In this document: positions 1 to 64,000 of the stretch, in pieces
Layout of the letters: each line of letters starts with the position of its first letter
How positions within the stretch are numbered: the first letter of the stretch is position 1
NCBI GenBank assembly: GCA_022826705.1
Contig: JAJDUJ010000022.1
Location: forward strand, 44,989-108,988
Source: Acidimicrobiia bacterium
GTDB taxonomy: Bacteria > Actinomycetota > Acidimicrobiia > Acidimicrobiales > Bin134
Direction: 5' to 3'
DNA length: 64,000 bases
Position numbers and translations under genes: made by a program
The notes under the pieces: generated by a model
Seen by the model: the letters and a program-made list of their open reading frames with translations, nothing else
The model's database searches: none
What the model was told of the DNA's origin: nothing

Positions 1-1
1 T

Positions 2-2305
2 GGAGCAGCCCTCACCGAGCTGTTGCGGGAGTTCTCGCCATGTCTTGTGCTCATCGACGAGTGGGTGGGGTATGCCCGCCAGCTCTATGGCATGTCTGGG
101 CTGCCGGCCGGATCGTTCGATGCCCACTTCAGCTTCGCCCAAGCCCTCACCGATGCGGCCAACAACACCCCGGGCGCTCTGCTGGTGGCCACCATTCCGT
201 CATCGCAGATCGAGGTCGGCGGTGAGGGAGGACAGGCTGCGCTCAAGAGGCTGGAAAACCTGTTCGCCCGGATGCAGGCCAACTGGCGCACGGCCACCGC
301 CGAGGAGAGCTTCGAGATCGTTCGGAGGCGGCTGTTCAAGGAGCTGACGCCTGAGGCGCTAACGAAGCGCGACGCAGTGGTGAAGGGCTTTGGCGAGCTG
401 TACCAGAAGCAAGCGAGCGAGTTTCCCTCCGAGTGCAAAGAGGGCGACTACCAGCGCCGCATGAAGGCCACCTATCCGGTCCACCCCGAGTTGTTCGACC
501 GGCTCTTCGAGGAATGGTCCGACCTCGAGCGATTCCAGCGCACCCGCGGCGTCCTGCGATTGATGGCCGAGGTTGTCCACAGCCTCTGGATCAACGACGA
601 CCCCAACCTGCTGATCCTGCCGTCCACCATCCCCATCGACGACAGCAAGGTGTCTGAGGAGCTGCTTCGCCACTTGGAAGCCGACTGGCGGACGGTGGTG
701 GAGGCCGACGTAGACGGCGACAACGCCCTGCCGCTGAAGCTCGACAAGGACAACCCCAACCTGGGGCGCTTTCTGGCCGCCCGCAAGGTGGCCCGCACGG
801 TGTACTTCGGGTCGGCCCCGTCTCAGCAGGCCGCAAACAAGGGACTCGACGACCGGTCCATAAAGCTCGGCTGCATCCAACCCGGTGAGGAGCGGCCCGC
901 CATCTTCGGCGACGCCCTCCGCAAGTTGTCCGACCAGGCCTCCTATCTCTATCGAGACGGCGCCCGCTACTGGTATGCGCTCCAAGCCAATGTCAACCGC
1001 ATCGCCCGAGACCGGGCCGAGGGGCACTTCAACGAGGCCGATGTGGACGATGAGATCCGCCGCCGGCTCGACGAAGCCCTCAAAGCTGGCCGAGGCCAGT
1101 TCGCCGGCGTCCACCCCTGCCCCCGCTCACCTGCCGATGTGCCTGACACCGACGAAGCCCGCCTCGTCGTGTTGGACCCGACCTCGCCCCACGACAGCAA
1201 GACGGAGCAGAGCGAAGCCCTCAAGATGGCCCAGCAAACCCTGCTGGAGCGTGCTGGAGGAGCCAGACAGCATCGCAACATGCTGGTTTTCCTGGCCGCT
1301 GACGTCACCCGCTTGGGCGAGTTGCGCCAAGCGGTTCGCAACCACTTGGCCTGGCAGTCCATTCGAGACGATGCGGAGTCGCTGAACCTCGATCCGCCCA
1401 ATGCCCGCCAGGCTGAGTCGAAGGCGGCCGATGCCGACGAGACGGTGGCTTCTCGGATACCCGAGACCTACATCTGGGTGCTGAATCCATCGCTACCCCC
1501 CGACAATCCGAGAGGAGAAATCCAATGGGAGAAAGCCCGGGTGACCGCCTCGGGGCCGTTGGCTGAGCGGGTGGCCCACAAGCTGGTTCACGACGAGTCG
1601 CTCATCCCGGCATACGGCGGCACACGACTGCGGTGGGAACTGGACCGCGTCCCCCTCTGGCGAGACAACCCGGGGCAGGCCGACGATGAGAAGGTGGCCA
1701 TATCGGTCAATCAGCTTTGGAGCGACATCACCCAGTACCTCTACCTGCCTCGGCTGGTGCGCCGCTCAGTGCTGGAAGACGCCATCCGCGACGGGGTGCA
1801 GTCCACCGTTTGGGCCACCGATGGGATCGCTTATGCCGAGGGACACGATGGGGAGCGCTACGTCGGACTGCGAGCGGGTGAAATGCTGGCCGCCATCGCC
1901 CCCAGCGGACTTTTGGTCCACCCCGATGCCGCCAACTCTCAAATCGAGGCAGAGCAGTCCGCACGAGCGAAGGCAATGGATGACGACGCTGGCGGTGGCG
2001 TAACCGCTCCAGTCGGAACCGAAACCGAAGGGGACGTCGATCCGGAGCCGACGGACCCCGCTGGGCCAACAATGCCCACCCGCTACTACGGCCGGGTCAC
2101 CGTCAAGGCCGACCGTTGGACAAGAACAGCAGCCGACATCGCCGAGGCCATCGTCAATCAACTCGCCCAAGCAGAAGACGCCAAGGTCTCCGTCACCATC
2201 GAAGTAGAGGCCACCGCCGACGACGGCTTCGACGACGACGTCCAGCGCACCATCACCGAAAACGCCGCCACCCTCAAATTCAACGACAGCGACTTCGAAT
2301 CCTGA
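2..2305 (+). CDS. DUF499-family (BrxC/PglY-like) P-loop ATPase, 5'-truncated by window edge
   Basis: The frame is open from nt 2 (GAALTELLREFSPCLVLIDEWV...), so TTG 23 is not the true start. Walker-B-like LVLIDEW and the segment YPVHPELFDRLFEEWSDLERFQRTRGVLRLMA match my memory of DUF499/BrxC ATPases. Stop TGA 2303-2305. Confidence 0.6.
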   Translation, partial: GAALTELLREFSPCLVLIDEWVGYARQLYGMSGLPAGSFDAHFSFAQALTDAANNTPGALLVATIPSSQIEVGGEGGQAALKRLENLFARMQANWRTATAEESFEIVRRRLFKELTPEALTKRDAVVKGFGELYQKQASEFPSECKEGDYQRRMKATYPVHPELFDRLFEEWSDLERFQRTRGVLRLMAEVVHSLWINDDPNLLILPSTIPIDDSKVSEELLRHLEADWRTVVEADVDGDNALPLKLDKDNPNLGRFLAARKVARTVYFGSAPSQQAANKGLDDRSIKLGCIQPGEERPAIFGDALRKLSDQASYLYRDGARYWYALQANVNRIARDRAEGHFNEADVDDEIRRRLDEALKAGRGQFAGVHPCPRSPADVPDTDEARLVVLDPTSPHDSKTEQSEALKMAQQTLLERAGGARQHRNMLVFLAADVTRLGELRQAVRNHLAWQSIRDDAESLNLDPPNARQAESKAADADETVASRIPETYIWVLNPSLPPDNPRGEIQWEKARVTASGPLAERVAHKLVHDESLIPAYGGTRLRWELDRVPLWRDNPGQADDEKVAISVNQLWSDITQYLYLPRLVRRSVLEDAIRDGVQSTVWATDGIAYAEGHDGERYVGLRAGEMLAAIAPSGLLVHPDAANSQIEAEQSARAKAMDDDAGGGVTAPVGTETEGDVDPEPTDPAGPTMPTRYYGRVTVKADRWTRTAADIAEAIVNQLAQAEDAKVSVTIEVEATADDGFDDDVQRTITENAATLKFNDSDFES

Positions 2306-2674
2306 TCATCGCTCGAAGAACCCCCGGCGTTCCAGAAAGCGCCAGGGGAGATAGCCCAGAACTGCGATTACCCCAATCGCCAGAAACGACCACCAATTGC
2401 TCTCCAAGCCGAATGCCCATAGGGGTAAATAGGGGCTTACCTGGATGAGCCCTATGTAGAGGGCCATCCAGGCGAACAGCCTGCCTCTCCGCCAATTCCG
2501 CTGCGGGGCATTGGCCTTTCGATACAGCCAGCCCAGATGGTCGGGCGATTTGAGCCGGTTGTACGGCCAACCGAGCTTCTCGAGGTCAATCTCCGACTGC
2601 TTCTCAGCTGGCTGTTCAGCTGGGCAGGACGGTGATTGGGCAGTTGGGGCCGGGGGCGGCGGCGAGTCTGGCAT
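2306..2674 (-). CDS. hypothetical small membrane protein (2 predicted TM helices)
   Basis: The C-terminal half has two hydrophobic helices (FAWMALYIGLIQVSPYLPLWAF; WWSFLAIGVIAVLGYLPW). The only full-length start, ATG 2674, overlaps the vapC 3' end by 59 nt. The Pro-rich N-terminus could be a GC artefact. Confidence 0.3.
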   Translation of the reverse strand: MPDSPPPPAPTAQSPSCPAEQPAEKQSEIDLEKLGWPYNRLKSPDHLGWLYRKANAPQRNWRRGRLFAWMALYIGLIQVSPYLPLWAFGLESNWWSFLAIGVIAVLGYLPWRFLERRGFFER

Positions 2675-2999
2675 CGGTAGTGAGCAGGGGGCAGTCCAAA
2701 GTCTCGGCTAGGGCGACGTAAGAGGCATCGTAGGCAGAAACATTGTCTCGCAGAGCCCAGATTCTGGCAATCAAACCAGGCAACGGGAAGCGCTCGACAC
2801 CGAGTCTCGTCCAACCTTGTATCGCCAGTTCGGCATCCTCAGTCGTAATCAACCTCCGAATCAGCAGCTTGCGGAGAGTCTGAATCACCTCGGCATCAAC
2901 CAGATGGGGAGCAACTAGTCGGTTCTCGCTCAGCATTTGGCGGGCGCCGCCGTCATTGAGCAACGCCGACACTGCTGCCGAGGCATCGACCACGATCAC
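2616..2999 (-). CDS. vapC: PIN-domain ribonuclease toxin VapC
   Basis: MIVVDASA N-terminal Asp plus [16 protein letters not shown] and LLTTDARL acidic positions typical of PIN. The start overlaps the upstream antitoxin stop by 4 nt. Confidence 0.85.
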
Positions 3000-3235
3000 C
3001 TCTCGGCTCGGCCCTCGTGCAGCGCATCCAAGATCTCAGCGGCTGAGATGTCCAGATCGGGCAAGTCGCCGAGCAGCGCCGGGTTGTCGGCCCGGCGGGT
3101 CGAACTGGTCAACTCCCGAACCGCCATAGCCGACACCGACAACCCCTCATAGCCGGCGAGAGTTTCGAGGCGGCGCACGACCTCATCAGGCACATTGCGC
3201 AGATACAGAGTTCGCATGTTGCTAGTTGCTAGCAT
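2996..3235 (-). CDS. vapB: ribbon-helix-helix antitoxin (VapB/FitA-like)
   Basis: [22 protein letters not shown] is a FitA/Arc-type RHH N-terminus. The stop overlaps the vapC start. The true start is probably ATG 3217 (MRTLYL) rather than ATG 3235. Confidence 0.75.
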
Positions 3236-3254
3236 ATAGCAATCAATTTTGCAA
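3219..3254 (-). promoter_or_regulatory. putative VapB operator: TTGCTA direct repeat plus TTGCTA-N5-TAGCAA palindrome
   Basis: TTGCTA at 3219-3224 and 3226-3231, with inverted TAGCAA at 3237-3242 (perfect 6-5-6 palindrome 3226-3242). A related TTGCAA lies at 3249-3254. The site is immediately 5' of vapB. Confidence 0.35.
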
Positions 3255-3339
3255 TCATCTATCGATCTCGCCTGGAAATCCTGTCAGCGCCCGAACCGTA
3301 TTGTGATCGTACTGATATTTCCATTTATTTCCAGTAGTT

Positions 3340-5928
3340 TTGATTGCATGGGTCGACAGTGACATTTGGTCAGTGCCAGTGGTGTTAAATGCTTCTGTGG
3401 ATCTTCCTGCTGAATCCTCGGTGAACCCCTATCGGCTGCCGCGGGGAGTGGTGCCGCGGCGGTATGAGCTGCGGTTGGAACCGGACTTGGAGGCGTTCAC
3501 GTTTACGGGGACAGTGGGGGTGGACGTTGAGGTGGTGGAGTCGACCAGCGAGATCGTGCTCAATGCGGCCGAGCTGGAGATCAGTGGCGGCGACCTCAAC
3601 GGAGTGGCGTTGGCCGAGGTTGACTACGACGGCGAGCACGAGCGGGCGGTGCTGCGGCTAGGCGAAGCAGTTCAGCCGGGTGCCGCTCGGCTGAACCTGT
3701 CGTTCACCGGCACGCTCAACGACCAGCTTCGGGGGTTTTATCGCTCGACGTTTACCGATGACGATGGCGATGAGCGGGTGATCGCCACCACGCAGTTTGA
3801 ATCGACCAATGCCCGACGGGCGTTTCCGTGCTGGGACGAGCCCGACCTCAAGGCGGTGTTCGAGGTGACCCTGGTGGTGCCCGGCGACCTGATGGCGGTG
3901 TCGTCGGGGGCGGAGGTGGATTCACGACCTACTGGCGACGGGCGCCGGGAGGTGTCATTCGCCCCCACCATGGAGATGTCCACCTATCTGCTGGCCTTCA
4001 TAGTCGGCCCGCTGGAGGCCACCGATCCGGTAGATGTGAACGGCACGCCGCTGCGTGTCGTTCATCCCATCGGCAAAGGACATCTCACCGAGTACGCCCT
4101 CGACGCCGGAGCGTTCTGCCTCGGCTTCTTCGAGGACTACTTCGCTATCGACTACCCCGGCGACAAGCTCGACCTCGTGGCTATACCCGACTTCGCCTTC
4201 GGGGCCATGGAGAACATGGGCTGCGTCACCTTCCGGGAGATCCTGCTGCTGTTGGACCCCGACTCATCAACCCAGCAGGAGCGGCAGACCGCGGTGGACG
4301 TGATTGCCCACGAACTGGCCCACATGTGGTTCGGAAACCTGGTCACCATGAAGTGGTGGAACGGCATCTGGCTGAAGGAGGCCTTCGCCACGTTCTGCGA
4401 GATGCTGGCAGTGGACGCCTACCGCCCCGACTGGAAGCGCTGGCTGGCCTTCGGATTGTCGCGGGCCGCGGCCTTCGACGTGGACGCCCTGGCCGCCACC
4501 CGGGCCATCGAGTACCCAGTGGTCTCCCCCGCCGATGCCGAGGGAATGTACGACTTGCTCACCTACGAAAAGGGCGCAGCCGCGGTGCGGATGCTGGAGC
4601 AGTACCTAGGCGTCGACGAATTCCGCGACGGGGTCCGCCACTATCTCCGGCGCCATTCCTACGCCAACACCGAGACCCACGACATTTGGGATGCGCTGGC
4701 CGAGTCCACCGGCGAACCGGCCCGAGACGTTATGGACTCATGGATCTTCCAGGGCGGCCACCCGGTGGTGACCGCCGCGACCGATGACGGCGGTGCCATC
4801 ACGCTCCGCCAAGAACGGTTCCGCTACGACGGCCAACCCGACGACGCCCGCTGGCAAGTGCCGGTAGTGGCCGCAGTGGGTACCAATGCCGCAGAGCACA
4901 CCGAGCGGCTAGTGCTTGAGGACCCAGTGGCCCTGAGCACCGACGACCCCGCCTGGGTCATGGTCAATCCGACAGCCGACGGCTTCTACCGAGTGGCCTA
5001 CGAGGGCGGATTGCTCGACCGGCTGCTGGACGGCGGCCCCGACCTAGACCCCCTCCAGCGCTACGTACTGGTGGACGACCAGTGGGCCCTCACGGTGGCG
5101 AACCGGCTGAGCGTGGCCGATTACGTGGGGTTCGCCGAACGTATGGCCGCCGCGGAGGACGATCTGGCGGTGTGGCGCCGCTTGGCCAGCACGCTGGGCA
5201 CCCTCGACCACATGGTTCCCGACGACGGAAGGGCCGACCTCCAAGCTCGAGTCCAAAGCCTGGTCGGGCCGGCCTGGGCTCGGGTGGGCTGGGAGCCGGT
5301 CGCCGGAGAAGACGAGCGCATCGGCGAGCTGAGGGGCGTGCTGGCCCGCACCCTGGCCGTGGGCGGCAACGACGCCGACGCCATCGCCCGGTGCCGAGAA
5401 TTGATGGCCGCCGAGGCCGTCGACCCCGCCCTGGCCGCGGCCGCCATTGCGGTGGTGGCCGCCACCGGTGACGACGCCGACTACCAGGAGATCCACCACC
5501 GCTACCAAAGCGCCCCCACCCCCCAGCTCGAACTGCGCTACCTGATGGCACTCACCACCTTCGACGACCCCGCGCTCATGGACCGCACCCTGGCCGCCAC
5601 CCTCGACGGCACAGTTCGCAGCCAAGACGCCGGATTCGTGCTCCGAGGCTGCCTGGAGAACCGCGGCCGCGGCCCCCAAGCATGGGCATTCATCACCGAA
5701 CACTGGGACGACATCAACCAACGCCTCCCCACCGCCATAGTCCCCCGAATGCTCGGCGGCATAACCGCCCTCTCCACCCCTGAGCTAGCCACCGAAGTCG
5801 AGGAGTTCCTAAAAGCCCACCCCGTCCCCCAAGGCAAGCTGATCCTCGCCCAACACCTAGAACGCCAAAAGGTAAACGTCCAACTGCGAAGCCGAGTCCA
5901 GGAAGCTCTGGGAACGAAGGAGAACTGA
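3340..5928 (+). CDS. pepN: aminopeptidase N (M1 family zinc metallopeptidase)
   Basis: GAMEN motif (FGAMENMG) and HELAHMWFGN followed by WLKEAFA (HExxH-x18-E). N-terminal NPYRLP. The start is uncertain (TTG 3340, or in-frame GTGs at 3373-3421). Confidence 0.9.
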   Translation: MIAWVDSDIWSVPVVLNASVDLPAESSVNPYRLPRGVVPRRYELRLEPDLEAFTFTGTVGVDVEVVESTSEIVLNAAELEISGGDLNGVALAEVDYDGEHERAVLRLGEAVQPGAARLNLSFTGTLNDQLRGFYRSTFTDDDGDERVIATTQFESTNARRAFPCWDEPDLKAVFEVTLVVPGDLMAVSSGAEVDSRPTGDGRREVSFAPTMEMSTYLLAFIVGPLEATDPVDVNGTPLRVVHPIGKGHLTEYALDAGAFCLGFFEDYFAIDYPGDKLDLVAIPDFAFGAMENMGCVTFREILLLLDPDSSTQQERQTAVDVIAHELAHMWFGNLVTMKWWNGIWLKEAFATFCEMLAVDAYRPDWKRWLAFGLSRAAAFDVDALAATRAIEYPVVSPADAEGMYDLLTYEKGAAAVRMLEQYLGVDEFRDGVRHYLRRHSYANTETHDIWDALAESTGEPARDVMDSWIFQGGHPVVTAATDDGGAITLRQERFRYDGQPDDARWQVPVVAAVGTNAAEHTERLVLEDPVALSTDDPAWVMVNPTADGFYRVAYEGGLLDRLLDGGPDLDPLQRYVLVDDQWALTVANRLSVADYVGFAERMAAAEDDLAVWRRLASTLGTLDHMVPDDGRADLQARVQSLVGPAWARVGWEPVAGEDERIGELRGVLARTLAVGGNDADAIARCRELMAAEAVDPALAAAAIAVVAATGDDADYQEIHHRYQSAPTPQLELRYLMALTTFDDPALMDRTLAATLDGTVRSQDAGFVLRGCLENRGRGPQAWAFITEHWDDINQRLPTAIVPRMLGGITALSTPELATEVEEFLKAHPVPQGKLILAQHLERQKVNVQLRSRVQEALGTKEN

Positions 5929-6021
5929 GGCAGGGCGGGGGGTGGCCCGGCTCAGGGCGCCCGCCGCCCGGAGTTCATCGAGGACGGCGGGCTGGGCCGG
6001 GACAGGACCCGCCGCCCTGCC
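5929..6021. terminator. compound GC-rich hairpin between convergent pepN and hpnH
   Basis: Nested inverted repeats: GGCAGGGCGG 5929-5938 / CCGCCCTGCC 6012-6021; GGCCC 5944-5948 / GGGCC 5994-5998; GCCCGCCG 5959-5966 / CGGCGGGC 5985-5992. No U-tract. Confidence 0.35.
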
Positions 6022-6030
6022 GGACGCGCG

Positions 6031-7038
6031 CTAACCAGTCCCTACCGCGGCCCTGATGGACTCGCGTAGCGACTTCATTGTGGCGAACACGGCGGTGGGC
6101 TCGTAGCCGCAGTGGGCCATGCAGTTTTCGCAGCGGGGGTCTTTGCCGCGGCCGTAGCTGTCCCAGTCGGTGGTTTCGATCAGTTCCTGGTAGGTCTCGG
6201 TGTAGCCATCGGACATGAGGTAGCAGGGCCGCTGCCAGCCGAACACCGAGTAGCTGGGGATGCCCCAGGCGGTGCACTCGTACTCCACCTTGCCCTCAAG
6301 GAAGTCCAAGAACAGCGGCGTGTGGTTCAGCCGCCACTTCTTGCGCTTACCCTCGGAGAAGGCGTCCCTAAAGAGGCTCTTGGTCTGCTCCACCGGCAAG
6401 AAATGCTCCTGGTCGGGGGCCTTCTCGTAGGCGTACCCCGGCGAGATCATCATGGAGTCGACTTCCAGATCGTCGTTCAAGAAGTCGAGCACGCTGCGCA
6501 CGTCCTCGGGGCTATCGGTGCTGAAGAAGGTGCTGTTGGTGGTGACCCGGAAACCCTTGGCCTTGGCCTCGTTCACGGCCTCCACAACCTCGTCGAAGAC
6601 ACCCTCGCGGGCCACCGCCAGGTCGTGGCGCTCCTGAAGCCCGTCCACGTGGACCACGAACGAGAAGTAGGGCGACGGCGTGAACTTGTCGATCTTGCGC
6701 CGCAGCAGCACCGCGTTGGTACACAGGTACACGAACTTCTTGCGCTTGATGAGCTCGTCCACCATCTCGCTGATCTGGGGATGCAGCAACGGCTCGCCCC
6801 CGGCGATGGATACCATCGGGGCTCCGCACTCCTCCATGGCCGCCACCGCCTCGTCCACGCTGACCCGCTTGCGCAGCACCTCAGTTGGGTACTGGATCTT
6901 GCCGCAGCCCGGACACTCCAGATTGCAGGCGAACAGCGGTTCCAGCTCCACAATCAGCGGGAACTTCTCGCGGCGCCGCAGCTTGTTCTTGAACACGTAG
7001 GTGCCCACCTTTGCCGCTTGCCTCAGCGGAATAGGCAT
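6031..7038 (-). CDS. hpnH: radical-SAM adenosylhopane synthase HpnH
   Basis: CxxxCxxC in FACNLECPGCGKIQYP. Overall resemblance to HpnH. Last gene of the shc operon. Confidence 0.85.
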   Translation of the reverse strand: MPIPLRQAAKVGTYVFKNKLRRREKFPLIVELEPLFACNLECPGCGKIQYPTEVLRKRVSVDEAVAAMEECGAPMVSIAGGEPLLHPQISEMVDELIKRKKFVYLCTNAVLLRRKIDKFTPSPYFSFVVHVDGLQERHDLAVAREGVFDEVVEAVNEAKAKGFRVTTNSTFFSTDSPEDVRSVLDFLNDDLEVDSMMISPGYAYEKAPDQEHFLPVEQTKSLFRDAFSEGKRKKWRLNHTPLFLDFLEGKVEYECTAWGIPSYSVFGWQRPCYLMSDGYTETYQELIETTDWDSYGRGKDPRCENCMAHCGYEPTAVFATMKSLRESIRAAVGTG

Positions 7039-7039
7039 G

Positions 7040-7597
7040 TCAGAAATCCTCCTCGGACAGCACCGGCGTCAACCGGCGAATGGTCCGCAATGCTCGATAG
7101 ATCCTCACGGGAGCAACCAGAGACCGCAGCTCATGGCTGGGGGTGTCGGTTACCACCCGCACCACTGCTGCCGGACCACGATGATGCTCCAAAAGCCAGG
7201 CCGACTCCATATCGACCGCCACCGCCCCCCGGTTGGCCAGCTCCTGGCGACTCGCCCCAACCGCCAACTCGGACACGCTAGCCACCGGGCCGGTGTGTAC
7301 GGTAAATCCGGCCGCTTGCAGACCCTTGGCCACTGCTTCGGATTGGGGCAGGCCAATGGGCGACACATCGTCAGCCGATACCTCGGTGGCCACAACCACG
7401 TCACCCGGCTCGATGCCATCGACCACCGCCCCGCCCATGCCAACCACCGCTACCGGGCCGCGGTGCGGCTCAACCCGGCGACTGCGCTTGGGCCCCATGC
7501 CGGTACACACCACCTTTGCCCCACCGCCGTGCCGGCGGATTCCCCGCCGGGCGGCTCGGGCCTCCATAGCCAACGGACACAGCACCACCAGGCTCAC
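7040..7597 (-). CDS. hpnG: hopanoid-associated phosphorylase/nucleosidase HpnG
   Basis: PNP/UDP-phosphorylase-like segments (GMGGAVVDGIEPGDVVVATEV; AVDMESAW). Lies between shc and hpnH. The GTG start overlaps the shc stop (GTGA 7594-7597). Confidence 0.7.
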   Translation of the reverse strand: MSLVVLCPLAMEARAARRGIRRHGGGAKVVCTGMGPKRSRRVEPHRGPVAVVGMGGAVVDGIEPGDVVVATEVSADDVSPIGLPQSEAVAKGLQAAGFTVHTGPVASVSELAVGASRQELANRGAVAVDMESAWLLEHHRGPAAVVRVVTDTPSHELRSLVAPVRIYRALRTIRRLTPVLSEEDF

Positions 7598-9480
7598 CCC
7601 TCACCCGTTGTCGCCTGCACCCAGCGGCCCAGGGCCATCAACGGGAACACCAGCCGGTAGAGGTGGTAGCGGATGTAGAAGTCGCCGGAGAAGCCGGTGC
7701 CGGTGTACCAGGGCTCGTCCCAGTCCCCGTCGTCGCGCTGGTGCTCTACCAGCCAGGCCACCCCTCGCTGGGCCGCCTCCTCGCTCGCACGCCCCGCGGC
7801 GATCAACGCCAGCAGCACCCATGCAGTCTGCGACGGGGTGGACTCCCCCCGCCCCCGCCAGTTGTCGTCGACATAGGAGCGCATGTCCTCGCCCCACCCG
7901 CCGTCTTGGTTTTGCACCGACTCCAGCCAGCGGCATGCTCGCACTATCCGGTTGTCGTCGGCGGGCACCCCGGCGCTGATCAACGCCGGGACCACCGCCC
8001 CGGTGCCGTAGAGGTAGTTGGCCCCCCAGCGCCCATACCAGGAACCGTCCTCCTCCTGCTCATCACTGAGCCACCGAACCCCGCGGTCCATTGCATTCCG
8101 GTCGATTGGGAAGCCCATACCGTCGGCATCCAGCTCGGCGAGCATCTCCACCACGTGGGCGGTCACATCGGCCGACGGCGGATCGATGACCTCTCCGAAA
8201 TCGCAGAACGGGAGCTCGGCCACCAGCGGCGAGCAGTTGTCGGCATCGAATGCCGCCCAGCCACCATCGGAGCACTGCATCCCCTGGGCCCACACCACCG
8301 CCCGATCCAGCGCCTTTTGCACCTGCTTGGCGTCGGGATGGCGGATGCGGCGCAGGGCGAGGGCCACCTCGGCGGTGTCGTCCAGATCGGGGTAGTAGTT
8401 GTTCTCGAACTCGAACGCCCATCCCCCCGGGGCCAGATGGGGGCGTTGCTCAGCCCAGTCGCCCACGATCTGGACCTCTTGATCGATGAGCCAGCGGGCC
8501 CCGGCCACCATCTGCGGGTCTTCGGCGTCCACACCGGCATCGGCCAGCGCGAGCAGCGCCAGGCAGGTATCCCAAACCGGCGACTGGCAGCACTCCAAGC
8601 GTCGCATGTCGTCTTCGACGATGGTCCAAGCGTCGAACCCGGCCAGCCCTTGGGCCAGAATCGGATGGTGCAGGGAATGGCCCCGCACGTACAGGGCCAA
8701 GAGCGAGTACACCCACGGCGGCTGGATGCCCCCCCAGCAGCCGTCGGACTCCTGACGGGCGATGATCCACTGCTCGGCCCGACTGAGCGCCCACTCCCGC
8801 ACCCGCCGCTGCGGACGGTTCTCGTAGAGATGCAGCACTTGATCAAGGCGCTGGAATCGCCGCGCTGGACTCCCGGGCGGGGCGAGCTCCCGTTCCGGGG
8901 GGATCGCCCCGGTGCGGATCTCATCCAGGTTCAGTCCCATAGACCGCACCGGGCGGTGAGCCCCCACCACGGTCAAAGCGACCAGGGTTTGGCGGGCCCA
9001 GCAGGCGAAGTCATAGATGTTCAGCGGAACCTGCTTGGGCAGAAAGATCACCTCGGGAGGCAGGGCGGGCAGGTCTTCCCATCGCCAGAGGTCGAAAAGC
9101 GCCATCCAGATTCGGGTGAAAACCCGGCTGCGCTCCAGCCCTCCCTCGGCGCGGATATAGGCGGCGGCTTTGGCCATGTGGTCGGCGTCGACGGGATCGC
9201 CGGCGTAGCGCAGCGCCCAGTAGGCCTCCACGGTCACCGACAGATCGGCCGGACCCTGGTAGAAGGTGGCCCACGTGCCGTCGGCTCGCTGGTTGTGGCG
9301 GATCCAGTTGGCCGTCTGCCGGGTGACCTCGGGGTCGGCGATGCCCAAGAACTCCCGGAGGAACAGATCCTCGGCCTCGATGGACACGTTGGTCTCCAGC
9401 TCGTCTTTCCACCATCCCTGAGTGTCTTGCAGACTGAGGAGCCGTTCGGTGGCCTTGGCCAAAGATTGCTCAACGCCCAT
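7594..9480 (-). CDS. shc: squalene-hopene cyclase
   Basis: DxDD motif in YYPDLDDTAEVALAL and QW-type repeats. The start is set to ATG 9480 (MGVEQSLAKATERLL), which overlaps the previous stop (TGATG 9478-9482). The 67 upstream codons of the ORF track are an Arg/Gly-rich artefact. Confidence 0.9.
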   Translation of the reverse strand: MGVEQSLAKATERLLSLQDTQGWWKDELETNVSIEAEDLFLREFLGIADPEVTRQTANWIRHNQRADGTWATFYQGPADLSVTVEAYWALRYAGDPVDADHMAKAAAYIRAEGGLERSRVFTRIWMALFDLWRWEDLPALPPEVIFLPKQVPLNIYDFACWARQTLVALTVVGAHRPVRSMGLNLDEIRTGAIPPERELAPPGSPARRFQRLDQVLHLYENRPQRRVREWALSRAEQWIIARQESDGCWGGIQPPWVYSLLALYVRGHSLHHPILAQGLAGFDAWTIVEDDMRRLECCQSPVWDTCLALLALADAGVDAEDPQMVAGARWLIDQEVQIVGDWAEQRPHLAPGGWAFEFENNYYPDLDDTAEVALALRRIRHPDAKQVQKALDRAVVWAQGMQCSDGGWAAFDADNCSPLVAELPFCDFGEVIDPPSADVTAHVVEMLAELDADGMGFPIDRNAMDRGVRWLSDEQEEDGSWYGRWGANYLYGTGAVVPALISAGVPADDNRIVRACRWLESVQNQDGGWGEDMRSYVDDNWRGRGESTPSQTAWVLLALIAAGRASEEAAQRGVAWLVEHQRDDGDWDEPWYTGTGFSGDFYIRYHLYRLVFPLMALGRWVQATTGEG

Positions 9481-10478
9481 CAAAAGTCCCTCCCCAAGAT
9501 GAAATCGGCCAGCTGCCGAAATTCCTCCACCACCTCTTCCACAACCTCCTCGTGCGCGGCCAGAGAATCGAGAGCGGAAACAGCCCGGTCGTAGTGGGTC
9601 CGGGCCAGTGCCTGGGTGCCTTCCCGGCCACCCCCCGCCTCCACCAGCGCTCGGGCTGCGTCCACGCCTCCGACATCCCAATCGGGACGGGAATAGAGCT
9701 CAGCCAGCTCCTCGGCTGCCGAGGTGCCGCTGTTGAGGGCGATCACCACCGGTACCGACTTCTTGCGCTCCCGAAGGTCGGCCCCCGCAGGCTTGCCGGT
9801 GCGCTCGGGGTCACCCCAGATGCCCAGAAGGTCATCCACGGCTTGGAACGCCACCCCCACCTCCGCCCCGAACTCAGCCAGCCCATCAACAACCGAGTCG
9901 TCGGCTTCGGCCAGTATCGCCCCCACCGAGGTCGCGTAGGACAAGAGCGCCCCGGTCTTGCCCTGCTCCATGGCCAGGCACTCCTCCAGGGTGACGAGAG
10001 TTCTCTCCTCGAAGGCCATGTCCATGCTCTGGCCGGCGATCATTGCCGAAACTGCTGCGGTCAGATGCTTGACCGCCTTGACCCTGGGCGCTGTGGGGTC
10101 GGACAGCAACACCTCATAGGCCAAGTTGTGGAGAGCATCTCCTGCCACCACGCCGACTCCAATGCCGAACTTGGCCCAGACCGTGGGCCGGTGCCGACGC
10201 TCGGCATCGTTGTCGATGATGTCGTCGTGGATCAGCGAGAAGTCGTGGATGAGCTCGATGGCCACCGCCCCGGGCACTCCGGTTTCCGAAGGGGCGCCCA
10301 CAGCCTCAGCCGACAAGATGGCCAGTGCCGGGCGGGTTCCCTTGCCCCGACTCTGGAAGTGGTATTCAGCGGGCACTCTCAGCTCAGGGCACAGCCCGCT
10401 CAGTGCGGCGGCAATGGCCGGGTCCACCAGCTCCCTGGCTCGGCTGAGGATGCCCGGAACCGGCATTCCCTCGCTCAC
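9480..10478 (-). CDS. polyprenyl diphosphate synthase (FPP/GGPP synthase family)
   Basis: Asp-rich motifs FSLIHDDIIDND and FQAVDDLLGIWGD. GTG 10478 overlaps the hpnE stop (GTGA). Confidence 0.85.
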   Translation of the reverse strand: MSEGMPVPGILSRARELVDPAIAAALSGLCPELRVPAEYHFQSRGKGTRPALAILSAEAVGAPSETGVPGAVAIELIHDFSLIHDDIIDNDAERRHRPTVWAKFGIGVGVVAGDALHNLAYEVLLSDPTAPRVKAVKHLTAAVSAMIAGQSMDMAFEERTLVTLEECLAMEQGKTGALLSYATSVGAILAEADDSVVDGLAEFGAEVGVAFQAVDDLLGIWGDPERTGKPAGADLRERKKSVPVVIALNSGTSAAEELAELYSRPDWDVGGVDAARALVEAGGGREGTQALARTHYDRAVSALDSLAAHEEVVEEVVEEFRQLADFILGRDF

Positions 10479-11938
10479 GCGCTCATCCTCTCTGGCTCAG
10501 ACGGTGGCGGCTCGGGGCTGAGATGCGGCCCAGAGGTGTCGCCGGATGATTGGGCGGGCCTGGAGGCGACTGCGGTGCGGCAGTGATCGAGGGCGAGGCC
10601 AGCCGCCAGCTTGCCGGAGCGGACGGCGCCTTCCATCGTGGCCGGCCAGCCGGTATCGGTCCATGCCCCGGCCAAGAACAAGCCATCGATGGCAGTAGTC
10701 GGACCAGGACGAAGCCGCCGGGTGCCGGGACGGCCGGCAAAGGTGGCCCGGTGCTCTCGGGTCACCACCGCGTCTATCACCTCAGCCGCAGCCGAGCGCG
10801 GCAGCAGCTCGGCGAGAGCCGAGCGATAGCGTTCGATCATGTCCGCCGGGCGTTCGCCGATCTCATCGAAGGCCGCCGACTGCGACACGGCCACAACCTG
10901 CTCGCCGCCACTGCCCGCGCCGACGGGGGCCCGCGGCTCATCGTCGGCCCAGTTGGCGGCCTCGGTCCGGTCGAAAACGAATTGCACCGGGGAATCCAGG
11001 GCTGCGGTGAAGGGCACATCCATGACTTGGCGGTCGAACACGAAATGCACGTTGACGATGGGTGATACCCCGAGATCGACCAGCTCAGATTGCCCGGGCA
11101 CGGTGCTGGGGGGCAGCAGGCCGTCGACAACATCGTGGGGCACGGCCAAGATCACCGCGTCGGCGTCCACCCGCTGCCCGCCTATCGCCACCGAGGGTCC
11201 TTCGCCCACGGATTCCACATGGGCTTGAAGCTGGACGTGCCCGCCTTGGGCGGTGATCACCCGGGCGGCGGCATCTCCGTGGAGAGCAGCCAAGGGCACC
11301 CGGGTCCAGCCCAGATCACCGGCATCGGCGCTGTCCAAGAGCCCGGTGCGGAACACCTTGACCGCCAGGCTGAGCGAGGCATCGTCGGCCCGGAGGTTCA
11401 CGGTGGGCAAGCAGATGAGGTCCCACAAACCGGCGATGGCCCGACCGGATTCCCCGCGAAATCGCAGCCACCCCCCGAAGCTCATCTCGTCGGTGTCGGG
11501 AGCATCGGGATCGAGGCGACGCAGGGCCAGCGCAGTGCGAATCGCCCGCAGCCGATCGGCTACAGAGAGCGGGCTGTAGCGCAGCAGTGACCGGGCCAAG
11601 TGAAGGGGGGAGGGGGCACCGGTGCGGAATATGCGGGCCGGACGGCGACCGGGGCGCATCACCGAAACCGACATACGGCGCTGCTCGGTCACTTGATCGG
11701 CCACCTCGAGGCGCTCCAACAGCGCCCGGTACTCGGTGCAGCACCGCATGAACACGTGCTGGCCGTTGTCGAACCAGCGGCCGTTGCGCTGGAACGACCA
11801 GGTGGCCCCGCCCAGCCGGGGGGCCCGCTCATAGAGCGTCACCCGCGCTCCGCTGTCGGCAGCGGACACTGCCGCGGCCAGTCCGGCGAGCCCGCCTCCG
11901 ACCACGGCCACACGCGGCTCAGAAACGACCGGGCTCAT
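10475..11938 (-). CDS. hpnE: hydroxysqualene dehydroxylase HpnE (FAD amine-oxidase/phytoene-desaturase-like)
   Basis: FAD motif VAVVGGGLAGLAAAV directly after MSPVVSEPR. ATG 11938 overlaps the hpnD stop (ATGA 11935-11938). The 662-aa track ORF is a spurious extension. Confidence 0.75.
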   Translation of the reverse strand: MSPVVSEPRVAVVGGGLAGLAAAVSAADSGARVTLYERAPRLGGATWSFQRNGRWFDNGQHVFMRCCTEYRALLERLEVADQVTEQRRMSVSVMRPGRRPARIFRTGAPSPLHLARSLLRYSPLSVADRLRAIRTALALRRLDPDAPDTDEMSFGGWLRFRGESGRAIAGLWDLICLPTVNLRADDASLSLAVKVFRTGLLDSADAGDLGWTRVPLAALHGDAAARVITAQGGHVQLQAHVESVGEGPSVAIGGQRVDADAVILAVPHDVVDGLLPPSTVPGQSELVDLGVSPIVNVHFVFDRQVMDVPFTAALDSPVQFVFDRTEAANWADDEPRAPVGAGSGGEQVVAVSQSAAFDEIGERPADMIERYRSALAELLPRSAAAEVIDAVVTREHRATFAGRPGTRRLRPGPTTAIDGLFLAGAWTDTGWPATMEGAVRSGKLAAGLALDHCRTAVASRPAQSSGDTSGPHLSPEPPPSEPERMSA

Positions 11939-12789
11939 GTGGTGACTCCAGCCAGGCTGCGAACGGCCACCCAGGCCTTCTCCCTGGTGGGCAGCGACAG
12001 CCGCCCCTCCATCACGGCCGTGGGCGTGGCAGCAATGCGAGCCAGCAGGCGGTGGTAGATCCCGGCCATCGCCCCGGTGCAGGCCCGGCTGCGGTGGTCC
12101 AGCATGCCGAGCAGCTTCAGGCCCTCGGCGAAATGCCGCTCGGCTCGCTCGGCTTCGAACGCCACCAGTGCGCCCACCGCGTCGGGCGGGCCGGTCAGGT
12201 CGGGGGCGCAGCCGAATTGCTCGATGTCGGCGGCGGGCAGGTACACCCGGCCCATGCCCCGGTCCTCCACGATGTCGCGCAGGATGTTGGTGAGCTGAAG
12301 GGCGATGCCCAGCACATCGGCCAGTTTGGCGGCCTGGTCGGGATCGCCCCTCGTGCCGAACACCCCCAGCGACAGGCGGCCCACCGATCCGGCTACCAGC
12401 CGGCAATACTCCTCGGTTTCGGCGATGGTGGTGTACACCTTCCCAACCGCGTCCTGCTCGCACCCGGCCACGATCTCATTCAGCGCATCGGCCGGTATGG
12501 GGAAGCGGTCGATTGCATGGCGCAGACCCACCAGCACCGGGTCGTCGGGGTCGCGGAGCCCGCCGTCGGCCAGAGTGTCGATATCGGCCCTTATCTCAGC
12601 CAGCCCAGCCAGCTTCTCATCCTGCGGCAACGGGCCATCGCCCACATCGTCGATCCGGCGGGCCATGGCGTACAGCGCCGACATGGCCTGGCGCTTCGGC
12701 TTGGGCAGCAGGCGAATGCCATAGGAGAAGTTGCGGGCCTCGACCCGGGTGATCTCCTCGCACCGCTGATAGGCGTCGGCGGCCTTCAC
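11935..12789 (-). CDS. hpnD: presqualene diphosphate synthase HpnD (squalene/phytoene synthase family)
   Basis: YAMARRIDDVGDG and LTNILRDIVEDRGMGRVYLP motifs. GTG 12789 overlaps the hpnC stop (GTGA 12786-12789). Confidence 0.75.
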   Translation of the reverse strand: MKAADAYQRCEEITRVEARNFSYGIRLLPKPKRQAMSALYAMARRIDDVGDGPLPQDEKLAGLAEIRADIDTLADGGLRDPDDPVLVGLRHAIDRFPIPADALNEIVAGCEQDAVGKVYTTIAETEEYCRLVAGSVGRLSLGVFGTRGDPDQAAKLADVLGIALQLTNILRDIVEDRGMGRVYLPAADIEQFGCAPDLTGPPDAVGALVAFEAERAERHFAEGLKLLGMLDHRSRACTGAMAGIYHRLLARIAATPTAVMEGRLSLPTREKAWVAVRSLAGVTT

Positions 12790-13688
12790 CTTCGCCTCCA
12801 GCGCGCCGCGGCGTCTCGCGCGGCGCGAACTGCTTTGGCGTCGGTCACCTGGCGAGGGGCGACAAGGCGAGCGACATGCACCGCGGTGCGGACCTTGGAC
12901 GGGGTCCGCAGCTTTCTCAGTACGTCGTGGTCGGCCCCGGCAATGGCATCCAATGCGGCCATTCCGCCCGCGGCGTAGCCGGCCACCGTCACCTTGGCCC
13001 ATCCGCTGAGTGAGGCCACCAGCGGCTCTCCCCGCTTCAGCAGCCCGCGGGCGGTGTCGCATTGGTGGGCCACCAGCCGGCGAAGTGCCTCCGATGCCCG
13101 GGCCGCCCCCAGTTCACCCTCGTCCACGCCGAAGCGGGCCATCTCGTCGGCCGGGAAATAGATGCGGCCCTTTTCGGTGTAGTCCTCGCCGATGTCTTGG
13201 AGGTGCTCCACCAGTTGCAATCCGGTGCATACCGCATCGCTGTGGGCGATTCGCTCGGGGGTGGTCGCACCGAACACCGCTAGCACCAGCCGGCCCACGG
13301 GGTTGGCCGACAGCGTGCAGTACTCGGCCAACTCGGCTTGGGTCTGGTAGCGGTGCTTGTGCTGGTCAACCCGGTTGGCCTCGACAAGCGCCAAGAACGG
13401 CTCGTCGTCCACATCCACATCAGCGAGCAGAGGAGTGAGCTGAACCATAACCGGGTGGGTGGCATCGCCGGTGCGGGCCCTTGTGAGTTCGCCCTCGATC
13501 CAATCCAGCGCGGCAAGACGGTCGCCGTCGTATTCGTCGCCGATGTCGTCCACGAGTCGCGCAAATCCGTAAATGGCCAGCAAATGGGCGCGAGCACGCG
13601 CCGGGACTGCCTTCAGCACCACAGGGAAGTTCTCACTTCCTCTCTGGGCCATGATCGAGTTCAAGTCGAACTCGACTTCAGTCTGCAC
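12786..13688 (-). CDS. hpnC: hydroxysqualene synthase HpnC (squalene/phytoene synthase family)
   Basis: ENFPVV, FARLVDDIGDEYDG and LQDIGEDYTEKGRIYFP motifs. First gene of the operon. Start is GTG 13688 or ATG 13652. Confidence 0.75.
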   Translation of the reverse strand: MQTEVEFDLNSIMAQRGSENFPVVLKAVPARARAHLLAIYGFARLVDDIGDEYDGDRLAALDWIEGELTRARTGDATHPVMVQLTPLLADVDVDDEPFLALVEANRVDQHKHRYQTQAELAEYCTLSANPVGRLVLAVFGATTPERIAHSDAVCTGLQLVEHLQDIGEDYTEKGRIYFPADEMARFGVDEGELGAARASEALRRLVAHQCDTARGLLKRGEPLVASLSGWAKVTVAGYAAGGMAALDAIAGADHDVLRKLRTPSKVRTAVHVARLVAPRQVTDAKAVRAARDAAARWRRR

Positions 13689-13797
13689 ATCACCCCCGCT
13701 GCGGCTCAGTTTTCTTCGGCGAACCCGCTGGTCAACGGGTTCCCCGGACGATCCATAACAATGCTTTTACGATCGTCACCCAATTGCAAACAAAAGA

Positions 13798-13813
13798 GTG
13801 ACCATCAGGTCAC
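13798..13813 (-). terminator. short hairpin with flanking A/T tracts (terminator of the MerR-TetR gene, or an operator upstream of hpnC)
   Basis: Perfect GTGACC-ATCA-GGTCAC palindrome. On the minus strand it reads AAAAAG-GTGACCTGATGGTCAC-TCTTTTGTTTG. It lies 28 nt after the regulator stop and about 110 nt upstream of hpnC. Confidence 0.35.
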
Positions 13814-13841
13814 CTTTTTGTACGCGCTCAATCCGAGGCTG

Positions 13842-14621
13842 TCAAGGCATTGACGTCCCCGGATCTTCGAAGTTGGGACGATCGGCAAAACGACCCATGA
13901 GGCCCTCGGCAAAAATGTGGGCGATGGCGTCCATGATCAGAGCTCCGGCGAGCCGGTGGCCCCGAGGATCATCTGACAGAGCCTCTCCCAGTCGCTCGGC
14001 CAGTCGCCAGAACACCCGCTGGGCGGCCGCGGCGTGCTCCACCTGGCCCTGTACCGAGCGCTTGGCCACTTCCAGCATGATGGGCAGGCCGGGCAGAAGC
14101 GCTTCGGCCAGGCGACGGGTGAGTTCTTGGCGGCTCAATCCGATCTGGCCATCGATCGAGGCCGAGAAATGCTCCGCGGTGTTGTCCACCACCGCTTCCA
14201 CCGCTCGGAAGAACAGGTCTTGTTTCGAGCGGTAGTGGCGATAGAAGGTCCCCTTGGCCACACCGGCCTGCGTGCATATTTCGGCCACGCTCACCTCGGT
14301 GTAGCCCCGCAAGGCAAACTCTTGAATGGCGACGTTCCGCAACTGCTCGCCGCTGTCGGCCAGATGGGGAACTTCGGTGTGATCAAGGTTCTCCGCATTC
14401 ATGATCTGGGCGATATGGCGCAGAGGCAGGCGATGGCGCTCTCGCAGTTCCCTGACCTGCTCGACGGCTTCGGCGTGGCGCTGGCTGTAGAGGAAGCGGT
14501 TGGCCGCGGCCCGACGGGGCGCGGGCAGAAGACCCAGCCGCCGATAGTGGTGGATGGAGGCAGCCGGCACTCCGGTGCGAGCTACCAGCTCGCTGATGGG
14601 GAACTCGCCGGGAGGACCCAT
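13842..14621 (-). CDS. dual-HTH transcriptional regulator: N-terminal MerR domain fused to a TetR domain
   Basis: MerR HTH: ISELVARTGVPAASIHHYRRLGLLPAP...RFLYS. TetR HTH: RNVAIQEFALRGYTEVSVAEICTQAGVAKGTFYRHYRSKQDLF, followed by a TetR-like C-terminal domain. Confidence 0.7.
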   Translation of the reverse strand: MGPPGEFPISELVARTGVPAASIHHYRRLGLLPAPRRAAANRFLYSQRHAEAVEQVRELRERHRLPLRHIAQIMNAENLDHTEVPHLADSGEQLRNVAIQEFALRGYTEVSVAEICTQAGVAKGTFYRHYRSKQDLFFRAVEAVVDNTAEHFSASIDGQIGLSRQELTRRLAEALLPGLPIMLEVAKRSVQGQVEHAAAAQRVFWRLAERLGEALSDDPRGHRLAGALIMDAIAHIFAEGLMGRFADRPNFEDPGTSMP

Positions 14622-14688
14622 GCCTCCACTCTTATTCGGATTCCCGTGCTACCGCCAGCGCGTACCGGAAACTCGTGGCTGCGAATGG

Positions 14689-15888
14689 CTACTCCTGCTC
14701 GGCAATCTTGATGGCCTCTTCAAAGCTGGTGCCCTGCTCGATGAGGTTGCGGTACTTCATCACGTGGCGAGGCCGGTTGAAGCCAAGCACGCCGACCAGT
14801 CGGCCCGCTCGGCCGTAGAGGGCGGCAAACCGCCGCTCCTCGGTCGATCCGGTGATGATGCGCACCTCGTCGTCGGGCCGGGCTCGTCCCGCCAACTGGA
14901 TCTTGCGGTCGTACTGGTCGCTCCAGAACCACGGGACCGGGGCATAGGGCTGGGCCTCGTCGTCGGAGGCCAGCAGACGGAGCGCCGCATGCTGGCCCTG
15001 GGCAATGGCGTTGTCCCAGTGCTCCACCCGCATGATCTCGCCGAACAGGCGGTTGGGCCAGCGGGCCACGTCCCCGGCCGCGGCGATACCGGGAGCGGCC
15101 AAACAGGTCTCGTCGCACACCACGCCGTTGTCCAACTCCAGCCCCGAGCCCTCCAGCCACTCGGTATTGGGGATCACCCCGATGCCCACCACCACCACAT
15201 CGGCATCCATCGAAGTGCCGTCGCTCAGGTTCACCCGCTCCACCCGGCCATGGCCGTCGAAGCCGTCGACGCCCACGCCGAGTCGCAGGTCCACGCCGTG
15301 GTCTCGGTGCACATCAGCGCACACCGTGCCGACCTCGGTGCCCAATACGCGGCCCAGCGGCACCGGCAGGGCTTCGATCACAGTGACCTCCAGGCCCCGC
15401 TCCCGGGCGGTGGCCGCCACCTCGGCACCGATGAACCCGGCCCCCACCACCGCCACCCGCTGGGGAGAGTCCTCCAGTTCGGCTCGGATGGCCAGGCAGT
15501 CGTCCAGGCCCCGCAGGGTGTAGATGCCGTCGAGGCCGTTGGTGGGGAGCTCCCGGCATCGGGCCCCGGTGGCGATCAGAATGCCGTCGGCGGCGACCGT
15601 TGAGCCGTCGTCAAGCGTCACGGTCCGGTTGGCCACATCGAGCCCGGCGGCCCGGCGGCCCAGCCGCCAGTCGGCGCCTAGATCTTGGAGCGATTCATCG
15701 TCGGACAGAGCGATGCGGTCCTGCTCCCATTCCCCGGCGAGGAGCTGCTTGGACAGGGGAGGTCGGTCGTAGGGCTGGTGGGGCTCATCGCCGATGATGG
15801 TGATGGCCCCGTCGAAACCTTCTCGCCGGAGCATCTCCGCCGCCCGGGTTCCGGCCAGCGAAGCTCCGACAATCGCTAGTGAGCGCAG
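14689..15888 (-). CDS. ferredoxin--NAD(P)+ reductase (FAD pyridine-nucleotide-disulfide oxidoreductase family), probable CTG start
   Basis: Second Rossmann motif VAVVGAGFIGAEVA and a reductase C-terminal domain. The ORF track starts at ATG 15834, but the frame stays open upstream and encodes the obligatory FAD motif AIVGASLAG. CTG 15888 lies 10 nt after GAGGAG. Confidence 0.8.
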   Translation of the reverse strand: MRSLAIVGASLAGTRAAEMLRREGFDGAITIIGDEPHQPYDRPPLSKQLLAGEWEQDRIALSDDESLQDLGADWRLGRRAAGLDVANRTVTLDDGSTVAADGILIATGARCRELPTNGLDGIYTLRGLDDCLAIRAELEDSPQRVAVVGAGFIGAEVAATARERGLEVTVIEALPVPLGRVLGTEVGTVCADVHRDHGVDLRLGVGVDGFDGHGRVERVNLSDGTSMDADVVVVGIGVIPNTEWLEGSGLELDNGVVCDETCLAAPGIAAAGDVARWPNRLFGEIMRVEHWDNAIAQGQHAALRLLASDDEAQPYAPVPWFWSDQYDRKIQLAGRARPDDEVRIITGSTEERRFAALYGRAGRLVGVLGFNRPRHVMKYRNLIEQGTSFEEAIKIAEQE

Positions 15889-15895
15889 CGGGCGC

Positions 15896-16096
15896 CTACT
15901 CCTCGGCGACGGAGATGGCTTGCTTGGGGCAGCGCTGAATTGACTCGTTCACTCGTTCGCGAGCCTCATCCCCAGGGGTCTCGTTCAGCAGGTACAAAAA
16001 GTCGTCGTCGCGCACCTCGAAAATGTCAGGAGCGACCTGCATGCAAATGGCGTTGCTCTCACACAGGTCGTAGTCCACGACCACCCGGTATCCCAT
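15896..16096 (-). CDS. small 3Fe-4S-type ferredoxin
   Basis: MGYRVVVDYDLCESNAICMQVAPDIF...RCPKQAI (Cx5C...CP). SD GGAGGA sits 5 nt before ATG 16096. Confidence 0.8.
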   Translation of the reverse strand: MGYRVVVDYDLCESNAICMQVAPDIFEVRDDDFLYLLNETPGDEARERVNESIQRCPKQAISVAEE

Positions 16097-16187
16097 CGGA
16101 TCCTCCCATCTCCCAGAAAGACACCCCGACCCTACCCAACCAACCCCCACCCCGTCACCATCGGGCCGCCGAACTCAGTAGGACTGC

Positions 16188-16490
16188 TCAGGGGAGGATG
16201 TCGTGACTGCCGACTTGCAGCCAAACCACATGGCGCTTGCCAGAGACCTGCTCCGAACCCCAGGCGAATGTGGCTCGACCATCGGGTGCCCAAGACATCT
16301 CGTAGACGTTGGATGCGCCCACCACCTTCTTGACCCGCAGTCCAGGACGGAACCAGTCAATGCGGCCTTCTTCAATCTCCCGAAGGTCGGCAACGAAGGA
16401 CCTCAAACTACTCCTGAGCTGGGCAGCTTGAGCAGGTGCGAGGTGTCTCAGCCCGCGCCGGAATGCCGGCTTCATTGCGTATGTGGGCAC
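16188..16490 (-). CDS. RelE/ParE-superfamily toxin-like protein
   Basis: KPAFRRGLRHLAPAQAAQLRSSLRSFVADL then VYEMSWAPDGRATF...RHVVWLQVGSHDIL. This is the pattern of RelE/ParE/YafQ-type toxins (helical N-terminus, beta-sheet, C-terminal xGxHDxL). Confidence 0.55.
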   Translation of the reverse strand: MPTYAMKPAFRRGLRHLAPAQAAQLRSSLRSFVADLREIEEGRIDWFRPGLRVKKVVGASNVYEMSWAPDGRATFAWGSEQVSGKRHVVWLQVGSHDILP

Positions 16491-16510
16491 CGCAGATGGA
16501 GCGTGTGATG

Positions 16511-16717
16511 CTAATCAGGGACTGCGTCGTTCAGATGCACGTCGACAGCAGCCAGAAAGTCTTCGGAATTGGCATGAAATGTGCAATCAGATACGTCGGA
16601 GGCAGGCCCATTACCGGTGTCGGCTTCAATATCAGCCACCGTGAGCGCTTCGGGCTGCGATTCTCTGCGCTGCTTTCGGCTCGAAGGCAGCCAATGGCGC
16701 AAGCTTGTAAGAGCCAT
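16511..16717 (-). CDS. hypothetical small acidic protein, candidate antitoxin
   Basis: 68 aa from ATG 16717, preceded by GGAGGA with a 6-nt spacer. It ends 20 nt upstream of the toxin-like ORF. No DNA-binding fold is recognisable. Confidence 0.35.
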   Translation of the reverse strand: MALTSLRHWLPSSRKQRRESQPEALTVADIEADTGNGPASDVSDCTFHANSEDFLAAVDVHLNDAVPD

Positions 16718-16839
16718 CAGCAGTCCTCCGAGGTCAACACCGCCACCCACTCTACCTAGCCATCATCAGAATGCGACAGGCAGTCTCCACATCATCATGT
16801 AGAGGTTCCTGGCCCTTGCAGCGGCCAGTCAGCACCTGA

Positions 16840-17982
16840 ATGGCCTCTAGGCTGCAGAGCAGCAGTCCGAACGTCGCTCGAATCACAGAGGTAGAGCATT
16901 CACTGGAACACAGGGCATTCGACTACAGTTGCCAGCCCCAAAGACTGAATTGGCCAGACACAGAATCAGGTGAAGAAAGACGAGGAGCTATGTCGACGGT
17001 CGACATTCGAGACGATGAAGCCTCCAACGGGGCCTCTTCCATACCCACAGATTCGACACCAACCCATGCACACGACAATCAGATCCCACAGAGTCCTTCC
17101 CGCGCAGAACTTCGAACCCGCGCTCTTGAATCTCGGAACAGCTACGAAGTCGGCGAGCTTCCGAGCGAGGAAGAGGGCGCCGAGATTGACAACGCACTGC
17201 ACCTGGAGGCTGAAGACGAGTCCTCACTAGGAGTCGCCTTTAGATTTCTCGTATTGGACGACATCCCGGATGACGAGAGGATTGGTGCTCTTCAGGAAGA
17301 ACGCGGCCACACCAGCCCTGGGACAGCCATCGGCCTGCGACAACACTTGGACGCACTCCGATTTGGCATCTTTCCCCAGGGCACGTCGATGGCGAGGCAA
17401 ATCGCTGCCCGCATGAAGTCCACGATGCGTAGACATGACTTCTCGGATAGCACTCGTGCAGTACTCGAGCGAAACATTGCCGCACTCGAGAAAATCGCAG
17501 CCGACACTGACTTGTTCGAGGACGAACAGCTGCAGGCTGAAGTCGCCGAGCAAAGTTTGGAAGACAAGTTGAGGGGCCGCGCTGGTGTGTACGTCTTTAC
17601 CTATCCCCACTACATGCGCCATCCGACCCACCAGTCGGCTGAATCCGAGAAGATGCCGGACCGCACGCTCCTGAAGGTCGGATTTAGCGACAGCGGCATC
17701 CTGGAACGAGTGAACCAAGAGACCAGCGGGGCGGGAGTGCCAGAGCACCGCCGGGTCCTGCGCGCCTATTTGACGACAGAACGTGAGATTCCTTCGAACA
17801 AGAAGATCGAGCGACAGTTCCACGATCTGCTGGATTCAGCGGGCCATGTGGGACCAAAACGGGGTTCTACAGAGCATCAGCGTGGTGGGAGAGAGTGGTT
17901 CTATACGAGTGTTGAATTCTTGGATCAGGTCGCTGGGCTGTTGGACCTGGAGATAGTTGAGATCGAAGCACCGGACCTCTAA
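16840..17982 (+). CDS. T5orf172/MUG113 (GIY-YIG-superfamily) domain protein with long acidic N-terminal region
   Basis: C-terminal GVYVFTYP...LLKVGFSDSGILERVNQ...IERQFHDLL...GGREWFYTSVEFL matches the T5orf172 pattern. The N-terminal ~230 aa are acidic and low-complexity. Alternative start ATG 16990. Confidence 0.6.
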   Translation: MASRLQSSSPNVARITEVEHSLEHRAFDYSCQPQRLNWPDTESGEERRGAMSTVDIRDDEASNGASSIPTDSTPTHAHDNQIPQSPSRAELRTRALESRNSYEVGELPSEEEGAEIDNALHLEAEDESSLGVAFRFLVLDDIPDDERIGALQEERGHTSPGTAIGLRQHLDALRFGIFPQGTSMARQIAARMKSTMRRHDFSDSTRAVLERNIAALEKIAADTDLFEDEQLQAEVAEQSLEDKLRGRAGVYVFTYPHYMRHPTHQSAESEKMPDRTLLKVGFSDSGILERVNQETSGAGVPEHRRVLRAYLTTEREIPSNKKIERQFHDLLDSAGHVGPKRGSTEHQRGGREWFYTSVEFLDQVAGLLDLEIVEIEAPDL

Positions 17983-18326
17983 TGGGCGTACGAATCCGTA
18001 TCTCAAGGTGAGGGAAGCAACAAGAGAGTGGCAATCTACAGTGACCCATCTCAGTCCTCGGCAAGCCTGAAGCATGCCGTATACCGAAATCGCCTCGCCT
18101 AGTCCAAAGTACCCTCCTTCAAATGGAGCGCGAATCTGAGAGACCCTCTGAGTCACAGGGTTGGCGAATCCACTGGAGGTCTCCGAGGCTGCCACCGCGG
18201 GGAGACCTAAGCGACTACATGCAGGGTCCGGACGCAGAATTCGACGGGACACTACGAGGAGCCTGGAGACTGTGGCGGGAAACAGGCCGTGCACAGAGAC
18301 GAGTGGAGGTGTGGGAGGCAGAGAGC

Positions 18327-18926
18327 ATGCACTACCCGGCAGAGGGCCACATCGACGACATCAGGGCCGCAACCCGTCAACTGCACGAAGTCGCAGAAGC
18401 GAATGGCCTTGAGGTCGTCGAAGACTGGCCTGAATCCTCCACGGCGCTCGCGGAGATTTCTCTCGCCGAGAACCTCGTATTACTGGCACCAGGCCAATCC
18501 GAAGATCTGCTCATGGCTTCGCTGGCCCACGAACTAGGCCACTTCATGGATCCATGGCTACAAGCGAACTGGGAGTGGTACGACAGCTATCGCAATGAGG
18601 GCGACATCGAAATCGTCGCCCAGATGGCCGCCGCCATATTTGCCGACTGGTACGGCATCAACCTACTCGCCAACACCGACGGGTATCTTTCCTACTGGGC
18701 TCGCACCTCCAAGGCCCGTCGAGAAGGCACCGTAGGAGAATTGTTGGAACGGGCCTCCATCAGCGGCCTCAGCCTCCTCCCGCAAACCCAGGACGTGGCT
18801 CACGAACTCGATCGCGCCCACCAACGGGCTAGTTACCGCAACGCCACCTCCGGCTTCCTAGGTCGCTTCTTCCGAAGCGAGCGCCGAGAACAAAAGCTAG
18901 GCATCATCGATTGCAGTGACTGGTAG
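18327..18926 (+). CDS. ImmA/IrrE-like (DUF955) HExxH zinc metallopeptidase
   Basis: LAHELGHF about 68 aa after ATG 18327, which is preceded by GGGAGG with an 8-nt spacer. The pre-motif region (NGLEVVEDWPESSTALAEISLAENLVLLAPGQSEDLLMASLAHELGH) resembles ImmA. The ORF track extends to 18123. Confidence 0.55.
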   Translation: MHYPAEGHIDDIRAATRQLHEVAEANGLEVVEDWPESSTALAEISLAENLVLLAPGQSEDLLMASLAHELGHFMDPWLQANWEWYDSYRNEGDIEIVAQMAAAIFADWYGINLLANTDGYLSYWARTSKARREGTVGELLERASISGLSLLPQTQDVAHELDRAHQRASYRNATSGFLGRFFRSERREQKLGIIDCSDW

Positions 18927-19038
18927 CAATAGTTCAATCTGTCTTGGACCATTCTTCAAGCACTTACTTTCTTGCAAGGAAGGACCGAATGTACTACTTT
19001 TCGCGCCCACAGAAAATTCATAAAGGAACACGGATAGC

Positions 19039-19599
19039 ATGGAAGATGTAACTCAAGTGCTCTCAGCAATTGCATCTGTAGCAGCTGTTGTAATCGCATA
19101 TATATCATACCGAGCTTATAAGTTCCTTCTTCCTTCAGCAGAACTGAAGCGCAAGAAGGATGAGGCAATGAATCAAATTGCTGGACTTCTATTGGAATTT
19201 CACGATCAACAGAAAACTATAGCTAGCGCTTTAGTAAACAACTTTCACTTGGACCCTTATGTTCTGTCATCAAGAGGTCGCAATTCAAGACATCTATATC
19301 GACTGCTAGATAAGGCCATCAAACTTGGGCTATGGCAAGAAATTACAGGCAACCATGATTTGAGTATTACACTGTATACTGCATTTCGACAGAGTTTGGC
19401 TTCCCTAGCAGACTTGGACCCGATCACTGCAGACCCCAATGACTATTTGCCGCAGCATGTTGTAATGGGCACAATCCGACTTGCGGATCAGTGCCGAAAA
19501 TATGAAGGCCTGGACCTTGCTGGCGAAGTAGAAAGCGTGTTTTCCTCCATGTTGACACACCAGTCATTGGAAGAGGCTTGGGACTACTTGAAGTCATAG
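19039..19599 (+). CDS. hypothetical membrane-anchored protein (orphan, about 40% GC)
   Basis: N-terminal TM helix VLSAIASVAAVVIAYISY, then about 150 aa of helical sequence with no motif I recognise. The only long ORF in this AT-rich stretch. Confidence 0.5.
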   Translation: MEDVTQVLSAIASVAAVVIAYISYRAYKFLLPSAELKRKKDEAMNQIAGLLLEFHDQQKTIASALVNNFHLDPYVLSSRGRNSRHLYRLLDKAIKLGLWQEITGNHDLSITLYTAFRQSLASLADLDPITADPNDYLPQHVVMGTIRLADQCRKYEGLDLAGEVESVFSSMLTHQSLEEAWDYLKS

Positions 19600-19621
19600 T
19601 CGAATATTCGGCTCTCAAAGT

Positions 19622-19966
19622 CTAGAGGCAATGGTGTTGGGTGTAGGTGCGGATTTGTTGGCGGGCGGTGGCTACTGCCTCTTCTAGGGCGAAGGCTTTG
19701 CTGAACAGCTCTTGGAGGTCTTCGATCTCGTCGATCTCCCGGGAGGCGTTGGCCACGGTGGTGACTGCCTCTCGAATGTCGGGAGGGGCGGCGTCTTCCA
19801 GAGCATCCAACTGGGCTAATTCCTGCTCGCCTTCAGCGGGACGCATCCCCACCCCGTCCTCGGCCAAATCGCAGAACGCCACAATGTCGCCCCTGTCTTC
19901 TCCGCCGCACGCCACCAACACGACCAAGAGCGACATGCACACCAGCAGGCAGGCGAAGCGCTTCAC
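19622..19966 (-). CDS. small secreted lipoprotein
   Basis: From GTG 19966: VKRFACLLVCMSLLVVLVACGGED is a signal peptide with lipobox LVAC. The 218-aa track ORF is an extension overlapping the upstream thiolase gene. Confidence 0.5.
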   Translation of the reverse strand: MKRFACLLVCMSLLVVLVACGGEDRGDIVAFCDLAEDGVGMRPAEGEQELAQLDALEDAAPPDIREAVTTVANASREIDEIEDLQELFSKAFALEEAVATARQQIRTYTQHHCL

Positions 19967-19983
19967 CCCTCTAGCTTGCCCGT

Positions 19984-21150
19984 TCAGGAGGTGGGCTTGT
20001 CGGAACCCACGATCCACATGGCGTAGTACTGGGCGCCGCCGCCGTAGGCGTGGCCGAAGGCTTTGCGGGCGCCGTCCACCTGGTGATCGCCGGCCATGCC
20101 CCGCACCTGGAGGGCGGCTTCGGCAAAGCGGATCATGCCCGAGGCTCCGATGGGGTTGGACGACAGCACCCCGCCCGAGCAGTTCACCGGAAGGTCCCCG
20201 CCGTCGAGATGGGTGGCTCCCTCCTCCACCAGCTTCCAGCCGTCGCCTATCTCGCAGAACCCCAGGCTCTCCAACCACATGGGCTCATACCACGAGAACG
20301 GCACGTAGATCTCCACCTCGTCGATCTCGCCTCGCCGGTCGGTGATGCCCGCCTGGGCGAACACGTCATCGGCGCAGTCCCGGCTGGCCTGGGGGTTTAC
20401 CTCGTCGCGTCCGGGGAAATTGTTGGCCTCACTGCGCAGGGCCGCGCCGTGGAGCCAGGCCACCGGCTTGGTGGAGGCATCCCCGGCTGCCTCGTCGCCC
20501 AGCACCAGCGCGCAGGCACCGTCGGACGATGGACAGGTCTCAGAGAACCGGATCGGCTCCCACAACATGGGTGACTCCACCACCTGGTCGAAGGTCAGGT
20601 CTTTCTGCTGGAGGTGGGCGTAGGGATTGCGCAAGGCGTGCTGGCGGTCTTTGAACGCCACCATGCAGCCGATCAGCTCGGGGGCGTTGGTGCGGGCCAT
20701 GTACTGGCGGATGATGGGCGAGAAGTAGCCGCCGGCCCCGGCATTGATCGACACCGAGAACGGCTGGGGCAAAGACAGCGCCCAAGTGGCGTTGGACTCC
20801 GACTGCTTCTCAAATCCCAGGGTGAGCACACGGCGATGGATGCCGGCTTGCACTAGCGAGGCGGCCACTACTGCGGTTGACCCGCCCACCGAACCCGCAG
20901 TGTGGACTCGTAGCAGCGGCTTGCCCACCGCCCCGAGCGCCTCGGCCAAGTACAGCTCGGGCTGCATGACCCCTTCGAAGAAGTCGGGGGCTTTGCCCAC
21001 CACCACGGCGTCGATGTCGTTCCAATCCAGTTCGGCGTCTTCGAGCGCCCGATAAGCGGCCTCCCGCACCAGGCCGGGCAGCGACACGTCGCCTCGGGTG
21101 GTCTGGTACTTGGTCTGTCCGACCCCCAGTACTGCGGTGCGCTCGGCCAT
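19984..21150 (-). CDS. thiolase-superfamily protein (SCP-x/Ltp-like), lacks nucleophile Cys
   Basis: MAERTAVLGVGQTKY...CPSSDGACALVL...NCSGGVLSSNPIGASG. The expected acyl-Cys loop reads RVHTAGSVGGSTAV. ATG 21150 overlaps the upstream stop (ATGA). Confidence 0.8.
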   Translation of the reverse strand: MAERTAVLGVGQTKYQTTRGDVSLPGLVREAAYRALEDAELDWNDIDAVVVGKAPDFFEGVMQPELYLAEALGAVGKPLLRVHTAGSVGGSTAVVAASLVQAGIHRRVLTLGFEKQSESNATWALSLPQPFSVSINAGAGGYFSPIIRQYMARTNAPELIGCMVAFKDRQHALRNPYAHLQQKDLTFDQVVESPMLWEPIRFSETCPSSDGACALVLGDEAAGDASTKPVAWLHGAALRSEANNFPGRDEVNPQASRDCADDVFAQAGITDRRGEIDEVEIYVPFSWYEPMWLESLGFCEIGDGWKLVEEGATHLDGGDLPVNCSGGVLSSNPIGASGMIRFAEAALQVRGMAGDHQVDGARKAFGHAYGGGAQYYAMWIVGSDKPTS

Positions 21151-22205
21151 CACTCCCCCTCCATCACGCACACCAGGTTCTGCTGGAGGTAGAGGCCCGA
21201 CGCGGCGTGGCCCAACACCCGGTCGGCTCGCTCGTTGTGGATCTGGGCGGCCGCGTCGGCGATGCGCATGAGGCCGGCGGCCATCATGGTGTGGCCAGCC
21301 AATGCCCCGCCGCTGGCGTTGACGGCAGTGCCGTTGCCCAACCCCAGCTCAAGCTCCAAGATGTGCTCTTGGGTGGTGAACGGGGCGGCCAGCTCAGCGG
21401 CGTCCAATCGATCGTTGCCCGCCCCGGAGTTGACCGCTGCCGCCTGCGCACTGGGTGCCCGGTTCAGGTCGCGCACCCCTGGCTGGTGGGGGTCGATGCG
21501 GTGGTCGATCCCCCTGATCCACGCGGGCCGCTCGCATAGCTCTCGGGCCCGGTCGCCGGCGGCTAGCACCACGGCCACGCCTCCGTCGGCGGAGGCTGCG
21601 CAGTCGCTGGGGCGCAGCGGATCGGCGATGGGGGCCTCAGCCAGCACACTCTCGGTGGTGGCCTCGGCCGACGACCGCACCGCCAGCGGATTGTCGGCTG
21701 CGCCGTTGAGGCTGCGAACCGCAATCTCGGCTAGTCGCTGCTCACTCACGGTCCCGGACTCCAGCATGATGCGGGCCTGAAGCGCGGCCAAGGAGAAGGC
21801 GTCAGGCCACAGCGGTCCCAAGTAGTAGGGGTCGAGCTGGGTGGAGAGCACATCGCGCAGCGATCCGGGTGACGACTTTCCGTAGCTGTACACCAGCGCA
21901 GTGTCCACCCCGCCAATCTGGAGTTTCACCCAAGCCTCGTACAGGGCCCAGGCACCGTCCATCTCCACATGGCTCTCGCTGATGGGCGGCACCGCACCCA
22001 CCGCGTCCAGGGTGTGGACGAATGAGAACGCCTGACCGGCCAGAAAGTCGCTGCTTCCCGAGCAGGTGAACCCGATGTCGTCTTGGGTGAGGCCCACAGC
22101 ACTCCGGGCCTCGTTGATGATCGGCACCATCAGCTCCACCTCAGTGGTGTTGGTGAGCGCCTTCTCCTGGTGCTGGGCCACCGAGACCACGGCGATGTCG
22201 CGCAT
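21150..22205 (-). CDS. thiolase-superfamily protein, second subunit type, lacks nucleophile Cys
   Basis: MRDIAVVSVAQHQ...ESHVEMDGAWALYEAWVKLQIGGVDTALVYSYGKSS...NASGGALAGH. ATG 22205 overlaps the DUF35 stop (ATGA). Confidence 0.75.
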   Translation of the reverse strand: MRDIAVVSVAQHQEKALTNTTEVELMVPIINEARSAVGLTQDDIGFTCSGSSDFLAGQAFSFVHTLDAVGAVPPISESHVEMDGAWALYEAWVKLQIGGVDTALVYSYGKSSPGSLRDVLSTQLDPYYLGPLWPDAFSLAALQARIMLESGTVSEQRLAEIAVRSLNGAADNPLAVRSSAEATTESVLAEAPIADPLRPSDCAASADGGVAVVLAAGDRARELCERPAWIRGIDHRIDPHQPGVRDLNRAPSAQAAAVNSGAGNDRLDAAELAAPFTTQEHILELELGLGNGTAVNASGGALAGHTMMAAGLMRIADAAAQIHNERADRVLGHAASGLYLQQNLVCVMEGE

Positions 22206-22801
22206 CAGCCCTGCTCTCCGGCCGCGGCTTGCTTGGCGTGCCAGGCGTTGGTGCCAGCTGCCGTCACCGGGATGTCGGGCTCGCCGGTGGGCGCCCAGTA
22301 CAAGATGTTCTCCGCGGTGCGGCCCAGTTCGTCGTCGGGCTTCCACACCGCCCGCACCCGCATGCCCATGCGCACCTCAGAGGTGTCGATCCCGGCCACC
22401 AAGCCCAGAAAGCCGATGTCGGCGCCGTCGAGGTGGATCCAGGCGCTCACGTAGGGGATCTCCAGATCGTCCCGGCCGGGAATGGGTAGGCGGGTAACGC
22501 AGAAGCCCCCCACATGGCCGGTGTCGGGCAACTCCACGTAGTCGGGGGTGGCCGCACCGTGGCGGGGGTCCACGCCTCGAGGGGGCACGAACACCGCCCC
22601 GTCGACCGGAGACCGCTGGCCGAGGATCTTGCGGTCGGCAAAGGCGTTCAAATACCCCGAAGAAGCCGAACCGGGAATGAAGTCGTACTCCAGGCGGATG
22701 GGGGTTCGCACCGACCGAACCGGCTCCACATCGGCCAGCTGCTCGGGCAGGCTCACCTCGCCTGACAGCGCGGCGGGGGGGATTCTCGGATCAGCGCTCA
22801 T
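22205..22801 (-). CDS. DUF35 OB-fold acyl-CoA-associated protein
   Basis: ILGQRSPVDGAVFVPPRG...YVSAWIHLDGADIGFLGLVAG...VRMGMRVRAVWKP. Homologous to the C-terminal half of the fused DUF35 protein at 56745-57782. Confidence 0.7.
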   Translation of the reverse strand: MSADPRIPPAALSGEVSLPEQLADVEPVRSVRTPIRLEYDFIPGSASSGYLNAFADRKILGQRSPVDGAVFVPPRGVDPRHGAATPDYVELPDTGHVGGFCVTRLPIPGRDDLEIPYVSAWIHLDGADIGFLGLVAGIDTSEVRMGMRVRAVWKPDDELGRTAENILYWAPTGEPDIPVTAAGTNAWHAKQAAAGEQG

Positions 22802-23244
22802 TGCTTGGCGTCCTCGGGCACAAAGCCCTCAAGATCGGCGATGTGGCCCTCTCGCTCCGGCCGCCATCGGGCCGTCACCCGCATCCCCACCGACAACCCT
22901 TCGGGGCTTTCCACCAGAAGTCCGTGGACCATTGGGGTGTCGGCGCCGTCGAGGCGGATAAGTCCCAAGCCGTGAGGCTGATCCCATGGAGACTGGGCTC
23001 GGGGCGGGTCCACCCAGGTCCAACTCACCAGCTCCCCGCCCGGGCCCACTTCCACCAGATCGGTCAATGGCTCAGAACTCTCCGGGTCGTACTCGGTGGG
23101 CGGGCACAGCACCGTCCCGTCGGGACGGCGAATGCCCAAGATGATCCCCTCCCGCAGACCAGTCAAAAAAGCGCCGATCACCGGGCCGGTGGTCCGGGTG
23201 AAGGGGTACTCCAGCACCAAATCAGCCCGAAGGCGCTCCGCCAT
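22798..23244 (-). CDS. DUF35 OB-fold acyl-CoA-associated protein
   Basis: LEYPFTRTTGPVIGAFLTGLREGIILG...LIRLDGADTPMVHGLL...VGMRVTARWRP. Homologous to the N-terminal half of the fused protein at 56745-57782. Confidence 0.7.
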   Translation of the reverse strand: MAERLRADLVLEYPFTRTTGPVIGAFLTGLREGIILGIRRPDGTVLCPPTEYDPESSEPLTDLVEVGPGGELVSWTWVDPPRAQSPWDQPHGLGLIRLDGADTPMVHGLLVESPEGLSVGMRVTARWRPEREGHIADLEGFVPEDAKQ

Positions 23245-23248
23245 CGAT

Positions 23249-23611
23249 TTAGCCCTTCCCGTCCACCGAGATGGTGCCCGCGTCGGTGTCGATGATCACC
23301 GTGGTCCCATCAGCCGGCTCGTCGCCGTCGAACTCCACCCCCATTAGGCAGGGGATCTGGAAGTCTCGGCTGATGATGGCCAGGTGGCTTTCGATGTCGC
23401 CCGAGCGGCACAGGATTCCGGCCAGATCGGCCTCAATAGGAGCCAAAAACGTGGCCCCGGCGTCCTTCACCAGCGCCACCGTCTCAGAGGCGACATCATC
23501 ACCGGCGTCGAGCACCGCGATCACGTCGTCCGGCGTGTCGAATCGCATCAGCCGGCCCTGGCCGGAGATGCCCGAGAAAACCGGGCTGCCCCGGCCCAGA
23601 ATTTCGCCCAT
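23249..23611 (-). CDS. stand-alone PEP-utilising-enzyme mobile (swivelling phospho-His) domain protein
   Basis: GDIESHLAIISRDFQIPCLMGV...DGTTVIIDTDAGTISVDG parallels the GGxTSHAAIVAREhGIPAVVG...V.VDG..G pattern. ATG 23611 overlaps the ADH stop (TGATG). The track start is TTG 23614. Confidence 0.65.
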   Translation of the reverse strand: MGEILGRGSPVFSGISGQGRLMRFDTPDDVIAVLDAGDDVASETVALVKDAGATFLAPIEADLAGILCRSGDIESHLAIISRDFQIPCLMGVEFDGDEPADGTTVIIDTDAGTISVDGKG

Positions 23612-24729
23612 CAAAACTCGATGACCTGGCGCACAACCTCGCCGTTGCGCACCGCCTCGAGGGCCGGATTGATCTCGTCAATGGTGATGCGCCGGGTAAT
23701 CATGCGCTCCAAGTCGAGCTTGCCGTTCTTCCACAGCCGCAGCAGTCGGTGGAAGTCGCTGCGCGCATCGGTGCCGCCGTAGTAGGAGCCCACCAGGGTC
23801 TTCTCGTTGTAGAACAACTCGAAGGCGCTGAAGGAGACCATCTCCTCCATGCGGCCCACCCCCACGATGCAGCAGGTGCCGCCCCGACGGGTCATGTCGT
23901 AGGCGGTGCGCATAAGAGCGGGCACACCGACGCACTCCAGGGCGTAGTCGAATCCGTCGCCGCCAGTGATCTCGTTTTTGGCCCCCTCCAGGTCTTCGGG
24001 CAGCACCGCGTGGGTCGCCCCGAAGGAGATGGCCTCGTCGAGCTTGGCCGGGTTCTTGTCCACCGCCACGATCTCGGCCGCCCCGGCGATCCTGGCGCCC
24101 TGAATGGCGGCCACGCCGACCCCTCCGGCGCCGATCACCAGCGCGGAGGAGCCCGGGCTGATTTTGGCCGTGTTCAATGCGGCCCCGGCCCCGGTCATCA
24201 CCCCGCAGCCGATGAGTGAGGCCACGTCCAAGGGGATATCGTCATCGATCTTCACCACTCCTTGGCGGGGCATGAGCATCTTCTCGGCGAACGTGCCCGC
24301 TCCGGCCATGCCGCCGATCTCCTGGCCGCCCTGGGTGAACTTCATCCGGGCCATCTCGCCGAATGTGATGTTGACGCACAGGTTGGGCTGGTGGCGACCC
24401 GTGCAATAGAGGCACTCCCCGCAGGGCGGCGACCACATCACGATCACGTGGTCGCCAGGGGCGAGGTCGCCCACATTGGATCCCACCTCCTCGATGATCC
24501 CCGCGCCCTCGTGGCCGAGCACCGCCGGGGGGGCTTGGGGGATGGTTCCATTCATGGCCGACACATCGGAGTGGCATACCCCGGTGTGAGTGATCTTGAT
24601 GGCTACATCATCGGGGCCCAGATCAAGCATCTCGACGTCGTCGCACACGTCCAGATTGACCTGTCCCACCTCTCGCATAATCGCCGCAAGCATTGAAGGA
24701 TCGTAGGCCGAGCCTGTCTTCCACGACAC
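23611..24729 (-). CDS. zinc-dependent alcohol dehydrogenase (MDR family)
   Basis: GVCHSDVSAMNGTIPQAPPAVLGHEGAGIIEEVG, structural-Zn Cys cluster CGECLYCTGRHQPNLC, and NAD motif ALVIGAGGVG. The true start may be ATG 24693 (MLAAIMREVG). Confidence 0.85.
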   Translation of the reverse strand: MSWKTGSAYDPSMLAAIMREVGQVNLDVCDDVEMLDLGPDDVAIKITHTGVCHSDVSAMNGTIPQAPPAVLGHEGAGIIEEVGSNVGDLAPGDHVIVMWSPPCGECLYCTGRHQPNLCVNITFGEMARMKFTQGGQEIGGMAGAGTFAEKMLMPRQGVVKIDDDIPLDVASLIGCGVMTGAGAALNTAKISPGSSALVIGAGGVGVAAIQGARIAGAAEIVAVDKNPAKLDEAISFGATHAVLPEDLEGAKNEITGGDGFDYALECVGVPALMRTAYDMTRRGGTCCIVGVGRMEEMVSFSAFELFYNEKTLVGSYYGGTDARSDFHRLLRLWKNGKLDLERMITRRITIDEINPALEAVRNGEVVRQVIEF

Positions 24730-24753
24730 ACCTAGCCGCCAAACCGATGGCTA

Positions 24754-25923
24754 GTGTCATCAGCCATGCCGCAGACCATGCCGCTGGACACCGAGGAGTT
24801 GAACCGAATGGTGGAGTTCTGGGACATCTTGGTGTCCGAGAACTCCAAGAAGCGCACCGGCCTCACCTCGGGTCTCATCCCGGTGAGGGAGTACACCGGC
24901 TACTCGGGCATGGAGGCCTGGCTGAGGTGGCCCGACATTCTGGCCCGCTGCGATGAGGTGCTCGATGCCTCCGAGCTGGGGGCCAAGATGCGGGGACCGG
25001 GAACCCAGACCACCAACGCCCACCCCTTCGCCATCGTGTGCATCCCGTTCGGCGGCTGGCGTGCCCTCGAGGAGTTGTCGGCCATGGGGCTCACCACCCA
25101 GGTGGACGACGTGGAAGACCGGGTGCGCTTCCTCATGGACTACTGGATCCGCTGGGTGGAGCCGTGGCGGGGAGACGGCTTCCGCTCGTGCTGGGATGCG
25201 GCCGACACGCTGCGGACTTGCGACCCCGAGATCATAAGCACCCTCTATGAGGCCGCCTGGCCGGTGGACGGTGACGGCGGCAACCGCACGGCGCGACGGT
25301 TTGTGGCCGGACTCCAGCAGTACCTGTTCCTGCTGTACTTGGACACCCGGCTGGGCACGGGCGACACCGGCCCGTACCCGCTGCCCAACGGCCGCCACAT
25401 GATCGTGCGGGAGTTCTCCTCGCTGGCCCAGAGCTGGATCCCGTGGAGCCACGTGGCCGCCGATGTGCCCTATCAGAACCTGGTGGTGGGCCTGGTGTTC
25501 CGGCCCGGCATCCACAACCGGGTGAACGATCTGTCCACCACGTTCTCGGTTCCGGCCGACAACCTGGCCTGGCTGGAAGCCATGTCGGTGTTCGAGCCCC
25601 GCCCCGGCGGGGAGCTGGTGCCGGTGGACCGGGAGGAAATGCCCGAGATCCTGGCCGCGGTCAAGAAGGCGCAGGCCGATGCCTATCGGTTGATGAACAC
25701 GTGGACGTTTGAGGAAAAGGTCCGCAACGGCACCCATGTCTACTTCCGGGGTCTGATGTGGCCGTTCACCAACATGCTGGGCATCGACCACGAGTTCGAT
25801 TGGTCGCTCCCCCACCCCCACACCGCCGAGACGGTGTGGCCCATCTTCGCCGGCGGCCTGCCCGAACAAGAAGACGCTGAAGAGGTCCCCTTCCCCATGT
25901 TCCCCCGACTAGAAAGCGCCTAG
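24754..25923 (+). CDS. hypothetical protein (389 aa, Trp-rich, no recognised domain)
   Basis: Very high third-position GC and natural amino-acid composition in this frame; the 369-aa antisense ORF is Arg/Gly/Pro-rich. It ends 3 nt before the LLM oxidoreductase start. Confidence 0.6.
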   Translation: MSSAMPQTMPLDTEELNRMVEFWDILVSENSKKRTGLTSGLIPVREYTGYSGMEAWLRWPDILARCDEVLDASELGAKMRGPGTQTTNAHPFAIVCIPFGGWRALEELSAMGLTTQVDDVEDRVRFLMDYWIRWVEPWRGDGFRSCWDAADTLRTCDPEIISTLYEAAWPVDGDGGNRTARRFVAGLQQYLFLLYLDTRLGTGDTGPYPLPNGRHMIVREFSSLAQSWIPWSHVAADVPYQNLVVGLVFRPGIHNRVNDLSTTFSVPADNLAWLEAMSVFEPRPGGELVPVDREEMPEILAAVKKAQADAYRLMNTWTFEEKVRNGTHVYFRGLMWPFTNMLGIDHEFDWSLPHPHTAETVWPIFAGGLPEQEDAEEVPFPMFPRLESA

Positions 25924-25926
25924 CCC

Positions 25927-26937
25927 ATGAAAATAGACATGCCGCTATCTGCCGATCTGGCGGGGGTCCGGGCTCAGGCCGAGGCCTACCATGCCATGGG
26001 GGTCGACGGGGTGTTCACTTTCGAGGGCCAGCGCGACGTGTTCTTCCCGCTGCTGGCCGCGGCCGAGCACACCGGCCTCGACCTGTACACCAATGTGGCC
26101 ATCGCCCTGCCCCGCAGCCCGATGCACTTGGCCTACCAGTCGTTCGACCTGCACCGGTTGTCGGACGGGAAGTTCGCCTTGGGCCTGGGATCGCAGATCA
26201 AGCCCCACATCACCAAGCGCTACAGCGCGGTGTGGGACCGGCCGGTGGCCCAGATGCGAGAGCTGATGGCAGCCACCAAGGCCATATTCGCCCGGTGGCA
26301 GGATGGCGATCCCCTCGACTTCAAGGGCGACTACTACACCTTCACGCTCTCCACCCCGATTTTCGAACCCGAGCCGCTGGAGTGGGGAACGCCGCCCATC
26401 TGGGCCGGGGCGCTGGGCCCGAAGATGACCAAGATGGTGGCCGAGACCGCCGACGGCATCTTGATCCACCCGTTCTGCTCCGAGCGCTTCCTGCGCACCA
26501 AAACGCTGCCCGCGGTGGAAGCAGGATTGGGTGCAGCCGGGCGCAGCCGGGACGACTTCACCTTCGGTGTGGGAGTGATCGTGGGGTTGTACGGAGATGA
26601 CGCCGACGAGTCGGAGGCCTGGCGGGTGGAACAGCTCTGCCGCTCCAACCTCGGCTTCTACGGCTCCACTCCGGCCTACCGGGTGGTGCTCGACGCCCAC
26701 GGCTGGGGCGAGCTCCAAGACGAGCTGAACCGCCTCACCAAGCAGGGCCGCTGGGGCGACATCGGCGACGTGTGGGACGACGAGATGGTCCACACCCTCA
26801 GCGTCCAGGGCACCCCCTCTGAAGCCGCCGCCGAGATCAAATCCCGCTTCGGCGGCCTCGCCGACCGCATCCACCTCTCCCTCCACGGCGCCCCCCAACC
26901 CCTAGTCGCCGAACTCTTCGCCGCCCTCAAAGGCTGA
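25927..26937 (+). CDS. luciferase-like monooxygenase (LLM) class, probably F420-dependent oxidoreductase
   Basis: MKIDMPL...GVDGVFTFEGQRDVFFPLLAAAEHT...FALGLGSQIKPHITKRYS, an LLM TIM-barrel pattern. Confidence 0.75.
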   Translation: MKIDMPLSADLAGVRAQAEAYHAMGVDGVFTFEGQRDVFFPLLAAAEHTGLDLYTNVAIALPRSPMHLAYQSFDLHRLSDGKFALGLGSQIKPHITKRYSAVWDRPVAQMRELMAATKAIFARWQDGDPLDFKGDYYTFTLSTPIFEPEPLEWGTPPIWAGALGPKMTKMVAETADGILIHPFCSERFLRTKTLPAVEAGLGAAGRSRDDFTFGVGVIVGLYGDDADESEAWRVEQLCRSNLGFYGSTPAYRVVLDAHGWGELQDELNRLTKQGRWGDIGDVWDDEMVHTLSVQGTPSEAAAEIKSRFGGLADRIHLSLHGAPQPLVAELFAALKG

Positions 26938-26940
26938 AGG

Positions 26941-27765
26941 TCACCCGCCGCTCGGCTCCAGCACGAAGTCGTGGCGGCACTGGCCGCCGCTCATGTCCAC
27001 AACCAGGGAGTTGCGGACACCGAACACGGCGTCGGTGTCGAGGTAGTCGCTTTCCCGGTCGAACAAGTGAGTTATAACCGGCTTGTACCCGGGGGCGGAG
27101 ACCACGAAGTGGACGTGGGCCGGGCGCCAGTTATGGCGGCCGTTGGCGAAAAGCAGCTCCCCGGCTGGCCCGTCGCCAGGAATGGAATAGGCCACGGGGC
27201 GGGTGGTGGCCACTTCGTAGGCGCCGTCAGCGCCGGTGGTGAATAGTCCCCGCATGTTCATCGGCGTCTGCTCGGCATCCTGCACGTCGTAGAGGCCGTT
27301 GGAGGCGGTCTGCCACACGTCGAGCTCTGCGCCGTCAATCGGGTGGCCGACCAGGTCGCGCACGAACCCCTGCATCACCAACGGCCGGTCGCCGGACATC
27401 TGGTCGATCACAATGCTCTCCCCCATCTCCTTGCGAGGGGCACCCTCCACGTGGAACGGGCCGAACACGGTGGGCTCGGTGCTCCCATCGGCGGCAACGT
27501 GGTTGATCATTTCCACCAGCATCGACACGCCCAAAGTGTCGGACAGCAAGATGAACTCCTGGCGCTGCTCGTCACACATCTTGCCGGTTGTCGTCAGAGC
27601 CTCGATGCCGGTGAACCACTCCTGGCGGGTCAGGCCCACTTCCTCCACAAAGGCCAGAAGGTGCCGGATGGCCGCAGTGGTGATCTCGGCCAACCGGGGG
27701 TTGGGCGAGTCTTCATAGCGGGACAGCACATCGGCGAGATGTTCCGCAGGGGTGATGTTGGCCAT
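26941..27765 (-). CDS. intradiol ring-cleavage dioxygenase, hydroxyquinol 1,2-dioxygenase-like
   Basis: N-terminal dioxygenase_N helices (RLAEITTAAIRHLLAFVEEVGLTRQEWF) and Fe site RPAHVHFVVSAPGYKPVITHLF. ATG 27765 is preceded by AGGAGGAACC. The 475-aa track ORF is an extension. Confidence 0.8.
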   Translation of the reverse strand: MANITPAEHLADVLSRYEDSPNPRLAEITTAAIRHLLAFVEEVGLTRQEWFTGIEALTTTGKMCDEQRQEFILLSDTLGVSMLVEMINHVAADGSTEPTVFGPFHVEGAPRKEMGESIVIDQMSGDRPLVMQGFVRDLVGHPIDGAELDVWQTASNGLYDVQDAEQTPMNMRGLFTTGADGAYEVATTRPVAYSIPGDGPAGELLFANGRHNWRPAHVHFVVSAPGYKPVITHLFDRESDYLDTDAVFGVRNSLVVDMSGGQCRHDFVLEPSGG

Positions 27766-27812
27766 GGTTCCTCCTGAGTGGTTCGGTCTTGGTTGGTCGG
27801 CCTCGATGACGG

Positions 27813-28994
27813 CTATGTCGACTCCAGCACCACGGCGATGCCCTGGCCGACGCCGATGCACAGCGTGGCTAGACCCCAGCCGCCAGTCCGCTTGAGCTGG
27901 TGGGCCAGCGTGACCGCGATTCGGGCCCCCGATGCCCCAACGGGGTGGCCGATGGCGATGGCGCCGCCGTTGGGGTTGACGATGCCTTGATCCAGCTCCG
28001 GCCACTGTTTGAGACAGGCCAGGGTTTGGGCCGCGAACGCCTCGTTCAGCTCCACCACCGACAGGTCCGACCACCCGATCCCCGCTCGCTTGAGGGCGGT
28101 TTGGGCCGCTTCCACTGGGCCGATGCCGTACATGTGGGGGTCCACCCCGGAGACGGCCCGGCTGGCCACCCGGGCCAGCGGGGGCCGACCCATCAGCTCC
28201 AAGCCGGCCTCTGAAGCCAGCAGGAGTGCGGCCGCGCCGTCGTTCATCGGCGAGGAGTTTCCTGCGGTGACCGAGCCATCGGTGCGAAACGCCGGCCGCA
28301 GCCGGGCCAGCGCGTCGGCGGTGGTGTTGGGGCGAATGCACTCGTCGGTAGCCAGCTCCGCGCCCCACGGCGACACCACCTCATCGTCGAACTTGCCCGC
28401 CCGCCATGCAGCGGCGGCCTTCTGATGGCTGCGCAGGGCGTAGGCGTCCTGCACCGGCCGGGAGACCTCATAGACGTCGGCCAGGATCTCGGCCCCCTCC
28501 CCCAGCGCCACCGTCCACTGGTCAGGATGGCGAGGGTTGACCAACCGCCACCCCAGCGTGGTGGAGTGCATCTGCTGATGGCCCCGCTCGTAGGGCCGCT
28601 CTGGTTTGGCCACAACCCAGGGAGCCCGGCTCATCGACTCCACTCCGCCGGTGATCACAACGTCGGCATCGCCCACCGCCACCTCTCGGCTGGCCCCGAT
28701 CACCGCCTCCAGGCCCGAGCCGCACAGCCGGTTCTGGGTGACGCCGGGCACCGAGGTGGGCAGTCCGGCCAGCAGTGTCGCCATCCGGGCCACGTTGCGA
28801 TTCTCCTCCCCAGCCCCGTTGCTGTTTCCGAAATACACATCGTCAATCCGGGCCGGATCCAAATCGGGACACCGCTCAACCAGAGCAGCAATCACCCCAC
28901 CAGCCAAGTCGTCGGGCCGGACCCCGGCCAGCCCGCCTCCAATGCGCCCCACCGGAGTCCTCACCGCATCGACCACATACACGTCGCCGGTCAC
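27813..28994 (-). CDS. acetyl-CoA C-acyltransferase (3-oxoadipyl-CoA thiolase-like)
   Basis: Canonical thiolase: NRLCGSGLEAV (nucleophile Cys91), NPNGGAIAIGHPVGASG and CIGVGQGIA. Confidence 0.85.
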   Translation of the reverse strand: MTGDVYVVDAVRTPVGRIGGGLAGVRPDDLAGGVIAALVERCPDLDPARIDDVYFGNSNGAGEENRNVARMATLLAGLPTSVPGVTQNRLCGSGLEAVIGASREVAVGDADVVITGGVESMSRAPWVVAKPERPYERGHQQMHSTTLGWRLVNPRHPDQWTVALGEGAEILADVYEVSRPVQDAYALRSHQKAAAAWRAGKFDDEVVSPWGAELATDECIRPNTTADALARLRPAFRTDGSVTAGNSSPMNDGAAALLLASEAGLELMGRPPLARVASRAVSGVDPHMYGIGPVEAAQTALKRAGIGWSDLSVVELNEAFAAQTLACLKQWPELDQGIVNPNGGAIAIGHPVGASGARIAVTLAHQLKRTGGWGLATLCIGVGQGIAVVLEST

Positions 28995-30058
28995 TGCTCC
29001 CCCTCGGCAGCTGTTTGCGGCTCCGGGTCGCCAACATCAGGCGGTGAGGGGTTGTCGGGCCCTCCGGCCAAGCGCCGACGCACTGGAAAGAACTGGAGCG
29101 GCCGCCATTGCTGGAGCAATCCATAGACGCCCTTGGGGGCCACCGTGGCCATCACCGCGGCGATGCCGCCCAAGATGATGAATCGCCAGGCATCGGCGTC
29201 GCCGAGCTGCTCGTCGATGATCCAGTACACCAGCACGCCGATGATCGGCCCGGTGGTGGATCCGACCCCGCCGATAACCACCATGAAGATCACCAGGGCA
29301 GTCCATCTGGTCACGCTGAACGCTGACCCCGCGGTGGTGGAGGTGGTGTTGAGCAAGATCACCGCTCCAGTGCACCCGGTCCAAAATGCCACCACAACCC
29401 AGGTGATGAGCTGGGCCCGTGCAATGCTCACCCCCAGGCTTCGGGCCCCTCCCTCATTGTCCCGAGCGGCCCGCAATGCCAGCCCTAGCCGACTTCGCAG
29501 CACCAATACGACGATGGCAGTGCCCCCCACCGCCAAACCCAACGCCAGCCAGTACACCGAGTTGGTCCGGGTCTCCAGCGAGTAACCCCCTAGGGATTCC
29601 CGAGTGAGCGCCCTCACATCGCCGCCCCGCAGATCGTTGCTCTCGGTGGTAAGCAACCGCATCACTTCGGCCACCACCCAGGTGCCGATGGCGAAGTAGC
29701 CGCCCCGCAACCGGAAGGCGAACGCCGCCACCGGAACCGACAGCACGGCGGCCACCAGTCCGGCCAGCGGTATAGCCACGTACGGGTCCACGCCCCCTAC
29801 CTCGGCCATCTGGAGCATGCCGTAAACCCCGATGCCCACGAACATCTGCTGGCCGATGGAGACCAGCCCCGCGAAGCCGGCCAGCAGGTTCCACATTTGG
29901 GCCAGCGCCAAGTAGTACAAGATTGCCACCAGCGGCGTTTGAAGGCTGCCGTCGGAATCCCACCATGGCAGCGTGCCCAGCACCACCACCAGCGCGCCGA
30001 AGCCGATCAGTCCGACGGTGGACTCCGGCGTGCTTCGGGAGATGCGATAGCCCTTCAT
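28991..30058 (-). CDS. branched-chain-amino-acid-type (HAAT) ABC transporter permease, LivM-like
   Basis: Multi-TM permease sequence. 4-nt overlaps with both neighbours. Confidence 0.85.
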   Translation of the reverse strand: MKGYRISRSTPESTVGLIGFGALVVVLGTLPWWDSDGSLQTPLVAILYYLALAQMWNLLAGFAGLVSIGQQMFVGIGVYGMLQMAEVGGVDPYVAIPLAGLVAAVLSVPVAAFAFRLRGGYFAIGTWVVAEVMRLLTTESNDLRGGDVRALTRESLGGYSLETRTNSVYWLALGLAVGGTAIVVLVLRSRLGLALRAARDNEGGARSLGVSIARAQLITWVVVAFWTGCTGAVILLNTTSTTAGSAFSVTRWTALVIFMVVIGGVGSTTGPIIGVLVYWIIDEQLGDADAWRFIILGGIAAVMATVAPKGVYGLLQQWRPLQFFPVRRRLAGGPDNPSPPDVGDPEPQTAAEGEQ

Positions 30059-30933
30059 CCTCGGCCCCTTCCCAAGAGGCCCGAGGGCCGCACCGCCAGC
30101 ACCACCAAGAAGATCAGGTGGCCGAATAACGGCCCAGACAGCACGTTGAACTCCACATCAACCTGGTTGCCCACCGTCTGGGCCACTCCCAGGATGATGC
30201 CGCCCAGCAGCGTTCCCCACAGAGAGCCCAAACCGCCGATCACCACTGCCTCGAAGGCGAATATGAGCTGAGCTGGCCCGTCGGTGGGGCCGAACGTCTG
30301 GCGGATGCCCAAGAAGAGCCCAGCCACGGCCACCGTGGCGAAGGCGATGGCCATTACCACCGCATAGATGTTGCGATCGTTGATGCCCATGAGCCGGGCA
30401 GTGGAGGGATCATCTGCGGTGGCCCGGAAGGCCCGGCCCATCCTGGTGAACGACAAGAAGAGTTGCAGCCCCACCAGCACCACCACGGCCACCCCCAGAA
30501 TCAGGACCGGGAACCAGCCCACCGCGATGTCGTCGGTGAACTCGATGCTGCGGGTCTCGAATGTCCCGATGTCGAGGCCCTGGGAATCGGCTGAGTAGCG
30601 CTCCAGCAAGGCGTTTTGAATCACCACGGCCAGCCCGAAGGTCACCAGGATGGACGGCAAGGGGTCGGTGCCGATCGACCAGTTGAACCCGAACCGCTGG
30701 ATCACATAGCCGCCCAGCGCCATGATCGGCACCACCAGAGCCATGGTCACAAATGGGTTGACTTCCAGCGTCGCGGAGAAAGACACGGCCAAAAAAGCAG
30801 CCAAGATGGCCAGGTCTCCGTGAGCCAGGTTGACGAAGCGCATCACCCCGAAGGCCAGCGACAGCCCCGTCGCAAAGAGCGCGAACAGCCCGCCCAACAA
30901 GATGCCCTGGACGATGGCGTTGACCCACTCCAT
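30055..30933 (-). CDS. HAAT ABC transporter permease, LivH-like
   Basis: MEWVNAIVQGILLGGLFALFATGLSLAFGVMRFVNLAHGD. ATG 30933 overlaps the upstream stop (ATGA). Confidence 0.85.
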   Translation of the reverse strand: MEWVNAIVQGILLGGLFALFATGLSLAFGVMRFVNLAHGDLAILAAFLAVSFSATLEVNPFVTMALVVPIMALGGYVIQRFGFNWSIGTDPLPSILVTFGLAVVIQNALLERYSADSQGLDIGTFETRSIEFTDDIAVGWFPVLILGVAVVVLVGLQLFLSFTRMGRAFRATADDPSTARLMGINDRNIYAVVMAIAFATVAVAGLFLGIRQTFGPTDGPAQLIFAFEAVVIGGLGSLWGTLLGGIILGVAQTVGNQVDVEFNVLSGPLFGHLIFLVVLAVRPSGLLGRGRG

Positions 30934-31673
30934 CAGCCCTGGCCCTCGTTTGAACCGGCTTCGGTGCGGTGGCCCATTCCGAAGTAGGCCGCCGTGATAT
31001 CGGCGCGGTCCAGACCGGCCGACGGCCCTTCCAGCGACACCCGTCCCTCCAGCAGGCACACCACTTGGTCAGCCACTGACATGGCCTGGCCGATGTCCTG
31101 CTCGACCACGAGGGCGGTAGCACCATGGGCGGTGATCTGGGGCAGCGCGGCATAGAGCTGCCGCACGACCACCGGGGCCAGGCCAAGCGATACCTCGTCG
31201 AGCAGGATCAGCCGAGGATTGGCCATGAGCGCTCGACCGATGGCCACCGCCTGTTGCTCACCGCCTGACAGCACGGCTGACGGTCGGCCCAGCAGAGGCG
31301 CAAGCAGGGGGAACACCTCCACCACCCGCTCCACCGTCCAGGGCCCGGGACGACGACCGTGGCCTCCCACCAACAAGTTCTCCCGCACGTTGAGGCTGGG
31401 GAACAGCAACCGGCCCTCGGGCACCATGGTGATGCCTTCTGCCACCCGCCTGTGAGCCGGAACCGAGAGCAGGTTCTGCCCGTCGAATCGAATCGATCCC
31501 GACCACGTGGGAACCAACCCGGTGATGGCCCGCAGCAAAGTGGTCTTACCCGCGCCGTTGGCCCCGATCACCGCTAAGGTCTCCCCCTCGTTCACGGTGA
31601 TCGAGATGTCGTACAGCGCTCGGAAATCGCCGTATCCCGACGAGAGCTCCGACACTTCGAGCAGCGGACTCAC
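30933..31673 (-). CDS. HAAT ABC transporter ATPase, LivF-like
   Basis: Walker A GANGAGKTT, signature LSGGEQQ and Walker B LILLDE. Confidence 0.9.
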   Translation of the reverse strand: MSPLLEVSELSSGYGDFRALYDISITVNEGETLAVIGANGAGKTTLLRAITGLVPTWSGSIRFDGQNLLSVPAHRRVAEGITMVPEGRLLFPSLNVRENLLVGGHGRRPGPWTVERVVEVFPLLAPLLGRPSAVLSGGEQQAVAIGRALMANPRLILLDEVSLGLAPVVVRQLYAALPQITAHGATALVVEQDIGQAMSVADQVVCLLEGRVSLEGPSAGLDRADITAAYFGMGHRTEAGSNEGQG

Positions 31674-32398
31674 TCCGGCTCCACCCCCATGTACACCTCC
31701 TGCACCTCGGGGCTGGCCATGACCGTCTCCGGATCACCCTCGGCGATCTTCACCCCGAAGCTCATGGCCATGATCCGGTCCACCACTCGCAGCAAAGCGT
31801 GGACGATGTGCTCAATCCACACGATGGTGACTCCCTCGGCGTGAATGGACCGGATCGTTTCCACCAGCTCGTCCACCTCGCCCTCGGTGAGGCCCCCAGC
31901 AATCTCGTCGAGCAGCAGGATGGTCGGCTCGGTAGAAAGGGCCCGGGCCAACTCCAGCCGCTTGCGTCCCAAGAGCGGCAGCGATCCGGCGGTGCGGTTG
32001 GCATCGGCCAACATGCCAGCCCGTTCCAGCGATGACACCACAATGTCCACCGCATCGGCCTCCCGGCGGGGCACACCGGCACCGAACACCGCTCCCACCA
32101 GCACGTTCTCGAACACGGTCATTCCCTCGAACGGCCGGGGGATCTGCGAGGTGCGGGCAATGCCCATTCGGCAGCGGACCTCAGCGGGAGTCCGGGTGAC
32201 GTCCTCCCCTTGAAACAGCACTCGTCCCTCGTCGGGTGACAAGTCACCGGCCAGCAGGTTGAGCATGGTGGTTTTGCCCGCGCCGTTGGGGCCCACGACG
32301 CCAAGCGCGTCGCCGGTTTCCACCGACAGCGACAGGTCGTCGATCACCTTCACCCCGAAGGACTTGACCAGACCTTCAACGGCTAAGAGCGCTGACAC
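31670..32398 (-). CDS. HAAT ABC transporter ATPase, LivG-like
   Basis: Walker A GPNGAGKTT and Walker B ILLLDEIAGG. Confidence 0.9.
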   Translation of the reverse strand: MSALLAVEGLVKSFGVKVIDDLSLSVETGDALGVVGPNGAGKTTMLNLLAGDLSPDEGRVLFQGEDVTRTPAEVRCRMGIARTSQIPRPFEGMTVFENVLVGAVFGAGVPRREADAVDIVVSSLERAGMLADANRTAGSLPLLGRKRLELARALSTEPTILLLDEIAGGLTEGEVDELVETIRSIHAEGVTIVWIEHIVHALLRVVDRIMAMSFGVKIAEGDPETVMASPEVQEVYMGVEPE

Positions 32399-32461
32399 CT
32401 CAGCTCACCCCCTACCGACCGCAAGCCGACCGCTGGGACAGGCCTTCTGCGTCCGCTTCGA

Positions 32462-33817
32462 TCAGCTTATGGGAACGATGTCGGCGTCCTTGGCCACTTG
32501 GGGAAGCTGAGAGTTCACGTTGATGGCCAACTCCAGCGGATACCGGGTACCGGCCACCCACTGACCCGACACCAACGGCGTCTTGGCGAAATGAGGAATG
32601 GGGAAGGCACTGAAATTGATGTTGCCGACGACGGTATCCAGGTTGGTGGCCCCGATGGCGGCGATGAGCGCCTGTTTGTCAGTTGACCCGGCCCGCTTAG
32701 CCGCATCCACGGCCACCTCGAACAAAGCGTGGGCAAAGCCCAGCGGCTGGGTCCACTGGGCCCCAGTGGCCGACTCGAAGGCCGCGGCCAAATCGGCTGC
32801 GCTCTGGCCGGTGACGCTGGACGAGAACGGGTGGCGGTTGGTCCACCAGACCTCCGAGCTGAGACCCTCGCCCTGGGGGTAGGTCTCCACTGCGGAGGGG
32901 AACAGCAGCGCCTTGGCCATGGTCATCACCGGGGGGTTAAAGCCCTGCTGCAAGGCCTGAGCCTGGAAGGTGGCAAACACCGGCGGCGGCACCACGCCGG
33001 ACACGATCTCCACGCCAGCGTCTTTGAACTGGCTGATGATGGCGCTGTAGTCCTGGGTGGCCAGATCGAAGCGTCCGATGTCCACCACGGTGAACCCGGC
33101 GGCTTCCAATGCGGGCGGGAAGCCCACCACCGGATCGCTCCAGGCGTTGCCGTCTGGGTCGTTGGGCCACATGCCGCCCACCACCTTGGCCACGCCGGCT
33201 TGGTTCCACAGCTCGATGAAGTTCTCGATCACGTCTTCGAGGCCCCAGAAGAAGTGGTAGTTCCACTCCGAAGCAACGGGGGGCTCGGGAAAGTCGGGAC
33301 CAAGTCCGCCGCCGGTGCCCAAGTAATGAGCTTGCCACGGAGCCACGCTGGTCAGGCAGGGCACCTCGCCCAAATCGCAGGCCGCCGCTACCGGCACGGA
33401 AATGTCGGGAGTTCCCGCGGCAAGCACGATGTCGGCGCCCTCACTGATGAGCGCCGAGGCCACTTCGCCGGCCTTGGCCGGGTCGGATTCGGCGTCTTTG
33501 TCGGCGATCTCCACATTGCCGCCCAATGCCGAGGCCATAGCCCCGAGCACGAAGGCATCCGCTTCTCCGAAGGGCGCCAGCGGGCCAGTACGGGGGGTGA
33601 CGTAGCCGATCTTGATCGGAGGGATGTCCGAACCGGCAGCCGTCGGAGTGGCCGCAGCAGTCGGCGCAGCAGTGACTGGTGCCGCGGTGGCCGTAGCCGG
33701 AGCGGCATCGTCGTCATCGCCACAGGCCGCCGCGACCAGTCCACCGCCAATGGCCACCACCGCGGCGTTGCGGATGAACTCCCGCCGAGACGTGCCCGGG
33801 CGCTGTTGTTCTGTCAT
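32462..33817 (-). CDS. HAAT-family periplasmic-type substrate-binding lipoprotein (Tat signal)
   Basis: SRREFIRNAAVVAIGGGLVAAAC is a twin-arginine motif plus lipobox. The body is a LivK-type SBP. Confidence 0.85.
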   Translation of the reverse strand: MTEQQRPGTSRREFIRNAAVVAIGGGLVAAACGDDDDAAPATATAAPVTAAPTAAATPTAAGSDIPPIKIGYVTPRTGPLAPFGEADAFVLGAMASALGGNVEIADKDAESDPAKAGEVASALISEGADIVLAAGTPDISVPVAAACDLGEVPCLTSVAPWQAHYLGTGGGLGPDFPEPPVASEWNYHFFWGLEDVIENFIELWNQAGVAKVVGGMWPNDPDGNAWSDPVVGFPPALEAAGFTVVDIGRFDLATQDYSAIISQFKDAGVEIVSGVVPPPVFATFQAQALQQGFNPPVMTMAKALLFPSAVETYPQGEGLSSEVWWTNRHPFSSSVTGQSAADLAAAFESATGAQWTQPLGFAHALFEVAVDAAKRAGSTDKQALIAAIGATNLDTVVGNINFSAFPIPHFAKTPLVSGQWVAGTRYPLELAINVNSQLPQVAKDADIVPIS

Positions 33818-34905
33818 GTCAGGTCTCCCCTCATTGATGGCGGATCGCCCGGTCTCCGTCCGAAGAAGGCGTTGTCCAGCATCAGCCGGATGCCGTCTTC
33901 GTCAGGAGGCCGCACGTTGGCCGCCGCTTCGGTTACGACCCGTCGGGCCGCTTCATCGAGACCGTCGGCGGGCATGCCGATGGCCTCGAGACTGGTTGGC
34001 GCGCCGATATCGGCGGCCAGGTCGAACATCGCACCGGGAACCGCGGGGGCATCAACCCCCACTGCTCCGGCGATTCGGGCCATGCACTCGGGAATGGCCG
34101 GGGCGTTGTAGGCCAGGGCGTGGCAGAGCACCACTGAGTTCATGTCGCCGTGGTTCAGGTTGAACAACCCGCCCAGCACATGGCAGGTCTTGTGGTGCAG
34201 GGCAGTGCCGCTGCCGGCCAGGGCCACCGCGGCTAGATAGGCGCCGTAGAGCACATGGGAGCGCCCGTCCAGATTCTCGGGCTCAGCCACCACAACGGGC
34301 AGCCCGTTGTGGAGCGCGGCAATGGCCTCGACCGCCATAGCCGACACCACCGGGTTGGCCCCTGGCCCATACAAAGCCTCCACTGCGTGGGCCATGGCGT
34401 TCATCCCTGACGGGCCGGCAATGAAGGCGGGCAGCGTCAGGGTCAGCTCGGGGTCGTAAACCACGACTCTCGGCTTGACCCGGGGATCCTTGCCGGTTTG
34501 CTTGTGGTCGCCCTCGGTGAGCCCCCAGATATCGGTCATCTCCGAGCCGGCATAGGTGGTGGGCACGGCGATCAGTTGAACGTCGAGCGCCCGGGCGATG
34601 ATCTTTCCGAACCCGGTGGCCGACCCGCCCCCGATGGTTACCACCGTGTCGGCCTCAACCTGCCGGGCCATGGCTATGGCCGCATCAGCTTGGGCGACGG
34701 GCACATGCTGGGCGACGTCATCAAACCGTCCCACCGCCAAATCGCCCAGAACCGCGATAATCTCGGCGGCCAGTTCATCTTCATCGCGGCCTGCCACCAC
34801 CAACACCCGGCGGCTGCCCAAGGCTCCGGCTTCATCGGCCAACTTGTGCCGCGATCCGACGCCGAACACCACCCGGCCAGCCAACACGTCGTAGGTGAAA
34901 TTCAT
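33814..34905 (-). CDS. maleylacetate reductase (iron-containing alcohol dehydrogenase family)
   Basis: MNFTYDVLAGRVVFGVG...TIGGGSATGFGK...AVPTTYAGSEMT...GMNAMAHAVEAL. ATG 34905 overlaps the upstream stop (ATGA). Confidence 0.8.
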   Translation of the reverse strand: MNFTYDVLAGRVVFGVGSRHKLADEAGALGSRRVLVVAGRDEDELAAEIIAVLGDLAVGRFDDVAQHVPVAQADAAIAMARQVEADTVVTIGGGSATGFGKIIARALDVQLIAVPTTYAGSEMTDIWGLTEGDHKQTGKDPRVKPRVVVYDPELTLTLPAFIAGPSGMNAMAHAVEALYGPGANPVVSAMAVEAIAALHNGLPVVVAEPENLDGRSHVLYGAYLAAVALAGSGTALHHKTCHVLGGLFNLNHGDMNSVVLCHALAYNAPAIPECMARIAGAVGVDAPAVPGAMFDLAADIGAPTSLEAIGMPADGLDEAARRVVTEAAANVRPPDEDGIRLMLDNAFFGRRPGDPPSMRGDLT

Positions 34906-35669
34906 GACACTGCCTTCAGCTTCCGAAGCACGGTCAGCTCTTCGAAAGTGGGTGCCGGGGTGACCTCGTAATTGTCGGCTACTTGCAAATCCCATCCGGT
35001 GGCGTCTCGCACGTCGTCCACCGACACACCGGGGTGAACACTGGTCAGCTTCAGCTCTTTGGTTGCCGGATCAGGACGAAGCACACCCAAGTCGCTGATT
35101 ACCGCTGATGGGCCCTGGCCCCGCAACCCCAGCTGCTCGCGGCATCCGTTCCCGGTGCCGTGGCCCAGCGACGTGACGAAGTCGAGCTCCTCCACGAAAG
35201 CCCGACGACTGTGGCGAAGGGTGATGATCACCTCACCGCAGTTGGCCGCGATCTCCGGGGCACCGCCAGCACCGGGGAGCCGCACGGAGGGAGCGTCATA
35301 CGGGCCGATAACGGTGGTGTTGATGTTGGCGAACCGGTCGATCTGGGCCGCCCCCAAAAAGCCCACGTCAATGCGCCCGGCCTGGAGCCAGTAGCTGAAA
35401 ATCTCCACCACACCGACGTTGGCCACCGCGCTCTCCGACAGAACGCCGTCGCCGATGGACGCCGGAAGATGGTCGGGCCGGGACCCGATGCAGCCGGACT
35501 CATAGATGAGCACCGCATTGGGGGCGTGCATCCGCCTAGCCACGTTGGCCGCGGTGGATGGGAGGCCAATGCCCACAAAGCACACCGCCTCATCGCCCAG
35601 CTCCCGGGCTGCGGCCACCGTCATCATCTCATCCGATGTCCACTGGCCGTTGTCGTTGCCCCTGCTCAT
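34902..35669 (-). CDS. CoA-transferase subunit B (glutaconate/IpdB-like family I); 3-oxoadipate CoA-transferase by context
   Basis: WTSDEMMTVAAARELGDEAVCFVGIGLPS...LIYESG. 4-nt overlaps with both neighbours. Confidence 0.75.
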   Translation of the reverse strand: MSRGNDNGQWTSDEMMTVAAARELGDEAVCFVGIGLPSTAANVARRMHAPNAVLIYESGCIGSRPDHLPASIGDGVLSESAVANVGVVEIFSYWLQAGRIDVGFLGAAQIDRFANINTTVIGPYDAPSVRLPGAGGAPEIAANCGEVIITLRHSRRAFVEELDFVTSLGHGTGNGCREQLGLRGQGPSAVISDLGVLRPDPATKELKLTSVHPGVSVDDVRDATGWDLQVADNYEVTPAPTFEELTVLRKLKAVS

Positions 35670-36475
35670 GATTCGCCCTCAACCACGCCAGCAAGCCATT
35701 CAGCGAACGCGTCGCGGCTGCGGCCGATAGGGTCCCAGGCGGCATAGAAGTCGTTGTCCCGATCGCTGTAGTCATGGGCATAAGACGGGTGGGCCCCGCC
35801 GGGCACCACTGCCACCGCATCCACGGCCCATGCCGGCAGAACCACTCCACCGGTGCGGACCGCTAGCTCGTCAACCACCTCTTCCACAGTCACGATGCTG
35901 TGGCAGCTGGCCAGCACACACTCCTTTTGCACCCCGGTAATCCCCCAGTACATGACGTTGCCGTCGCGGTCGGCCTGCTGGGCGTGGATGATTCCCACAT
36001 CGGGGTTGATAGCCGGCACTGCGGTGAGCTCTTCGCCGGTGAACGGACAGGAGATGGAGGCGATGGTCTTGGTGTGGTCGGCCAGACTGGTGCCCACGTA
36101 GCCCCGCAGCACGCCGAAGGGCAGACCAGCCGCTCCCGCCCGCCACCGTTCGGCCAGCCCAGCGTGGGAATGCTCCTCCACTTCGAGGGGCCGAGGAAAC
36201 TGGTTCTCCACCGCATCGCGCATGCGGTGGAGTGAGCCCACTCCGGGATTGCCTCCCCAACCAAAAATCAGCTTGCGGGCGCATCCGGCCCCGATGAGCT
36301 GGTCGTACACCAGATCGGGGGTCATCCGCACCAGGGTGAGGTCCCGGCGCTGCTGGCGAATGATCTCATGGCCGGCGGCGAACGGGATGAGGTGGGTAAA
36401 GCCCTCCAAGGCGAGGGTCTGGCCGTCCTCCACATAGCGGGCCACCGCCTCTCGGAGTGACAGAAATTCGCCCAT
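35666..36475 (-). CDS. CoA-transferase subunit A (glutaconate/IpdA-like family I)
   Basis: LREAVARYVEDGQTLALEGF...VDAVAVVPGGAHPSYAHDYSDRDNDFY resembles IpdA/GctA-type alpha subunits. Confidence 0.75.
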   Translation of the reverse strand: MGEFLSLREAVARYVEDGQTLALEGFTHLIPFAAGHEIIRQQRRDLTLVRMTPDLVYDQLIGAGCARKLIFGWGGNPGVGSLHRMRDAVENQFPRPLEVEEHSHAGLAERWRAGAAGLPFGVLRGYVGTSLADHTKTIASISCPFTGEELTAVPAINPDVGIIHAQQADRDGNVMYWGITGVQKECVLASCHSIVTVEEVVDELAVRTGGVVLPAWAVDAVAVVPGGAHPSYAHDYSDRDNDFYAAWDPIGRSRDAFAEWLAGVVEGES

Positions 36476-36512
36476 CCCTGACTGCTGCTTTCGAAGTTGC
36501 TCGGGACCAGAC

Positions 36513-37481
36513 TTAGAAGTCCACCGGACGGACCGGCGCCTCGCCGTTGGCGATCATCTCGGGTATGCGGGGGGAACCGTTCTCCCATACCAGCAACATC
36601 GAGCGCTTGGGGGCGTAGCCCTGATGGCGGATGTCGGCAGGCATGGCGGCCACGTCGCCCGCCTTCATGACCACTCGGGCCCGTTTGGCCCCGGTGTCGC
36701 GGTCTTCCACGTCCCACTGGATTTCGTCGCTGAGCTGCACGAACCACTCCACCCGGTCGTTGCCGTGGATCACCGGCAAGATGAACTCCTCGGTGGTCGG
36801 GCAGTACAGACTCTCTTTGCAGGCCGAAACGACCGAAGGGTTCCAGGTGACGTCGGAGCGGGACAGGTAGGCATACAAGCTGAACGAACACACCTGGTCC
36901 TCATAGCCGGGCTCCGCGGTGATCACCGGCTCGTCTTGGTGGACGTCGGCGAAGGCCCGATTGATGGGGAATCCAGACTCGTCGGAGCGGATGGGCTCGT
37001 CGCCGGGCACGCTCACCATGCGCTCAGCCACCACCCGCTTGCGGGTCACCGCCTTGTCGTTGTCGCCCTGGCTCGTGCCGTAGGCGCTGCCCGTCTCCAT
37101 GGGGGCGGCGAACGGGTCGTAGCCTTCGTTGGTCCAGTCCGACAACATGGCCTTAAAGCAGCCCAGCAGCTCGTCGTGGTCGAAGTTCTCGTTGTAGTCC
37201 ACCTCGGCCCGGCGATAGGCCTCGTTGAACCGCCCGGCGAACATGTCCACGTTGCCGTAGTGGTTCATGGTGCCGATCACTTCGTCGAAGTTGATGATGC
37301 CGTAGAAGAACTCCCAAGCCACGTCGCGCTGCACACAGCGGAGCCACTGGACAATGTCCATTTGGTGGCTGCCGGTGGGCCAGGTGACGGTCACGAAGTA
37401 CTCGTCGCGGCTGAATGTGAAGCCCCCCACCGAGAAGTCCTTGTAGCCGCTGGCGTTGGGAGCGGTTTCGGTCATGGTCAT
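36513..37481 (-). CDS. cupin dioxygenase, type II hydroquinone 1,2-dioxygenase large subunit (PnpD/HapD)-like
   Basis: H239-x-N241-x3-E245 ... H286 (VIHGNDRVEWF...ADIRHQG). The spacing is identical to the four Fe ligands I recall for PnpD. 322 aa, directly downstream of a 166-aa cupin-like ORF. Confidence 0.5.
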   Translation of the reverse strand: MTMTETAPNASGYKDFSVGGFTFSRDEYFVTVTWPTGSHQMDIVQWLRCVQRDVAWEFFYGIINFDEVIGTMNHYGNVDMFAGRFNEAYRRAEVDYNENFDHDELLGCFKAMLSDWTNEGYDPFAAPMETGSAYGTSQGDNDKAVTRKRVVAERMVSVPGDEPIRSDESGFPINRAFADVHQDEPVITAEPGYEDQVCSFSLYAYLSRSDVTWNPSVVSACKESLYCPTTEEFILPVIHGNDRVEWFVQLSDEIQWDVEDRDTGAKRARVVMKAGDVAAMPADIRHQGYAPKRSMLLVWENGSPRIPEMIANGEAPVRPVDF

Positions 37482-37494
37482 TGCTGGTCTCCTC

Positions 37495-37995
37495 TCAGAC
37501 GGTCTGGCAGATATCGGCCCAGCGGAACACCGTGTCGGGGCCTTCGATGGTTTGCAGCAGCACGACGGCCACTCCGTCGCTATGGAATCGGTAGGCCTTG
37601 CCCGCGGGCAGGAGCGTCATATGGCCCCTCCCGGCCTGGACACGTCCCATGGGGCTTCCCGCCGGCTCGCCGTCAATCCCAACGGAACCCGAGGCATCCT
37701 GATCCACCAGGGGCTGGGTTGGGTCGAGCAACTCGATCTCCAACGAACCGTCCACGACCAAGGCGAACTCGTCGTGGGGAGTGGCCCGCCACTCGCTGGT
37801 GCCTTCGGCCCTGATCACCTCCAGCACGTATTCCAGGTTCTTGGCCACCGCCACCTTTTCGTATGGCTTGGCCCCCGAGGCCACCTCGAACATGTTGGAG
37901 AAGGCGTAGTGCTTTGGGTTGTCGTTGATGACCTCGACTCCGCCCTTTTCGTACTGGCCCAACGATCCAAACACAGTGGTGTACTGCTCTGGCAT
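37495..37995 (-). CDS. small cupin-like subunit (PnpC/HapC-like)
   Basis: 166 aa from ATG 37995, preceded by GGGGGA. The size and small-then-large gene order match two-subunit hydroquinone dioxygenases. Confidence 0.4.
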   Translation of the reverse strand: MPEQYTTVFGSLGQYEKGGVEVINDNPKHYAFSNMFEVASGAKPYEKVAVAKNLEYVLEVIRAEGTSEWRATPHDEFALVVDGSLEIELLDPTQPLVDQDASGSVGIDGEPAGSPMGRVQAGRGHMTLLPAGKAYRFHSDGVAVVLLQTIEGPDTVFRWADICQTV

Positions 37996-38067
37996 CTGAG
38001 TCCCCCTTGCTCCGTAAATGCGACATGTCTTGATCCCCATCCATGTCGCGAACTACGTTGACTGGTA

Positions 38068-38103
38068 TGTTCGCTATACGAACAAATGTTCGTAATATGA
38101 ACA
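38068..38103. promoter_or_regulatory. tandem IclR-type operator palindromes in the divergent promoter region
   Basis: TGTTCG-CTATA-CGAACA (38068-38084, perfect 6-5-6) and TGTTCG-TAATA-TGAACA (38087-38103, 5/6). They sit in an AT-rich region between the catabolic operon start (37995) and the IclR start (38138). Confidence 0.5.
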
Positions 38104-38137
38104 CTATGGCAACTAGCCCCCAAGGTCAAGTGAGGTC

Positions 38138-38893
38138 ATGAGCGAATTCGTGCAGTCCCTATCCCGCGGGATCTCGGTCATCCGATCGTTTTCAGCCGAC
38201 ACCCCCCGGCAGACTCTCTCCGACGTTGCCCGTACCACCGGGCTGACCCGAGCCACGGCCCGCCGGCTTCTTCTCACCTTGGAAGAACTGGGCTATGTCC
38301 GCAACGACGGCCGCTTTTTCGAGCTCACCGCTCGGATTCTCGACATCGGGTACTCCTATGTGGCGTCTCTCAACCTCAATGACATCGCTCAGCCCTTCCT
38401 CGAGTCATTCAGCGAGGCTGTTCGCGAATCTTCCTCGGTTTCGGTGCTCGACGACACCGACATCGTGTACATCGCCCGGGTGCCCACCAAGCGAATCATG
38501 ACGGTTGCCATCGGGTTGGGTTCGCGATTTCCGGCGTATCAGACCTCGATGGGGCGCGTGCTGTTGGCCGAACAGCAGGACCATGACGTGATGGAGCTCT
38601 TCAGCCGCAGCGACCGCTCGCAGACAACCGAGCACACAGTGGTCACCGGCGAGGCCTTGCTTGAGCAACTCCACGCCGTGCGTCAGCAGGGCTGGGCCCT
38701 CGTGGATCAAGAGTTGGAAATCGGGGTGCGGTCGCTGGCTGCGCCCTTGCGCGATGCCGCCGGGACTGCCATCGCGGCTATGAACGTGTCCACCCATGTG
38801 GGGCGCACAAGCCTGGACGAGCTCACCGCGGAGTTCTTGCCCCGCCTCCTTGATACCGCCTCTGGCATCAGCCAGGCCCTCGCCATGCGATGA
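38138..38893 (+). CDS. IclR-family transcriptional regulator (PcaR/PobR-like)
   Basis: LSRGISVIRSF...LSDVARTTGLTRATARRLLLTLEELGYV HTH plus an IclR effector domain. Confidence 0.9.
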   Translation: MSEFVQSLSRGISVIRSFSADTPRQTLSDVARTTGLTRATARRLLLTLEELGYVRNDGRFFELTARILDIGYSYVASLNLNDIAQPFLESFSEAVRESSSVSVLDDTDIVYIARVPTKRIMTVAIGLGSRFPAYQTSMGRVLLAEQQDHDVMELFSRSDRSQTTEHTVVTGEALLEQLHAVRQQGWALVDQELEIGVRSLAAPLRDAAGTAIAAMNVSTHVGRTSLDELTAEFLPRLLDTASGISQALAMR

Positions 38894-38938
38894 TTACTGG
38901 GGCAAGGATGGCTGAGCCACGGGATTACGGGTTGGTCG

Positions 38939-40243
38939 ATGGCATCTGAAGCCCTGAGCGGCGATGCAGTAGCTGAGCGGGTCATCCGCCTGGGCCGGTC
39001 GCTGCAAGCGGGCGGCGCGGCGGTGGCCGTAGTGGAAATCATCGACGCGGTACGGGCGACCTCGGCCATCGACTTGGGACGGCGATCAGAGCTGCGGGTG
39101 GCTCTTCGAGCCACGATGATCAAGCACCCTCGCTACCACGACCTGTTCGAAGCGGCCTTCGACCGCCACTTCCCGGCCCATCCGGCCGATTCACGACCGT
39201 CCGGAGTTGGCCAAGGAATCCTTGACCAGTCCGACATGACGATCGCGGAAGGCAATCTGCCCGCACTGGCCGTCAACCTGGTGGAAGCCCATGCCGGACT
39301 GGACGGTGACCGCCGCAGCGAAGGCCACCACATCCAGCGGGCCTACCGGGGAGCAGACCTGGCCCGCATGATGAGCGACGCCCGTCGGGCTGATCCCGCG
39401 CTGTCCTCCGCTGAGCTGCGAGCCCGGATCGACCAACTCAAGCGTCTTATGGCCGCTGAAGTGAGAGCACGGCTCGGGCCGCCTACCGAGGACGTATTCG
39501 TCGGGCCCACTGAAGACATCGAATTCCTCAACGCATCGCGGGCTGAGCTGGAACGGGTCCGCGAGGCAGTACGCCCACTGGCCCGGGTTATGGCAGCCCG
39601 ACTGACCCGCAAACGGCGGTCTCGCAATCAAGGCAAGGTCAACCTCCGCCGCACCACCCGGCAATCGCTGGGCACCGGTGGAGTGCCCTTCAACGTGGCC
39701 TTTCGCCGACCCCGACCACACCGTCCCGAGTTGTTGGTGCTGTGCGACATCAGCGGATCGGTGGCAGAGTTCTCCCTGTTCACCCTTACGCTCATGTCAG
39801 CGCTTTCCGCCGAAGTGGCCAGAACACGGTCATTCGTATTCGTGGATCGCATGGATGAGATCACCGAGCTGCTGAACCGGACCGATCACAGCATCGAGCC
39901 GTGGCAGATCATGAGGAACACCAACGTGATCGCCGACGACGGCCATTCTGACTACGGCGCAGTGCTCCAGCAGTTTCATGACGAGGTGGTCGAACCGATC
40001 CAAGGACCCGCCCCCACCCTGCTCATCACCGGCGATGCCCGCACCAACTACCGCGACGCCTGCCCCACTGCGCTGGAGTCCATCGCCCGCCGCTGTCGCC
40101 GAATCTATTGGCTCAACCCCGAACCCCATGCCGAGTGGGACACCGAGGACTCAGAGATGTCGACTTATGCCCCCCACTGCCACGGAGTTTTTGAGGTCCG
40201 CAACCTCCGCCAACTCGTCGCCTGCGTTGAGGAGATGCTCTAG
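38939..40243 (+). CDS. VWA-domain CoxE-like protein
   Basis: MIDAS-type LLVLCDISGSV and C-terminal RIYWLNPEP...YAPHCHGVFEVRNLRQL, typical of the CoxE family. Confidence 0.7.
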   Translation: MASEALSGDAVAERVIRLGRSLQAGGAAVAVVEIIDAVRATSAIDLGRRSELRVALRATMIKHPRYHDLFEAAFDRHFPAHPADSRPSGVGQGILDQSDMTIAEGNLPALAVNLVEAHAGLDGDRRSEGHHIQRAYRGADLARMMSDARRADPALSSAELRARIDQLKRLMAAEVRARLGPPTEDVFVGPTEDIEFLNASRAELERVREAVRPLARVMAARLTRKRRSRNQGKVNLRRTTRQSLGTGGVPFNVAFRRPRPHRPELLVLCDISGSVAEFSLFTLTLMSALSAEVARTRSFVFVDRMDEITELLNRTDHSIEPWQIMRNTNVIADDGHSDYGAVLQQFHDEVVEPIQGPAPTLLITGDARTNYRDACPTALESIARRCRRIYWLNPEPHAEWDTEDSEMSTYAPHCHGVFEVRNLRQLVACVEEML

Positions 40244-40321
40244 GCCGGCGGCTGGATGTGGTTAGAAGCTGAGGTAGGGGCAGCCGCACTTCGGCTTCAG
40301 GTCAAAGTCGGTCCCCCGAGG

Positions 40322-42121
40322 TCAAGCCACCCAGGAAACATGCTCGGGTAGGTTGGTTGTCCAATCCCAGCACACAGCGATGTTCTCGGAATTGAGCCCA
40401 CATGAGTGAAATCCGCCAGCGCTAATCGCAATGAACTCCCCGTCGGGTGCACCCAACTGGCCAGCGACGTTGTTTCCCCAACAGACGATGCCGCCACCGG
40501 ATTTGATCCCGCACGAATGGAAGTAACCGGCCGAGATGGCAGTGAACGCCCCTTCAGGCGCAGTCAACTGCTCAGAGCCATTGTCGCCCCAGCACACCAC
40601 GGTCCTGTCAGATCGAATCCCGCACGAATGCCCAGGTCCTGCATCAATCTCGGTGAACTCTCCTTCAGGCGCAGTCAACAGACCAGAGTCGTTGTCGCCC
40701 CAGCACACCACGGTGCCCTCAATCCGAATCCCGCACGAATGGGTGTCGCCAGTCGCTACTGCACCGAATTGCCCATCTGGCGCCGCAGATTGACCAAAAT
40801 CACTGCTGCCCCAACAATCAACTGTGCCCTCAATCCGAATCCCGCACGAATGCCTGACGCCAGCAGCAACCGCGCTGAATTGCCCATCTGGCGCCGCAGA
40901 TTGACCAAAATCATTCCTGCCCCAACAATCAACTGTGCCCTCAATCCGAATCCCGCATGTGTGGTAGCCGCCAGCAGCAGCAGAAGTGAATTGCCCGCCA
41001 GGTGATTTCAACTGGCCCAAGTCGTCATCGCCCCAGCAGAAAACACTGCGATCAGTCCTGACCCCGCAGGAATGCTCTCCGCCCGAAGTGATATCGGTGA
41101 AGGCCCCAACGGGCCGATCAGGCCCACCGTAATAGCGCGCCCACCCCCAGCAGGTGATGGTGCCATCAACCGCGACCCCACACGAATGGCCGGTACCGGC
41201 ATCTATAGAGCTGAACACTCCGCTGGGTGGTTCTACCAGGCCATAGTCGTTGCGACCCCAGCAGACAATTGCCCCATCGGTTCTAACCCCACAGGAGTGC
41301 TCATTGCCAGAAGCGACAGCGGCGAACTGCCCACTCGGACCATCTAACTCGTTTCCGCTGAGTGCTCCCCAACAACTGATCGTGCTATCGGTCTTGATTC
41401 CGCAAGAATGGTGGAAACCTGCAGAAATGGCGACGAATGTCCCGGCTGGTGCATCAAGCTCCCCTGGAAAGATATTTCCCCAGCAGGCGAGGTTGCCGTC
41501 GACCTCAATTCCGCACGAATGTGCATCCCCGACGGAAACGGCAGTGAAGCGGCCAACGGGCGCTTCCACCCTGCCGGGGTACCCTTCTCCCCAGCAGGTC
41601 ACCGTGCTATCCGACCTGATGCCGCACGACCTGCTTCCTCCACTAGCTATGGCGGCGAACTGCCCCTCCGGTGCATCCAACTGGCCTTCGCCGTTGTTTC
41701 CCCAACATGCGACCGTGGCCTCAGATCCAATTGCGCATGTATGGAAATCGCCAGCGGCAATTGAGGTGAACTGGCCGCTCGGCGCGTCTAGCGCTTCGTC
41801 GAAGTTGTAGCCCCAGCATGAGATAGTGCCATCGGTCTTGATCCCGCAGGAATGCCAGAGTCCAACCGCAACAGAGGTAAATCCGATGCTCGGGGTTTGG
41901 GTGGCACTGATCGTCGACTCGGCAGAGTCAGTCGGGGTTTGGGTGGCACTGATCGTCGACTCGGCAGAGTCAGTCGGGGTTTGGGTTGGAGATCCGACCT
42001 GACAACTTGCCAGAACCAATACAACTGCGGCAGTTCCGGCCACGGCACCCACAATCCATTCCAGTAGGACACGTCGCACTCGGAGCCCGGGTGGGATCAC
42101 GGCATAAAACCCTAGTTTCAA
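40322..42121 (-). CDS. RCC1-repeat (beta-propeller) lipoprotein, 14 repeats
   Basis: 14 copies of about 37 aa: G.F..I.AG..HSCGI..DGT..CWG.N..GQL.AP. The N-terminus has a hydrophobic anchor with lipobox VLVLASC and a duplicated TQTPTDSAESTISA linker. Confidence 0.8.
   Translation of the reverse strand: MKLGFYAVIPPGLRVRRVLLEWIVGAVAGTAAVVLVLASCQVGSPTQTPTDSAESTISATQTPTDSAESTISATQTPSIGFTSVAVGLWHSCGIKTDGTISCWGYNFDEALDAPSGQFTSIAAGDFHTCAIGSEATVACWGNNGEGQLDAPEGQFAAIASGGSRSCGIRSDSTVTCWGEGYPGRVEAPVGRFTAVSVGDAHSCGIEVDGNLACWGNIFPGELDAPAGTFVAISAGFHHSCGIKTDSTISCWGALSGNELDGPSGQFAAVASGNEHSCGVRTDGAIVCWGRNDYGLVEPPSGVFSSIDAGTGHSCGVAVDGTITCWGWARYYGGPDRPVGAFTDITSGGEHSCGVRTDRSVFCWGDDDLGQLKSPGGQFTSAAAGGYHTCGIRIEGTVDCWGRNDFGQSAAPDGQFSAVAAGVRHSCGIRIEGTVDCWGSSDFGQSAAPDGQFGAVATGDTHSCGIRIEGTVVCWGDNDSGLLTAPEGEFTEIDAGPGHSCGIRSDRTVVCWGDNGSEQLTAPEGAFTAISAGYFHSCGIKSGGGIVCWGNNVAGQLGAPDGEFIAISAGGFHSCGLNSENIAVCWDWTTNLPEHVSWVA
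40766..40957. repeat. near-identical 81-nt duplication inside the RCC1 gene (period 111 nt)
   Basis: 40766-40846 and 40877-40957 differ at 2 of 81 positions. They encode adjacent CGIRIEGTVDCWG...SAAPDGQF blades. Confidence 0.85.
41891..41986. repeat. 42-bp perfect tandem repeat, 2.3 copies
   Basis: CGGGGTTTGGGTGGCACTGATCGTCGACTCGGCAGAGTCAGT at 41891-41932 and 41933-41974, with a partial third copy to 41986. It encodes the TQTPTDSAESTISA linker repeats. Confidence 0.9.
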
Positions 42122-42143
42122 CCTGCTAGAGGTGGGGGGCGAC

Positions 42144-42443
42144 CTACCCGGACGGTTGGATGTGGGCTTCTACTCGGTTGGCGGGCTCGTCGATCCAGCC
42201 TTTGGAGTTGGCGTAGGCCAGCATGCCGTCGAACTGAGACTCCCACTCGGCGTCGGCCGCGTCGCCGGCTAGTTCTCGCACGAAGGCGATGTCGATCCAC
42301 AGGTGGTTGTCTCGTTCTGAGGCTGCGGCCCGGCCATCGAATGCGGCCACTGCGGCGGCCACGTCGCCGTCCATTGACACATGGAACTCCCGGAAGTTGC
42401 CCGGATCCTCGAGGGTGATGGTGTCGGCGATGGCGATGTACAT
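42144..42443 (-). CDS. hypothetical acidic protein (99 aa)
   Basis: The ORF lies 4 nt downstream of the MFS gene on the same strand. No motif is recognised. Confidence 0.4.
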   Translation of the reverse strand: MYIAIADTITLEDPGNFREFHVSMDGDVAAAVAAFDGRAAASERDNHLWIDIAFVRELAGDAADAEWESQFDGMLAYANSKGWIDEPANRVEAHIQPSG

Positions 42444-42447
42444 GCCC

Positions 42448-43839
42448 TCAGCCTTGCGCTTGGCGGGGACGGGTGTCGATCCGAGCGCTGAAGGGGAGCG
42501 ACACCACCGCGGTGATGATCACCATGCCCATGAGCAGGTCGATGGCCTGCGACGCTGAGGCCGCGGTGGTGGCGAACGTGAGCCCGAGGGCCACACCGAT
42601 GGTGGTGGCCACCCGCTGGGAGGTGAAGTTGATTCCCGAGGCCAAGGAGTGCTGGTCGGGGGGCACGTCCACCACTGCGGCAGCCATCAACGAGGGGAAC
42701 ACCATGCCGGTGGCCACCCCGATCACGGTCATGCCCGCCACGAACACCGCAGCGTTGGGCTCATCGCCCAACAACACCCACAACATGATGGTGCCGCCCA
42801 CATAGATTGCGGTGCCGGGCAGGATGAACATGCGATGGCCGGTGCGGTGCGCCACCCGGCCGATGAGCACCCCGACCACCCCGGCGAACAATGCCAGCGG
42901 CGCCACCGCGAAGCCGCCCTCAATGGGAGTCCACCCCCAAGATCGGATGACGATCACGGTGAAGCCAAAGAACATGCCGAACCACGACGATGCGAAAACC
43001 AGCATGGCCAGGTTGCTCCGGCGGACATTGGGGAAGCGGAACAGCCGCAGCTCCACCAGCGGGTTGGGGTGGTGCCACGTCCGCAGCACGAACAGCCCGA
43101 ACACCACCAGGCCGCCGACGATGCTGCCCACCACCTTCCAGTCCAGCCACCCCCACGGATCGCTTTGCACAATTCCCAGGGTGACCAAGGCGGTGGCCCC
43201 AGCCACCATAACTCCACCGAGGGGGTCGGGCAGCGCCTTGGTTTCGCCGCTGCGGGACTCCCGGTACACCAGCGGCACCACGATCAAAACAACGAAGCAG
43301 AAGGGGATGTTCAGCCAGAACATCCACTCCCACCCAAACCACTCGATGGCCAAGCCCCCCACCGGAGGGCCGATCGCCGACGAAGTGCCGCCCGCCACCG
43401 CCCAGATGCCAACGGCCAACGGCAGCCGGTTGGCGGGGATCGTGGCCAACAGCAGCGCCACCGCGGCGGTGTTGATGATCGAGGAGGCCACCGCCAGCAC
43501 CGCCCGAGCCCCGATCAGCACCGCCACCGAGGGGGCCAGCCCGCCCAGCACCGATCCAGCCAAGAACAGCAGCGTCCCGATCAGCAGCATCCGCCGACGG
43601 CCCAGCCGGTCGGCCAGCACTCCGGCGGGGACCAGGGTGGCTGCCCCCACAATGGTGAAGATGTTGGTCACCCACGACAGGGTCGGGTCGGAGGTGCCGG
43701 GAAACGCCTCGCCGAGGGCCGGGTAGCCCACCGTCATGATCGACAGGCCTATGCCGGTGAGGGAGGCCGCGATCACCAGCGTGGTCAGGCCAATCGCCGG
43801 ATGCCCGGTGACCGGTTGGGGCACCGCTGCTGCGGTCAC
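42448..43839 (-). CDS. MFS transporter (14-TMS DHA2/EmrB-like)
   Basis: GVLADRLGRRRMLLIG MFS loop motif and about 14 hydrophobic segments. GTG start 43839. Confidence 0.85.
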   Translation of the reverse strand: MTAAAVPQPVTGHPAIGLTTLVIAASLTGIGLSIMTVGYPALGEAFPGTSDPTLSWVTNIFTIVGAATLVPAGVLADRLGRRRMLLIGTLLFLAGSVLGGLAPSVAVLIGARAVLAVASSIINTAAVALLLATIPANRLPLAVGIWAVAGGTSSAIGPPVGGLAIEWFGWEWMFWLNIPFCFVVLIVVPLVYRESRSGETKALPDPLGGVMVAGATALVTLGIVQSDPWGWLDWKVVGSIVGGLVVFGLFVLRTWHHPNPLVELRLFRFPNVRRSNLAMLVFASSWFGMFFGFTVIVIRSWGWTPIEGGFAVAPLALFAGVVGVLIGRVAHRTGHRMFILPGTAIYVGGTIMLWVLLGDEPNAAVFVAGMTVIGVATGMVFPSLMAAAVVDVPPDQHSLASGINFTSQRVATTIGVALGLTFATTAASASQAIDLLMGMVIITAVVSLPFSARIDTRPRQAQG

Positions 43840-43914
43840 CTAGCGTTTGTGGGCAGGAAGTTCGGCGTTGTTCTCCTGCGCACGAACGGCCACGCTAGAC
43901 GAGGAGCCGACGAG

Positions 43915-44763
43915 ATGAGCAGTAACGAAGAGGGTGGCAACGTGACCGAGGTCCTCGGCGGCGACATCCTGGTGGCCCAAGACGGTGGCGTGCGCACCCT
44001 CACCTTGAACCGCCCCGACGCCCACAACGCCATCACCCCCGACCAGCGGAACTTTCTGGCCGATGAGTTCGCCCGTATCAGCGAGGACTTGTCGGTTCGA
44101 GTCGTGATCTTCACCGCCAACGGCAAGGGGTTCTGCACCGGGGCCGACCTGCGGGTGGCCCGGCCCGAACGAGTGCAGCCGCCGGATGCTCCCGAACGGG
44201 CCATCATGGAGGTGGCCCGAGGCATCAAAGTCGGGGCTCAGAAGCTGATGTCGGCCATATTGGACTGCGAAAAGCCGGTGATCGCCGCCGTCAACGGGAC
44301 CGCCGCCGGGATGGGGGTACATATGGCGGTGGCCTGCGATCTGGTTATCGCGGCCGAGGGGGTGCGGTTCATCGAGGTATTCGTGCGCCGTGGCCTAGTC
44401 CCCGATGCCGGTGGGGTGTACTTGCTGCCCCGCCTGATCGGCCCCCAGAAGGCCAAGGAGCTGATGTTCTTCGGCGACGATGTGAGCGCAGCCGACGCCG
44501 CCGCCATGGGTCTGATCAATCGAGTGGTACCCCCCGACGAGTTGATGCCCGCGGCGCGCGCCTGGGCCGAGCGGTTGGCCGCCCAGCCCACCAAGAGCCT
44601 GACCATGAGCAAGCTGCTGGTGAACCGCAGCTTCGAGACCAGCCGCCAGACCATGTTCGAGATGGAATCCTGGGCTCAAGAGGTGCTTATGGCCGGCGAG
44701 GACGCCGACGAGGGGGTCAACGCCTTCAAGGAGCGGCGGGACCCGAACTGGAAGGGCTGGTAG
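43915..44763 (+). CDS. enoyl-CoA hydratase/isomerase family protein
   Basis: LTLNRPDAHNAIT...FCTGADL...AAVNGTAAGMG. ATG 43915 is preceded by GAGGAG. The 704-aa track ORF is an antisense extension over the MFS gene. Confidence 0.85.
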   Translation: MSSNEEGGNVTEVLGGDILVAQDGGVRTLTLNRPDAHNAITPDQRNFLADEFARISEDLSVRVVIFTANGKGFCTGADLRVARPERVQPPDAPERAIMEVARGIKVGAQKLMSAILDCEKPVIAAVNGTAAGMGVHMAVACDLVIAAEGVRFIEVFVRRGLVPDAGGVYLLPRLIGPQKAKELMFFGDDVSAADAAAMGLINRVVPPDELMPAARAWAERLAAQPTKSLTMSKLLVNRSFETSRQTMFEMESWAQEVLMAGEDADEGVNAFKERRDPNWKGW

Positions 44764-45900
44764 CTACCAAGCTCCGGCCAAACCGCGCCCGATAGCAGCC
44801 AGTTGGCGGCTACCGCCGCCGAAGGTGTTCTCCAGCTGCTTGACCCACAGGAAATAGCGGTGGACGGGATAGTCGATGTCGGCTCCCATGCCGCCGTGCA
44901 GGTGCTGGGTGGCGTGTACCACCCGCTGGCCGGCATCGGCCGACCACCATTTGGCCACCGCGGCAGCATCGGCGATCTCGGCCGCTGAGCGGTCCTCATC
45001 GATGAGCCACGCAGCCTGGAGCAGGGTGACCCGCATGCAATCGTTGTCGATGTAGCAGTCTGCCGCCCGCATGGCCACCCCCTGGTTGGTGGACAAGGGG
45101 CGTCCGAACTGCTCGCGCTGCGAAGTGTAGCCCGCAGCCATGGCGGTTGCCTCCTCGCAGCAGCCCAGCACCACCGCGGCCACCGCCACCTGGGCTCTGG
45201 CCAGCGTCCACTCCACGATTGATCGGCCGTCGGCCCCGCCCAACATTGCGTCATCGCCGACAACCACCGATCGCAGCGTGAGCTCGCCGTGAAGCTCTCG
45301 GTTTGTGGTCTCGCTCAGCGTTACCTCTACCCCTTCGGCGTCGAGGTCCACCACAAAGACCGCCAAGCCATCGCCGTCTCCAACGGTGCGAACAGGCACC
45401 ACTACGGCATCGGCCACCCCGGCGGCGGGAACCGCCGGTTTGGATCCATTCAGTTCCCAGGTCCCGTCTTCGCGGCGGGCCGCTGTCACCGACGGAGACA
45501 GCGCCTCGTTGGCCCCCCATTCCGAGAACGCCCCGGTGAGCACTGCCTGGCCGGATACAACCGCCCTCAGCCAGCGATCTCGCAGCGCGGTGGAGCCGAA
45601 TTCGGCGACAGGCATGGCCCCCAGCACCAACGTGGGCCACAGCGGGGCGGGGGCCACCCGGCGGCCCTGCTCTCGCAGCACCAATGCGGTCTCGACCATG
45701 CCGAGGCCGAGGCCGCCGTACTCCTCGCCAATCGACACTCCCAGCAGGTCAGAGGCAGCCAGGGCGGCCCACAGCTCCCGGTCGAAGCGGTCGGCGCTGC
45801 GCTCCACCTCGGCCACCCGGTCAGACCCCGCCGAACCGGTAAACACCTGTTCGGCCAGCGCGGCCACCGCCTCCTGCGACTCGCTGAAATCGAAGTTCAC
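44764..45900 (-). CDS. acyl-CoA dehydrogenase
   Basis: ACAD C-terminal pattern QHLHGGMGADIDYPVHRYF. GTG 45900 overlaps the upstream stop (GTGA). Confidence 0.85.
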   Translation of the reverse strand: MNFDFSESQEAVAALAEQVFTGSAGSDRVAEVERSADRFDRELWAALAASDLLGVSIGEEYGGLGLGMVETALVLREQGRRVAPAPLWPTLVLGAMPVAEFGSTALRDRWLRAVVSGQAVLTGAFSEWGANEALSPSVTAARREDGTWELNGSKPAVPAAGVADAVVVPVRTVGDGDGLAVFVVDLDAEGVEVTLSETTNRELHGELTLRSVVVGDDAMLGGADGRSIVEWTLARAQVAVAAVVLGCCEEATAMAAGYTSQREQFGRPLSTNQGVAMRAADCYIDNDCMRVTLLQAAWLIDEDRSAAEIADAAAVAKWWSADAGQRVVHATQHLHGGMGADIDYPVHRYFLWVKQLENTFGGGSRQLAAIGRGLAGAW

Positions 45901-47084
45901 CGTCGCCCGCCCCTGGTCATCTTCAGCCCGGTCCAGGCCACGATCTCTCGCTGGACTTCGTTAACACCGCCGCCGAAAGTGTTGATTTGGGCGGTACGGG
46001 CCGCAGCCTCCACCCGGCCGGCCAGCAGAGCGCCCGGACTGCCCTCCCGTAGGTGCGCACCCGCTCCCAGTACTCCCAAAAGCAGATGATAGATGTCGCT
46101 CACCGCCTCGGTGCCGTACACCTTCACCGCCGACGCCCGGGCCGGGGCCAGCGAATCGGCGGCCACCGCGGCGGCCATCTGCCAGTTGAGCAGCTTCATG
46201 GCCTCCAACTTTGCGTGGCACCGGGCTAGATCCATCTGCACCCACCCCTGGTCCAGCACCGCAGCCTCGGCCCCGTCGGAAGCCGGAGTGTCAGCCGCCC
46301 AGGCCACCACTTCGTCATAAAGCTGGAACGACAGCGCCCCCACCGCGGCCAGCCCCACTCGCTCGTGGTTGAGCTGGCTGGTGATGAGCTTCCACCCCTC
46401 GTTCTCGGCTCCCACCAGATTGGCGGCCGGCACCCGCACTTCGTCGTAGTAGGTGGCCGTGGTGGTGGAGTTGCCCACGGTGACGATCGGGGTATGGGAA
46501 AAACCGGGGCTGTCGGTGGGCACGATGATGATGGAGATGCCCTTGTGGTTTGGAGCGTCTGGGTTGGTCCGGCAGGCCAGCCAGATGTAATCGGCTTCGT
46601 TGGCCCCCGAGGTGAATATCTTCTGGCCGCTGATCACCCATTCGTCACCGTCTCGCACCGCCCGGGTGGTGAGCGACGCCAAGTCAGTGCCCGCCCCCGG
46701 CTCGCTATAGCCAATGGCGAACTGAATTTCACCGGCCAGAATGCCCGGCAGAAAGGCCGCCTTGTGCTCTTCGGAGCCTTGGGCCATGAGCGTCGGGCCC
46801 ACGGTGTTGAGGGTGACGAACGGCATCGGACAGCCCGACCGCTGGGCCTCGTCGAAGAAGATGAACTGGTCGATGGCCGATCGCCCCTGGCCGCCGTAGG
46901 CCTTGGGCCAGCCGATGCCCAGCATGCCGTCGCGCCCCAATTGGCGGAAGATCTCCAGCCGGACGGGGCTGGTTTCGTGAGCCCCCATGAGGGCCTCGCG
47001 GACCTCGTCGGTCATCAGGTCTGCGAAGTACGCCCTCAGCTCAGAGCTGAGAGCGCGCTGGTCGTCTGTGTAGTCGAGATGCAC
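45897..47084 (-). CDS. acyl-CoA dehydrogenase
   Basis: GWPKAYGGQG...YSEPGAGTDLASL...W.ISGQKIFTSGA motifs. GTG start 47084. Confidence 0.85.
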   Translation of the reverse strand: MHLDYTDDQRALSSELRAYFADLMTDEVREALMGAHETSPVRLEIFRQLGRDGMLGIGWPKAYGGQGRSAIDQFIFFDEAQRSGCPMPFVTLNTVGPTLMAQGSEEHKAAFLPGILAGEIQFAIGYSEPGAGTDLASLTTRAVRDGDEWVISGQKIFTSGANEADYIWLACRTNPDAPNHKGISIIIVPTDSPGFSHTPIVTVGNSTTTATYYDEVRVPAANLVGAENEGWKLITSQLNHERVGLAAVGALSFQLYDEVVAWAADTPASDGAEAAVLDQGWVQMDLARCHAKLEAMKLLNWQMAAAVAADSLAPARASAVKVYGTEAVSDIYHLLLGVLGAGAHLREGSPGALLAGRVEAAARTAQINTFGGGVNEVQREIVAWTGLKMTRGGRR

Positions 47085-47148
47085 CGAGCCGCGACGCTAC
47101 CAACGCCGGTGGTGCCGTACCGTTTTGGAAGGGGTTAGACGCAGCGAA

Positions 47149-47520
<372 letters not shown>

Positions 47521-47594
47521 CTATCAGGTCAATACAAACTAGGCAACAAATGGGAAAAACCCGGAAATTTTCTAAATATTGTGCTTTATGAGTC

Positions 47595-47608
47595 AGTACA
47601 TTAGTACA
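47595..47608 (+). promoter_or_regulatory. AGTACA-TT-AGTACA repeat with GTAC cores, candidate GntR operator
   Basis: 9 nt upstream of the GntR GTG start. GTAC-N4-GTAC fits the loose GT-Nx-AC logic of GntR sites. Confidence 0.3.
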
Positions 47609-47616
47609 ATGTCAGC

Positions 47617-48012
47617 GTGCGGATCTGGATAGACGAGAGCTCGCGAATCCCACCTTATGAGCAACTACGGGCCCAGCTCCGATTGATGGTGTCGTCGGGC
47701 CGGCTCAAGCCCCGTGAGCGGCTGCCGCCCATCCGGTCGCTGGCCGCACAGCTGGACCTGGCACCGGGAACAGTGGCTCGGGCCTATCGGGAACTGGAAT
47801 GGGAGGGAATCATGGAGGGCCGAGGCCGGGCCGGCACGTTCGTGGTCGATGAGCCCCCGGTGGCGTTCTCGGTGGTGGAACGACAACTGGCCGACGCCGC
47901 CGAGGCCTTTGCCGCCGAAGCCGATCGTCTGGGTGTGGGCCAACAAGCCGCCTTGTCTGCCTTGGAAACCACCTTTGCTTCCCGTACCGACCCCGATCTG
48001 GATTCCGGCTAA
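47617..48012 (+). CDS. GntR-family transcriptional regulator (short, YtrA-like)
   Basis: LPPIRSLAAQLDLAPGTVARAYRELEWEGIMEGRGRAGTFV winged-helix signature. 131 aa. Confidence 0.8.
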   Translation: MRIWIDESSRIPPYEQLRAQLRLMVSSGRLKPRERLPPIRSLAAQLDLAPGTVARAYRELEWEGIMEGRGRAGTFVVDEPPVAFSVVERQLADAAEAFAAEADRLGVGQQAALSALETTFASRTDPDLDSG

Positions 48013-48034
48013 CGCCCCCTCGACCAGGGTTCGC

Positions 48035-48838
48035 TCAGCCCAACACTACCGATGGGTCGGGCACCAGGTCGCGGGCTAGCCACTGGAACATCCGCCAGCC
48101 GTTGTCCTCCGAGAACAGCGAAGCCTCGACTTCTTTGGCCGCCTCCTCGCTGATGGCCTTGGCGTCAGGGGCCTTCACATGCACCTCGGCCACTCGTTCG
48201 GCGGCCACGAACCACCCCACCGCCTCGCCCGGTGACCGCCCTCCGGTGAGCAGCCCGTGGTTGCGGAGAATGCACACCCGGCTGGGACCCATGGCCTGGG
48301 CGATGGCCTCGCCGCCATCGACATCGTTCACCTCGAGGTTGTCGCCGTCGTAGAGCGATTGGTCGAACACGAAGGCACACGACTCCTGGCTGATAGGCCG
48401 AAACAGCTCAACGTTGGCCGACCACGGCGTGCCGTAGGGAGTGTGGGTGTGGGCCGCCGACGCCAGATCGGGGCGGGCATTCAAAATCGGCCAGTGGATG
48501 TGGTAGGCCGCGAAGTTGACCCCATTTTCGAGGGGCCCGGCCACACCCTGGCCGTCGGGGCCCACCAGGGTGAGGTTGTCAATGGTGGCATCACCAAAGC
48601 GGATGCCGTAGCCCAGCACCCAGAAGTGGTCGGTGAGAATCGGGTCACGCGCGGTGATGTGCCCGTCGCCAGTCTGTCCCCAGCGCATGGCGGCAAAAAT
48701 GCGATAGCCGATGGCCGCCTCCCATTTGCGGAGCAGGCGCAGCTCCTCAAGGTCGGTAACCACAGGAGGGGCGGCGTCATAGGTGACGCCCGGATACCGG
48801 TCCAGCACCAAGGCCATGGCCGAATGATACTTGCGCAA
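48035..48838 (-). CDS. class II aldolase/adducin-family protein
   Basis: GHITARDP...AAHTHTPYG...ILRNHGLLTGG motifs. Confidence 0.8.
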   Translation of the reverse strand: MRKYHSAMALVLDRYPGVTYDAAPPVVTDLEELRLLRKWEAAIGYRIFAAMRWGQTGDGHITARDPILTDHFWVLGYGIRFGDATIDNLTLVGPDGQGVAGPLENGVNFAAYHIHWPILNARPDLASAAHTHTPYGTPWSANVELFRPISQESCAFVFDQSLYDGDNLEVNDVDGGEAIAQAMGPSRVCILRNHGLLTGGRSPGEAVGWFVAAERVAEVHVKAPDAKAISEEAAKEVEASLFSEDNGWRMFQWLARDLVPDPSVVLG

Positions 48839-48878
48839 TGAGCGGATGAATACCCCTTGGACTGACTAGAACTGTGGC

Positions 48879-49535
48879 ATGGCCCAATTGAATCTGAGCG
48901 CTGACGAGGTGCTCACCACCACCCGAGCGGTGCGTCGGCGGTTGGATACGTCCCGGCCGGTGGCACCGGAGCTGATCAACGAGTGCCTGGAGATCGCGGT
49001 GCAGGCCCCCACCGGGTCGAACCGGCAGAACTGGCGGTTCATGGTGGTCACCGAGCCCGAACTCATCGCCGGACTGGCCGACCTGTACCGCCGAGCCGGC
49101 GAGGTGGCCGGCGACTACCTGGGGGTGCTCCCCCGGCTGGAAGTGCAGGACCCCGCCCAACTGGAGGCCACCAACGAGAAGATGTACGCCTCGGCCGGCC
49201 ACCTGTCCGAGCACCTCCACGAGGTGCCGGGAATGCTGATCCCGTGTTTGGCCGGGAGAGTGTGGGACCACCCACCGGTGACCGTGGCCTCCCATGTGGG
49301 GTCGGTCATCCAAGCGGCGTGGTCGTTCATGCTGGCCGCCCGGGAGCGGGGCATCGGCACCGTTTGGACCACCATCCACCTCTGCTACGAGCAAGAGGCG
49401 GCCGACCTGCTGGGCATCCCCTACGACGAGGTGATGCAGCTGGCCCTCATCCCCTTCGCCCACACCATCGGCACCGACTTCCGCCCCGCCCGCCGCGAGC
49501 CCCTCGAGCTCGTCACCCGCTGGAACCGCTGGTAG
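48879..49535 (+). CDS. nitroreductase-family protein
   Basis: TTRAVRRRLDTSRPV...EIAVQAPTGSNRQNWRFMVV. Confidence 0.8.
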   Translation: MAQLNLSADEVLTTTRAVRRRLDTSRPVAPELINECLEIAVQAPTGSNRQNWRFMVVTEPELIAGLADLYRRAGEVAGDYLGVLPRLEVQDPAQLEATNEKMYASAGHLSEHLHEVPGMLIPCLAGRVWDHPPVTVASHVGSVIQAAWSFMLAARERGIGTVWTTIHLCYEQEAADLLGIPYDEVMQLALIPFAHTIGTDFRPARREPLELVTRWNRW

Positions 49536-49556
49536 AAGAGGCAGAAGTCGACAGAC

Positions 49557-50696
49557 ATGGCCCGTAGACCATCTCTGTCGACACCAGTCTCATCGGGAGA
49601 CCGAAACAGCACCCTGGACGCCATTCGGGGGGTGGCGGTGCTGGGGATCCTGACCATGAACGCGGTGTCCTACGGGCTGGACATGCCCTCCTATTTCAAC
49701 CTCGATGCCGGCGGCTCGCGCACCTGGCTCGACTGGGCCATCGGTGGCATGGGCGAGGTGCTCTTCGACCAGAAGTTCATGGGGTTGTTCTCGCTGCTGT
49801 TCGGCGCCGGAATCGCCATGTTCGTCGACCGTTCCGCGGCCAAGAAGCGGCGGCCGGTGTGGTTCAGCCTGTGGCGCAACACGCTGCTCCTGGCTATTGG
49901 CATCGGCCACATGATCCTGTGGGAGGGAGACGTGCTGGTGCTCTACGCCGTTTGCTCTCCACTGCTCATTGCGATGCGGAGACTGCGACCGGCGGTGCTG
50001 TTTGCCATCGGCGCCGGGCTGGTGCTCTCGGTGGCGGCGGGCTCTTTGGCGATGCAGACGACCATCGACGACCCCGCGAACCAGCTCGGGGACTTCTGGG
50101 TCGAAGGCGAGATGTCCGAAGGGGTCGGGCTGTGGCTGCTGTGGGATTTCGGGGCGCGGGCGCTGGGCATGATGCTGATCGGTGTCGCCCTGTATCGCAA
50201 CGGCGTGATCACCGGGGAGTACCCCCGCCACTTCTACGTGCGAACCGCCTGGTGGGGCCTGGGGGTCGGGCTGCCGCTATCAGCGGCAGGGCTGGCAATC
50301 GTGGCGTCCAGCGGGTTCTCCCCCGACTGGGCCCTGGCCGGGGCTGCCCCCAACACGCTGGCCACCATCCCCCTCAGCCTCGCCTACCTCAGCCTCATCG
50401 TCCTGTGGGATCGCCGGGCCGAGTCCGGCCTGAGGGTTCGCGTGCGGGCCGCAGGGCGTATGGCGCTCACCAACTACCTCACCCAGACCATTCTCGGCAT
50501 CATCATGCTGCGGGAGGTTTTTGGGAGTGTCGACTTCAGCCGCAGCCAGATTGCCGTGTTCATCCTGGGGGTATGGGCCGTGCATCTCTGGTGGTCACCG
50601 GCCTGGCTTAGCCGGTTCCGCTTCGGCCCGGCCGAGTGGCTGTGGCGCTGCGCCACCTACCGCCGCTGGCAACCCCTGCGAGTATCGGCGGGCTGA
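49557..50696 (+). CDS. DUF418 (YeiB-like) membrane protein
   Basis: LDAIRGVAVLGIL...RMALTNYLTQT...FGPAEWLWRCATY C-terminal hallmark. Confidence 0.75.
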   Translation: MARRPSLSTPVSSGDRNSTLDAIRGVAVLGILTMNAVSYGLDMPSYFNLDAGGSRTWLDWAIGGMGEVLFDQKFMGLFSLLFGAGIAMFVDRSAAKKRRPVWFSLWRNTLLLAIGIGHMILWEGDVLVLYAVCSPLLIAMRRLRPAVLFAIGAGLVLSVAAGSLAMQTTIDDPANQLGDFWVEGEMSEGVGLWLLWDFGARALGMMLIGVALYRNGVITGEYPRHFYVRTAWWGLGVGLPLSAAGLAIVASSGFSPDWALAGAAPNTLATIPLSLAYLSLIVLWDRRAESGLRVRVRAAGRMALTNYLTQTILGIIMLREVFGSVDFSRSQIAVFILGVWAVHLWWSPAWLSRFRFGPAEWLWRCATYRRWQPLRVSAG

Positions 50697-50743
50697 TTCT
50701 CCCGACCCGGCCCGAAGAGCAAACAGCCTCATAGGATGCCCTC

Positions 50744-51151
50744 ATGGACCCTGCGGAGGCTTTGAACTACATCCGAGAGAACACCAACGCGGTGCTGGCC
50801 ACCGCAAGGGCGGATGGCACCCCCCAGATGTCGCCCGTCACCCTGGCAGTGGTGGACGACACGGTGGTGATGAGCACACGGGAAACGGCCTACAAGACCA
50901 AGAACCTTCGGCGCGACCCCCAAAGCTGGCTGTGCGTGTTCCCCCGCAATTTCTTCGGCGACTGGGTGCAGATCGAGTGCCAAGCCGAGATCATCTCCGG
51001 ACCGGACGCGCTGGAACCGCTCGTCGACTACTACCGAACCCTGCGAGGCGAGCACCCCGACTGGAACGAATACCGCCAAGCCATGGCCACCGACCAGCGC
51101 TGCCTCGTGAAGTTCCACATCGTCCGCGCCGGCCCCGACCGCTCGGGGTAG
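50744..51151 (+). CDS. PPOX-class (pyridoxamine-5'-phosphate-oxidase-like), probably F420-dependent enzyme
   Basis: NAVLATARADGTPQMSPV...VMSTRETAYKTKNLRRDP split-barrel pattern. Confidence 0.7.
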   Translation: MDPAEALNYIRENTNAVLATARADGTPQMSPVTLAVVDDTVVMSTRETAYKTKNLRRDPQSWLCVFPRNFFGDWVQIECQAEIISGPDALEPLVDYYRTLRGEHPDWNEYRQAMATDQRCLVKFHIVRAGPDRSG

Positions 51152-51155
51152 CCGG

Positions 51156-52292
51156 CTACGCCGGGACGGCGGCTTCTTCCCTGGCGCGGAAGTGGGGGAT
51201 GACGTGGTGGCCGAATTGGCGGATGGTTTCGAGCATGACCTCTTGGGGGATGGTGCCCATTTGGATCATGCACATGATCTCGTCGCAGCCGATGGCCTCG
51301 AGCTCGCTCACGTAGCGGATGGCGTCTTCGTAGTTGCCGTAGGCGTGCTCGATGTTGAAGGTGCTGGTGGCATTGGGGCTCAGCGGGATGTTCATCTCGC
51401 TGATCTTGGCGTGGACGTTGCCCACCGCCTCGTCGATGGCCGCCGCGGTGTCCTCGTCGGCTGATCCGGCCCTCGGCGGAGGCGTGCCCAGGTTCCAGTG
51501 CATGATGGCCTCGGCGAAGAACCGCTGGCCCCGGGCCCCGATGCGGAACGCCTCGTCCCGGTCGTCGAGGATCGTGGTGGGGCACAGCGCCGAGAACCAG
51601 TTGTTGGGGTGGTCGCTCACGAACCGCTCGCCAGTGCGGGTGGCGATGGCCTCGTCGTAGGTCTCCTTCATCAGACGGATCTCGTCGGCGCCGGCAAACC
51701 CCAGCACCAGCGCCCCAATGCCCAACTCGGCGGCCAGCCGCACGGTGTCCACCTTGGTGCAGGCCAGGTACAGCGGCGGATGGGGGTCTTGCACCGGCCG
51801 GGGCAGAATCGGGTGGGGTGAGATGTCGAGCAGGCCGTCCCACTCAAACTCGTCGTCGCGCCAGCAGTTGGAGATGATCCGCAGCGACTCCTCCACCTGG
51901 GCATAGGTGTCCTCGGGCTTCACCCCGAACGCCGACATCTCCTGGAGGGTGGCCCCCCGGCCTGCACCCACGTCCAGCCGCCCGTCCGACAGCACGTCAA
52001 GCATGGCGATGCGCTCGGCCGCCCGCAGCGGGTGGTTATAGCCGAACGGCATGCACACCACGCCGTGGCCGATGCGGATACGGGACGTGCGAGCTGCCAC
52101 CCAGGTCAGAAAGATCTCCGGAGCGCTCATGTGGGCATACCACTTCAAGCAGTGGTGCTCCACCGCCCACACCCGGTCGAAGCCCACCTCCTCGGCCAAC
52201 ACCGCCTGATCCACGCAGTCTCGTATGACCTGCTGCTCGACCTCGCGGGACGGATCGGCCATCTGGGCCTCGAAGATCATGGAGAATTTCAC
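51156..52292 (-). CDS. LLM-class flavin/F420-dependent oxidoreductase
   Basis: MKFSMIFE...GFDRVWAVEHH...RIRIGHGVV...GRLDVGAGRG. Confidence 0.8.
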   Translation of the reverse strand: MKFSMIFEAQMADPSREVEQQVIRDCVDQAVLAEEVGFDRVWAVEHHCLKWYAHMSAPEIFLTWVAARTSRIRIGHGVVCMPFGYNHPLRAAERIAMLDVLSDGRLDVGAGRGATLQEMSAFGVKPEDTYAQVEESLRIISNCWRDDEFEWDGLLDISPHPILPRPVQDPHPPLYLACTKVDTVRLAAELGIGALVLGFAGADEIRLMKETYDEAIATRTGERFVSDHPNNWFSALCPTTILDDRDEAFRIGARGQRFFAEAIMHWNLGTPPPRAGSADEDTAAAIDEAVGNVHAKISEMNIPLSPNATSTFNIEHAYGNYEDAIRYVSELEAIGCDEIMCMIQMGTIPQEVMLETIRQFGHHVIPHFRAREEAAVPA

Positions 52293-52404
52293 GCCGCCAT
52301 TGAAGCACCCCCGGCCTGTTGAGCCCGAATGCTGGAAAACACGGCTGTTTGCCTGGCTGTCCGGTGGGGTCTGCCCAGAACCCTCTGGCTACCATCATCA
52401 CGGC

Positions 52405-53628
52405 ATGGATTTCGACGAGACCCCCCAAGAAGCCGCCTTTCGAGCCGAGTGCATTGAGTGGCTGGACGCCAACATCCCCCCCGACGGCGGCGGCGCCCGT
52501 GACCAGACGGCCATCACCATCTCCGATCCTGACGTCGAGAACGCCTACGTGGCCCGGTGCAAGGCGTGGCAGCGCACCAAGTACGACGGCGGCTGGGGCT
52601 CCATCACCTGGCCTGTCGAATACGGCGGCAAGGGGCTGAGCGGCATCCACGAGGGCATCTTCAAAGAGGAGGAGGCCAAGCGGGTGGCGGCCACCGGGGT
52701 GTTCGCGGTGGGTATCGGCATGGCCGGCCCCACCATCATCGGCCACGGCACCGACGCCCAAAAGGAGCGATTCCTTCCCGCCATGCTCAAGGGCGAAGAG
52801 GTGTGGTGCCAGCTGTTCTCCGAGCCGGTGGCCGGATCAGACCTGGGCGGGCTGCGGACCACCGCGGTGCGCGACGGCGACGAATGGGTGGTGAACGGCC
52901 AGAAGGTGTGGACCTCGGGCGCCCAGTACAGCGACTGGGGCATTCTGCTGACCCGCACCGACCCCGACCAGCCCAAGCACCGGGGCATCACCTATTTCCT
53001 GGTGGACATGAACACCCCCGGCATCGAGGTGCGCCCGCTGGTGCAGATCACCGGTGCGGCCCATTTCAACGAGGTGTTCTTGTCGGATGTGCGGATCCCC
53101 CATGAGAACATCCTCGGCGGGGTCAACACCGGCTGGGGGCCGATCATGACCACCTTGTCCAACGAGCGGGCCCTTATCGGCGGGTCAAACGCCCGGACCC
53201 GGTTCAACGAGCTGGTGAAGCTGGCTCAGCAGACCGGCACCGACCAGGATCCGGTGATCCGCCAGGAGCTGGCCAAGACCTACACCCGCATGGAGATCCT
53301 CAAATATCAGGGGTACCGGGTACGCACCGCCACCAGCCGGGGCGAGCTGCCCGGCCCCGAGAGCTCCACCATGAAGCTGGCCATCTCCCTGCACTTCGGG
53401 GAGATGGGCGACTTGGTGATGGCCATGAACGGCGCGGCCGGGATGCTCCACGGCGACAACGCCCGAGACGAGGGGCGCTGGCAATACGAGTTCTTGGGCC
53501 AGTGGGCGTCGCGCATCGGCGGCGGCACCGACAACATCCAGCGCAACACCATCGGCGAGAAAGTGCTGGGCCTGCCCCCCGACATCCGGGTCGACAAGGG
53601 CGTCCCCTTCCGGGATATACCCAGCTAG
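52405..53628 (+). CDS. acyl-CoA dehydrogenase
   Basis: ATG 52405 (MDFDETPQEAAFRAE). WCQLFSEPVAGSDLGGL...W.VNGQKVWTSGA. The upstream part of the track ORF is an extension. Confidence 0.85.
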   Translation: MDFDETPQEAAFRAECIEWLDANIPPDGGGARDQTAITISDPDVENAYVARCKAWQRTKYDGGWGSITWPVEYGGKGLSGIHEGIFKEEEAKRVAATGVFAVGIGMAGPTIIGHGTDAQKERFLPAMLKGEEVWCQLFSEPVAGSDLGGLRTTAVRDGDEWVVNGQKVWTSGAQYSDWGILLTRTDPDQPKHRGITYFLVDMNTPGIEVRPLVQITGAAHFNEVFLSDVRIPHENILGGVNTGWGPIMTTLSNERALIGGSNARTRFNELVKLAQQTGTDQDPVIRQELAKTYTRMEILKYQGYRVRTATSRGELPGPESSTMKLAISLHFGEMGDLVMAMNGAAGMLHGDNARDEGRWQYEFLGQWASRIGGGTDNIQRNTIGEKVLGLPPDIRVDKGVPFRDIPS

Positions 53629-54524
53629 CTCGCTCCGTAGACCGGCGCCGGTTCCGGCGATGCCGCAATGGAAGCGTGTACCGCGTCGCCAACTTCAGCA
53701 GCCGCAAACTTGCGGCCCACGTCCACCACATGCCCGTGCTGCCAGCCATCGCACACGTTGAGCGCCCCACCGGCGATCTCGAACACCCGCCCGGTCACAT
53801 CGCAGGCATCCGACCCCAGCCACACCACTAGCGGCGAGGCATTGGCCGGATCCTTCTCGTCCCAGCCCTCGGGGGCCTCCTCCTCGTACATGATCCCCGC
53901 CGTCATGCGGGTGCGGGCGTCGGGGGCGATGGCGTTCACCGCCACCCCGTAGCGGCCCCACTCCGCCGCCTGCTGGATGGTCAGCGCCGCCACCCCGGCC
54001 TTGGCCGCGGCGTAGTTGCCCTGGCCGATGGAGCCCAACAGACCGGCACCCGAGCTGGTGTTGATGAGCCGTCCCCGCACGTCCTCGCCCGCCTTGGACC
54101 GATCCCGCCAGTGGGCCACGGCGTGGCGGGCCGGGGCGAAGTGGCCCTTGAGGTGGACCCGCATGATGGCGTCCCACTCCGGCTCACTCATGTTGGCCAG
54201 CATCCGGTCTCGCAAAAAGCCCGCGTTGCACACCAGCGTGTCGAGGCGGCCCCACGTGTCAATGGCCTGGGCGATCATGGCCTCGGCTTGATCCCAGTCG
54301 GCCACATCGGCGGCGTTGGCCTCGGCCTCGGCCCCCATGGCCCGGATCTCGGCCACAACTTCCTGGGCCGGTTCCGACGCGCCGCCCGAGCCGTCGCGCT
54401 CCACCCCCAGGTCGTTGACCAGCACCCGGGCCCCCTCGGCAGCGAACTCCAAGGCGTGGGCTCGGCCCAGCCCCCGGGCCGCCCCGGTGATCACCACCAC
54501 CCGGCCGTCGGCGATTCCGGGCAT
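53625..54524 (-). CDS. SDR-family oxidoreductase (3-hydroxyacyl-CoA dehydrogenase-like)
   Basis: VVVITGAARGLGRA and NTSSGAG...YAAAKAG catalytic Tyr-x3-Lys. Confidence 0.85.
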   Translation of the reverse strand: MPGIADGRVVVITGAARGLGRAHALEFAAEGARVLVNDLGVERDGSGGASEPAQEVVAEIRAMGAEAEANAADVADWDQAEAMIAQAIDTWGRLDTLVCNAGFLRDRMLANMSEPEWDAIMRVHLKGHFAPARHAVAHWRDRSKAGEDVRGRLINTSSGAGLLGSIGQGNYAAAKAGVAALTIQQAAEWGRYGVAVNAIAPDARTRMTAGIMYEEEAPEGWDEKDPANASPLVVWLGSDACDVTGRVFEIAGGALNVCDGWQHGHVVDVGRKFAAAEVGDAVHASIAASPEPAPVYGAS

Positions 54525-54526
54525 GG

Positions 54527-55684
54527 TTAGAACTCCGGATTCAGCTCAGACGACACCATCCACATGGCGTAGTACTGGGCAGCACCGCCGTAGGCGTGGC
54601 CGATGGAGATCTTGGCCCCCGGCACCTGGTACTCGCCGGCGGTGCCCCTCACCTGGTTGGCCGCCTCAAGACAGCGGATCATGCCCGATGCTCCGATGGG
54701 ATTGGACGACAAAACGCCGCCCGACATGTTCACCGGGAACGATCCGCCCAGCTCGGTGTCGCCGGCGTCGGTCATCTTCCACCCCTCGCCTTCCTCGGCG
54801 ATGAGGTGCCCTTCCAACCACATGGGCTCGTACCAAGAGAACGGCACGTACAGCTCGGCACAGTCGATCTGCTCCCGGGGATTGGTGATGCCAGCCTTGC
54901 GGTACAGGGCCTCCGAGCACTCCACCCCGGCTTGGGGCCTCACCGTGTCGCGTCCGGGGAACTGGCCGAACTCGGTGCGCTTGGCGTGGGAGATGACCCA
55001 CGCCGGCGGGCGGCCCGACTTCTTGGCGATGTCGTCGTTGCCCAGCACTACCGCTGCGGCCCCATCCGAGGAGGGGCACGACTCCAAGAAGTGGAGCGGG
55101 TCCCACAGCATGGGCGACTCCCGCACCTTTTCAATGGAGATGTCAGGCAGATGCAGGTGGGCGTAGGGGTTTTTGAGGGCGTTGAGCCGATCCTTCACCG
55201 CCACCATCCACCCGATGTGCTCGGGGGCCTGGGAGCGGGCGATGTAGTTGCGGATCCACGGGGCGAATGTGCCGCCCGCGCCCTGGCCGCCGCTCTTGCC
55301 GCCCGACAGCGCCCAGGTGGCGTTGCCTTCCGACTGCTTCTCATATGCGATGGTCAGCACGGTGTCGTACATCCCCGATTCCACCAGGTTCACCGCCGAG
55401 ATGGCGGTGGACGCCCCCACCGACCCCGCGGTGTGTACCCGGTGGATGGGCTTGCCGATCGCGCCCAGCGCGTCGCACAGGCTCAGCAACGGCATCATCA
55501 CCCCTTCGAGGGCGTCGGGGGCTTTGCCGATCACGATGGCGTCGATGTCGTCGAAGGTGGCACCAGCGTCTTCCAAGGCCCGGAGGGCGGCCTCCCGCAC
55601 CAGACCGTCCAAGGTCACATCGTCGCGCCGGCGCTTGTACTTGGTCTGGCCGACACCGATGACAGCACAAGGTCGTGGAGCCAT
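54527..55684 (-). CDS. thiolase-superfamily protein (paralogue of 19984-21150), lacks nucleophile Cys
   Basis: AVIGVGQTKY...HRVHTAGSVGASTAIS...NMSGGVLSSNPIGASG...GHAYGGAAQYYAMW. Confidence 0.8.
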   Translation of the reverse strand: MAPRPCAVIGVGQTKYKRRRDDVTLDGLVREAALRALEDAGATFDDIDAIVIGKAPDALEGVMMPLLSLCDALGAIGKPIHRVHTAGSVGASTAISAVNLVESGMYDTVLTIAYEKQSEGNATWALSGGKSGGQGAGGTFAPWIRNYIARSQAPEHIGWMVAVKDRLNALKNPYAHLHLPDISIEKVRESPMLWDPLHFLESCPSSDGAAAVVLGNDDIAKKSGRPPAWVISHAKRTEFGQFPGRDTVRPQAGVECSEALYRKAGITNPREQIDCAELYVPFSWYEPMWLEGHLIAEEGEGWKMTDAGDTELGGSFPVNMSGGVLSSNPIGASGMIRCLEAANQVRGTAGEYQVPGAKISIGHAYGGAAQYYAMWMVSSELNPEF

Positions 55685-56751
55685 TATCCGTCTCCTTCCA
55701 AGACGCAGAGCAGATTCTGTTGCAGCGCCGGGCCGCTAGATGCGTGGGCCACGCCCCGGCCGCCATCGCCGTTGCGGATGCCCCGGGCCAGCTCGATCAC
55801 CCGAGTGAGGCCCACCGCCATGAACGGGCTGCCGGTAAGCGGCCCGCCCGAGGGGTTCACTGAGGTCTCGCCGTTCAAACCGAGGGCGTCTCGCAGGATG
55901 ATCTCCTCGGGGCTGTAGGTCACGGTCAGCTCAGCGATGTCCACCGGGCCGTCGTGCAAGCCCACCCGATCGGCGGCGATGCGCACCGACGGGGAGTCGG
56001 TGAGGTCCCGCAGTGTGGGGTGGTGCGAATCGATGCGGTGGTCGATGGCCCGGATCCACACCGGGTTGTCGCACAGCTCCCGGGCCTTGTCGGCCCGGGC
56101 GATGATCATGGCCGCAGCTCCGTCGCTGGTTGGAGGGCAATCCAAGCGGCGCAGCGGCTCCTGCAGGTAGGGCTCGGCCAGCAGCTCGTCCACCGACAGG
56201 TCCCCGCTGAGCTGGGCGTTGGGGTTGTTCTTGGCGTTGGCGTGGCTGCGGGCCACCACCTCGGCGAAGTCCCTCTCGGTGGCCTTGCCCGCGGCGATGA
56301 GCGCCTGGGCCTGGAACCCAGCCTGTGTCCGCGGGTCCAAGCCAATGGGGGCGTGCACGTAGGGATCGGTCTGGAGCGAGAACCCCTCCCGGTAGCTGCC
56401 CGGCGAGCACTTGCCCGAGCCCGACACCAGCACCGTGTCGATGTCGCCCGACTGGAGTCGCACGAACCCTTCGAACAGGGCCCAGGCGCCGTCCATCTCC
56501 ACGTGGCTCTCATAGACGGGGGGCCACGCCCCCACCGCGTCAATGTTCATGACGAAGGCGAAGGGCATCCCCGACAGGTAGTCGCAGCTCCCTGCGATGG
56601 TGAAGTCGATGTCGTGGCGGTCCATGCCCACCTGCTCAATCACCGAGTTCACGCACGGCATGATCATGGCCGGCTCGCTGTCGTTGAAGTGGGCGTGGGA
56701 GGGGGTTTGCTCGAACGCGACGATGGCCACGTCTTCAGCGAGGCTTACCAT
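55684..56751 (-). CDS. thiolase-superfamily protein (paralogue of 21150-22205)
   Basis: ESHVEMDGAWALFEGFVRLQSGDIDTVLVSGSGKCS...NPSGGPLTGSP. Confidence 0.75.
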   Translation of the reverse strand: MVSLAEDVAIVAFEQTPSHAHFNDSEPAMIMPCVNSVIEQVGMDRHDIDFTIAGSCDYLSGMPFAFVMNIDAVGAWPPVYESHVEMDGAWALFEGFVRLQSGDIDTVLVSGSGKCSPGSYREGFSLQTDPYVHAPIGLDPRTQAGFQAQALIAAGKATERDFAEVVARSHANAKNNPNAQLSGDLSVDELLAEPYLQEPLRRLDCPPTSDGAAAMIIARADKARELCDNPVWIRAIDHRIDSHHPTLRDLTDSPSVRIAADRVGLHDGPVDIAELTVTYSPEEIILRDALGLNGETSVNPSGGPLTGSPFMAVGLTRVIELARGIRNGDGGRGVAHASSGPALQQNLLCVLEGDG

Positions 56752-57782
56752 GAGTGCTCCTTCAACTCGTCGGCGGGAATGTCGGGCTCACCAGTGGGCT
56801 CGAACCGGGCGTACACCGTCTCGGGAATGTTCCCGTAGCGGTTGTCGATGTCCTCCACCGACCGCTCATCGGGATCGCGCCAGATGCACCGCATCCGCAT
56901 CCCCACCCGCATCTCGTCCACCGTCATGTCGCGGATGTCGATGCCGATCACCGGCTGGTCGGTGCCGTCGAACAGGATCGAGCACCGCACATAGGGCTCG
57001 GTCTCGGTCTGGCCGTAGTACTGCACCGGGTTCAGCTCGGTGAACGCCACCACGGTGCCCACGTCGGACACCTCCACTTCGTCGGCTTCGCTCATCAGCA
57101 CCCGGGACATGTTGTCGTAGCCCCGACCCGGCACGTACACCTTGCCGGTGACCGGGCTGCGCTGGCCGATGATCTTGCCGTCCAGCAGCCCCTGGGCGAA
57201 CCGGGCCCTGTGGGGGTACAGCGGCTCGTTGATGCGCAGGCCGATGAGGTGCTCGGTGATGGTCACCGGCTCGTCGCCCGGCTCGATCACCTGATCGGCG
57301 GCGTCGGCCTCGGGCACGAAGTACACGTCGGCGACAGAGCCGTGGCGCTCGTCTCGGAACTGGGCCCGCACCCTCATCCCGGTGCTCATGGCCTCGGGAT
57401 CGCCCCCGGTGTCCACGGCGTGGACGAGGTCGGTGTCAGCCCCGTCCAGCTTGATGAAGGCGAAGCCGAAGGGCCGGTCGAAGGGGTGTTTGGCCGAGGG
57501 CTCGGCCACCCAGGTCCAGTTCACCACCTCCCCGCCAGGACCCACCTCAACCAGGTCGGGCTCCAGGGAGGCAAAGGAGTCCGGATCGAACTCCATGGGC
57601 GGGCACAGCACCCGGTCGCCACACCGCTGTCCGAGGATGCGGCCGTCGCGCAATCCGGTCAGAAACGGACCGATAACCGGCCCGGTGGTGCGGGTGTAGG
57701 GGTACTCAAGGGTGTAATCGACGTCATGCAACTGGGGCACGGCGGCAAGTTCACCACACCCCCGATGCCTGCCCCAAAGCAA
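56745..57782 (-). CDS. tandem (fused) double DUF35 OB-fold protein
   Basis: The N-terminal half (LEYPYTRTTGPVIGPFLTGLRDGRILG...FIKLDGADTDLVH) is homologous to 22798-23244. The C-terminal half (IIGQRSPVTGKVYVPGRG...VRMGMRMRCIWRD) is homologous to 22205-22801. The likely start is GTG 57740. Confidence 0.7.
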   Translation of the reverse strand: MLWGRHRGCGELAAVPQLHDVDYTLEYPYTRTTGPVIGPFLTGLRDGRILGQRCGDRVLCPPMEFDPDSFASLEPDLVEVGPGGEVVNWTWVAEPSAKHPFDRPFGFAFIKLDGADTDLVHAVDTGGDPEAMSTGMRVRAQFRDERHGSVADVYFVPEADAADQVIEPGDEPVTITEHLIGLRINEPLYPHRARFAQGLLDGKIIGQRSPVTGKVYVPGRGYDNMSRVLMSEADEVEVSDVGTVVAFTELNPVQYYGQTETEPYVRCSILFDGTDQPVIGIDIRDMTVDEMRVGMRMRCIWRDPDERSVEDIDNRYGNIPETVYARFEPTGEPDIPADELKEHSW

Positions 57783-57788
57783 ACGGGG

Positions 57789-58916
57789 TCAGCTCAAAGC
57801 GCCGAAGTAGTCAGTGACGTCGTCAATGTAGAGGTCTGGGGCTTCGAGGGAAGCGAAGTGGCCGCCGCGGGGCATCTCTGTCCAGCGGACGATGTTGTAC
57901 CAGTACTCCACCCATGGACGTGCCGGGAAAATACCATCGCCGGGAAAACGGGCGTAGGCGGTGGGCACTTCCACCTGGCGGTCGGGGGCTGAGGATCCTC
58001 GGCCCCCGATTCGGGTCTCGTAGTAGAGCCGGTTGGCCGAGGCTATGGTGCCAGTCACCCAATAAACCATCACGTTGGTAAGCAGCTCGTCTTTGCTGAA
58101 GCTGGCCTCAATGTTGTTGTCGGGACCGATGTCGCTCCACACCAGGAACTTCTCAATGATCCAGGCAGCCAAACCGGCTGGCGAGTCATTCAACCCCACC
58201 GACAACGACTGGGGACGAGTGGCCTGCTGTTCCCGATAGCCCCGCTCCACCCGGTTGCTGGCCCGACCCTCAGCCCGGTCGGCCAATTCCTCGGCGGTCA
58301 AATCCCGCACCGCTCCCGGTGGAGGCTCGGGGGCAATCACCAGGTTGAGGTGGATGCCCGTCAACCGCTCAGGGGCTTGCAGGGCCATCTGGGCGGTGAC
58401 CATCGCCCCCCAGTCCCCACCCTGGGCGCCGAACCGCTCGTAGCCCAGGCGGCTCATCAGCTCCAGCGAGGCCGCGGCCATCCGCCGGGGCGTCCAGCCG
58501 GGCTCGGCGGTAGGTCCGGAGAAGCCGTAACCGGGCAGCGACGGGCATACCACGTGGAAGTTCTCCCGCAGCGGCTCAATCACCTTGGCGAACTCGGTGA
58601 TGGAGCCGGGCCAACCGTGGTGAATGACCAGGGCCATGGCCTCAGGGTTGCGGCTGCGGGCGTGGATGAAGTGCAAGTTCTGGTTGTCGATAACGGTGGT
58701 GTACTGGGGAAACCGGTTTAGTTCGGCTTCCACCGTTCGCCAGTCGTACTCATGGCGCCAGTAGCGGCACAGCTCTTTGAGGTAATCCAGGTCGGTGCCC
58801 TCGTTCCATCCGGCACCGGGCAGCGGGTCGAACCACCGGGTGGCGTCCAAACGACGGTGGAGGTCATCGAGCACCTCGTCGGGCACCTCGATGGCGAACG
58901 GCTCCACAGCGGTCAT
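57789..58916 (-). CDS. epoxide hydrolase (microsomal type, EHN domain + alpha/beta hydrolase)
   Basis: FAIEVPDEVLDDLHRRLDATRW...NRFPQYTTVIDNQNLHFIH...HGWPGS. Confidence 0.85.
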   Translation of the reverse strand: MTAVEPFAIEVPDEVLDDLHRRLDATRWFDPLPGAGWNEGTDLDYLKELCRYWRHEYDWRTVEAELNRFPQYTTVIDNQNLHFIHARSRNPEAMALVIHHGWPGSITEFAKVIEPLRENFHVVCPSLPGYGFSGPTAEPGWTPRRMAAASLELMSRLGYERFGAQGGDWGAMVTAQMALQAPERLTGIHLNLVIAPEPPPGAVRDLTAEELADRAEGRASNRVERGYREQQATRPQSLSVGLNDSPAGLAAWIIEKFLVWSDIGPDNNIEASFSKDELLTNVMVYWVTGTIASANRLYYETRIGGRGSSAPDRQVEVPTAYARFPGDGIFPARPWVEYWYNIVRWTEMPRGGHFASLEAPDLYIDDVTDYFGALS

Positions 58917-58924
58917 AACAGCGG

Positions 58925-59779
58925 CTAACCGGTGCGGTCGTGGAGGGGGCCGGCGGGGAGGCGGCCGTCGATGTCGGTGAAGCCGTAGGCATCGGCCATG
59001 TCTCGGGCCGAGACTGCCTGACCGGAATAGCGGGATCGGTCGGCGTCGATGGCCAAGGCGGTCACCGCCCGACCAGTGAACCGGGGCGACTCGGCCGCCG
59101 ACAGGTCCAGGCTCGGCGGCAGTTCAACCCCAGAGTCGACGGCCACGTCGATTCGCTCGGTGCGCACGAAGCCGGGCCACACCGACACCATCGACACCCC
59201 GGTGTCCCCGAGCTCGCGGGAACAGTCGGCAGTCATGCGGTCGAGGGCGCACTTGCCCACCCCGTAGGCCACGTGCCAGGCGTACTCTGTGGCCCCCGAC
59301 GAGCTGATGTTGGCGATCAGGCCGTCGCCTTGATCGATCATCCCCGGGGCGGCCAGCACCGAGGCCACGTAAGCCGAGCGGGTGCCCACATCCATCATGT
59401 CGTCCCAGTTGGAGATGGGCACCTCCCAGAAGGGCAGCATGGCGGTCAGCTCGTCGGGAATGGCAAAGGCGTTGTTCACCAGCACGTCCAAGCGGCCGTG
59501 ATCGGCGGCGATCCGGTCGAACACCGCCCGCACCGCATCGTCGTCGCGGTGGTCGCAGGCCACCGCGGTAGCGGTACCCCCCGCTGCGGTGATCTCCTCC
59601 GCGGTGGCACCCACTGTGCCGGGCAGCGGATGCTGGCCAGCACCTGTTGTACGTCCAGTGATGTACACCGCAGCCCCGGCAGCAGCCAGCTCCAAGACAC
59701 AGCCCTTGCCAATGCCCCGGCTGGCCCCGGTAACTAAGGCCACCTTCCCGGCCAGGGGTGATCCGTCCAGAATGCTCAT
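58925..59779 (-). CDS. SDR-family oxidoreductase
   Basis: ATG 59779 (MSILDGSPLAGKVALVTGASRGIGKG) overlaps the upstream stop (ATGA). YGVGKCA catalytic motif. Confidence 0.85.
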   Translation of the reverse strand: MSILDGSPLAGKVALVTGASRGIGKGCVLELAAAGAAVYITGRTTGAGQHPLPGTVGATAEEITAAGGTATAVACDHRDDDAVRAVFDRIAADHGRLDVLVNNAFAIPDELTAMLPFWEVPISNWDDMMDVGTRSAYVASVLAAPGMIDQGDGLIANISSSGATEYAWHVAYGVGKCALDRMTADCSRELGDTGVSMVSVWPGFVRTERIDVAVDSGVELPPSLDLSAAESPRFTGRAVTALAIDADRSRYSGQAVSARDMADAYGFTDIDGRLPAGPLHDRTG

Positions 59780-60816
59780 GATGGTTCCTCCGGTGGGTTG
59801 GCTATGGCCATGGGGGGCGACGAGCACGAGGTGGATCCCTTGGCCCGGAATGGGGAGTGGCAGAACACGAACCGGTCCACCCCAGCGGCGGCGACCTCCT
59901 CGCAGCTCAGCGACTCCCCAAGGCGGATGCCCTCTTTCACCAGCATGAGCTGGTGGCCCACCGACATCCACCCCTCGGTGGCCTCAAAGTCGTAGAAGCC
60001 CCACATCCAGCTATCGGTGGACACCAACGCCGGACGGTGGGAGGCCAGCCACTTGTTCTCGGCAATCCACGGCCCCGGCGACCCGGCCAAGAACCGCTCA
60101 GGATCTTCCCGAGAAAGGCTGATCCACCCGGTGCGCAGACACAGGGCGTCGCCCGGCCCGGGATCGGGCAGGCTTTGGCGCTCCCAAGCCCCCTCGATCT
60201 GCTCCACAGTGATGCGGTGTCGGTCTGTGAGCCGGGGCAACCCGGCCTGGTTGGTCTCCACATCACCGGTGGTCGCCGCAACCTGGGCGGCCACGTCGAT
60301 CATCAGTCCCCGCGTGAGCAGGGGTGCCCCCCATGAGGGAACGTCCATGGCGGTCACCCCGTCGGTGCGGGCCAGATCTGTGCCCTGGTGGCCGTTGTAG
60401 AAGGTGCCGTCCACCGCCGCGTGGGTGAAGCCGTTGATCTTGGTGCTCATGTTGAAGGTGTACGACACCCGCTCTTCGGAATAGCCCAACTTCGACGGTC
60501 CCAGCCCTTGAGTGCCGCTCACGATCTCGCCCTCAAAGCCCTCGCCGGGGTCGTACCCGGCGATAACCAGCTTCTGGGCGAACTCCCGGGTGCTGTAAGC
60601 GGGATAGCCCGGCCAAATACCGTCACCCATCGAATAGGTGCGAATCGGCCTGGTCAGATCCAGCATCCCCAAGGCGTCGGCCCGCTTCTGCTCGGTGACC
60701 TCGTTGTAGGTGCCCAGCATGTCGTCGGATCCATACCGGCTGGGAGCCCATGCCCCGGCGGCGGTCGCCTCTACATCGAACTTCTCGTCGTCAAACGTCA
60801 CGTCGTCGGAATTCAC
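59776..60816 (-). CDS. putative cyclase-family (kynurenine-formamidase-like) protein
   Basis: The N-terminal RYGSDDMLGTYNEVT...AL pattern is common to long actinobacterial cyclase-family proteins. The HxGTHxD metal motif is only partly recognisable (NGFTHAAVDG). Confidence 0.5.
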   Translation of the reverse strand: MNSDDVTFDDEKFDVEATAAGAWAPSRYGSDDMLGTYNEVTEQKRADALGMLDLTRPIRTYSMGDGIWPGYPAYSTREFAQKLVIAGYDPGEGFEGEIVSGTQGLGPSKLGYSEERVSYTFNMSTKINGFTHAAVDGTFYNGHQGTDLARTDGVTAMDVPSWGAPLLTRGLMIDVAAQVAATTGDVETNQAGLPRLTDRHRITVEQIEGAWERQSLPDPGPGDALCLRTGWISLSREDPERFLAGSPGPWIAENKWLASHRPALVSTDSWMWGFYDFEATEGWMSVGHQLMLVKEGIRLGESLSCEEVAAAGVDRFVFCHSPFRAKGSTSCSSPPMAIANPPEEPS

Positions 60817-60869
60817 TGGCGCAGCCTAGCCATCTTCACCAAGTTCGCTCAGAAGCGACGAAGAGGAGA

Positions 60870-61691
60870 TCAGGCGGGGGCGGAGACGGTGAGGCGGGCC
60901 ATCTCTCGGCGCTGGGGATAGTGGTCGGCCACTGCGAAGTGCTGGGTGCAGCGCTCGTCCCACAAAATCACGTCGCCCTCGGTCCACTCGTAGCGGATCG
61001 TGTAGTTGGGCTGAGTGGCGTGCTCATAAAGGCAGTCGAGCACAGCGTCGCTTTCGGCCCGGTCGAAGCCCACCAGATGGCTGGTGAAGTTCTTGTTCAC
61101 GTTGAGATAGCGGCTGCCGGTATCGGGGTGGACGGCAATCACCGGACGCTCGGTGCCCGGGAACTGCTCCTTCGTGCGGTCATACAACTCCACCCCGGCC
61201 TTGGACTTGAACGACTGGCCCGGCCCCATGTGATGCCAGGCGCTGATCCCCTCCAACCGGTCCCGCAAGGTCTCCGACAGGCCGTCGTAGGCGGCGTACA
61301 TGCTGGCAAAAATGGTGTCGCCGCCCCGGGCCGGCATCTCGATGGCCCGCAGCGTGCCCAGGATGGGCGGATCGGGATCCCAGGTGACATCGGTGTGCCA
61401 CTTGTCCTGGTAGGGCGGACGCTCTTCGTCGTCCACGATGCGCTCTACTTTGGCCTCCACCGCCCCTGCCACCCGGCCGATGGGATGGATGTAGGGCCGG
61501 CCCCAGGGGGCCAGCAACTCCATCTGGTGGGAGTCGTCAATGGATTGACCGGGGAACACCAGCACCAGATGGTTCAGCAGGTGCTTGTAGATCTCGTCCC
61601 GCTCACCGTTGGCCAGCGGTTCCCGGAGGTCGATGTCGGTCACCCGGGCCCCGAGCACTCCCCCGAACGGTTCTACGGTCCAGTCGGCCAT
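60870..61691 (-). CDS. TauD/TfdA-family Fe(II)/2-oxoglutarate dioxygenase
   Basis: WHTDVTW (HxD)...GGDTIFASM...TQHFAVADH. Confidence 0.85.
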   Translation of the reverse strand: MADWTVEPFGGVLGARVTDIDLREPLANGERDEIYKHLLNHLVLVFPGQSIDDSHQMELLAPWGRPYIHPIGRVAGAVEAKVERIVDDEERPPYQDKWHTDVTWDPDPPILGTLRAIEMPARGGDTIFASMYAAYDGLSETLRDRLEGISAWHHMGPGQSFKSKAGVELYDRTKEQFPGTERPVIAVHPDTGSRYLNVNKNFTSHLVGFDRAESDAVLDCLYEHATQPNYTIRYEWTEGDVILWDERCTQHFAVADHYPQRREMARLTVSAPA

Positions 61692-61701
61692 GCTCGGCGC
61701 C

Positions 61702-62373
61702 TTAGAAGAAGCCGCGTCCTTGGACGGCGGCGTTGGCCAGCCATATCTCGAAGTCTTGGATCGACTGGGACATGGCCTGGCCGATGAGATCTAGCTTGCG
61801 CACCTGCTCGATGCGGGCACTGGCCTGCTCCAGCTCCCGCTTGGAGAGCAGCTCGCTGAAGATTCCGCAGGCGTGGGCCAGACAGATGATCACCACGTCG
61901 CGAGGGCTGGGAATCTCATCGCTGAACAGCACGCCCATGATCCGCAGCTTGACCTCCCGCTCGGCTTCACCGTCGATCGTCGGATAGCGGCGCGACCGGA
62001 ACACCCACAAGAAGCGGTCGTCCTCACGCTCCAGAACGCCCCGCTCCACCAACCGGTCCAGCGTCGCCTCCCGGATCTCCGGCGCCTTTTGGGAGGTCTG
62101 CTCCACCCAGTGCCGCGCGTCCTTCTCCTGGCCTTCAACCCCTTGTCCTTCGGCGATCATGGCCAGCGTCGGATCCAACAAGTCGTCGCCTAGCGGGGTG
62201 TCATCCACCAGAATCAGGTGCTCCAAATCGGTGTCTATCCGGTTCTCCATGGCCAGCTCCATCAACACCGCCCCAGCCACGGCCCGGTCCATAGACGACT
62301 GGGGCACGTTGACGAACTTCCCGTCGTCGTCTCGCAACAACAGGAGAAGGATCTCTTCAACAAATCTCAACAT
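61702..62373 (-). CDS. GOLPH3/VPS74 (GPP34)-family protein
   Basis: From ATG 62373: MLRFVEEILLLLLRDDDGKF...AVAGAVLMELAMENRI...LDRLVERGVLERED, the typical GPP34 pattern. Confidence 0.7.
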   Translation of the reverse strand: MLRFVEEILLLLLRDDDGKFVNVPQSSMDRAVAGAVLMELAMENRIDTDLEHLILVDDTPLGDDLLDPTLAMIAEGQGVEGQEKDARHWVEQTSQKAPEIREATLDRLVERGVLEREDDRFLWVFRSRRYPTIDGEAEREVKLRIMGVLFSDEIPSPRDVVIICLAHACGIFSELLSKRELEQASARIEQVRKLDLIGQAMSQSIQDFEIWLANAAVQGRGFF

Positions 62374-62377
62374 AGGC

Positions 62378-63292
62378 CTAACGATAGGCGATGATTTCCT
62401 CGCCGTATTGATGCAGAGCCTCAACAATCTGTGAACGTGTATCACCCGCAATGAGGGCGGCCATCGCGGTGACCCCCACAGCAGCCTGGGCAGCGATGTT
62501 CTCCAAGTGCTGTTCGGCGTTCCAGCCCGTCGTGCCCACTGCCCCTACTTCAAGGTCCATGTACTTGATGTCGATGGGCTCGGTGCGGCCCACCGAAGCG
62601 GCATGGTCGTGGAGATAGGCGATCATCTCGGCCAGCTCATCCAGGGTTTCCAAATGGGCCGAGCGGCGGCGCGAGGCCAATGCCGCCGGGTTGGGCATGG
62701 GCATCCACCCCTGGGCCTTCTCGGCCACCCGGCGACGGGAGAGCTTGGAGTTGCCCCCGATCCATACCGGCACCGGCGACTGCACCGGGGTGGGGAGACC
62801 GGTGCTGTCGGTGATAGTGAAGTTCAGGCCCTGATAGTTCACCGTCTCGCCCGACCAGATCAGCCGCATCACCTCCAAGCTCTCGTCGAAGAGGGCATTG
62901 CGCTGGTCGAAGTCCACTCCCACCGCTTCAAACTCGGAGAGCAGATAGCCCACCCCCGCTCCAAGAATGACCCGACCGCCGCTGAGCCGGTCCAGGGTGG
63001 CCACCGTCTTGGCCAAGATGGCCGGATTTCGATAGGGCACCGGGGTCAGGTTGGTGAGCAGCCGCAGCCGGGCAGTAGCTCCAGCCGCCACTGCCAGCGC
63101 CACGAAAGGGTCGAGGGCATCGTGGCCCCCGCTGGCCAGCCACCGGTCGTTGGGCAGGGGGTGCTCGGTAAGCGAGCAGGAGTCGAACCCCGCCGACTCA
63201 GCGGCCCGAGCAAACTCGGCAATGGCCTCTGCGGTCATGAACTCGGGGTTCTGTGGATGGGCCATCAGCGGAAGGCCGAAGCTGAACTTCAC
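62378..63292 (-). CDS. LLM-class, probably F420-dependent oxidoreductase
   Basis: MKFSFGLP...GFDSCSLTEHP...LDRLSGGRVILGAGVGY. Confidence 0.8.
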   Translation of the reverse strand: MKFSFGLPLMAHPQNPEFMTAEAIAEFARAAESAGFDSCSLTEHPLPNDRWLASGGHDALDPFVALAVAAGATARLRLLTNLTPVPYRNPAILAKTVATLDRLSGGRVILGAGVGYLLSEFEAVGVDFDQRNALFDESLEVMRLIWSGETVNYQGLNFTITDSTGLPTPVQSPVPVWIGGNSKLSRRRVAEKAQGWMPMPNPAALASRRRSAHLETLDELAEMIAYLHDHAASVGRTEPIDIKYMDLEVGAVGTTGWNAEQHLENIAAQAAVGVTAMAALIAGDTRSQIVEALHQYGEEIIAYR

Positions 63293-63339
63293 GCGCTGCT
63301 CCCTTCAATCGCGCCAAGGTGCAGCACGATAACCGACGG

Positions 63340-63371
63340 GCTCTCCGCCGATCACACGATCGGCGGAGAGC
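63340..63371 (-). terminator. strong hairpin downstream of the SBP gene (14-bp perfect stem, 4-nt loop)
   Basis: GCTCTCCGCCGATC-ACAC-GATCGGCGGAGAGC. It starts 37 nt after the stop at 63409. There is no clear U-tract (I-shaped, as is common in high-GC actinobacteria). Confidence 0.5.
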
Positions 63372-63408
63372 GCCGTTGGCTCAATGGATCAATGGTGTGA
63401 GGAGTTGG

Positions 63409-63999
63409 CTAGTTGCCGCCCTCTTTCACCTCGACGGTGCGGCGGGTGTAGTCATTCCCGAACACGTCGAGACCGGCGGCTTCCAGATTGGCAATCGCTT
63501 CCTCGGCGATGTCGGTGCGGAACGCACCGGCATCGGGCGCTGCCTGAAGGATGCCCTGAGACGTGGCCACGTCGATGGTCTGGTCGTACAGGGCTTGGTC
63601 CATGATCCCGACCCCACCCGGTGATGGCCAGATAAGGGCGTTGATCTCGTTCATCATCCAAGCCTGGTGCGCCGGCCCGCCGAAGGGCGGGGAAGCGCTT
63701 ACCACGATGTCGACGCACTGGTCGAAGTTGTCGCGGCAGTGGATCCAACCACGCAGCGATGCCTCCACGAAGCGCACCGCGATGTCGCGGTACTCCGCAT
63801 CGGTCTCCAGCTTGTCGGCGTCGGCCCAGATGGCGTCTTGCAGCATGGCCGTGCCCACGTCGTTCCAGTCGATGACCGAGAGGTCTTCGGGTTGGAAGAG
63901 CTCGCCGGTGTCGGGATTGATGGTCTCGAGCACCTGGGCGTACTCGTTGTAGATCATCGCTTGAGCAGCGTCGATGTCGCCGTTGATGAGCGCGGTCAT
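63409..63999 (-). CDS. ABC substrate-binding protein (NMT1/NitT-TauT-like), C-terminal part; 5' end beyond window
   Basis: The frame is open to the window end. HQAWMMNEINALIWPSPGGVGIMD resembles NMT1/ThiY-type SBPs. Confidence 0.5.
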   Translation of the reverse strand: MTALINGDIDAAQAMIYNEYAQVLETINPDTGELFQPEDLSVIDWNDVGTAMLQDAIWADADKLETDAEYRDIAVRFVEASLRGWIHCRDNFDQCVDIVVSASPPFGGPAHQAWMMNEINALIWPSPGGVGIMDQALYDQTIDVATSQGILQAAPDAGAFRTDIAEEAIANLEAAGLDVFGNDYTRRTVEVKEGGN

Positions 64000-64000
64000 G

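Follow-up and report, generated by a model that had tools for sequence, protein, structure and literature searches.

Hotspots that lack mobile elements and diversify through recombination at their flanking core genes have been described previously (PMC5635113). The locus analysed here is a slot of this known kind and lies between two core genes of a marine or sponge-associated genus of Acidimicrobiales. It resembles the hotspots of the literature in being fixed between conserved, syntenic core genes, in its fast turnover of unrelated accessory genes, in lacking an integrase, transposase or tRNA, in showing signs of recombination in one flanking gene and in having empty alleles consistent with 'chromosome curing'. 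However, the slot is tiny (0–10 kb) and nucleotide-exact, extending from the end of a leader to a stop codon, it is dominated by toxin-antitoxin (TA) pairs and solitary nuclease genes, and it was seen across species of an uncultured genus rather than within a model species. Moreover, duplication scars suggest that one-sided homologous and illegitimate joining operates here besides double crossover. We consider it probable that the islet at 16168–19621 of the window (the whole 64,000-nt stretch of an Acidimicrobiia genome that was analysed) is the current filling of a hypervariable, mobile-element-free hotspot for horizontal gene transfer, its modules stacked by recombination and its TA pairs carried as passengers (Table 1). 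Like classical genomic islands and integrative elements, the islet has an atypical composition, is inserted directly at a gene's 3′ end and is present in some genomes but not in others. In contrast to them, the window has no integrase, tRNA or flanking repeats, and rather than one element the islet consists of small autonomous modules that are mutually unrelated, differ in age and have been stacked on one another.

Table 1. Features of the slot and its flanks (window positions)
Feature	Position	Strand	Remarks
Left flank: 66-aa 4Fe-4S ferredoxin gene	15896–16096	-	Pfam Fer4_13/Fer4_15/Fer4_19; ATG start at 16096
Ferredoxin leader, 71 nt, left slot anchor	16097–16167	-	C-rich on + strand, ends ...CCGTCACCATCGGGCC
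Left junction spacer GCCGAACTCAGTAGGACTGC	16168–16187		Common to all RelE-lineage alleles
RelE/ParE/YafQ-fold toxin (predicted), 100 aa	16188–16490	-	GTG start; AlphaFold2 and Foldseek
Putative antitoxin, 68 aa	16511–16717	-	RBS GGAGGA; ends 20 nt upstream of toxin gene
Divergent intergenic region, antitoxin gene/T5orf172	16718–16989		Deletion endpoint ~16877; replacement breakpoint ~16985
T5orf172 (GIY-YIG superfamily) nuclease, 330 aa	16990–17982	+	Pfam PF10544; RBS GACGAGGAG
HExxH-motif protein, 267 aa	18123–18926	+	Start uncertain
Low-GC cassette	18930–19621	+	43.5% GC; one gene at 19039–19599
Right flank: 114-aa lipoprotein gene	19622–19966	-	Lipobox LVAC; GTG start at 19966

Composition and boundaries of the islet

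The islet (3.45 kb) has a GC content of 55%, compared with 65.0% for the 3.45-Mb genome (SD 3.2% across 1-kb windows), and its last 0.7 kb falls to 43.5%. Sliding-window GC was 0.54–0.61 over 16.0–18.9 kb and 0.40–0.48 over 18.85–19.6 kb, against 0.65–0.74 in the flanks. Tetranucleotide distance to the genome mean was 0.037 compared with a mean of 0.016 (SD 0.004), a deviation of 5 SD, and only 11 of 3362 genome windows of the islet's size had an equally atypical profile. Both analyses confirm the low-GC islet of the original prediction, whose hand-counted GC values proved exact (73.3% at 20041–20100, 51.7% at 17041–17100 and 40.0% at 19081–19140). Because some 15 GC dips of comparable depth occur elsewhere in the genome, the islet is unusual but not unique; the expectation that such dips would not be common is borne out, since they span only ~0.3–1% of the genome.

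Refinement against the empty sites of relatives placed the left junction at 16167/16168 and the right junction at 19621/19622, where the lipoprotein stop codon lies, and the bounds first given (16150–19621) are therefore off by at most 18 nt. The ferredoxin gene on the left is a core gene conserved in all relatives. Its leader, for which Rfam gave no match, is nearly invariant among congeners (alignments A1 and A5), and the homology of every allele to the window either ends at 16163–16170 or runs on into the islet. On the right, the lipoprotein gene heads a thiolase/DUF35 operon, and its stop codon TAG (19622–19624) is the anchor at which homology is lost, exactly, in all alleles.

All five ORFs of the islet are real genes with homologues. 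Within the window, neither Pfam nor NCBIfam detected an integrase or transposase domain, and we found no tRNA, Rfam RNA family, attC site or convincing terminal direct or inverted repeat, which upholds the earlier statement that integrases, transposases, tRNAs and flanking repeats are missing. As regards integrases and transposases, the claim that no mobility gene is visible is correct, with the nuance that the T5orf172 nuclease might assist transfer; such a route can be entertained because phage T5orf172 nucleases are considered to be homing endonucleases.

The same slot in related genomes

An empty site was found in 9 of 24 congeners (G001, G003, G004, G007, G009, G010, G020, G021 and G024), most of the genomes compared being MAGs, with contigs that break at the slot in six. 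Here only 9–51 nt separate the ferredoxin leader from the lipoprotein stop codon, and a 9-nt spacer such as GCGTGTCAG stands in place of the junction string of the RelE lineage. That 16-nt string occurs, with substitutions, in G019, G022, G023, TARA, VXOK, ERZ2183 and OY762975. As originally claimed, this is not a core region: relatives lack the same segment, being either empty or filled with partial or different cargo. An old core region, its low GC due to function or chance rather than to horizontal acquisition, is extremely improbable. The TA pair and T5orf172 are indeed old at the locus and keep 57–60% GC in all carriers, but occupancy is scattered, cargo elsewhere is quite different and the tetranucleotide profile is an outlier at 5 SD; the nine empty sites refute this reading.

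Among the occupied alleles, G019 carries the same RelE pair, a PD40 propeller protein, an RCC1/HExxH protein, a BrnT-like pair, MazF/RHH and Phd/VapC. VapBC, a CAP-domain protein and MazEF are present in G018; T5orf172, a broken AAA ATPase and Phd/VapC in G002; and two DUF222-HNH genes with a second lipoprotein copy in G008. TARA and VXOK share T5orf172 and MazEF, and a PANK scaffold carries MazEF and HExxH. The toxin pair and T5orf172 recur at the slot in many relatives, with decay scars (T5orf172 in G002, TARA, VXOK, ERZ2183 and OY762975), the HExxH gene recurs there once, in one metagenomic relative, and the membrane-protein cassette is found at the slot only in the genome of the window.

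The alleles make up a nested series in which scars of decay are visible. TARA, ERZ2183 and OY762975 have lost the TA pair through a deletion that starts at 16211–16214; the final ~45 bp of the toxin gene survive, and homology resumes at 16854–16880. In VXOK the toxin gene is deleted and the antitoxin gene retained at 92% nt identity, and G019 and G006 show 96% identity up to 16985 and are unrelated beyond. The toxin pair and T5orf172 are 79–81% identical to their counterparts in relatives, compared with ~89–90% for the flanks in most. We regard them as old residents of the slot rather than a recent import, in an old arrangement common to the slot across the genus.

Duplications mark two alleles. 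The 4.3-kb insert of ERZ2183 is framed by two identical copies of a 16-bp repeat (CCGTCACCATCAAGCC); after the right-hand copy come an empty-type spacer, still intact, and a stop codon that reads TAA. In G019, Phd/VapC is flanked on either side by a 52-bp repeat derived from the lipoprotein 3′ end. Such scars are expected from homology-facilitated illegitimate recombination, in which one homologous anchor is combined with a microhomology join, a process known from naturally transformable bacteria and reportedly described by de Vries and Wackernagel in 2002. As in that process, the insert abuts the conserved flank on one side and keeps a short duplicated relic of the recipient flank on the other (16 bp in ERZ2183, 52 bp in G019), although here it is read from end-products in MAGs only.

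Alternatively, the 16-bp repeat could be the att core of a lost integrative element. The slot would then be a decayed site-specific element whose att site comprised the leader end and spacer and whose integrase has been lost, with diversity arising from decay and secondary insertions. All RelE-lineage alleles share one left junction string, and ERZ2183 contains an IS3-type HTH_Tnp_1 fragment. Moreover, 9 of 11 occupied alleles have TAG as the stop codon at the right junction, whereas all nine empty ones have TAA or TGA. Stop-codon type thus travels with occupancy (Fisher p ~7e-4), which fits a single founding insertion. We nevertheless consider a decayed element unlikely. No integrase was found at the slot in the ~12 occupied alleles examined, the window itself has no terminal repeat, and just one allele has the 16-bp repeat, which one-sided homologous and illegitimate joining explains equally well. 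In addition, at least 8 changes of state would demand repeated precise excision and reintegration without a recombinase.

These changes were counted on flank trees. Occupancy needs 9–10 changes on the 21 tips of the left-flank and thiolase trees, with at least 8 forced by well-supported branches on the former and 3 on the latter, and there was no clustering by occupancy state on the left-flank, thiolase or 320-bp lipoprotein trees. The lipoprotein gene holds a recombination tract: G001 and G021 are 96–99% identical in this gene compared with ~85% in the ferredoxin-reductase flanks, and the left flank rejects their grouping (AU p = 7e-79, for a group chosen after the tree was seen). Recombination is read here from three short local trees. 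As a counterpoint, whole-allele transfer by flank recombination should give some linkage between occupancy and tree, and only the stop codon shows any; that link fits a very old polymorphism with many crossovers and equally a precise site-specific process.

Genes carried by the islet

Homologues of the 100-aa protein in Actinomycetota number 143 and all lack a Pfam domain; the protein itself is detected by no Pfam or NCBIfam model. Its AlphaFold2 model (pLDDT 94.3, pTM 0.86) is predicted to have the RelE/ParE toxin fold, nearly all of the top ~34 Foldseek matches in the PDB being RelE, YafQ, YoeB, ParE or HigB (TM 0.5–0.73). Residues R48, R72, H87, R92 and H96 are invariant or nearly so, and the protein is probably active as a toxin. 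Its 68-aa partner is acidic (12 D+E versus 5 K+R), has no match in Pfam, NCBIfam or PADLOC, and shows 36% identity (E 7e-13) to a 69-aa gene that elsewhere precedes a toxin homologue of 55% identity; in Kitasatospora, a MazE/AbrB antitoxin takes its position. The pair thus resembles type II TA modules of the RelE/ParE superfamily (RelBE, DinJ-YafQ, YefM-YoeB and HigBA) in the fold, in the small upstream partner gene 20 nt away, in a partner that varies by lineage, in its patchy distribution among other TA pairs and in the toxin-first decay of one allele. It differs in that the toxin escapes Pfam and NCBIfam models and that no DNA-binding domain of the RHH, HTH, Phd or AbrB type can be recognised in the partner.

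The true start of the T5orf172 nuclease is M51 of a 380-aa ORF, preceded by the RBS in Table 1. The protein matches PF10544 at 31.7 bits (cut-off 20) as well as MUG113, and its 46 homologues, nearly all ~330 aa long, are all from Acidimicrobiia, with G199, Y201, V202, K229, G231, R240 and E302-W303-F304 invariant in the family. T5orf172 proteins are a GIY-YIG subfamily treated in phages as homing endonucleases, found at genetic-exchange boundaries (bioRxiv 10.1101/2023.03.23.533998). Like the phage genes (ICP1, T5-like; Barth et al. 2023), the islet gene has a C-terminal T5orf172 domain with GIY-YIG-type residues, is solitary and borders a region of genetic exchange. Unlike them, it is chromosomal in a bacterium, its N-terminal 200 aa lack CapR, DUF723 or DUF4397 Zn-finger repeats, and its pattern of divergence suggests long residence rather than recent homing.

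The nuclease could be a hidden mobility gene: as a putative free-standing homing endonuclease it would cleave the empty allele close to the leader and spacer, and repair templated by an occupied allele would copy its gene, together with adjacent genes, into the slot. Besides the phage precedent, the catalytic-type residues are invariant, the gene lies at the same slot edge and in the same orientation in six genomes, T5orf172 occurs at two other inter-core-gene islets elsewhere, the G008 allele carries HNH endonuclease genes, and occupancy and flank phylogeny are uncoupled, a pattern that short conversion tracts would generate. However, T5orf172 is only 74–81% identical (nt) between alleles, more diverged than the flanks (mostly 85–91%), and its divergence tracks theirs, which is what vertical co-inheritance, and not recent homing, should produce. 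Several occupied alleles are without it (G019, G006, G022, G023, G018 and PANK), its N-terminal 200 aa have no recognisable DNA-binding domain or phage-type Zn finger, and in the window the TA pair separates it from the presumed target. Homing therefore strikes us as quite improbable.

For the HExxH protein, an alternative start at M69 (18327) has a better RBS, and the genome's own annotation gives 199 aa; the long form is favoured because nucleotide homology to allele L047, which runs to 18929, begins at 18136. The protein has 19 homologues, restricted to the clade and all without a Pfam domain, in which H136, E137, G139, H140, D143, D154, D161 and E163 are invariant. Its AlphaFold2 model (pLDDT 75.6) gave no significant Foldseek match, the best being IrrE/PprI (E 0.2) and abylysin (probability 0.87). 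The protease-like label of the original prediction is weakly supported. The gene in the low-GC cassette encodes a 186-aa protein with an N-terminal TM helix and a helical domain. It was called an orphan; because it has 82 homologue clusters (best 62% identity), that description was wrong. No Pfam domain was detected in it and no match to its gene in 40 relatives, and the best homologue lies in a 42% GC spot of a 60–65% GC contig, among IS110, IS630 and IS256 transposases.

The nuclease, HExxH and membrane-protein genes (16990–19599) could also form one undescribed anti-phage operon of abortive-infection type, with the islet selected as a unit. They are co-oriented, non-metabolic and low in GC, and sit beside a TA pair in a slot full of such modules; HExxH homologues elsewhere have neighbours of a defence-like kind, such as an ApeA N-terminal domain protein and MoxR/VWA genes, and one T5orf172 homologue lies near an AbiEii-like gene. 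Synteny, however, is lacking, which largely refutes a conserved operon. Across eight contexts, seven unrelated neighbours follow T5orf172 downstream, and neither the HExxH nor the membrane protein has a homologue among them; HExxH homologues are far from T5orf172 in G001 and G023 and beside MazEF in PANK. The membrane gene has no homologue in the 40 relatives, and its nearest counterpart lies among transposases. Gaps of 140 and 112 nt, together with GC steps (57, 60 and 44%), set the genes apart as separate cassettes, and PADLOC gave no matches. We therefore hold such an operon to be very improbable.

Turnover of the slot

The original prediction, two or more acquisition events, finds support, and the number of layers can now be put more precisely at three or four as a minimum. 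In the order that we infer, an old RelE/ParE-type TA pair would form the first layer and an old T5orf172 gene the second, followed by the HExxH gene and, most recently, by the 44% GC membrane-protein cassette. Turnover is probably due to recombination in these flanking core sequences and to illegitimate joining. Occupied alleles would enter by double homologous recombination with DNA from related genomes, and the same double crossover would bring in empty alleles ('curing'). New cassettes would be stacked by one-sided homologous and illegitimate joining, and local deletions would afterwards trim the content, such that genes could be gained, swapped and erased without an integrase. TA modules dominate the slot across the genus, where they most likely persist because they are addictive.

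Junctions, empty alleles and composition

The low-GC islet (window 16168-19621) fills one intergenic slot that stands empty in nine congeners. We searched 40 related genomes (numbered G001 onwards) with window 14700-21200 and then aligned the junctions. The left boundary falls between 16167 and 16168, at the end of a near-invariant leader of the ferredoxin gene (...CCGTCACCATCGGGCC), and the right boundary between 19621 and 19622, at the stop codon of a minus-strand gene for a 114-aa lipoprotein. In the junction alignments, all occupied alleles lose homology at exactly these two points. A 9-nt spacer alone (e.g. GCGTGTCAG) lies between the anchors in eight congeners (G001, G003, G004, G007, G009, G010, G020 and G024), and the empty site of G021 has 51 nt. 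Wherever a same-genus genome has the locus on one contig, and in five metagenomic scaffolds, gene order around the slot is fixed: ferredoxin reductase and ferredoxin to the left, lipoprotein and thiolase to the right. Most comparators are MAGs, and contigs break at this locus in six. Judging by the source names of the homologues, the relatives are marine or sponge-associated Acidimicrobiales; the genus name found no match in the literature. Alignment to close relatives, which the original prediction proposed as a check, both defined the exact junctions and found a presence/absence polymorphism, and because empty sites exist the islet is excluded as an old core region.

The drop in composition is real, and the interpretation first placed on it is supported. 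GC values counted by hand for the original prediction were exact (73.3% at 20041-20100, 51.7% at 17041-17100 and 40.0% at 19081-19140). In 300-nt windows, GC is 0.54-0.61 over 16.0-18.9 kb and 0.40-0.48 over 18.85-19.6 kb, with 0.65-0.74 on both flanks, and the islet is the deepest dip in the 64-kb window. The assembly (3.45 Mb, 31 contigs, with the window at C17:44989-108988) has 65.0% GC with a standard deviation of 3.2% across 1-kb windows, and about 15 of its regions dip equally deeply on that scale. Moreover, the tetranucleotide frequencies of the islet lie 5 SD off the genome mean, with 11 of 3362 equal-size windows as atypical. The same genome has other, larger low-GC and tetranucleotide-atypical regions (contig:position C31:21001-36000, C2:5751-11000, C15:87501-92750 and C6:235001-239750), down to 44-49% GC.

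The ferredoxin leader is G-rich on the coding strand (GGCCCGATGGTGACGGGGTGGGGGTTGGTTGGGTAGGGTCGGGGTGTCTTTCTGGGAGATGGGAGGATCCGATG) and near invariant though the coding flanks of the congeners differ by 5-15%. No Rfam family matches the leader, which may act as a 5' UTR with a regulatory role or form a G-quadruplex.

Genes of the islet

Coordinates, strands and basis of assignment for the islet and its anchors
Feature	Position	Strand	Basis
Ferredoxin leader (left anchor)	16097-16167		71 nt, near invariant
RelE/ParE-fold toxin, 100 aa	16188-16490	-	AlphaFold2 model and Foldseek
Putative antitoxin, 68 aa, acidic	16511-16717	-	synteny; 20 nt upstream of toxin gene, good RBS
T5orf172 (GIY-YIG) nuclease, 330 aa	16990-17982	+	PF10544 and GIY-YIG-type residues
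HExxH protein	18123-18926	+	19-member clade-restricted family
Membrane cassette	18930-19621		at the slot in this genome only
Membrane protein, 44% GC	19039-19599	+	82 homologue clusters
Lipoprotein stop codon (right anchor)	19622-19624	-	junction alignments

The predicted toxin matched no Pfam, NCBIfam, PADLOC or PHROGs model at E <= 0.1, and PDB sequence and profile searches returned no toxin and nothing significant. Its AlphaFold2 model, built on 30 homologues, has a pLDDT of 94.3, and nearly all of the top ~34 Foldseek matches in the PDB are RelE, YafQ, YoeB, ParE or HigB (TM 0.5-0.73, probability up to 1.00). By predicted structure, the protein has the beta-strand, two alpha-helices and antiparallel sheet of the RelE/ParE fold. 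All 143 homologues are from Actinomycetota and one carries the JGI label YafQ; the family (P0066-P0185) holds ~143 RelE-fold proteins of 97-100 aa from Kitasatospora, Streptomyces, Hamadaea and Acidimicrobiia. The putative antitoxin is 36% identical to the gene preceding a 55%-identical toxin homologue elsewhere, and in Kitasatospora a MazE/AbrB antitoxin sits at the matching position, overlapping the toxin gene. The partner varies by lineage, being of MazE/AbrB type in Kitasatospora versus the acidic protein, which has no recognisable DNA-binding domain, in Acidimicrobiia. Predicted fold and synteny mark the genes at 16188-16717 as a toxin-antitoxin pair; the toxin-antitoxin-like pair seen at first reading is thus borne out by the RelE/ParE fold and a conserved small partner gene. 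We infer the activities of all islet proteins, those of this pair included.

The protein first described as nuclease-like carries a C-terminal T5orf172 domain above the curated threshold (PF10544, 31.7 bits where the cut-off is 20, spanning residues 268-365 in a 380-aa ORF), and precomputed PF10544 matches are present in 42 of its 46 homologues. Since the homologues are nearly all ~330 aa, the true start is M51. GIY-YIG-type residues (G199-V-Y201-V202, K229-V-G231, R240 and E302-W-F) do not vary among 15 homologues with identities as low as 38%, and by analogy would have catalytic roles.

The HExxH protein had been called protease-like. Its zinc-binding HExxH motif is indeed invariant, with H136, E137, G139, H140, D143, D154, D161 and E163 unchanged across 15 homologues, but there is no significant sequence or fold match to a peptidase and the label remains a guess. 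Pfam and NCBIfam gave no match and PDB sequence and profile searches nothing significant; a PHROG metallo-protease match reached E 0.03, and the best PDB profile match is an HD-type oxygenase (E 0.015). The best Foldseek matches to its model (pLDDT 75.6), IrrE (E 0.22, TM 0.24) and abylysin (probability 0.87, 65 columns), are likewise not significant. The start of the gene is ambiguous between 18123 and M69 (18327), which has a strong RBS (GGGAGG) and is used by the genome's annotation (199 aa); conservation of protein and nucleotide sequence reaches upstream to ~18136. In G001 a homologue lies in a separate accessory patch (locus L037, G001:C1:928000-937000) with a 666-aa domainless protein (47-52% GC), a protein with an ApeA N-terminal domain, an M48 peptidase and an IS3-family transposase.

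Contrary to the first description, the membrane protein is no orphan: it has 82 homologue clusters at E <= 1e-3, none of them with a known domain. Searches of the PDB by sequence and by profile gave nothing significant. Its nearest relative, 62% identical, is encoded at a 42% GC locus in a 60-65% GC contig, amid IS110, IS630 and IS256 transposases. The gene is thus 42-44% GC in two hosts of 60-65% GC (the second at locus L048, 5001-5561), and given a protein identity of only 62% its low GC is not simply the mark of very recent import. Some homologues occur as repeats inside larger proteins of >1000 aa (P0193, P0252).

The genome contains no paralogue of any of the five genes. A three-gene defence operon of T5orf172, HExxH and membrane-protein genes is contradicted: the trio shows no synteny, and PADLOC-DB 2.0 defence models gave no match to any of the five proteins at E <= 0.1. 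We rejected a conserved operon of these genes because T5orf172 has seven unrelated downstream genes in eight contexts; those in loci L045 and L046 are unlike the HExxH protein and unlike each other.

Cargo, turnover and scars of the slot

Content of the slot in other occupied alleles, from related genomes and metagenomic scaffolds
Allele	Cargo
G019 (flanks 95% identical)	same RelE pair, PD40 propeller protein, RCC1/HExxH protein, BrnT-like pair, MazF/RHH, Phd/VapC
G018	VapBC, CAP-domain protein, MazEF
G002	T5orf172, broken AAA ATPase, Phd/VapC
G008	two DUF222-HNH endonuclease genes, second lipoprotein copy
TARA, VXOK scaffolds	T5orf172, MazEF
ERZ2183	T5orf172, IS3 orfA fragment, DUF433 pair
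PANK scaffold	MazEF, HExxH gene 85% identical to that of the window

Because the content between the same two anchors varies from genome to genome, the slot is a small cassette store, in which toxin-antitoxin modules dominate. There are nine empty alleles and at least eight different cargo sets. The G008 allele (L021, G008:C1:2802300-2812100) has DUF222-HNH genes of 485 and 451 aa, a second lipoprotein copy that is diverged and misses the stop at the usual place, and GC blocks that alternate between 44-50% and 62-68%.

Pairwise homology maps arrange the alleles as a nested series. The window is matched at 96% by G019 and G006 as far as 16985, which is the RBS of T5orf172; beyond this point the two are unrelated to it. 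G022 and G023 keep the toxin-antitoxin pair alone, to 16786 and 16777 respectively. In TARA, ERZ2183 and OY762975 the toxin gene is reduced to its final ~45 bp, ~16211-16876 is absent and T5orf172 follows at 80-81%, and G002 shares T5orf172 alone with the islet (74%). In VXOK the toxin gene (16217-16464) is lost, with the antitoxin gene and T5orf172 kept; here (L043, GCA_009840105.1 VXOK01000040.1, 3661-3958) the antitoxin gene retains 92% nucleotide identity, compared with 90% for the flanks. This allele represents toxin-first decay with an orphan antitoxin retained. Given the nesting, the order leader-RelE pair-T5orf172 is probably older than much of the genus's diversification. The RelE pair and T5orf172 are old residents that retain 57-60% GC, and the HExxH gene and membrane cassette are distributed separately, the former at the slot in one other scaffold (PANK) and off-slot in G001, G012 and G023. 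The GC gradient had been taken to suggest at least two acquisitions, an estimate that was right and conservative.

To follow occupancy, we built local trees, using IQ-TREE for 1.47 kb of left flank and 1.2 kb of the thiolase gene, with a further tree from 320 bp of the lipoprotein gene, and scored 21 genomes as carrying the RelE/T5orf172 lineage, empty or other cargo. The left-flank and thiolase trees are broadly congruent and therefore probably track the species tree. On both, occupancy needs 9-10 changes over 21 tips, with at least 8 (left flank) and 3 (thiolase) forced by well-supported branches. There is no clustering by occupancy state, as few changes being found in 487 of 500 label shuffles, and some sister pairs, for example G006/G004, G023/G001 and TARA/G003, each combine two states. 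The topology of the lipoprotein tree is unlike that of the other two, and on it too occupancy is not linked to near-flank sequence. The lipoprotein genes of G001 and G021 are 96-99% identical versus ~85% for their ferredoxin-reductase flanks, and the left flank rejects the pairing of these genomes (AU p = 7e-79, for a group chosen after the tree was seen). The match is a recombination tract abutting the slot, here between two empty alleles, as a "curing" model predicts.

One position does follow occupancy. Across 20 alleles the lipoprotein gene ends in TAG in 9 of the 11 that are occupied, and all 9 empty ones have a TAA or TGA stop codon instead (Fisher p ~7e-4). The third base of this codon behaves as though it belonged to the insert. 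Because the stop codon alone travels with occupancy, the data suggest one founding insertion followed by much recombination.

Two alleles carry duplications. In ERZ2183 a 16-bp repeat (CCGTCACCATCRRGCC), a copy of the leader end, stands at each end of the insert. At this locus (L044, ena:ERZ21830300 ctg711687l) the direct repeat, CCGTCACCATCAAGCC, is perfect, lies at ~4807-4822 and 9093-9108 around a 4.3-kb insert, and has the same lineage-specific AA variant in both copies; the right copy continues into an intact spacer of the empty-site type (TCGTGTCAG) and a TAA stop, and a hairpin with a perfect 12-bp stem (TTGGACGCGAAG...CTTCGCGTCCAA) lies ~45 nt to its left. In G019 (L022, G019:C29) Phd/VapC is flanked by a direct repeat of 52 bp (537-588 and 1459-1510) that reproduces the lipoprotein 3' end with a TAG stop, and this VapC is 68% identical to the one in the same position in G002. 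Both duplications would fit an event with one homologous anchor and an illegitimate join at the opposite side. A decayed integrative element, a reading of the islet that we consider unlikely, is favoured by the perfect repeat of ERZ2183 and the linkage of TAG to occupancy; a recombinase is absent from all alleles examined.

Routes of exchange and significance

The original prediction found no visible mobility gene and no flanking direct repeats, and both statements hold for the window, the first with respect to integrases and transposases. Pfam, NCBIfam and PHROGs searches of the five window proteins found no integrase, transposase, prophage or ICE gene, and scans of the window found no tRNA, no Rfam family and no consensus sigma-70 promoter or intrinsic terminator. 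No tyrosine or serine recombinase lies at a slot end in the window or in ~12 other occupied alleles; other alleles hold an IS3 orfA fragment and HNH genes, and no integrase. A search of the window for terminal repeats, direct or inverted, gave nothing past chance-level imperfect matches of 14-28 nt. The left spacer GCCGAACTCAG resembles the right CTCTCAAAGT, a resemblance too short to judge. The window lacks the marks of a classical integrative genomic island, having no recombinase gene, attL/attR-type repeats or tRNA, and those of an integron cassette array, having no integrase and no recurrent imperfect palindromes in the intergenic gaps.

A further explanation, which we consider improbable, is nuclease-driven homing, whereby resident nucleases keep the slot open and reshuffle its content. 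On this view, T5orf172 (GIY-YIG) and, in other alleles, the DUF222-HNH genes would encode free-standing homing endonucleases of the bacterial chromosome. Cutting of the conserved leader/spacer of empty alleles would lead to short-tract gene conversion, dragging toxin-antitoxin and other cassettes along. If true, this would account for gain and loss that is precise to the nucleotide and has taken place at least 8 times, and for a flank linkage limited to the stop codon. Phage T5orf172 genes are regarded as homing endonucleases (bioRxiv 10.1101/2023.03.23.533998), and the invariant catalytic-type residues and the unchanged position of the T5orf172 gene in six genomes also speak for homing. However, pairwise homology maps show the gene to be more diverged than its flanks, with a divergence that tracks theirs, many occupied alleles are without it, and its N-terminal domain has no phage-type Zn fingers.

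The islet is an ordinary, if unusually well resolved, mobile-element-free accessory-gene hotspot. Hotspots of this type, whose diversity arises by recombination in the core genes alongside, are well documented (PMC5635113). The slot resembles the MGE-free HGT hotspots of Oliveira et al. (2017) in having the same ordered core genes around it, a high turnover of cargo and no integrase, transposase, prophage or ICE genes; of flank recombination it offers one clear tract, that of the G001/G021 lipoprotein genes, from local trees. Current concepts are unchanged by these findings. The most useful by-products are three protein families outside curated models, namely a RelE-fold toxin of actinobacteria whose acidic partner is unusual, an HExxH protein restricted to its clade and a widespread low-GC membrane protein, together with a natural series of alleles in which toxin-antitoxin pairs decay and cassettes stack up. 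In compact natural form, the alleles preserve stacking, toxin-first decay, curing and duplication scars, and they could be a test case for models of hotspot evolution. They give a nucleotide-resolution view of an uncultured actinobacterial lineage, marine or sponge-associated, that exchanges small selfish modules at a single fixed site between genes, and does so without a mobile element; the modules comprise toxin-antitoxin pairs, solitary nucleases and unknown genes.

Follow-up and report, generated by a model that had tools for sequence, protein, structure and literature searches.

The locus described here raises the question of whether three co-directional genes in a low-GC islet of an Acidimicrobiia chromosome form one defense system or reached the same site separately. 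The original prediction had placed three + strand ORFs at 16840-17982, 18327-18926 and 19039-19599 of the window (the whole 64,000-nt stretch of DNA that was analyzed), in a low-GC islet and running opposite to the flanking genes. All three ORFs are present there, and the GC profile and strand map bear out the setting, with a GC content of 43-59% in the islet compared with ~65-70% in the flanks, and with the genes flanking the islet all on the - strand. By gene, GC content is 57% for ORF1, 60% for ORF2 and 44% for ORF3, against a window mean of 65%. The intergenic gaps within the trio are short (140 and 112 nt), and a consensus scan found neither a promoter nor a terminator. After start correction, the features of the islet are:

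16188..16490, - strand: left variable slot, small ORF of 100 aa (95 aa by gene callers), the downstream member of a TA-like gene pair
16511..16750, - strand: small acidic ORF of 79 aa (68 aa from 16717 by gene callers); upstream partner of the 16188..16490 ORF
16990..17982, + strand: ORF1, 330 aa, resident gene of the hotspot (Pfam PF10544; 46 homologs)
N-terminal ~36 aa of ORF1, + strand: variable tail, from the family alignment
17098-17574, + strand: ORF1 aa ~37-195, acidic all-helical N-domain, conserved (AF2 pLDDT ~90)
17575-17979, + strand: ORF1 aa ~196-330, T5orf172/GIY-YIG-type nuclease domain, from Pfam and alignment
17983..19621, no strand: right-hand variable cargo slot (ORF2 and ORF3 in the window); its edges coincide exactly with the stop codons of ORF1 and of a convergent lipoprotein gene
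18123..18926, + strand: ORF2, 267 aa (alternative start 18219), predicted soluble gluzincin-type metallopeptidase
18528-18542, + strand: ORF2 HExxH (H136, E137, H140), from the family alignment
18609-18611, + strand: ORF2 E163, presumed third metal ligand, from the family alignment
19039..19599, + strand: ORF3, 186 aa, low-GC single-gene cassette
19048-19110, + strand: ORF3 aa ~4-24, predicted N-terminal membrane anchor, from hydrophobicity
Remainder of ORF3, + strand: orphan domain of ~160 aa with no family match

We consider it probable (roughly 0.7) that the islet is accessory cargo in a lineage-specific TA/defense integration hotspot of sponge-type Acidimicrobiia, and that its three + strand genes are independent units. 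The hotspot would have two cargo slots, one on either side of a resident, stand-alone ORF1, with ORF2 and ORF3 as independently acquired single-gene cargo. The site does not vary: a ferredoxin gene borders it on one side and a convergent lipoprotein/thiolase operon on the other. In blastn maps of the window against five sister genomes (L006, L010, L014, L020 and L025), the common backbone stops at ~16215 and resumes at ~19620; ORF1 is common to all five at the same site, and segment 17983-19615 is unique to the window. The right slot holds MazEF in L006, L010 and L025, an AAA ATPase with PIN/Phd in L020, and ~50 bp without a gene in L014; overall, what follows ORF1 in sister genomes is MazEF, VapBC or no gene at all. 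In L014, the slot ahead of ORF1 contains SoFic (8.5e-117), SduA/Shedu (4e-123), AbiLi (8e-87), a CBASS cyclase (2.5e-91) and a 2TM/Cap15 effector (7e-63). ORF1 homologs adjoin TA/defense genes wherever a site was examined; the tally is six chromosomal sites plus one plasmid. At other sites their neighbors are PIN-Phd, AAA_14 and NYN/HEC-09; an AbiEi/AbiEii-like pair; DarT, a DarG-like gene, UvrD and HipBA; HEPN and a MarR-type gene; and RES-Xre on a Curtobacterium plasmid.

The locus resembles defense islands and integration hotspots in having a fixed site with content that varies between sister genomes (MazEF, VapBC, SoFic, Shedu, CBASS, AbiL), which confirms the defense neighborhood that had been proposed, and in the low GC content and mosaic divergence of the islet. 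It differs from them in that the islet is very small, with one- or two-gene cassettes, in that no integrase, tRNA or flanking repeats were found at it, and in that a T5orf172 gene stays constant between two slots while its homologs mark similar islets elsewhere. The PADLOC check came out negative: at E≤1, PADLOC-DB v2.0.0 has no family for ORF1, ORF2, ORF3 or the 100-aa - strand ORF, and none of the three proteins matches any model, so the case for a defense role is one of association. Because the slot of ORF2 and ORF3 is occupied by MazEF or VapBC in sister genomes, a TA-, defense- or anti-defense-type role is plausible for each of them singly, through guilt by association.

The distribution of the three genes argues for independent units. 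We surveyed 22 ORF1 loci including the window, ~16 of them non-redundant, with flanks of 7-10 kb where the contig allows. Neither ORF2 nor ORF3 lies near any of the ~16 non-redundant ORF1-family loci outside the window's species, and ORF1 is near 0 of 5 other ORF2 loci and 0 of 1 other ORF3 locus, a comparison set limited to these loci and drawn entirely from metagenome assemblies of one bacterial class. One genome carries homologs of both ORF1 and ORF2, ~2 Mb apart. DNA homology with the other ORF2 loci is limited to the ORF2 gene, suggesting movement as a single gene. That each gene is found elsewhere without the other two points to separate cargo genes, not to one three-gene defense system. 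The original prediction of one functional module had made co-occurrence in other genomes its test; the check turned up only further copies from the same species (L029-L031, same locus, 98-100% nucleotide identity), with no co-occurrence outside it, and by this criterion of its own the one-system model is already largely refuted. Within the species, the trio is intact in four assemblies, and in a comparison of the window with L030, divergence across the whole islet is ~10 times lower than in the flanks, indicating that the block moved or was swept as a unit at least once. An operon would also fit the co-directionality, the short gaps and the intact trio in four assemblies.

ORF1 had been read as starting at 16840, with a T5orf172 domain behind ~230 aa of acidic low-complexity sequence. 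The domain assignment stands. A search with Pfam T5orf172 (PF10544) gave 31.7 bits, above the gathering cut-off of 20 bits (E=2.2e-7; aa 268-365 of the 380-aa ORF, profile positions 7-97 of 101), and 41 of the 46 ORF1 homologs have precomputed PF10544 matches; with the MUG113 model, ORF1 scores slightly under the cut-off. The best BFVD structural matches carry T5 Orf172 or GIY-YIG annotations; their probabilities are 0.95-1.0 and their E values 1e-3 to 5e-2, with alignments of 130-150 residues at rmsd 3.8-6.8. The start has to be moved: it is almost certainly ATG 16990 (M51), giving 330 aa, because nearly all homologs with an intact N-terminus begin there and gene callers agree. Nearly all of the homologs are ~330 aa long. 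The N-terminal region is indeed acidic (net charge -15, pI 4.6 and zero Cys in the N-domain; family means -10 and 5.0), but it consists of a tail of ~36 aa followed by a folded domain of ~155 aa, for which Pfam, PDB and BFVD gave no match. The AF2 model of ORF1 has a pLDDT of 78.8 overall, ~90 in the N-domain and 63-89 in the C-domain. For the N-domain, regulation, sensing or partner binding is the most likely function, and classical DNA binding is less so. Forty-four aligned family sequences share the invariant residues G199, Y201, K229, G231, R240, E274, H278 and G299-G300-x-E302-W303-F304, for which catalytic roles are presumed; the core pattern of the superfamily (GxY, K-[VI]-G, Arg, catalytic Glu, E-W-F) is thereby present.

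ORF1 is under strongly purifying selection (dN/dS 0.09-0.15) and its copies are mostly intact, with one copy per genome in 13 genomes; the copy in L022 is single and internally deleted. The family occupies at least six chromosomal sites, and INPHARED and IMG/VR contain no phage relatives of it. By itself, ORF1 would act as a putative DNA nuclease, and its role is most likely conflict-related, that of a single-gene defense nuclease or, less likely, of a homing-type nuclease.

That such proteins can act in phage defense is shown by a stand-alone E. coli phage-defense protein, whose nuclease domain we take to be T5orf172, and by defense peptidases of the ImmA/IrrE type. ORF1 differs from the E. 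coli protein in lacking a membrane anchor and DUF4041. Among phage T5orf172 proteins are the Odn nuclease and, in ICP1-like phages, putative homing endonucleases (PMC10448857, PMC8263062). ORF1 is like these in its C-terminal T5orf172/GIY-YIG-type domain, with core residues including glutamates conserved, in its two-part build with a non-nuclease N-terminal module, and in its location at boundaries of sequence exchange. It is unlike them in being chromosomal in Acidimicrobiia, with no phage relatives and one copy per genome, and in having an acidic, Cys-free, helical N-domain in place of the CapR/DUF723/DUF4397 Zn fingers of the phage proteins.

These likenesses bear on the strongest alternative, in which ORF1 would be a T5orf172 nuclease gene of homing or selfish type, and its cutting, followed by repair, would set the exchange boundaries and drive cargo turnover in the adjacent slots. 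In phages, T5orf172 genes are putative homing endonucleases situated at the boundaries of genetic exchange (PMC10448857), and in the present comparisons inter-genome homology breaks -2 to +9 nt from the ORF1 stop codon in 9/9 comparisons at sites A, B and C. Breakpoints at its ends are, however, expected for any conserved gene that lies between cassettes and are not specific to homing endonuclease genes (HEGs), and at site D the genomes are collinear around ORF1. The occupation of at least six chromosomal sites and the internally deleted copy in L022 would also suit a homing gene, but a single copy per genome, strong purifying selection with mostly intact copies, and the absence of relatives from phages and IMG/VR would not; the hallmarks of phage-type homing genes of this family are patchy presence, several related copies in a genome and frequent degeneration of copies. 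ORF1 dS exceeds that of the adjacent thiolase gene by a factor of 2-4.5, and this excess, taken with the 10-fold lower divergence of the islet relative to its flanks in another genome pair, suggests allele exchange, although the dS could be inflated by weaker codon bias. Finally, N-terminal Zn-finger DNA-binding modules (CapR/DUF723/DUF4397) are present in 87% of the phage T5orf172 HEGs surveyed (PMC10448857), and the acidic, Cys-free N-domain of ORF1 is unlike them. We therefore regard homing as an unlikely explanation of the islet. A homing ORF1 would be a chromosomal analogue of the phage "HEG islands".

For ORF2, the LAHELGH motif and the zincin superfamily of the original prediction hold, while its start at 18327 does not and the Peptidase_M78 threshold is not reached. 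The coding start lies upstream, probably at 18123 and possibly at 18219, since residues 14-68 of the ORF from 18123 are conserved, with dN/dS ~0.08; for ORF2 as a whole dN/dS is ~0.14. H136, E137, H140 and E163 are invariant in the family alignment of 19 sequences. The AF2 model (pLDDT 78.8) has zincin topology, in the order helix, three strands, HExxH helix and Glu helix, with helices 127-142 (HExxH) and 159-176 (Glu) placed after the three-stranded sheet. An N-terminal segment is specific to the family, and at the C-terminus a long helical extension ends in an invariant C..W motif. Against Pfam, ORF2 itself gave no Peptidase_M78 (PF06114) match at E≤1, no ArdcN (PF08401) and no direct match to PF18818 (MPTase-PolyVal); its only two direct profile matches are weak (Pfam DUF6782, E=0.42; phrog_87 "metallo-protease", E=0.031). 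A profile search with ORF2 recovered 77 remote relatives, and domains found in the 63 that were scanned are ArdcN (31/63), DUF6782 (31/63), Peptidase_M78 (25/63) and MPTase-PolyVal (23/63), with ArdcN in 3 of the 10 best. The Foldseek ranking is headed by matches to IrrE/PprI and an M78-type regulator, none of them significant and with high rmsd (3dte, E=0.33, probability 0.75; 6cz6, E=0.21; 8sln, E=1.0). Judged on its sequence and its relatives, ORF2 is a gluzincin whose HExxH...E site is intact and which has the C-terminal domain of ArdC and the IrrE/M78 peptidases as relatives. Its putative activity would be Zn-dependent cleavage of a protein target, without involvement of ORF1. Elsewhere its recurrent neighbor is a short paralog (4/5 other loci), not a T5orf172 gene, and ORF2 homologs in those genomes would work alongside this paralog.

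ArdC of R388 is an anti-restriction protein with a C-terminal gluzincin metalloprotease domain (PMC7213743). ORF2 is similar to ArdC, IrrE/PprI and ImmA (Peptidase_M78) in having HExxH on one helix and the Glu on the next (for ArdC, PMC7213743), and its remote relatives carry ArdcN, M78, DUF6782 and MPTase-PolyVal domains. It differs from all three in its family-specific N-terminal segment, its C..W C-terminal extension and its pairing with a short paralog elsewhere. From ArdC it is set apart by the lack of the ssDNA-binding ArdcN domain and by its place in a chromosomal islet without transfer genes, with only distant homologs on plasmids; from IrrE, by the lack of a GAF-like C-domain; and from ImmA and IrrE, by the lack of an adjacent or fused HTH repressor. 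The original prediction had likewise seen no XRE/HTH partner, and Pfam, NCBIfam and PHROGs gave no HTH match among the scanned islet ORFs, which were those listed above except the 79-aa ORF (anti79). Homologs of ORF2 have no conserved HTH neighbor in L001, L002, L009 and L027; in L028, an HTH_3 gene lies 1.3 kb from the ORF2 homolog.

The kinship with ArdC could also mean that a prophage, plasmid or integrative conjugative element has decayed here and left the islet behind, with ORF2 as a leftover ArdC-like anti-restriction (counter-defense) gene. The closest remote relatives of ORF2 carry ArdcN together with the zincin domain, ArdC is an established anti-restriction factor (PMC7213743), and IS elements surround ORF2 or ORF3 homologs in L001, L003 and L027. 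Distant ORF2 homologs (25-28% identity) were found on 34 plasmids of Priestia/Bacillus, the majority of which are mobilizable; for the one homolog inspected, a MobP2 relaxase gene lies ~1.2 kb upstream. Yet at the islet the window shows neither an integrase or relaxase gene nor a tRNA or a structural phage gene, flanking repeats are absent, ORF2 lacks ArdcN, and none of the three proteins, ORF2 included, has a relative in INPHARED or IMG/VR. Homology between loci is confined to single genes, and all genes are under purifying selection, not decaying. A remnant of this kind is therefore improbable.

A more novel but rather improbable reading is that the ORF1 family may be a new actinobacterial single-gene conflict element, either an undescribed nuclease that acts alone against phages or a homing-type nuclease of the chromosome by which small TA/defense cargo hotspots are seeded and maintained; separately, the ORF2 family with its short paralog could make up a new module of two ArdC/IrrE-like proteases. 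If true, such a conflict element would explain why ORF1 adjoins different TA/defense modules at no fewer than six chromosomal sites and why homology breaks exactly at its stop codon.

ORF3 had been described as one N-terminal TM helix followed by an orphan domain, and both parts are upheld: the hydrophobic segment spans aa 4-22 (Kyte-Doolittle 19-residue maximum 2.1), and Pfam, NCBIfam, PHROG and PADLOC gave no family match. Phage, plasmid and IMG/VR searches were likewise without a match. Its sole relative in 5.8 billion protein clusters is P0067, with 62% identity over the full length (pN 0.23; pS 0.87, which is saturated). GC content of the gene is 44% in the window and 42% in L003, in surrounding contexts of 60-65%, and the homolog has transposase genes around it and neither ORF1 nor ORF2 near it. 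From its sequence we conclude that ORF3 is a real, selected orphan with a predicted membrane anchor that moves as a single low-GC gene, and it would be independent cargo.

The reading of the trio as one undescribed abortive-infection-type system, in which the ORF2 protease gates or activates the ORF1 nuclease and/or the ORF3 membrane protein, draws on co-directional, closely spaced genes kept in four assemblies of the species, on uniformly low islet divergence relative to the flanks and on location within a defense hotspot, but is highly improbable given zero co-occurrence outside the species (~16 ORF1, 5 ORF2 and 1 ORF3 loci), the 2 Mb between ORF1 and ORF2 homologs in one genome, the persistence of ORF1 at the same site with MazEF, VapBC or nothing downstream, a paralog as the conserved partner of ORF2, and the differing GC contents of the three genes.

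On the other side of ORF1, the left slot carries the two small - strand ORFs. The 16188..16490 ORF, which has no match in Pfam, NCBIfam, PHROG, PADLOC or PDB, is also predicted by gene callers in L029 and L030 and is missing from the syntenic L006 and L010. The acidic 16511..16750 ORF, a possible antitoxin, has counterparts of 89-91% identity in L006-L008, which lack the downstream ORF. In L009, a 45% identical homolog of the 16188..16490 ORF is likewise preceded by a small acidic ORF.

The locus is a hotspot islet and not a new system. GC content is 65% in the window overall, 65-73% in the flanks, and 43-59% in the islet, a low-GC stretch at ~16.2-19.6 kb. The three plus-strand ORFs of the original prediction were found at its coordinates, surrounded by genes that all lie on the minus strand, and the starts of two of them were revised. 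Nearly all of 46 ORF1 homologs are ~330 aa long with a first residue aligned with M51 of the predicted ORF, and gene callers on identical contigs also picked M51; we therefore place the start of ORF1 at 16990 and not at 16840. The start predicted for ORF2, an ATG at 18327, also proved too far downstream, because residues 14-68 of the ORF open from 18123 are kept across the family with a dN/dS of ~0.08. A scan for sigma-70 promoters and intrinsic terminators returned no match and is uninformative for this phylum.

16990-17982, plus strand: ORF1, T5orf172 nuclease-domain gene, corrected start aligned with M51 of the ORF first predicted
18123 (open from; alternative start 18219) to 18926, plus strand: ORF2, HExxH gluzincin gene
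19039-19599, plus strand: ORF3, membrane-anchored orphan

The window shares its chromosomal backbone with five other genomes (L006, L010, L014, L020 and L025). On the left this backbone consists of squalene/phytoene-synthase genes, a MerR/TetR regulator, a ferredoxin reductase and a ferredoxin, and on the right of a lipoprotein gene and a thiolase/ChsH2-like operon. An ORF1 allele lies between these flanks in 5/5 syntenic genomes, with a slot of variable cargo on either side of it. The borders of the right slot are exactly the stop codons of ORF1 and of the convergent lipoprotein gene.

Right slot, window: ORF2 and ORF3
Right slot, L006, L010 and L025: MazEF
Right slot, L020: AAA ATPase and PIN/Phd
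Right slot, L014: ~50 bp, no genes
Left slot, window, 16188-16750, minus strand: toxin-antitoxin (TA)-like tandem small ORFs, 79/68 aa (acidic), then 100/95 aa
Left slot, L014 (a Ca. Poriferisocius MAG), L014:3786-9894: SoFic, Shedu SduA, CBASS cyclase with 2TM/Cap15 effector, AbiLi (AAA_21), FitA-like RHH antitoxin

The layout of the small ORFs in the left slot of the window resembles that of a type II TA pair. Neither the family libraries nor the PDB gave a match, which leaves a RelE/ParE-like identity for the 100-aa ORF unsupported. The downstream ORF (100/95 aa) is absent from L006, and a homolog at another locus, L009 (45% identity), likewise has a small acidic ORF ahead of it. In L014, the genes of the left slot have very strong PADLOC or Pfam scores and together form a compact island of defence genes immediately ahead of the T5orf172 gene at the ferredoxin-thiolase site. 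Since variable TA/defence cargo occurs on both sides of ORF1, we conclude that the site is a real TA/defence hotspot with ORF1 as its constant member; the defence neighbourhood proposed for the window is thus borne out by its sister genomes.

ORF1 homologs at other sites likewise adjoin TA or defence genes, as follows.

PIN-Phd, AAA_14 and an NYN/HEC-09-like gene
AbiEi/AbiEii-like pair
DarT, DarG-like gene, UvrD and HipBA
HEPN and MarR-type pair
Curtobacterium plasmid NZ_CP126274.1 (L032), 230965-233666: ORF1 relative, then RES toxin and Xre/MbcA/ParS antitoxin

The Curtobacterium gene, whose annotation reads GIY-YIG nuclease family protein, is the sole plasmid relative of ORF1 (34% identity), and its RES/Xre neighbours extend the T5orf172-TA association beyond Acidimicrobiia. 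The ORF1 family, with its orphan N-domain, marks TA/defence islets across Acidimicrobiia and on this plasmid, and is well suited to the discovery of defence genes in a sponge-associated lineage that has been little studied. The genes that follow the T5orf172 gene in L004 and L005 were considered as divergent ORF2 analogues and are actually an NYN/HEC-09-like protein and an AbiEi/AbiEii-like pair. The 245-aa NYN/PIN-like gene (L004:9196-9933, L016:8992-9726) matches PADLOC HEC-09 with E=1.8e-23; it directly follows the ORF1 homolog in L004/L021 and directly precedes it in L016.

The C-terminus of ORF1 scored 31.7 bits against T5orf172 in Pfam (gathering score 20), while a MUG113 match fell just under its cut-off. 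Residues G199-x-Y201, K229-V-G231, R240, E274, H278 and G299-G300-x-E302-W303-F304, which make up a T5orf172/GIY-YIG-type core, are invariant in the family alignment, and T5 Orf172-domain proteins led the matches in a library of viral structures (BFVD; probability ~1.0, 130-150 aligned residues). With HMM threshold, fold and core residues all in agreement, ORF1 is a T5orf172 family member, as predicted. The N-terminal region, which had been described as ~230 aa of acidic low-complexity sequence, is indeed acidic (net charge -15, pI 4.6, no Cys), but it is not of low complexity: a variable tail of ~36 aa precedes a strongly conserved, all-helical domain of ~155 aa that AlphaFold2 models with a pLDDT of ~90. 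Structure searches of the PDB and BFVD gave no match for this domain; Foldseek against the PDB found no meaningful match for ORF1 at all, so that the N-domain is left an orphan. The combination of orphan N-domain and T5orf172 domain is a new architecture, and the family is uncharacterised. The dN/dS of ORF1 against the syntenic alleles is 0.09-0.15, from which we conclude that the gene is functional.

We consider it likely, at a probability of roughly 0.7, that the islet holds independent cargo at a hotspot and that ORF1 is a stand-alone conflict nuclease. ORF1 would then be a DNA nuclease working alone, its acidic N-domain regulating or sensing and probably not binding DNA, unlike the Zn-finger modules, which are basic, in the T5orf172 homing endonucleases of phages (PMC10448857). 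It is possible, if rather unlikely, that ORF1 is instead a homing-type nuclease that shapes the hotspot, and the family could alternatively serve to examine whether nucleases of the GIY-YIG type influence chromosomal hotspots in the way suggested for phages. However, ORF1 lacks the Zn-finger DNA-binding module that is part of the phage enzymes, and no phage relatives of ORF1 were found in INPHARED or IMG/VR.

We also examined how the cargo at the site is exchanged. At three chromosomal sites that carry ORF1 homologs (sites A-C), homology between genomes stopped -2 to +9 nt from the ORF1 stop codon in 9/9 comparisons. Between the window (16990-17982) and L006, L010, L014, L020 and L025, the dS of ORF1 was 0.75-2.4, against 0.31-0.52 for its thiolase neighbour in the same pairs, and so 2-4.5 times as high; the ORF1 alleles may be older than the divergence of the backbone, or the difference may be an effect of codon bias. 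Compared with L030, a scaffold of the same species from a different sample, the islet (16188-19621) diverged by only 0.2-0.5%, ~10 times less than the flanking core genes (2.2-5.9%), reflecting either recent exchange of the block as a unit or a chimeric metagenome scaffold. An apparent deletion in L030 of the region of the 79-aa acidic ORF was a scaffold gap of Ns. Together, the break in homology at the ORF1 stop codon, the raised ORF1 dS and the low islet divergence suggest that recombination at the site exchanges both alleles and cargo, with the caveats of weaker codon bias in the islet genes and possibly chimeric metagenome scaffolds.

The islet boundaries carry no integrase, tRNA or Rfam element and only short, chance-level repeats, and inspection of the junctions found neither target duplications nor hairpins. 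That the islet is the remnant of a mobile element, with ORF2 as an ArdC-like anti-restriction gene, is improbable: IMG/VR scans and INPHARED tblastn searches with ORF1, ORF2 and ORF3 gave zero matches, and a prophage origin was rejected.

An independent distribution was what we observed when the three genes were followed through 32 collected loci. The ORF1 family occupies 22 of these including the window (~16 non-redundant), all in Acidimicrobiia MAGs, among them Ca. Poriferisodalis and Ca. Poriferisocius; beyond the window's species, no ORF2 or ORF3 homolog was present within 7-10 kb. ORF1 was never near ORF2 at the five other ORF2 loci, where DNA homology to the window is limited to the ORF2 gene, and ~2 Mb separate the ORF1 and ORF2 homologs on chromosome OZ246892.1. 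The only ORF3 homolog stands alone amid transposase genes. Further copies of the trio (L029-L031, 98-100% nucleotide identity) come from this one locus in other assemblies of the species and do not amount to independent co-occurrence. None of the three proteins had a significant match in PADLOC, NCBIfam or PHROGs. The genes are independently distributed and selected, and the original prediction of one defence module, a protease-gated nuclease or membrane effector, is very unlikely given that ORF1, ORF2 and ORF3 do not co-occur independently. Neighbours within a defence hotspot need not form a system, and here comparative genomics parted three genes that look like an operon.

ORF3 has a hydrophobic segment at its N-terminus and no family match in Pfam, PADLOC, NCBIfam or PHROGs. 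Among 5.8 billion protein clusters it has 1 relative, full-length and 62% identical (L003:5153-5713), which has IS110, IS630-like and IS256-like transposase genes around it. Both genes have 42-44% GC and lie in unrelated DNA of 60-65% GC. Their comparison (pN 0.23; pS 0.87, saturated) points to clear purifying selection. ORF3 appears to be a single-gene cassette out of a low-GC donor and would be separate cargo.

ORF2 contains the motif LAHELGH, and all 19 aligned sequences retain H136, E137, H140 and E163. Its AF2 model (pLDDT 78.8, core mostly >85) has the zincin layout of helix, three-stranded sheet, HExxH helix and Glu helix. Against Pfam, ORF2 reached no threshold. An exhaustive profile search recovered 77 remote relatives, and the 63 of these that were scanned had ArdcN (31), DUF6782 (31), Peptidase_M78 (25) and MPTase-PolyVal (23) domains; 3 of the 10 closest combine ArdcN with a zincin domain. 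An M78-type mycobacterial regulator, IrrE/PprI and minigluzincins ranked first in Foldseek searches of the PDB, none significantly. The ArdC structure paper (PMC7213743) describes a C-terminal gluzincin domain, with IrrE as its nearest structural homolog from bacteria. Model topology, remote relatives and motifs agree with the predicted ImmA/IrrE-like identity at the superfamily level. ORF2 can be described more closely as a protease domain of the ArdC/IrrE type that has neither the DNA-binding ArdcN domain nor an HTH partner; it resembles these gluzincins, and membership in M78 or ArdC is not demonstrable with those two features and a direct HMM match all absent. The sole match of the ORF2 profile in a PDB sequence search, the HD-domain oxygenase TmpB (E=0.017), was dismissed as a motif coincidence (HDxGH versus HExGH), since the model topology and the remote relatives are those of zincins. 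A JGI metagenome scan with the profile found zero relatives. The family C-terminus (window 18864-18926) has a conserved E-L-G-[LI]-[VI]-D-C-S-D-W in which C264 and W267 are invariant. This stand-alone gluzincin family is new, and ORF2 probably acts, independently of ORF1, as a Zn protease on a protein target.

In 4/5 other loci, the ORF2 homolog adjoins a short, distant paralog of 167-194 aa. This paralog has 27-33% identity and carries HELAH and E..VAQTAANEF motifs of its own; the orientation is tandem at some loci and convergent at others.

Short paralog, L002:7058-7642
Short paralogs, L009:10816-11400 and 6695-6940
Short paralog, L001:10311-10814
Short paralog, L027 ~7959

The two proteins could form a two-protease module. 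The window has no short paralog, and ORF3 was ruled out as its stand-in, with zero similarity between the two. A stand-alone ArdC/IrrE-like protease family, usually a long-plus-short paralog pair, is thus a second lead beside the ORF1 family; neither changes current concepts unless a new mechanism is shown experimentally. Two further genes recur beside ORF2 homologs in two genomes (L001:10924-14369, L002:8970-12425) and are both absent from the window: one encodes a Peptidase_M48 protein (78% identity between the loci), the other a large protein of 654-666 aa that has no annotation (32% identity). In L001, an ISL3-transposase fragment with a 263-aa Pro/Arg-rich ORF is present twice, in inverted and perfectly identical copies (8888-10244 and 14635-15991) that enclose the short paralog, the M48 peptidase and the 654-aa protein, an arrangement that looks like a composite transposon.
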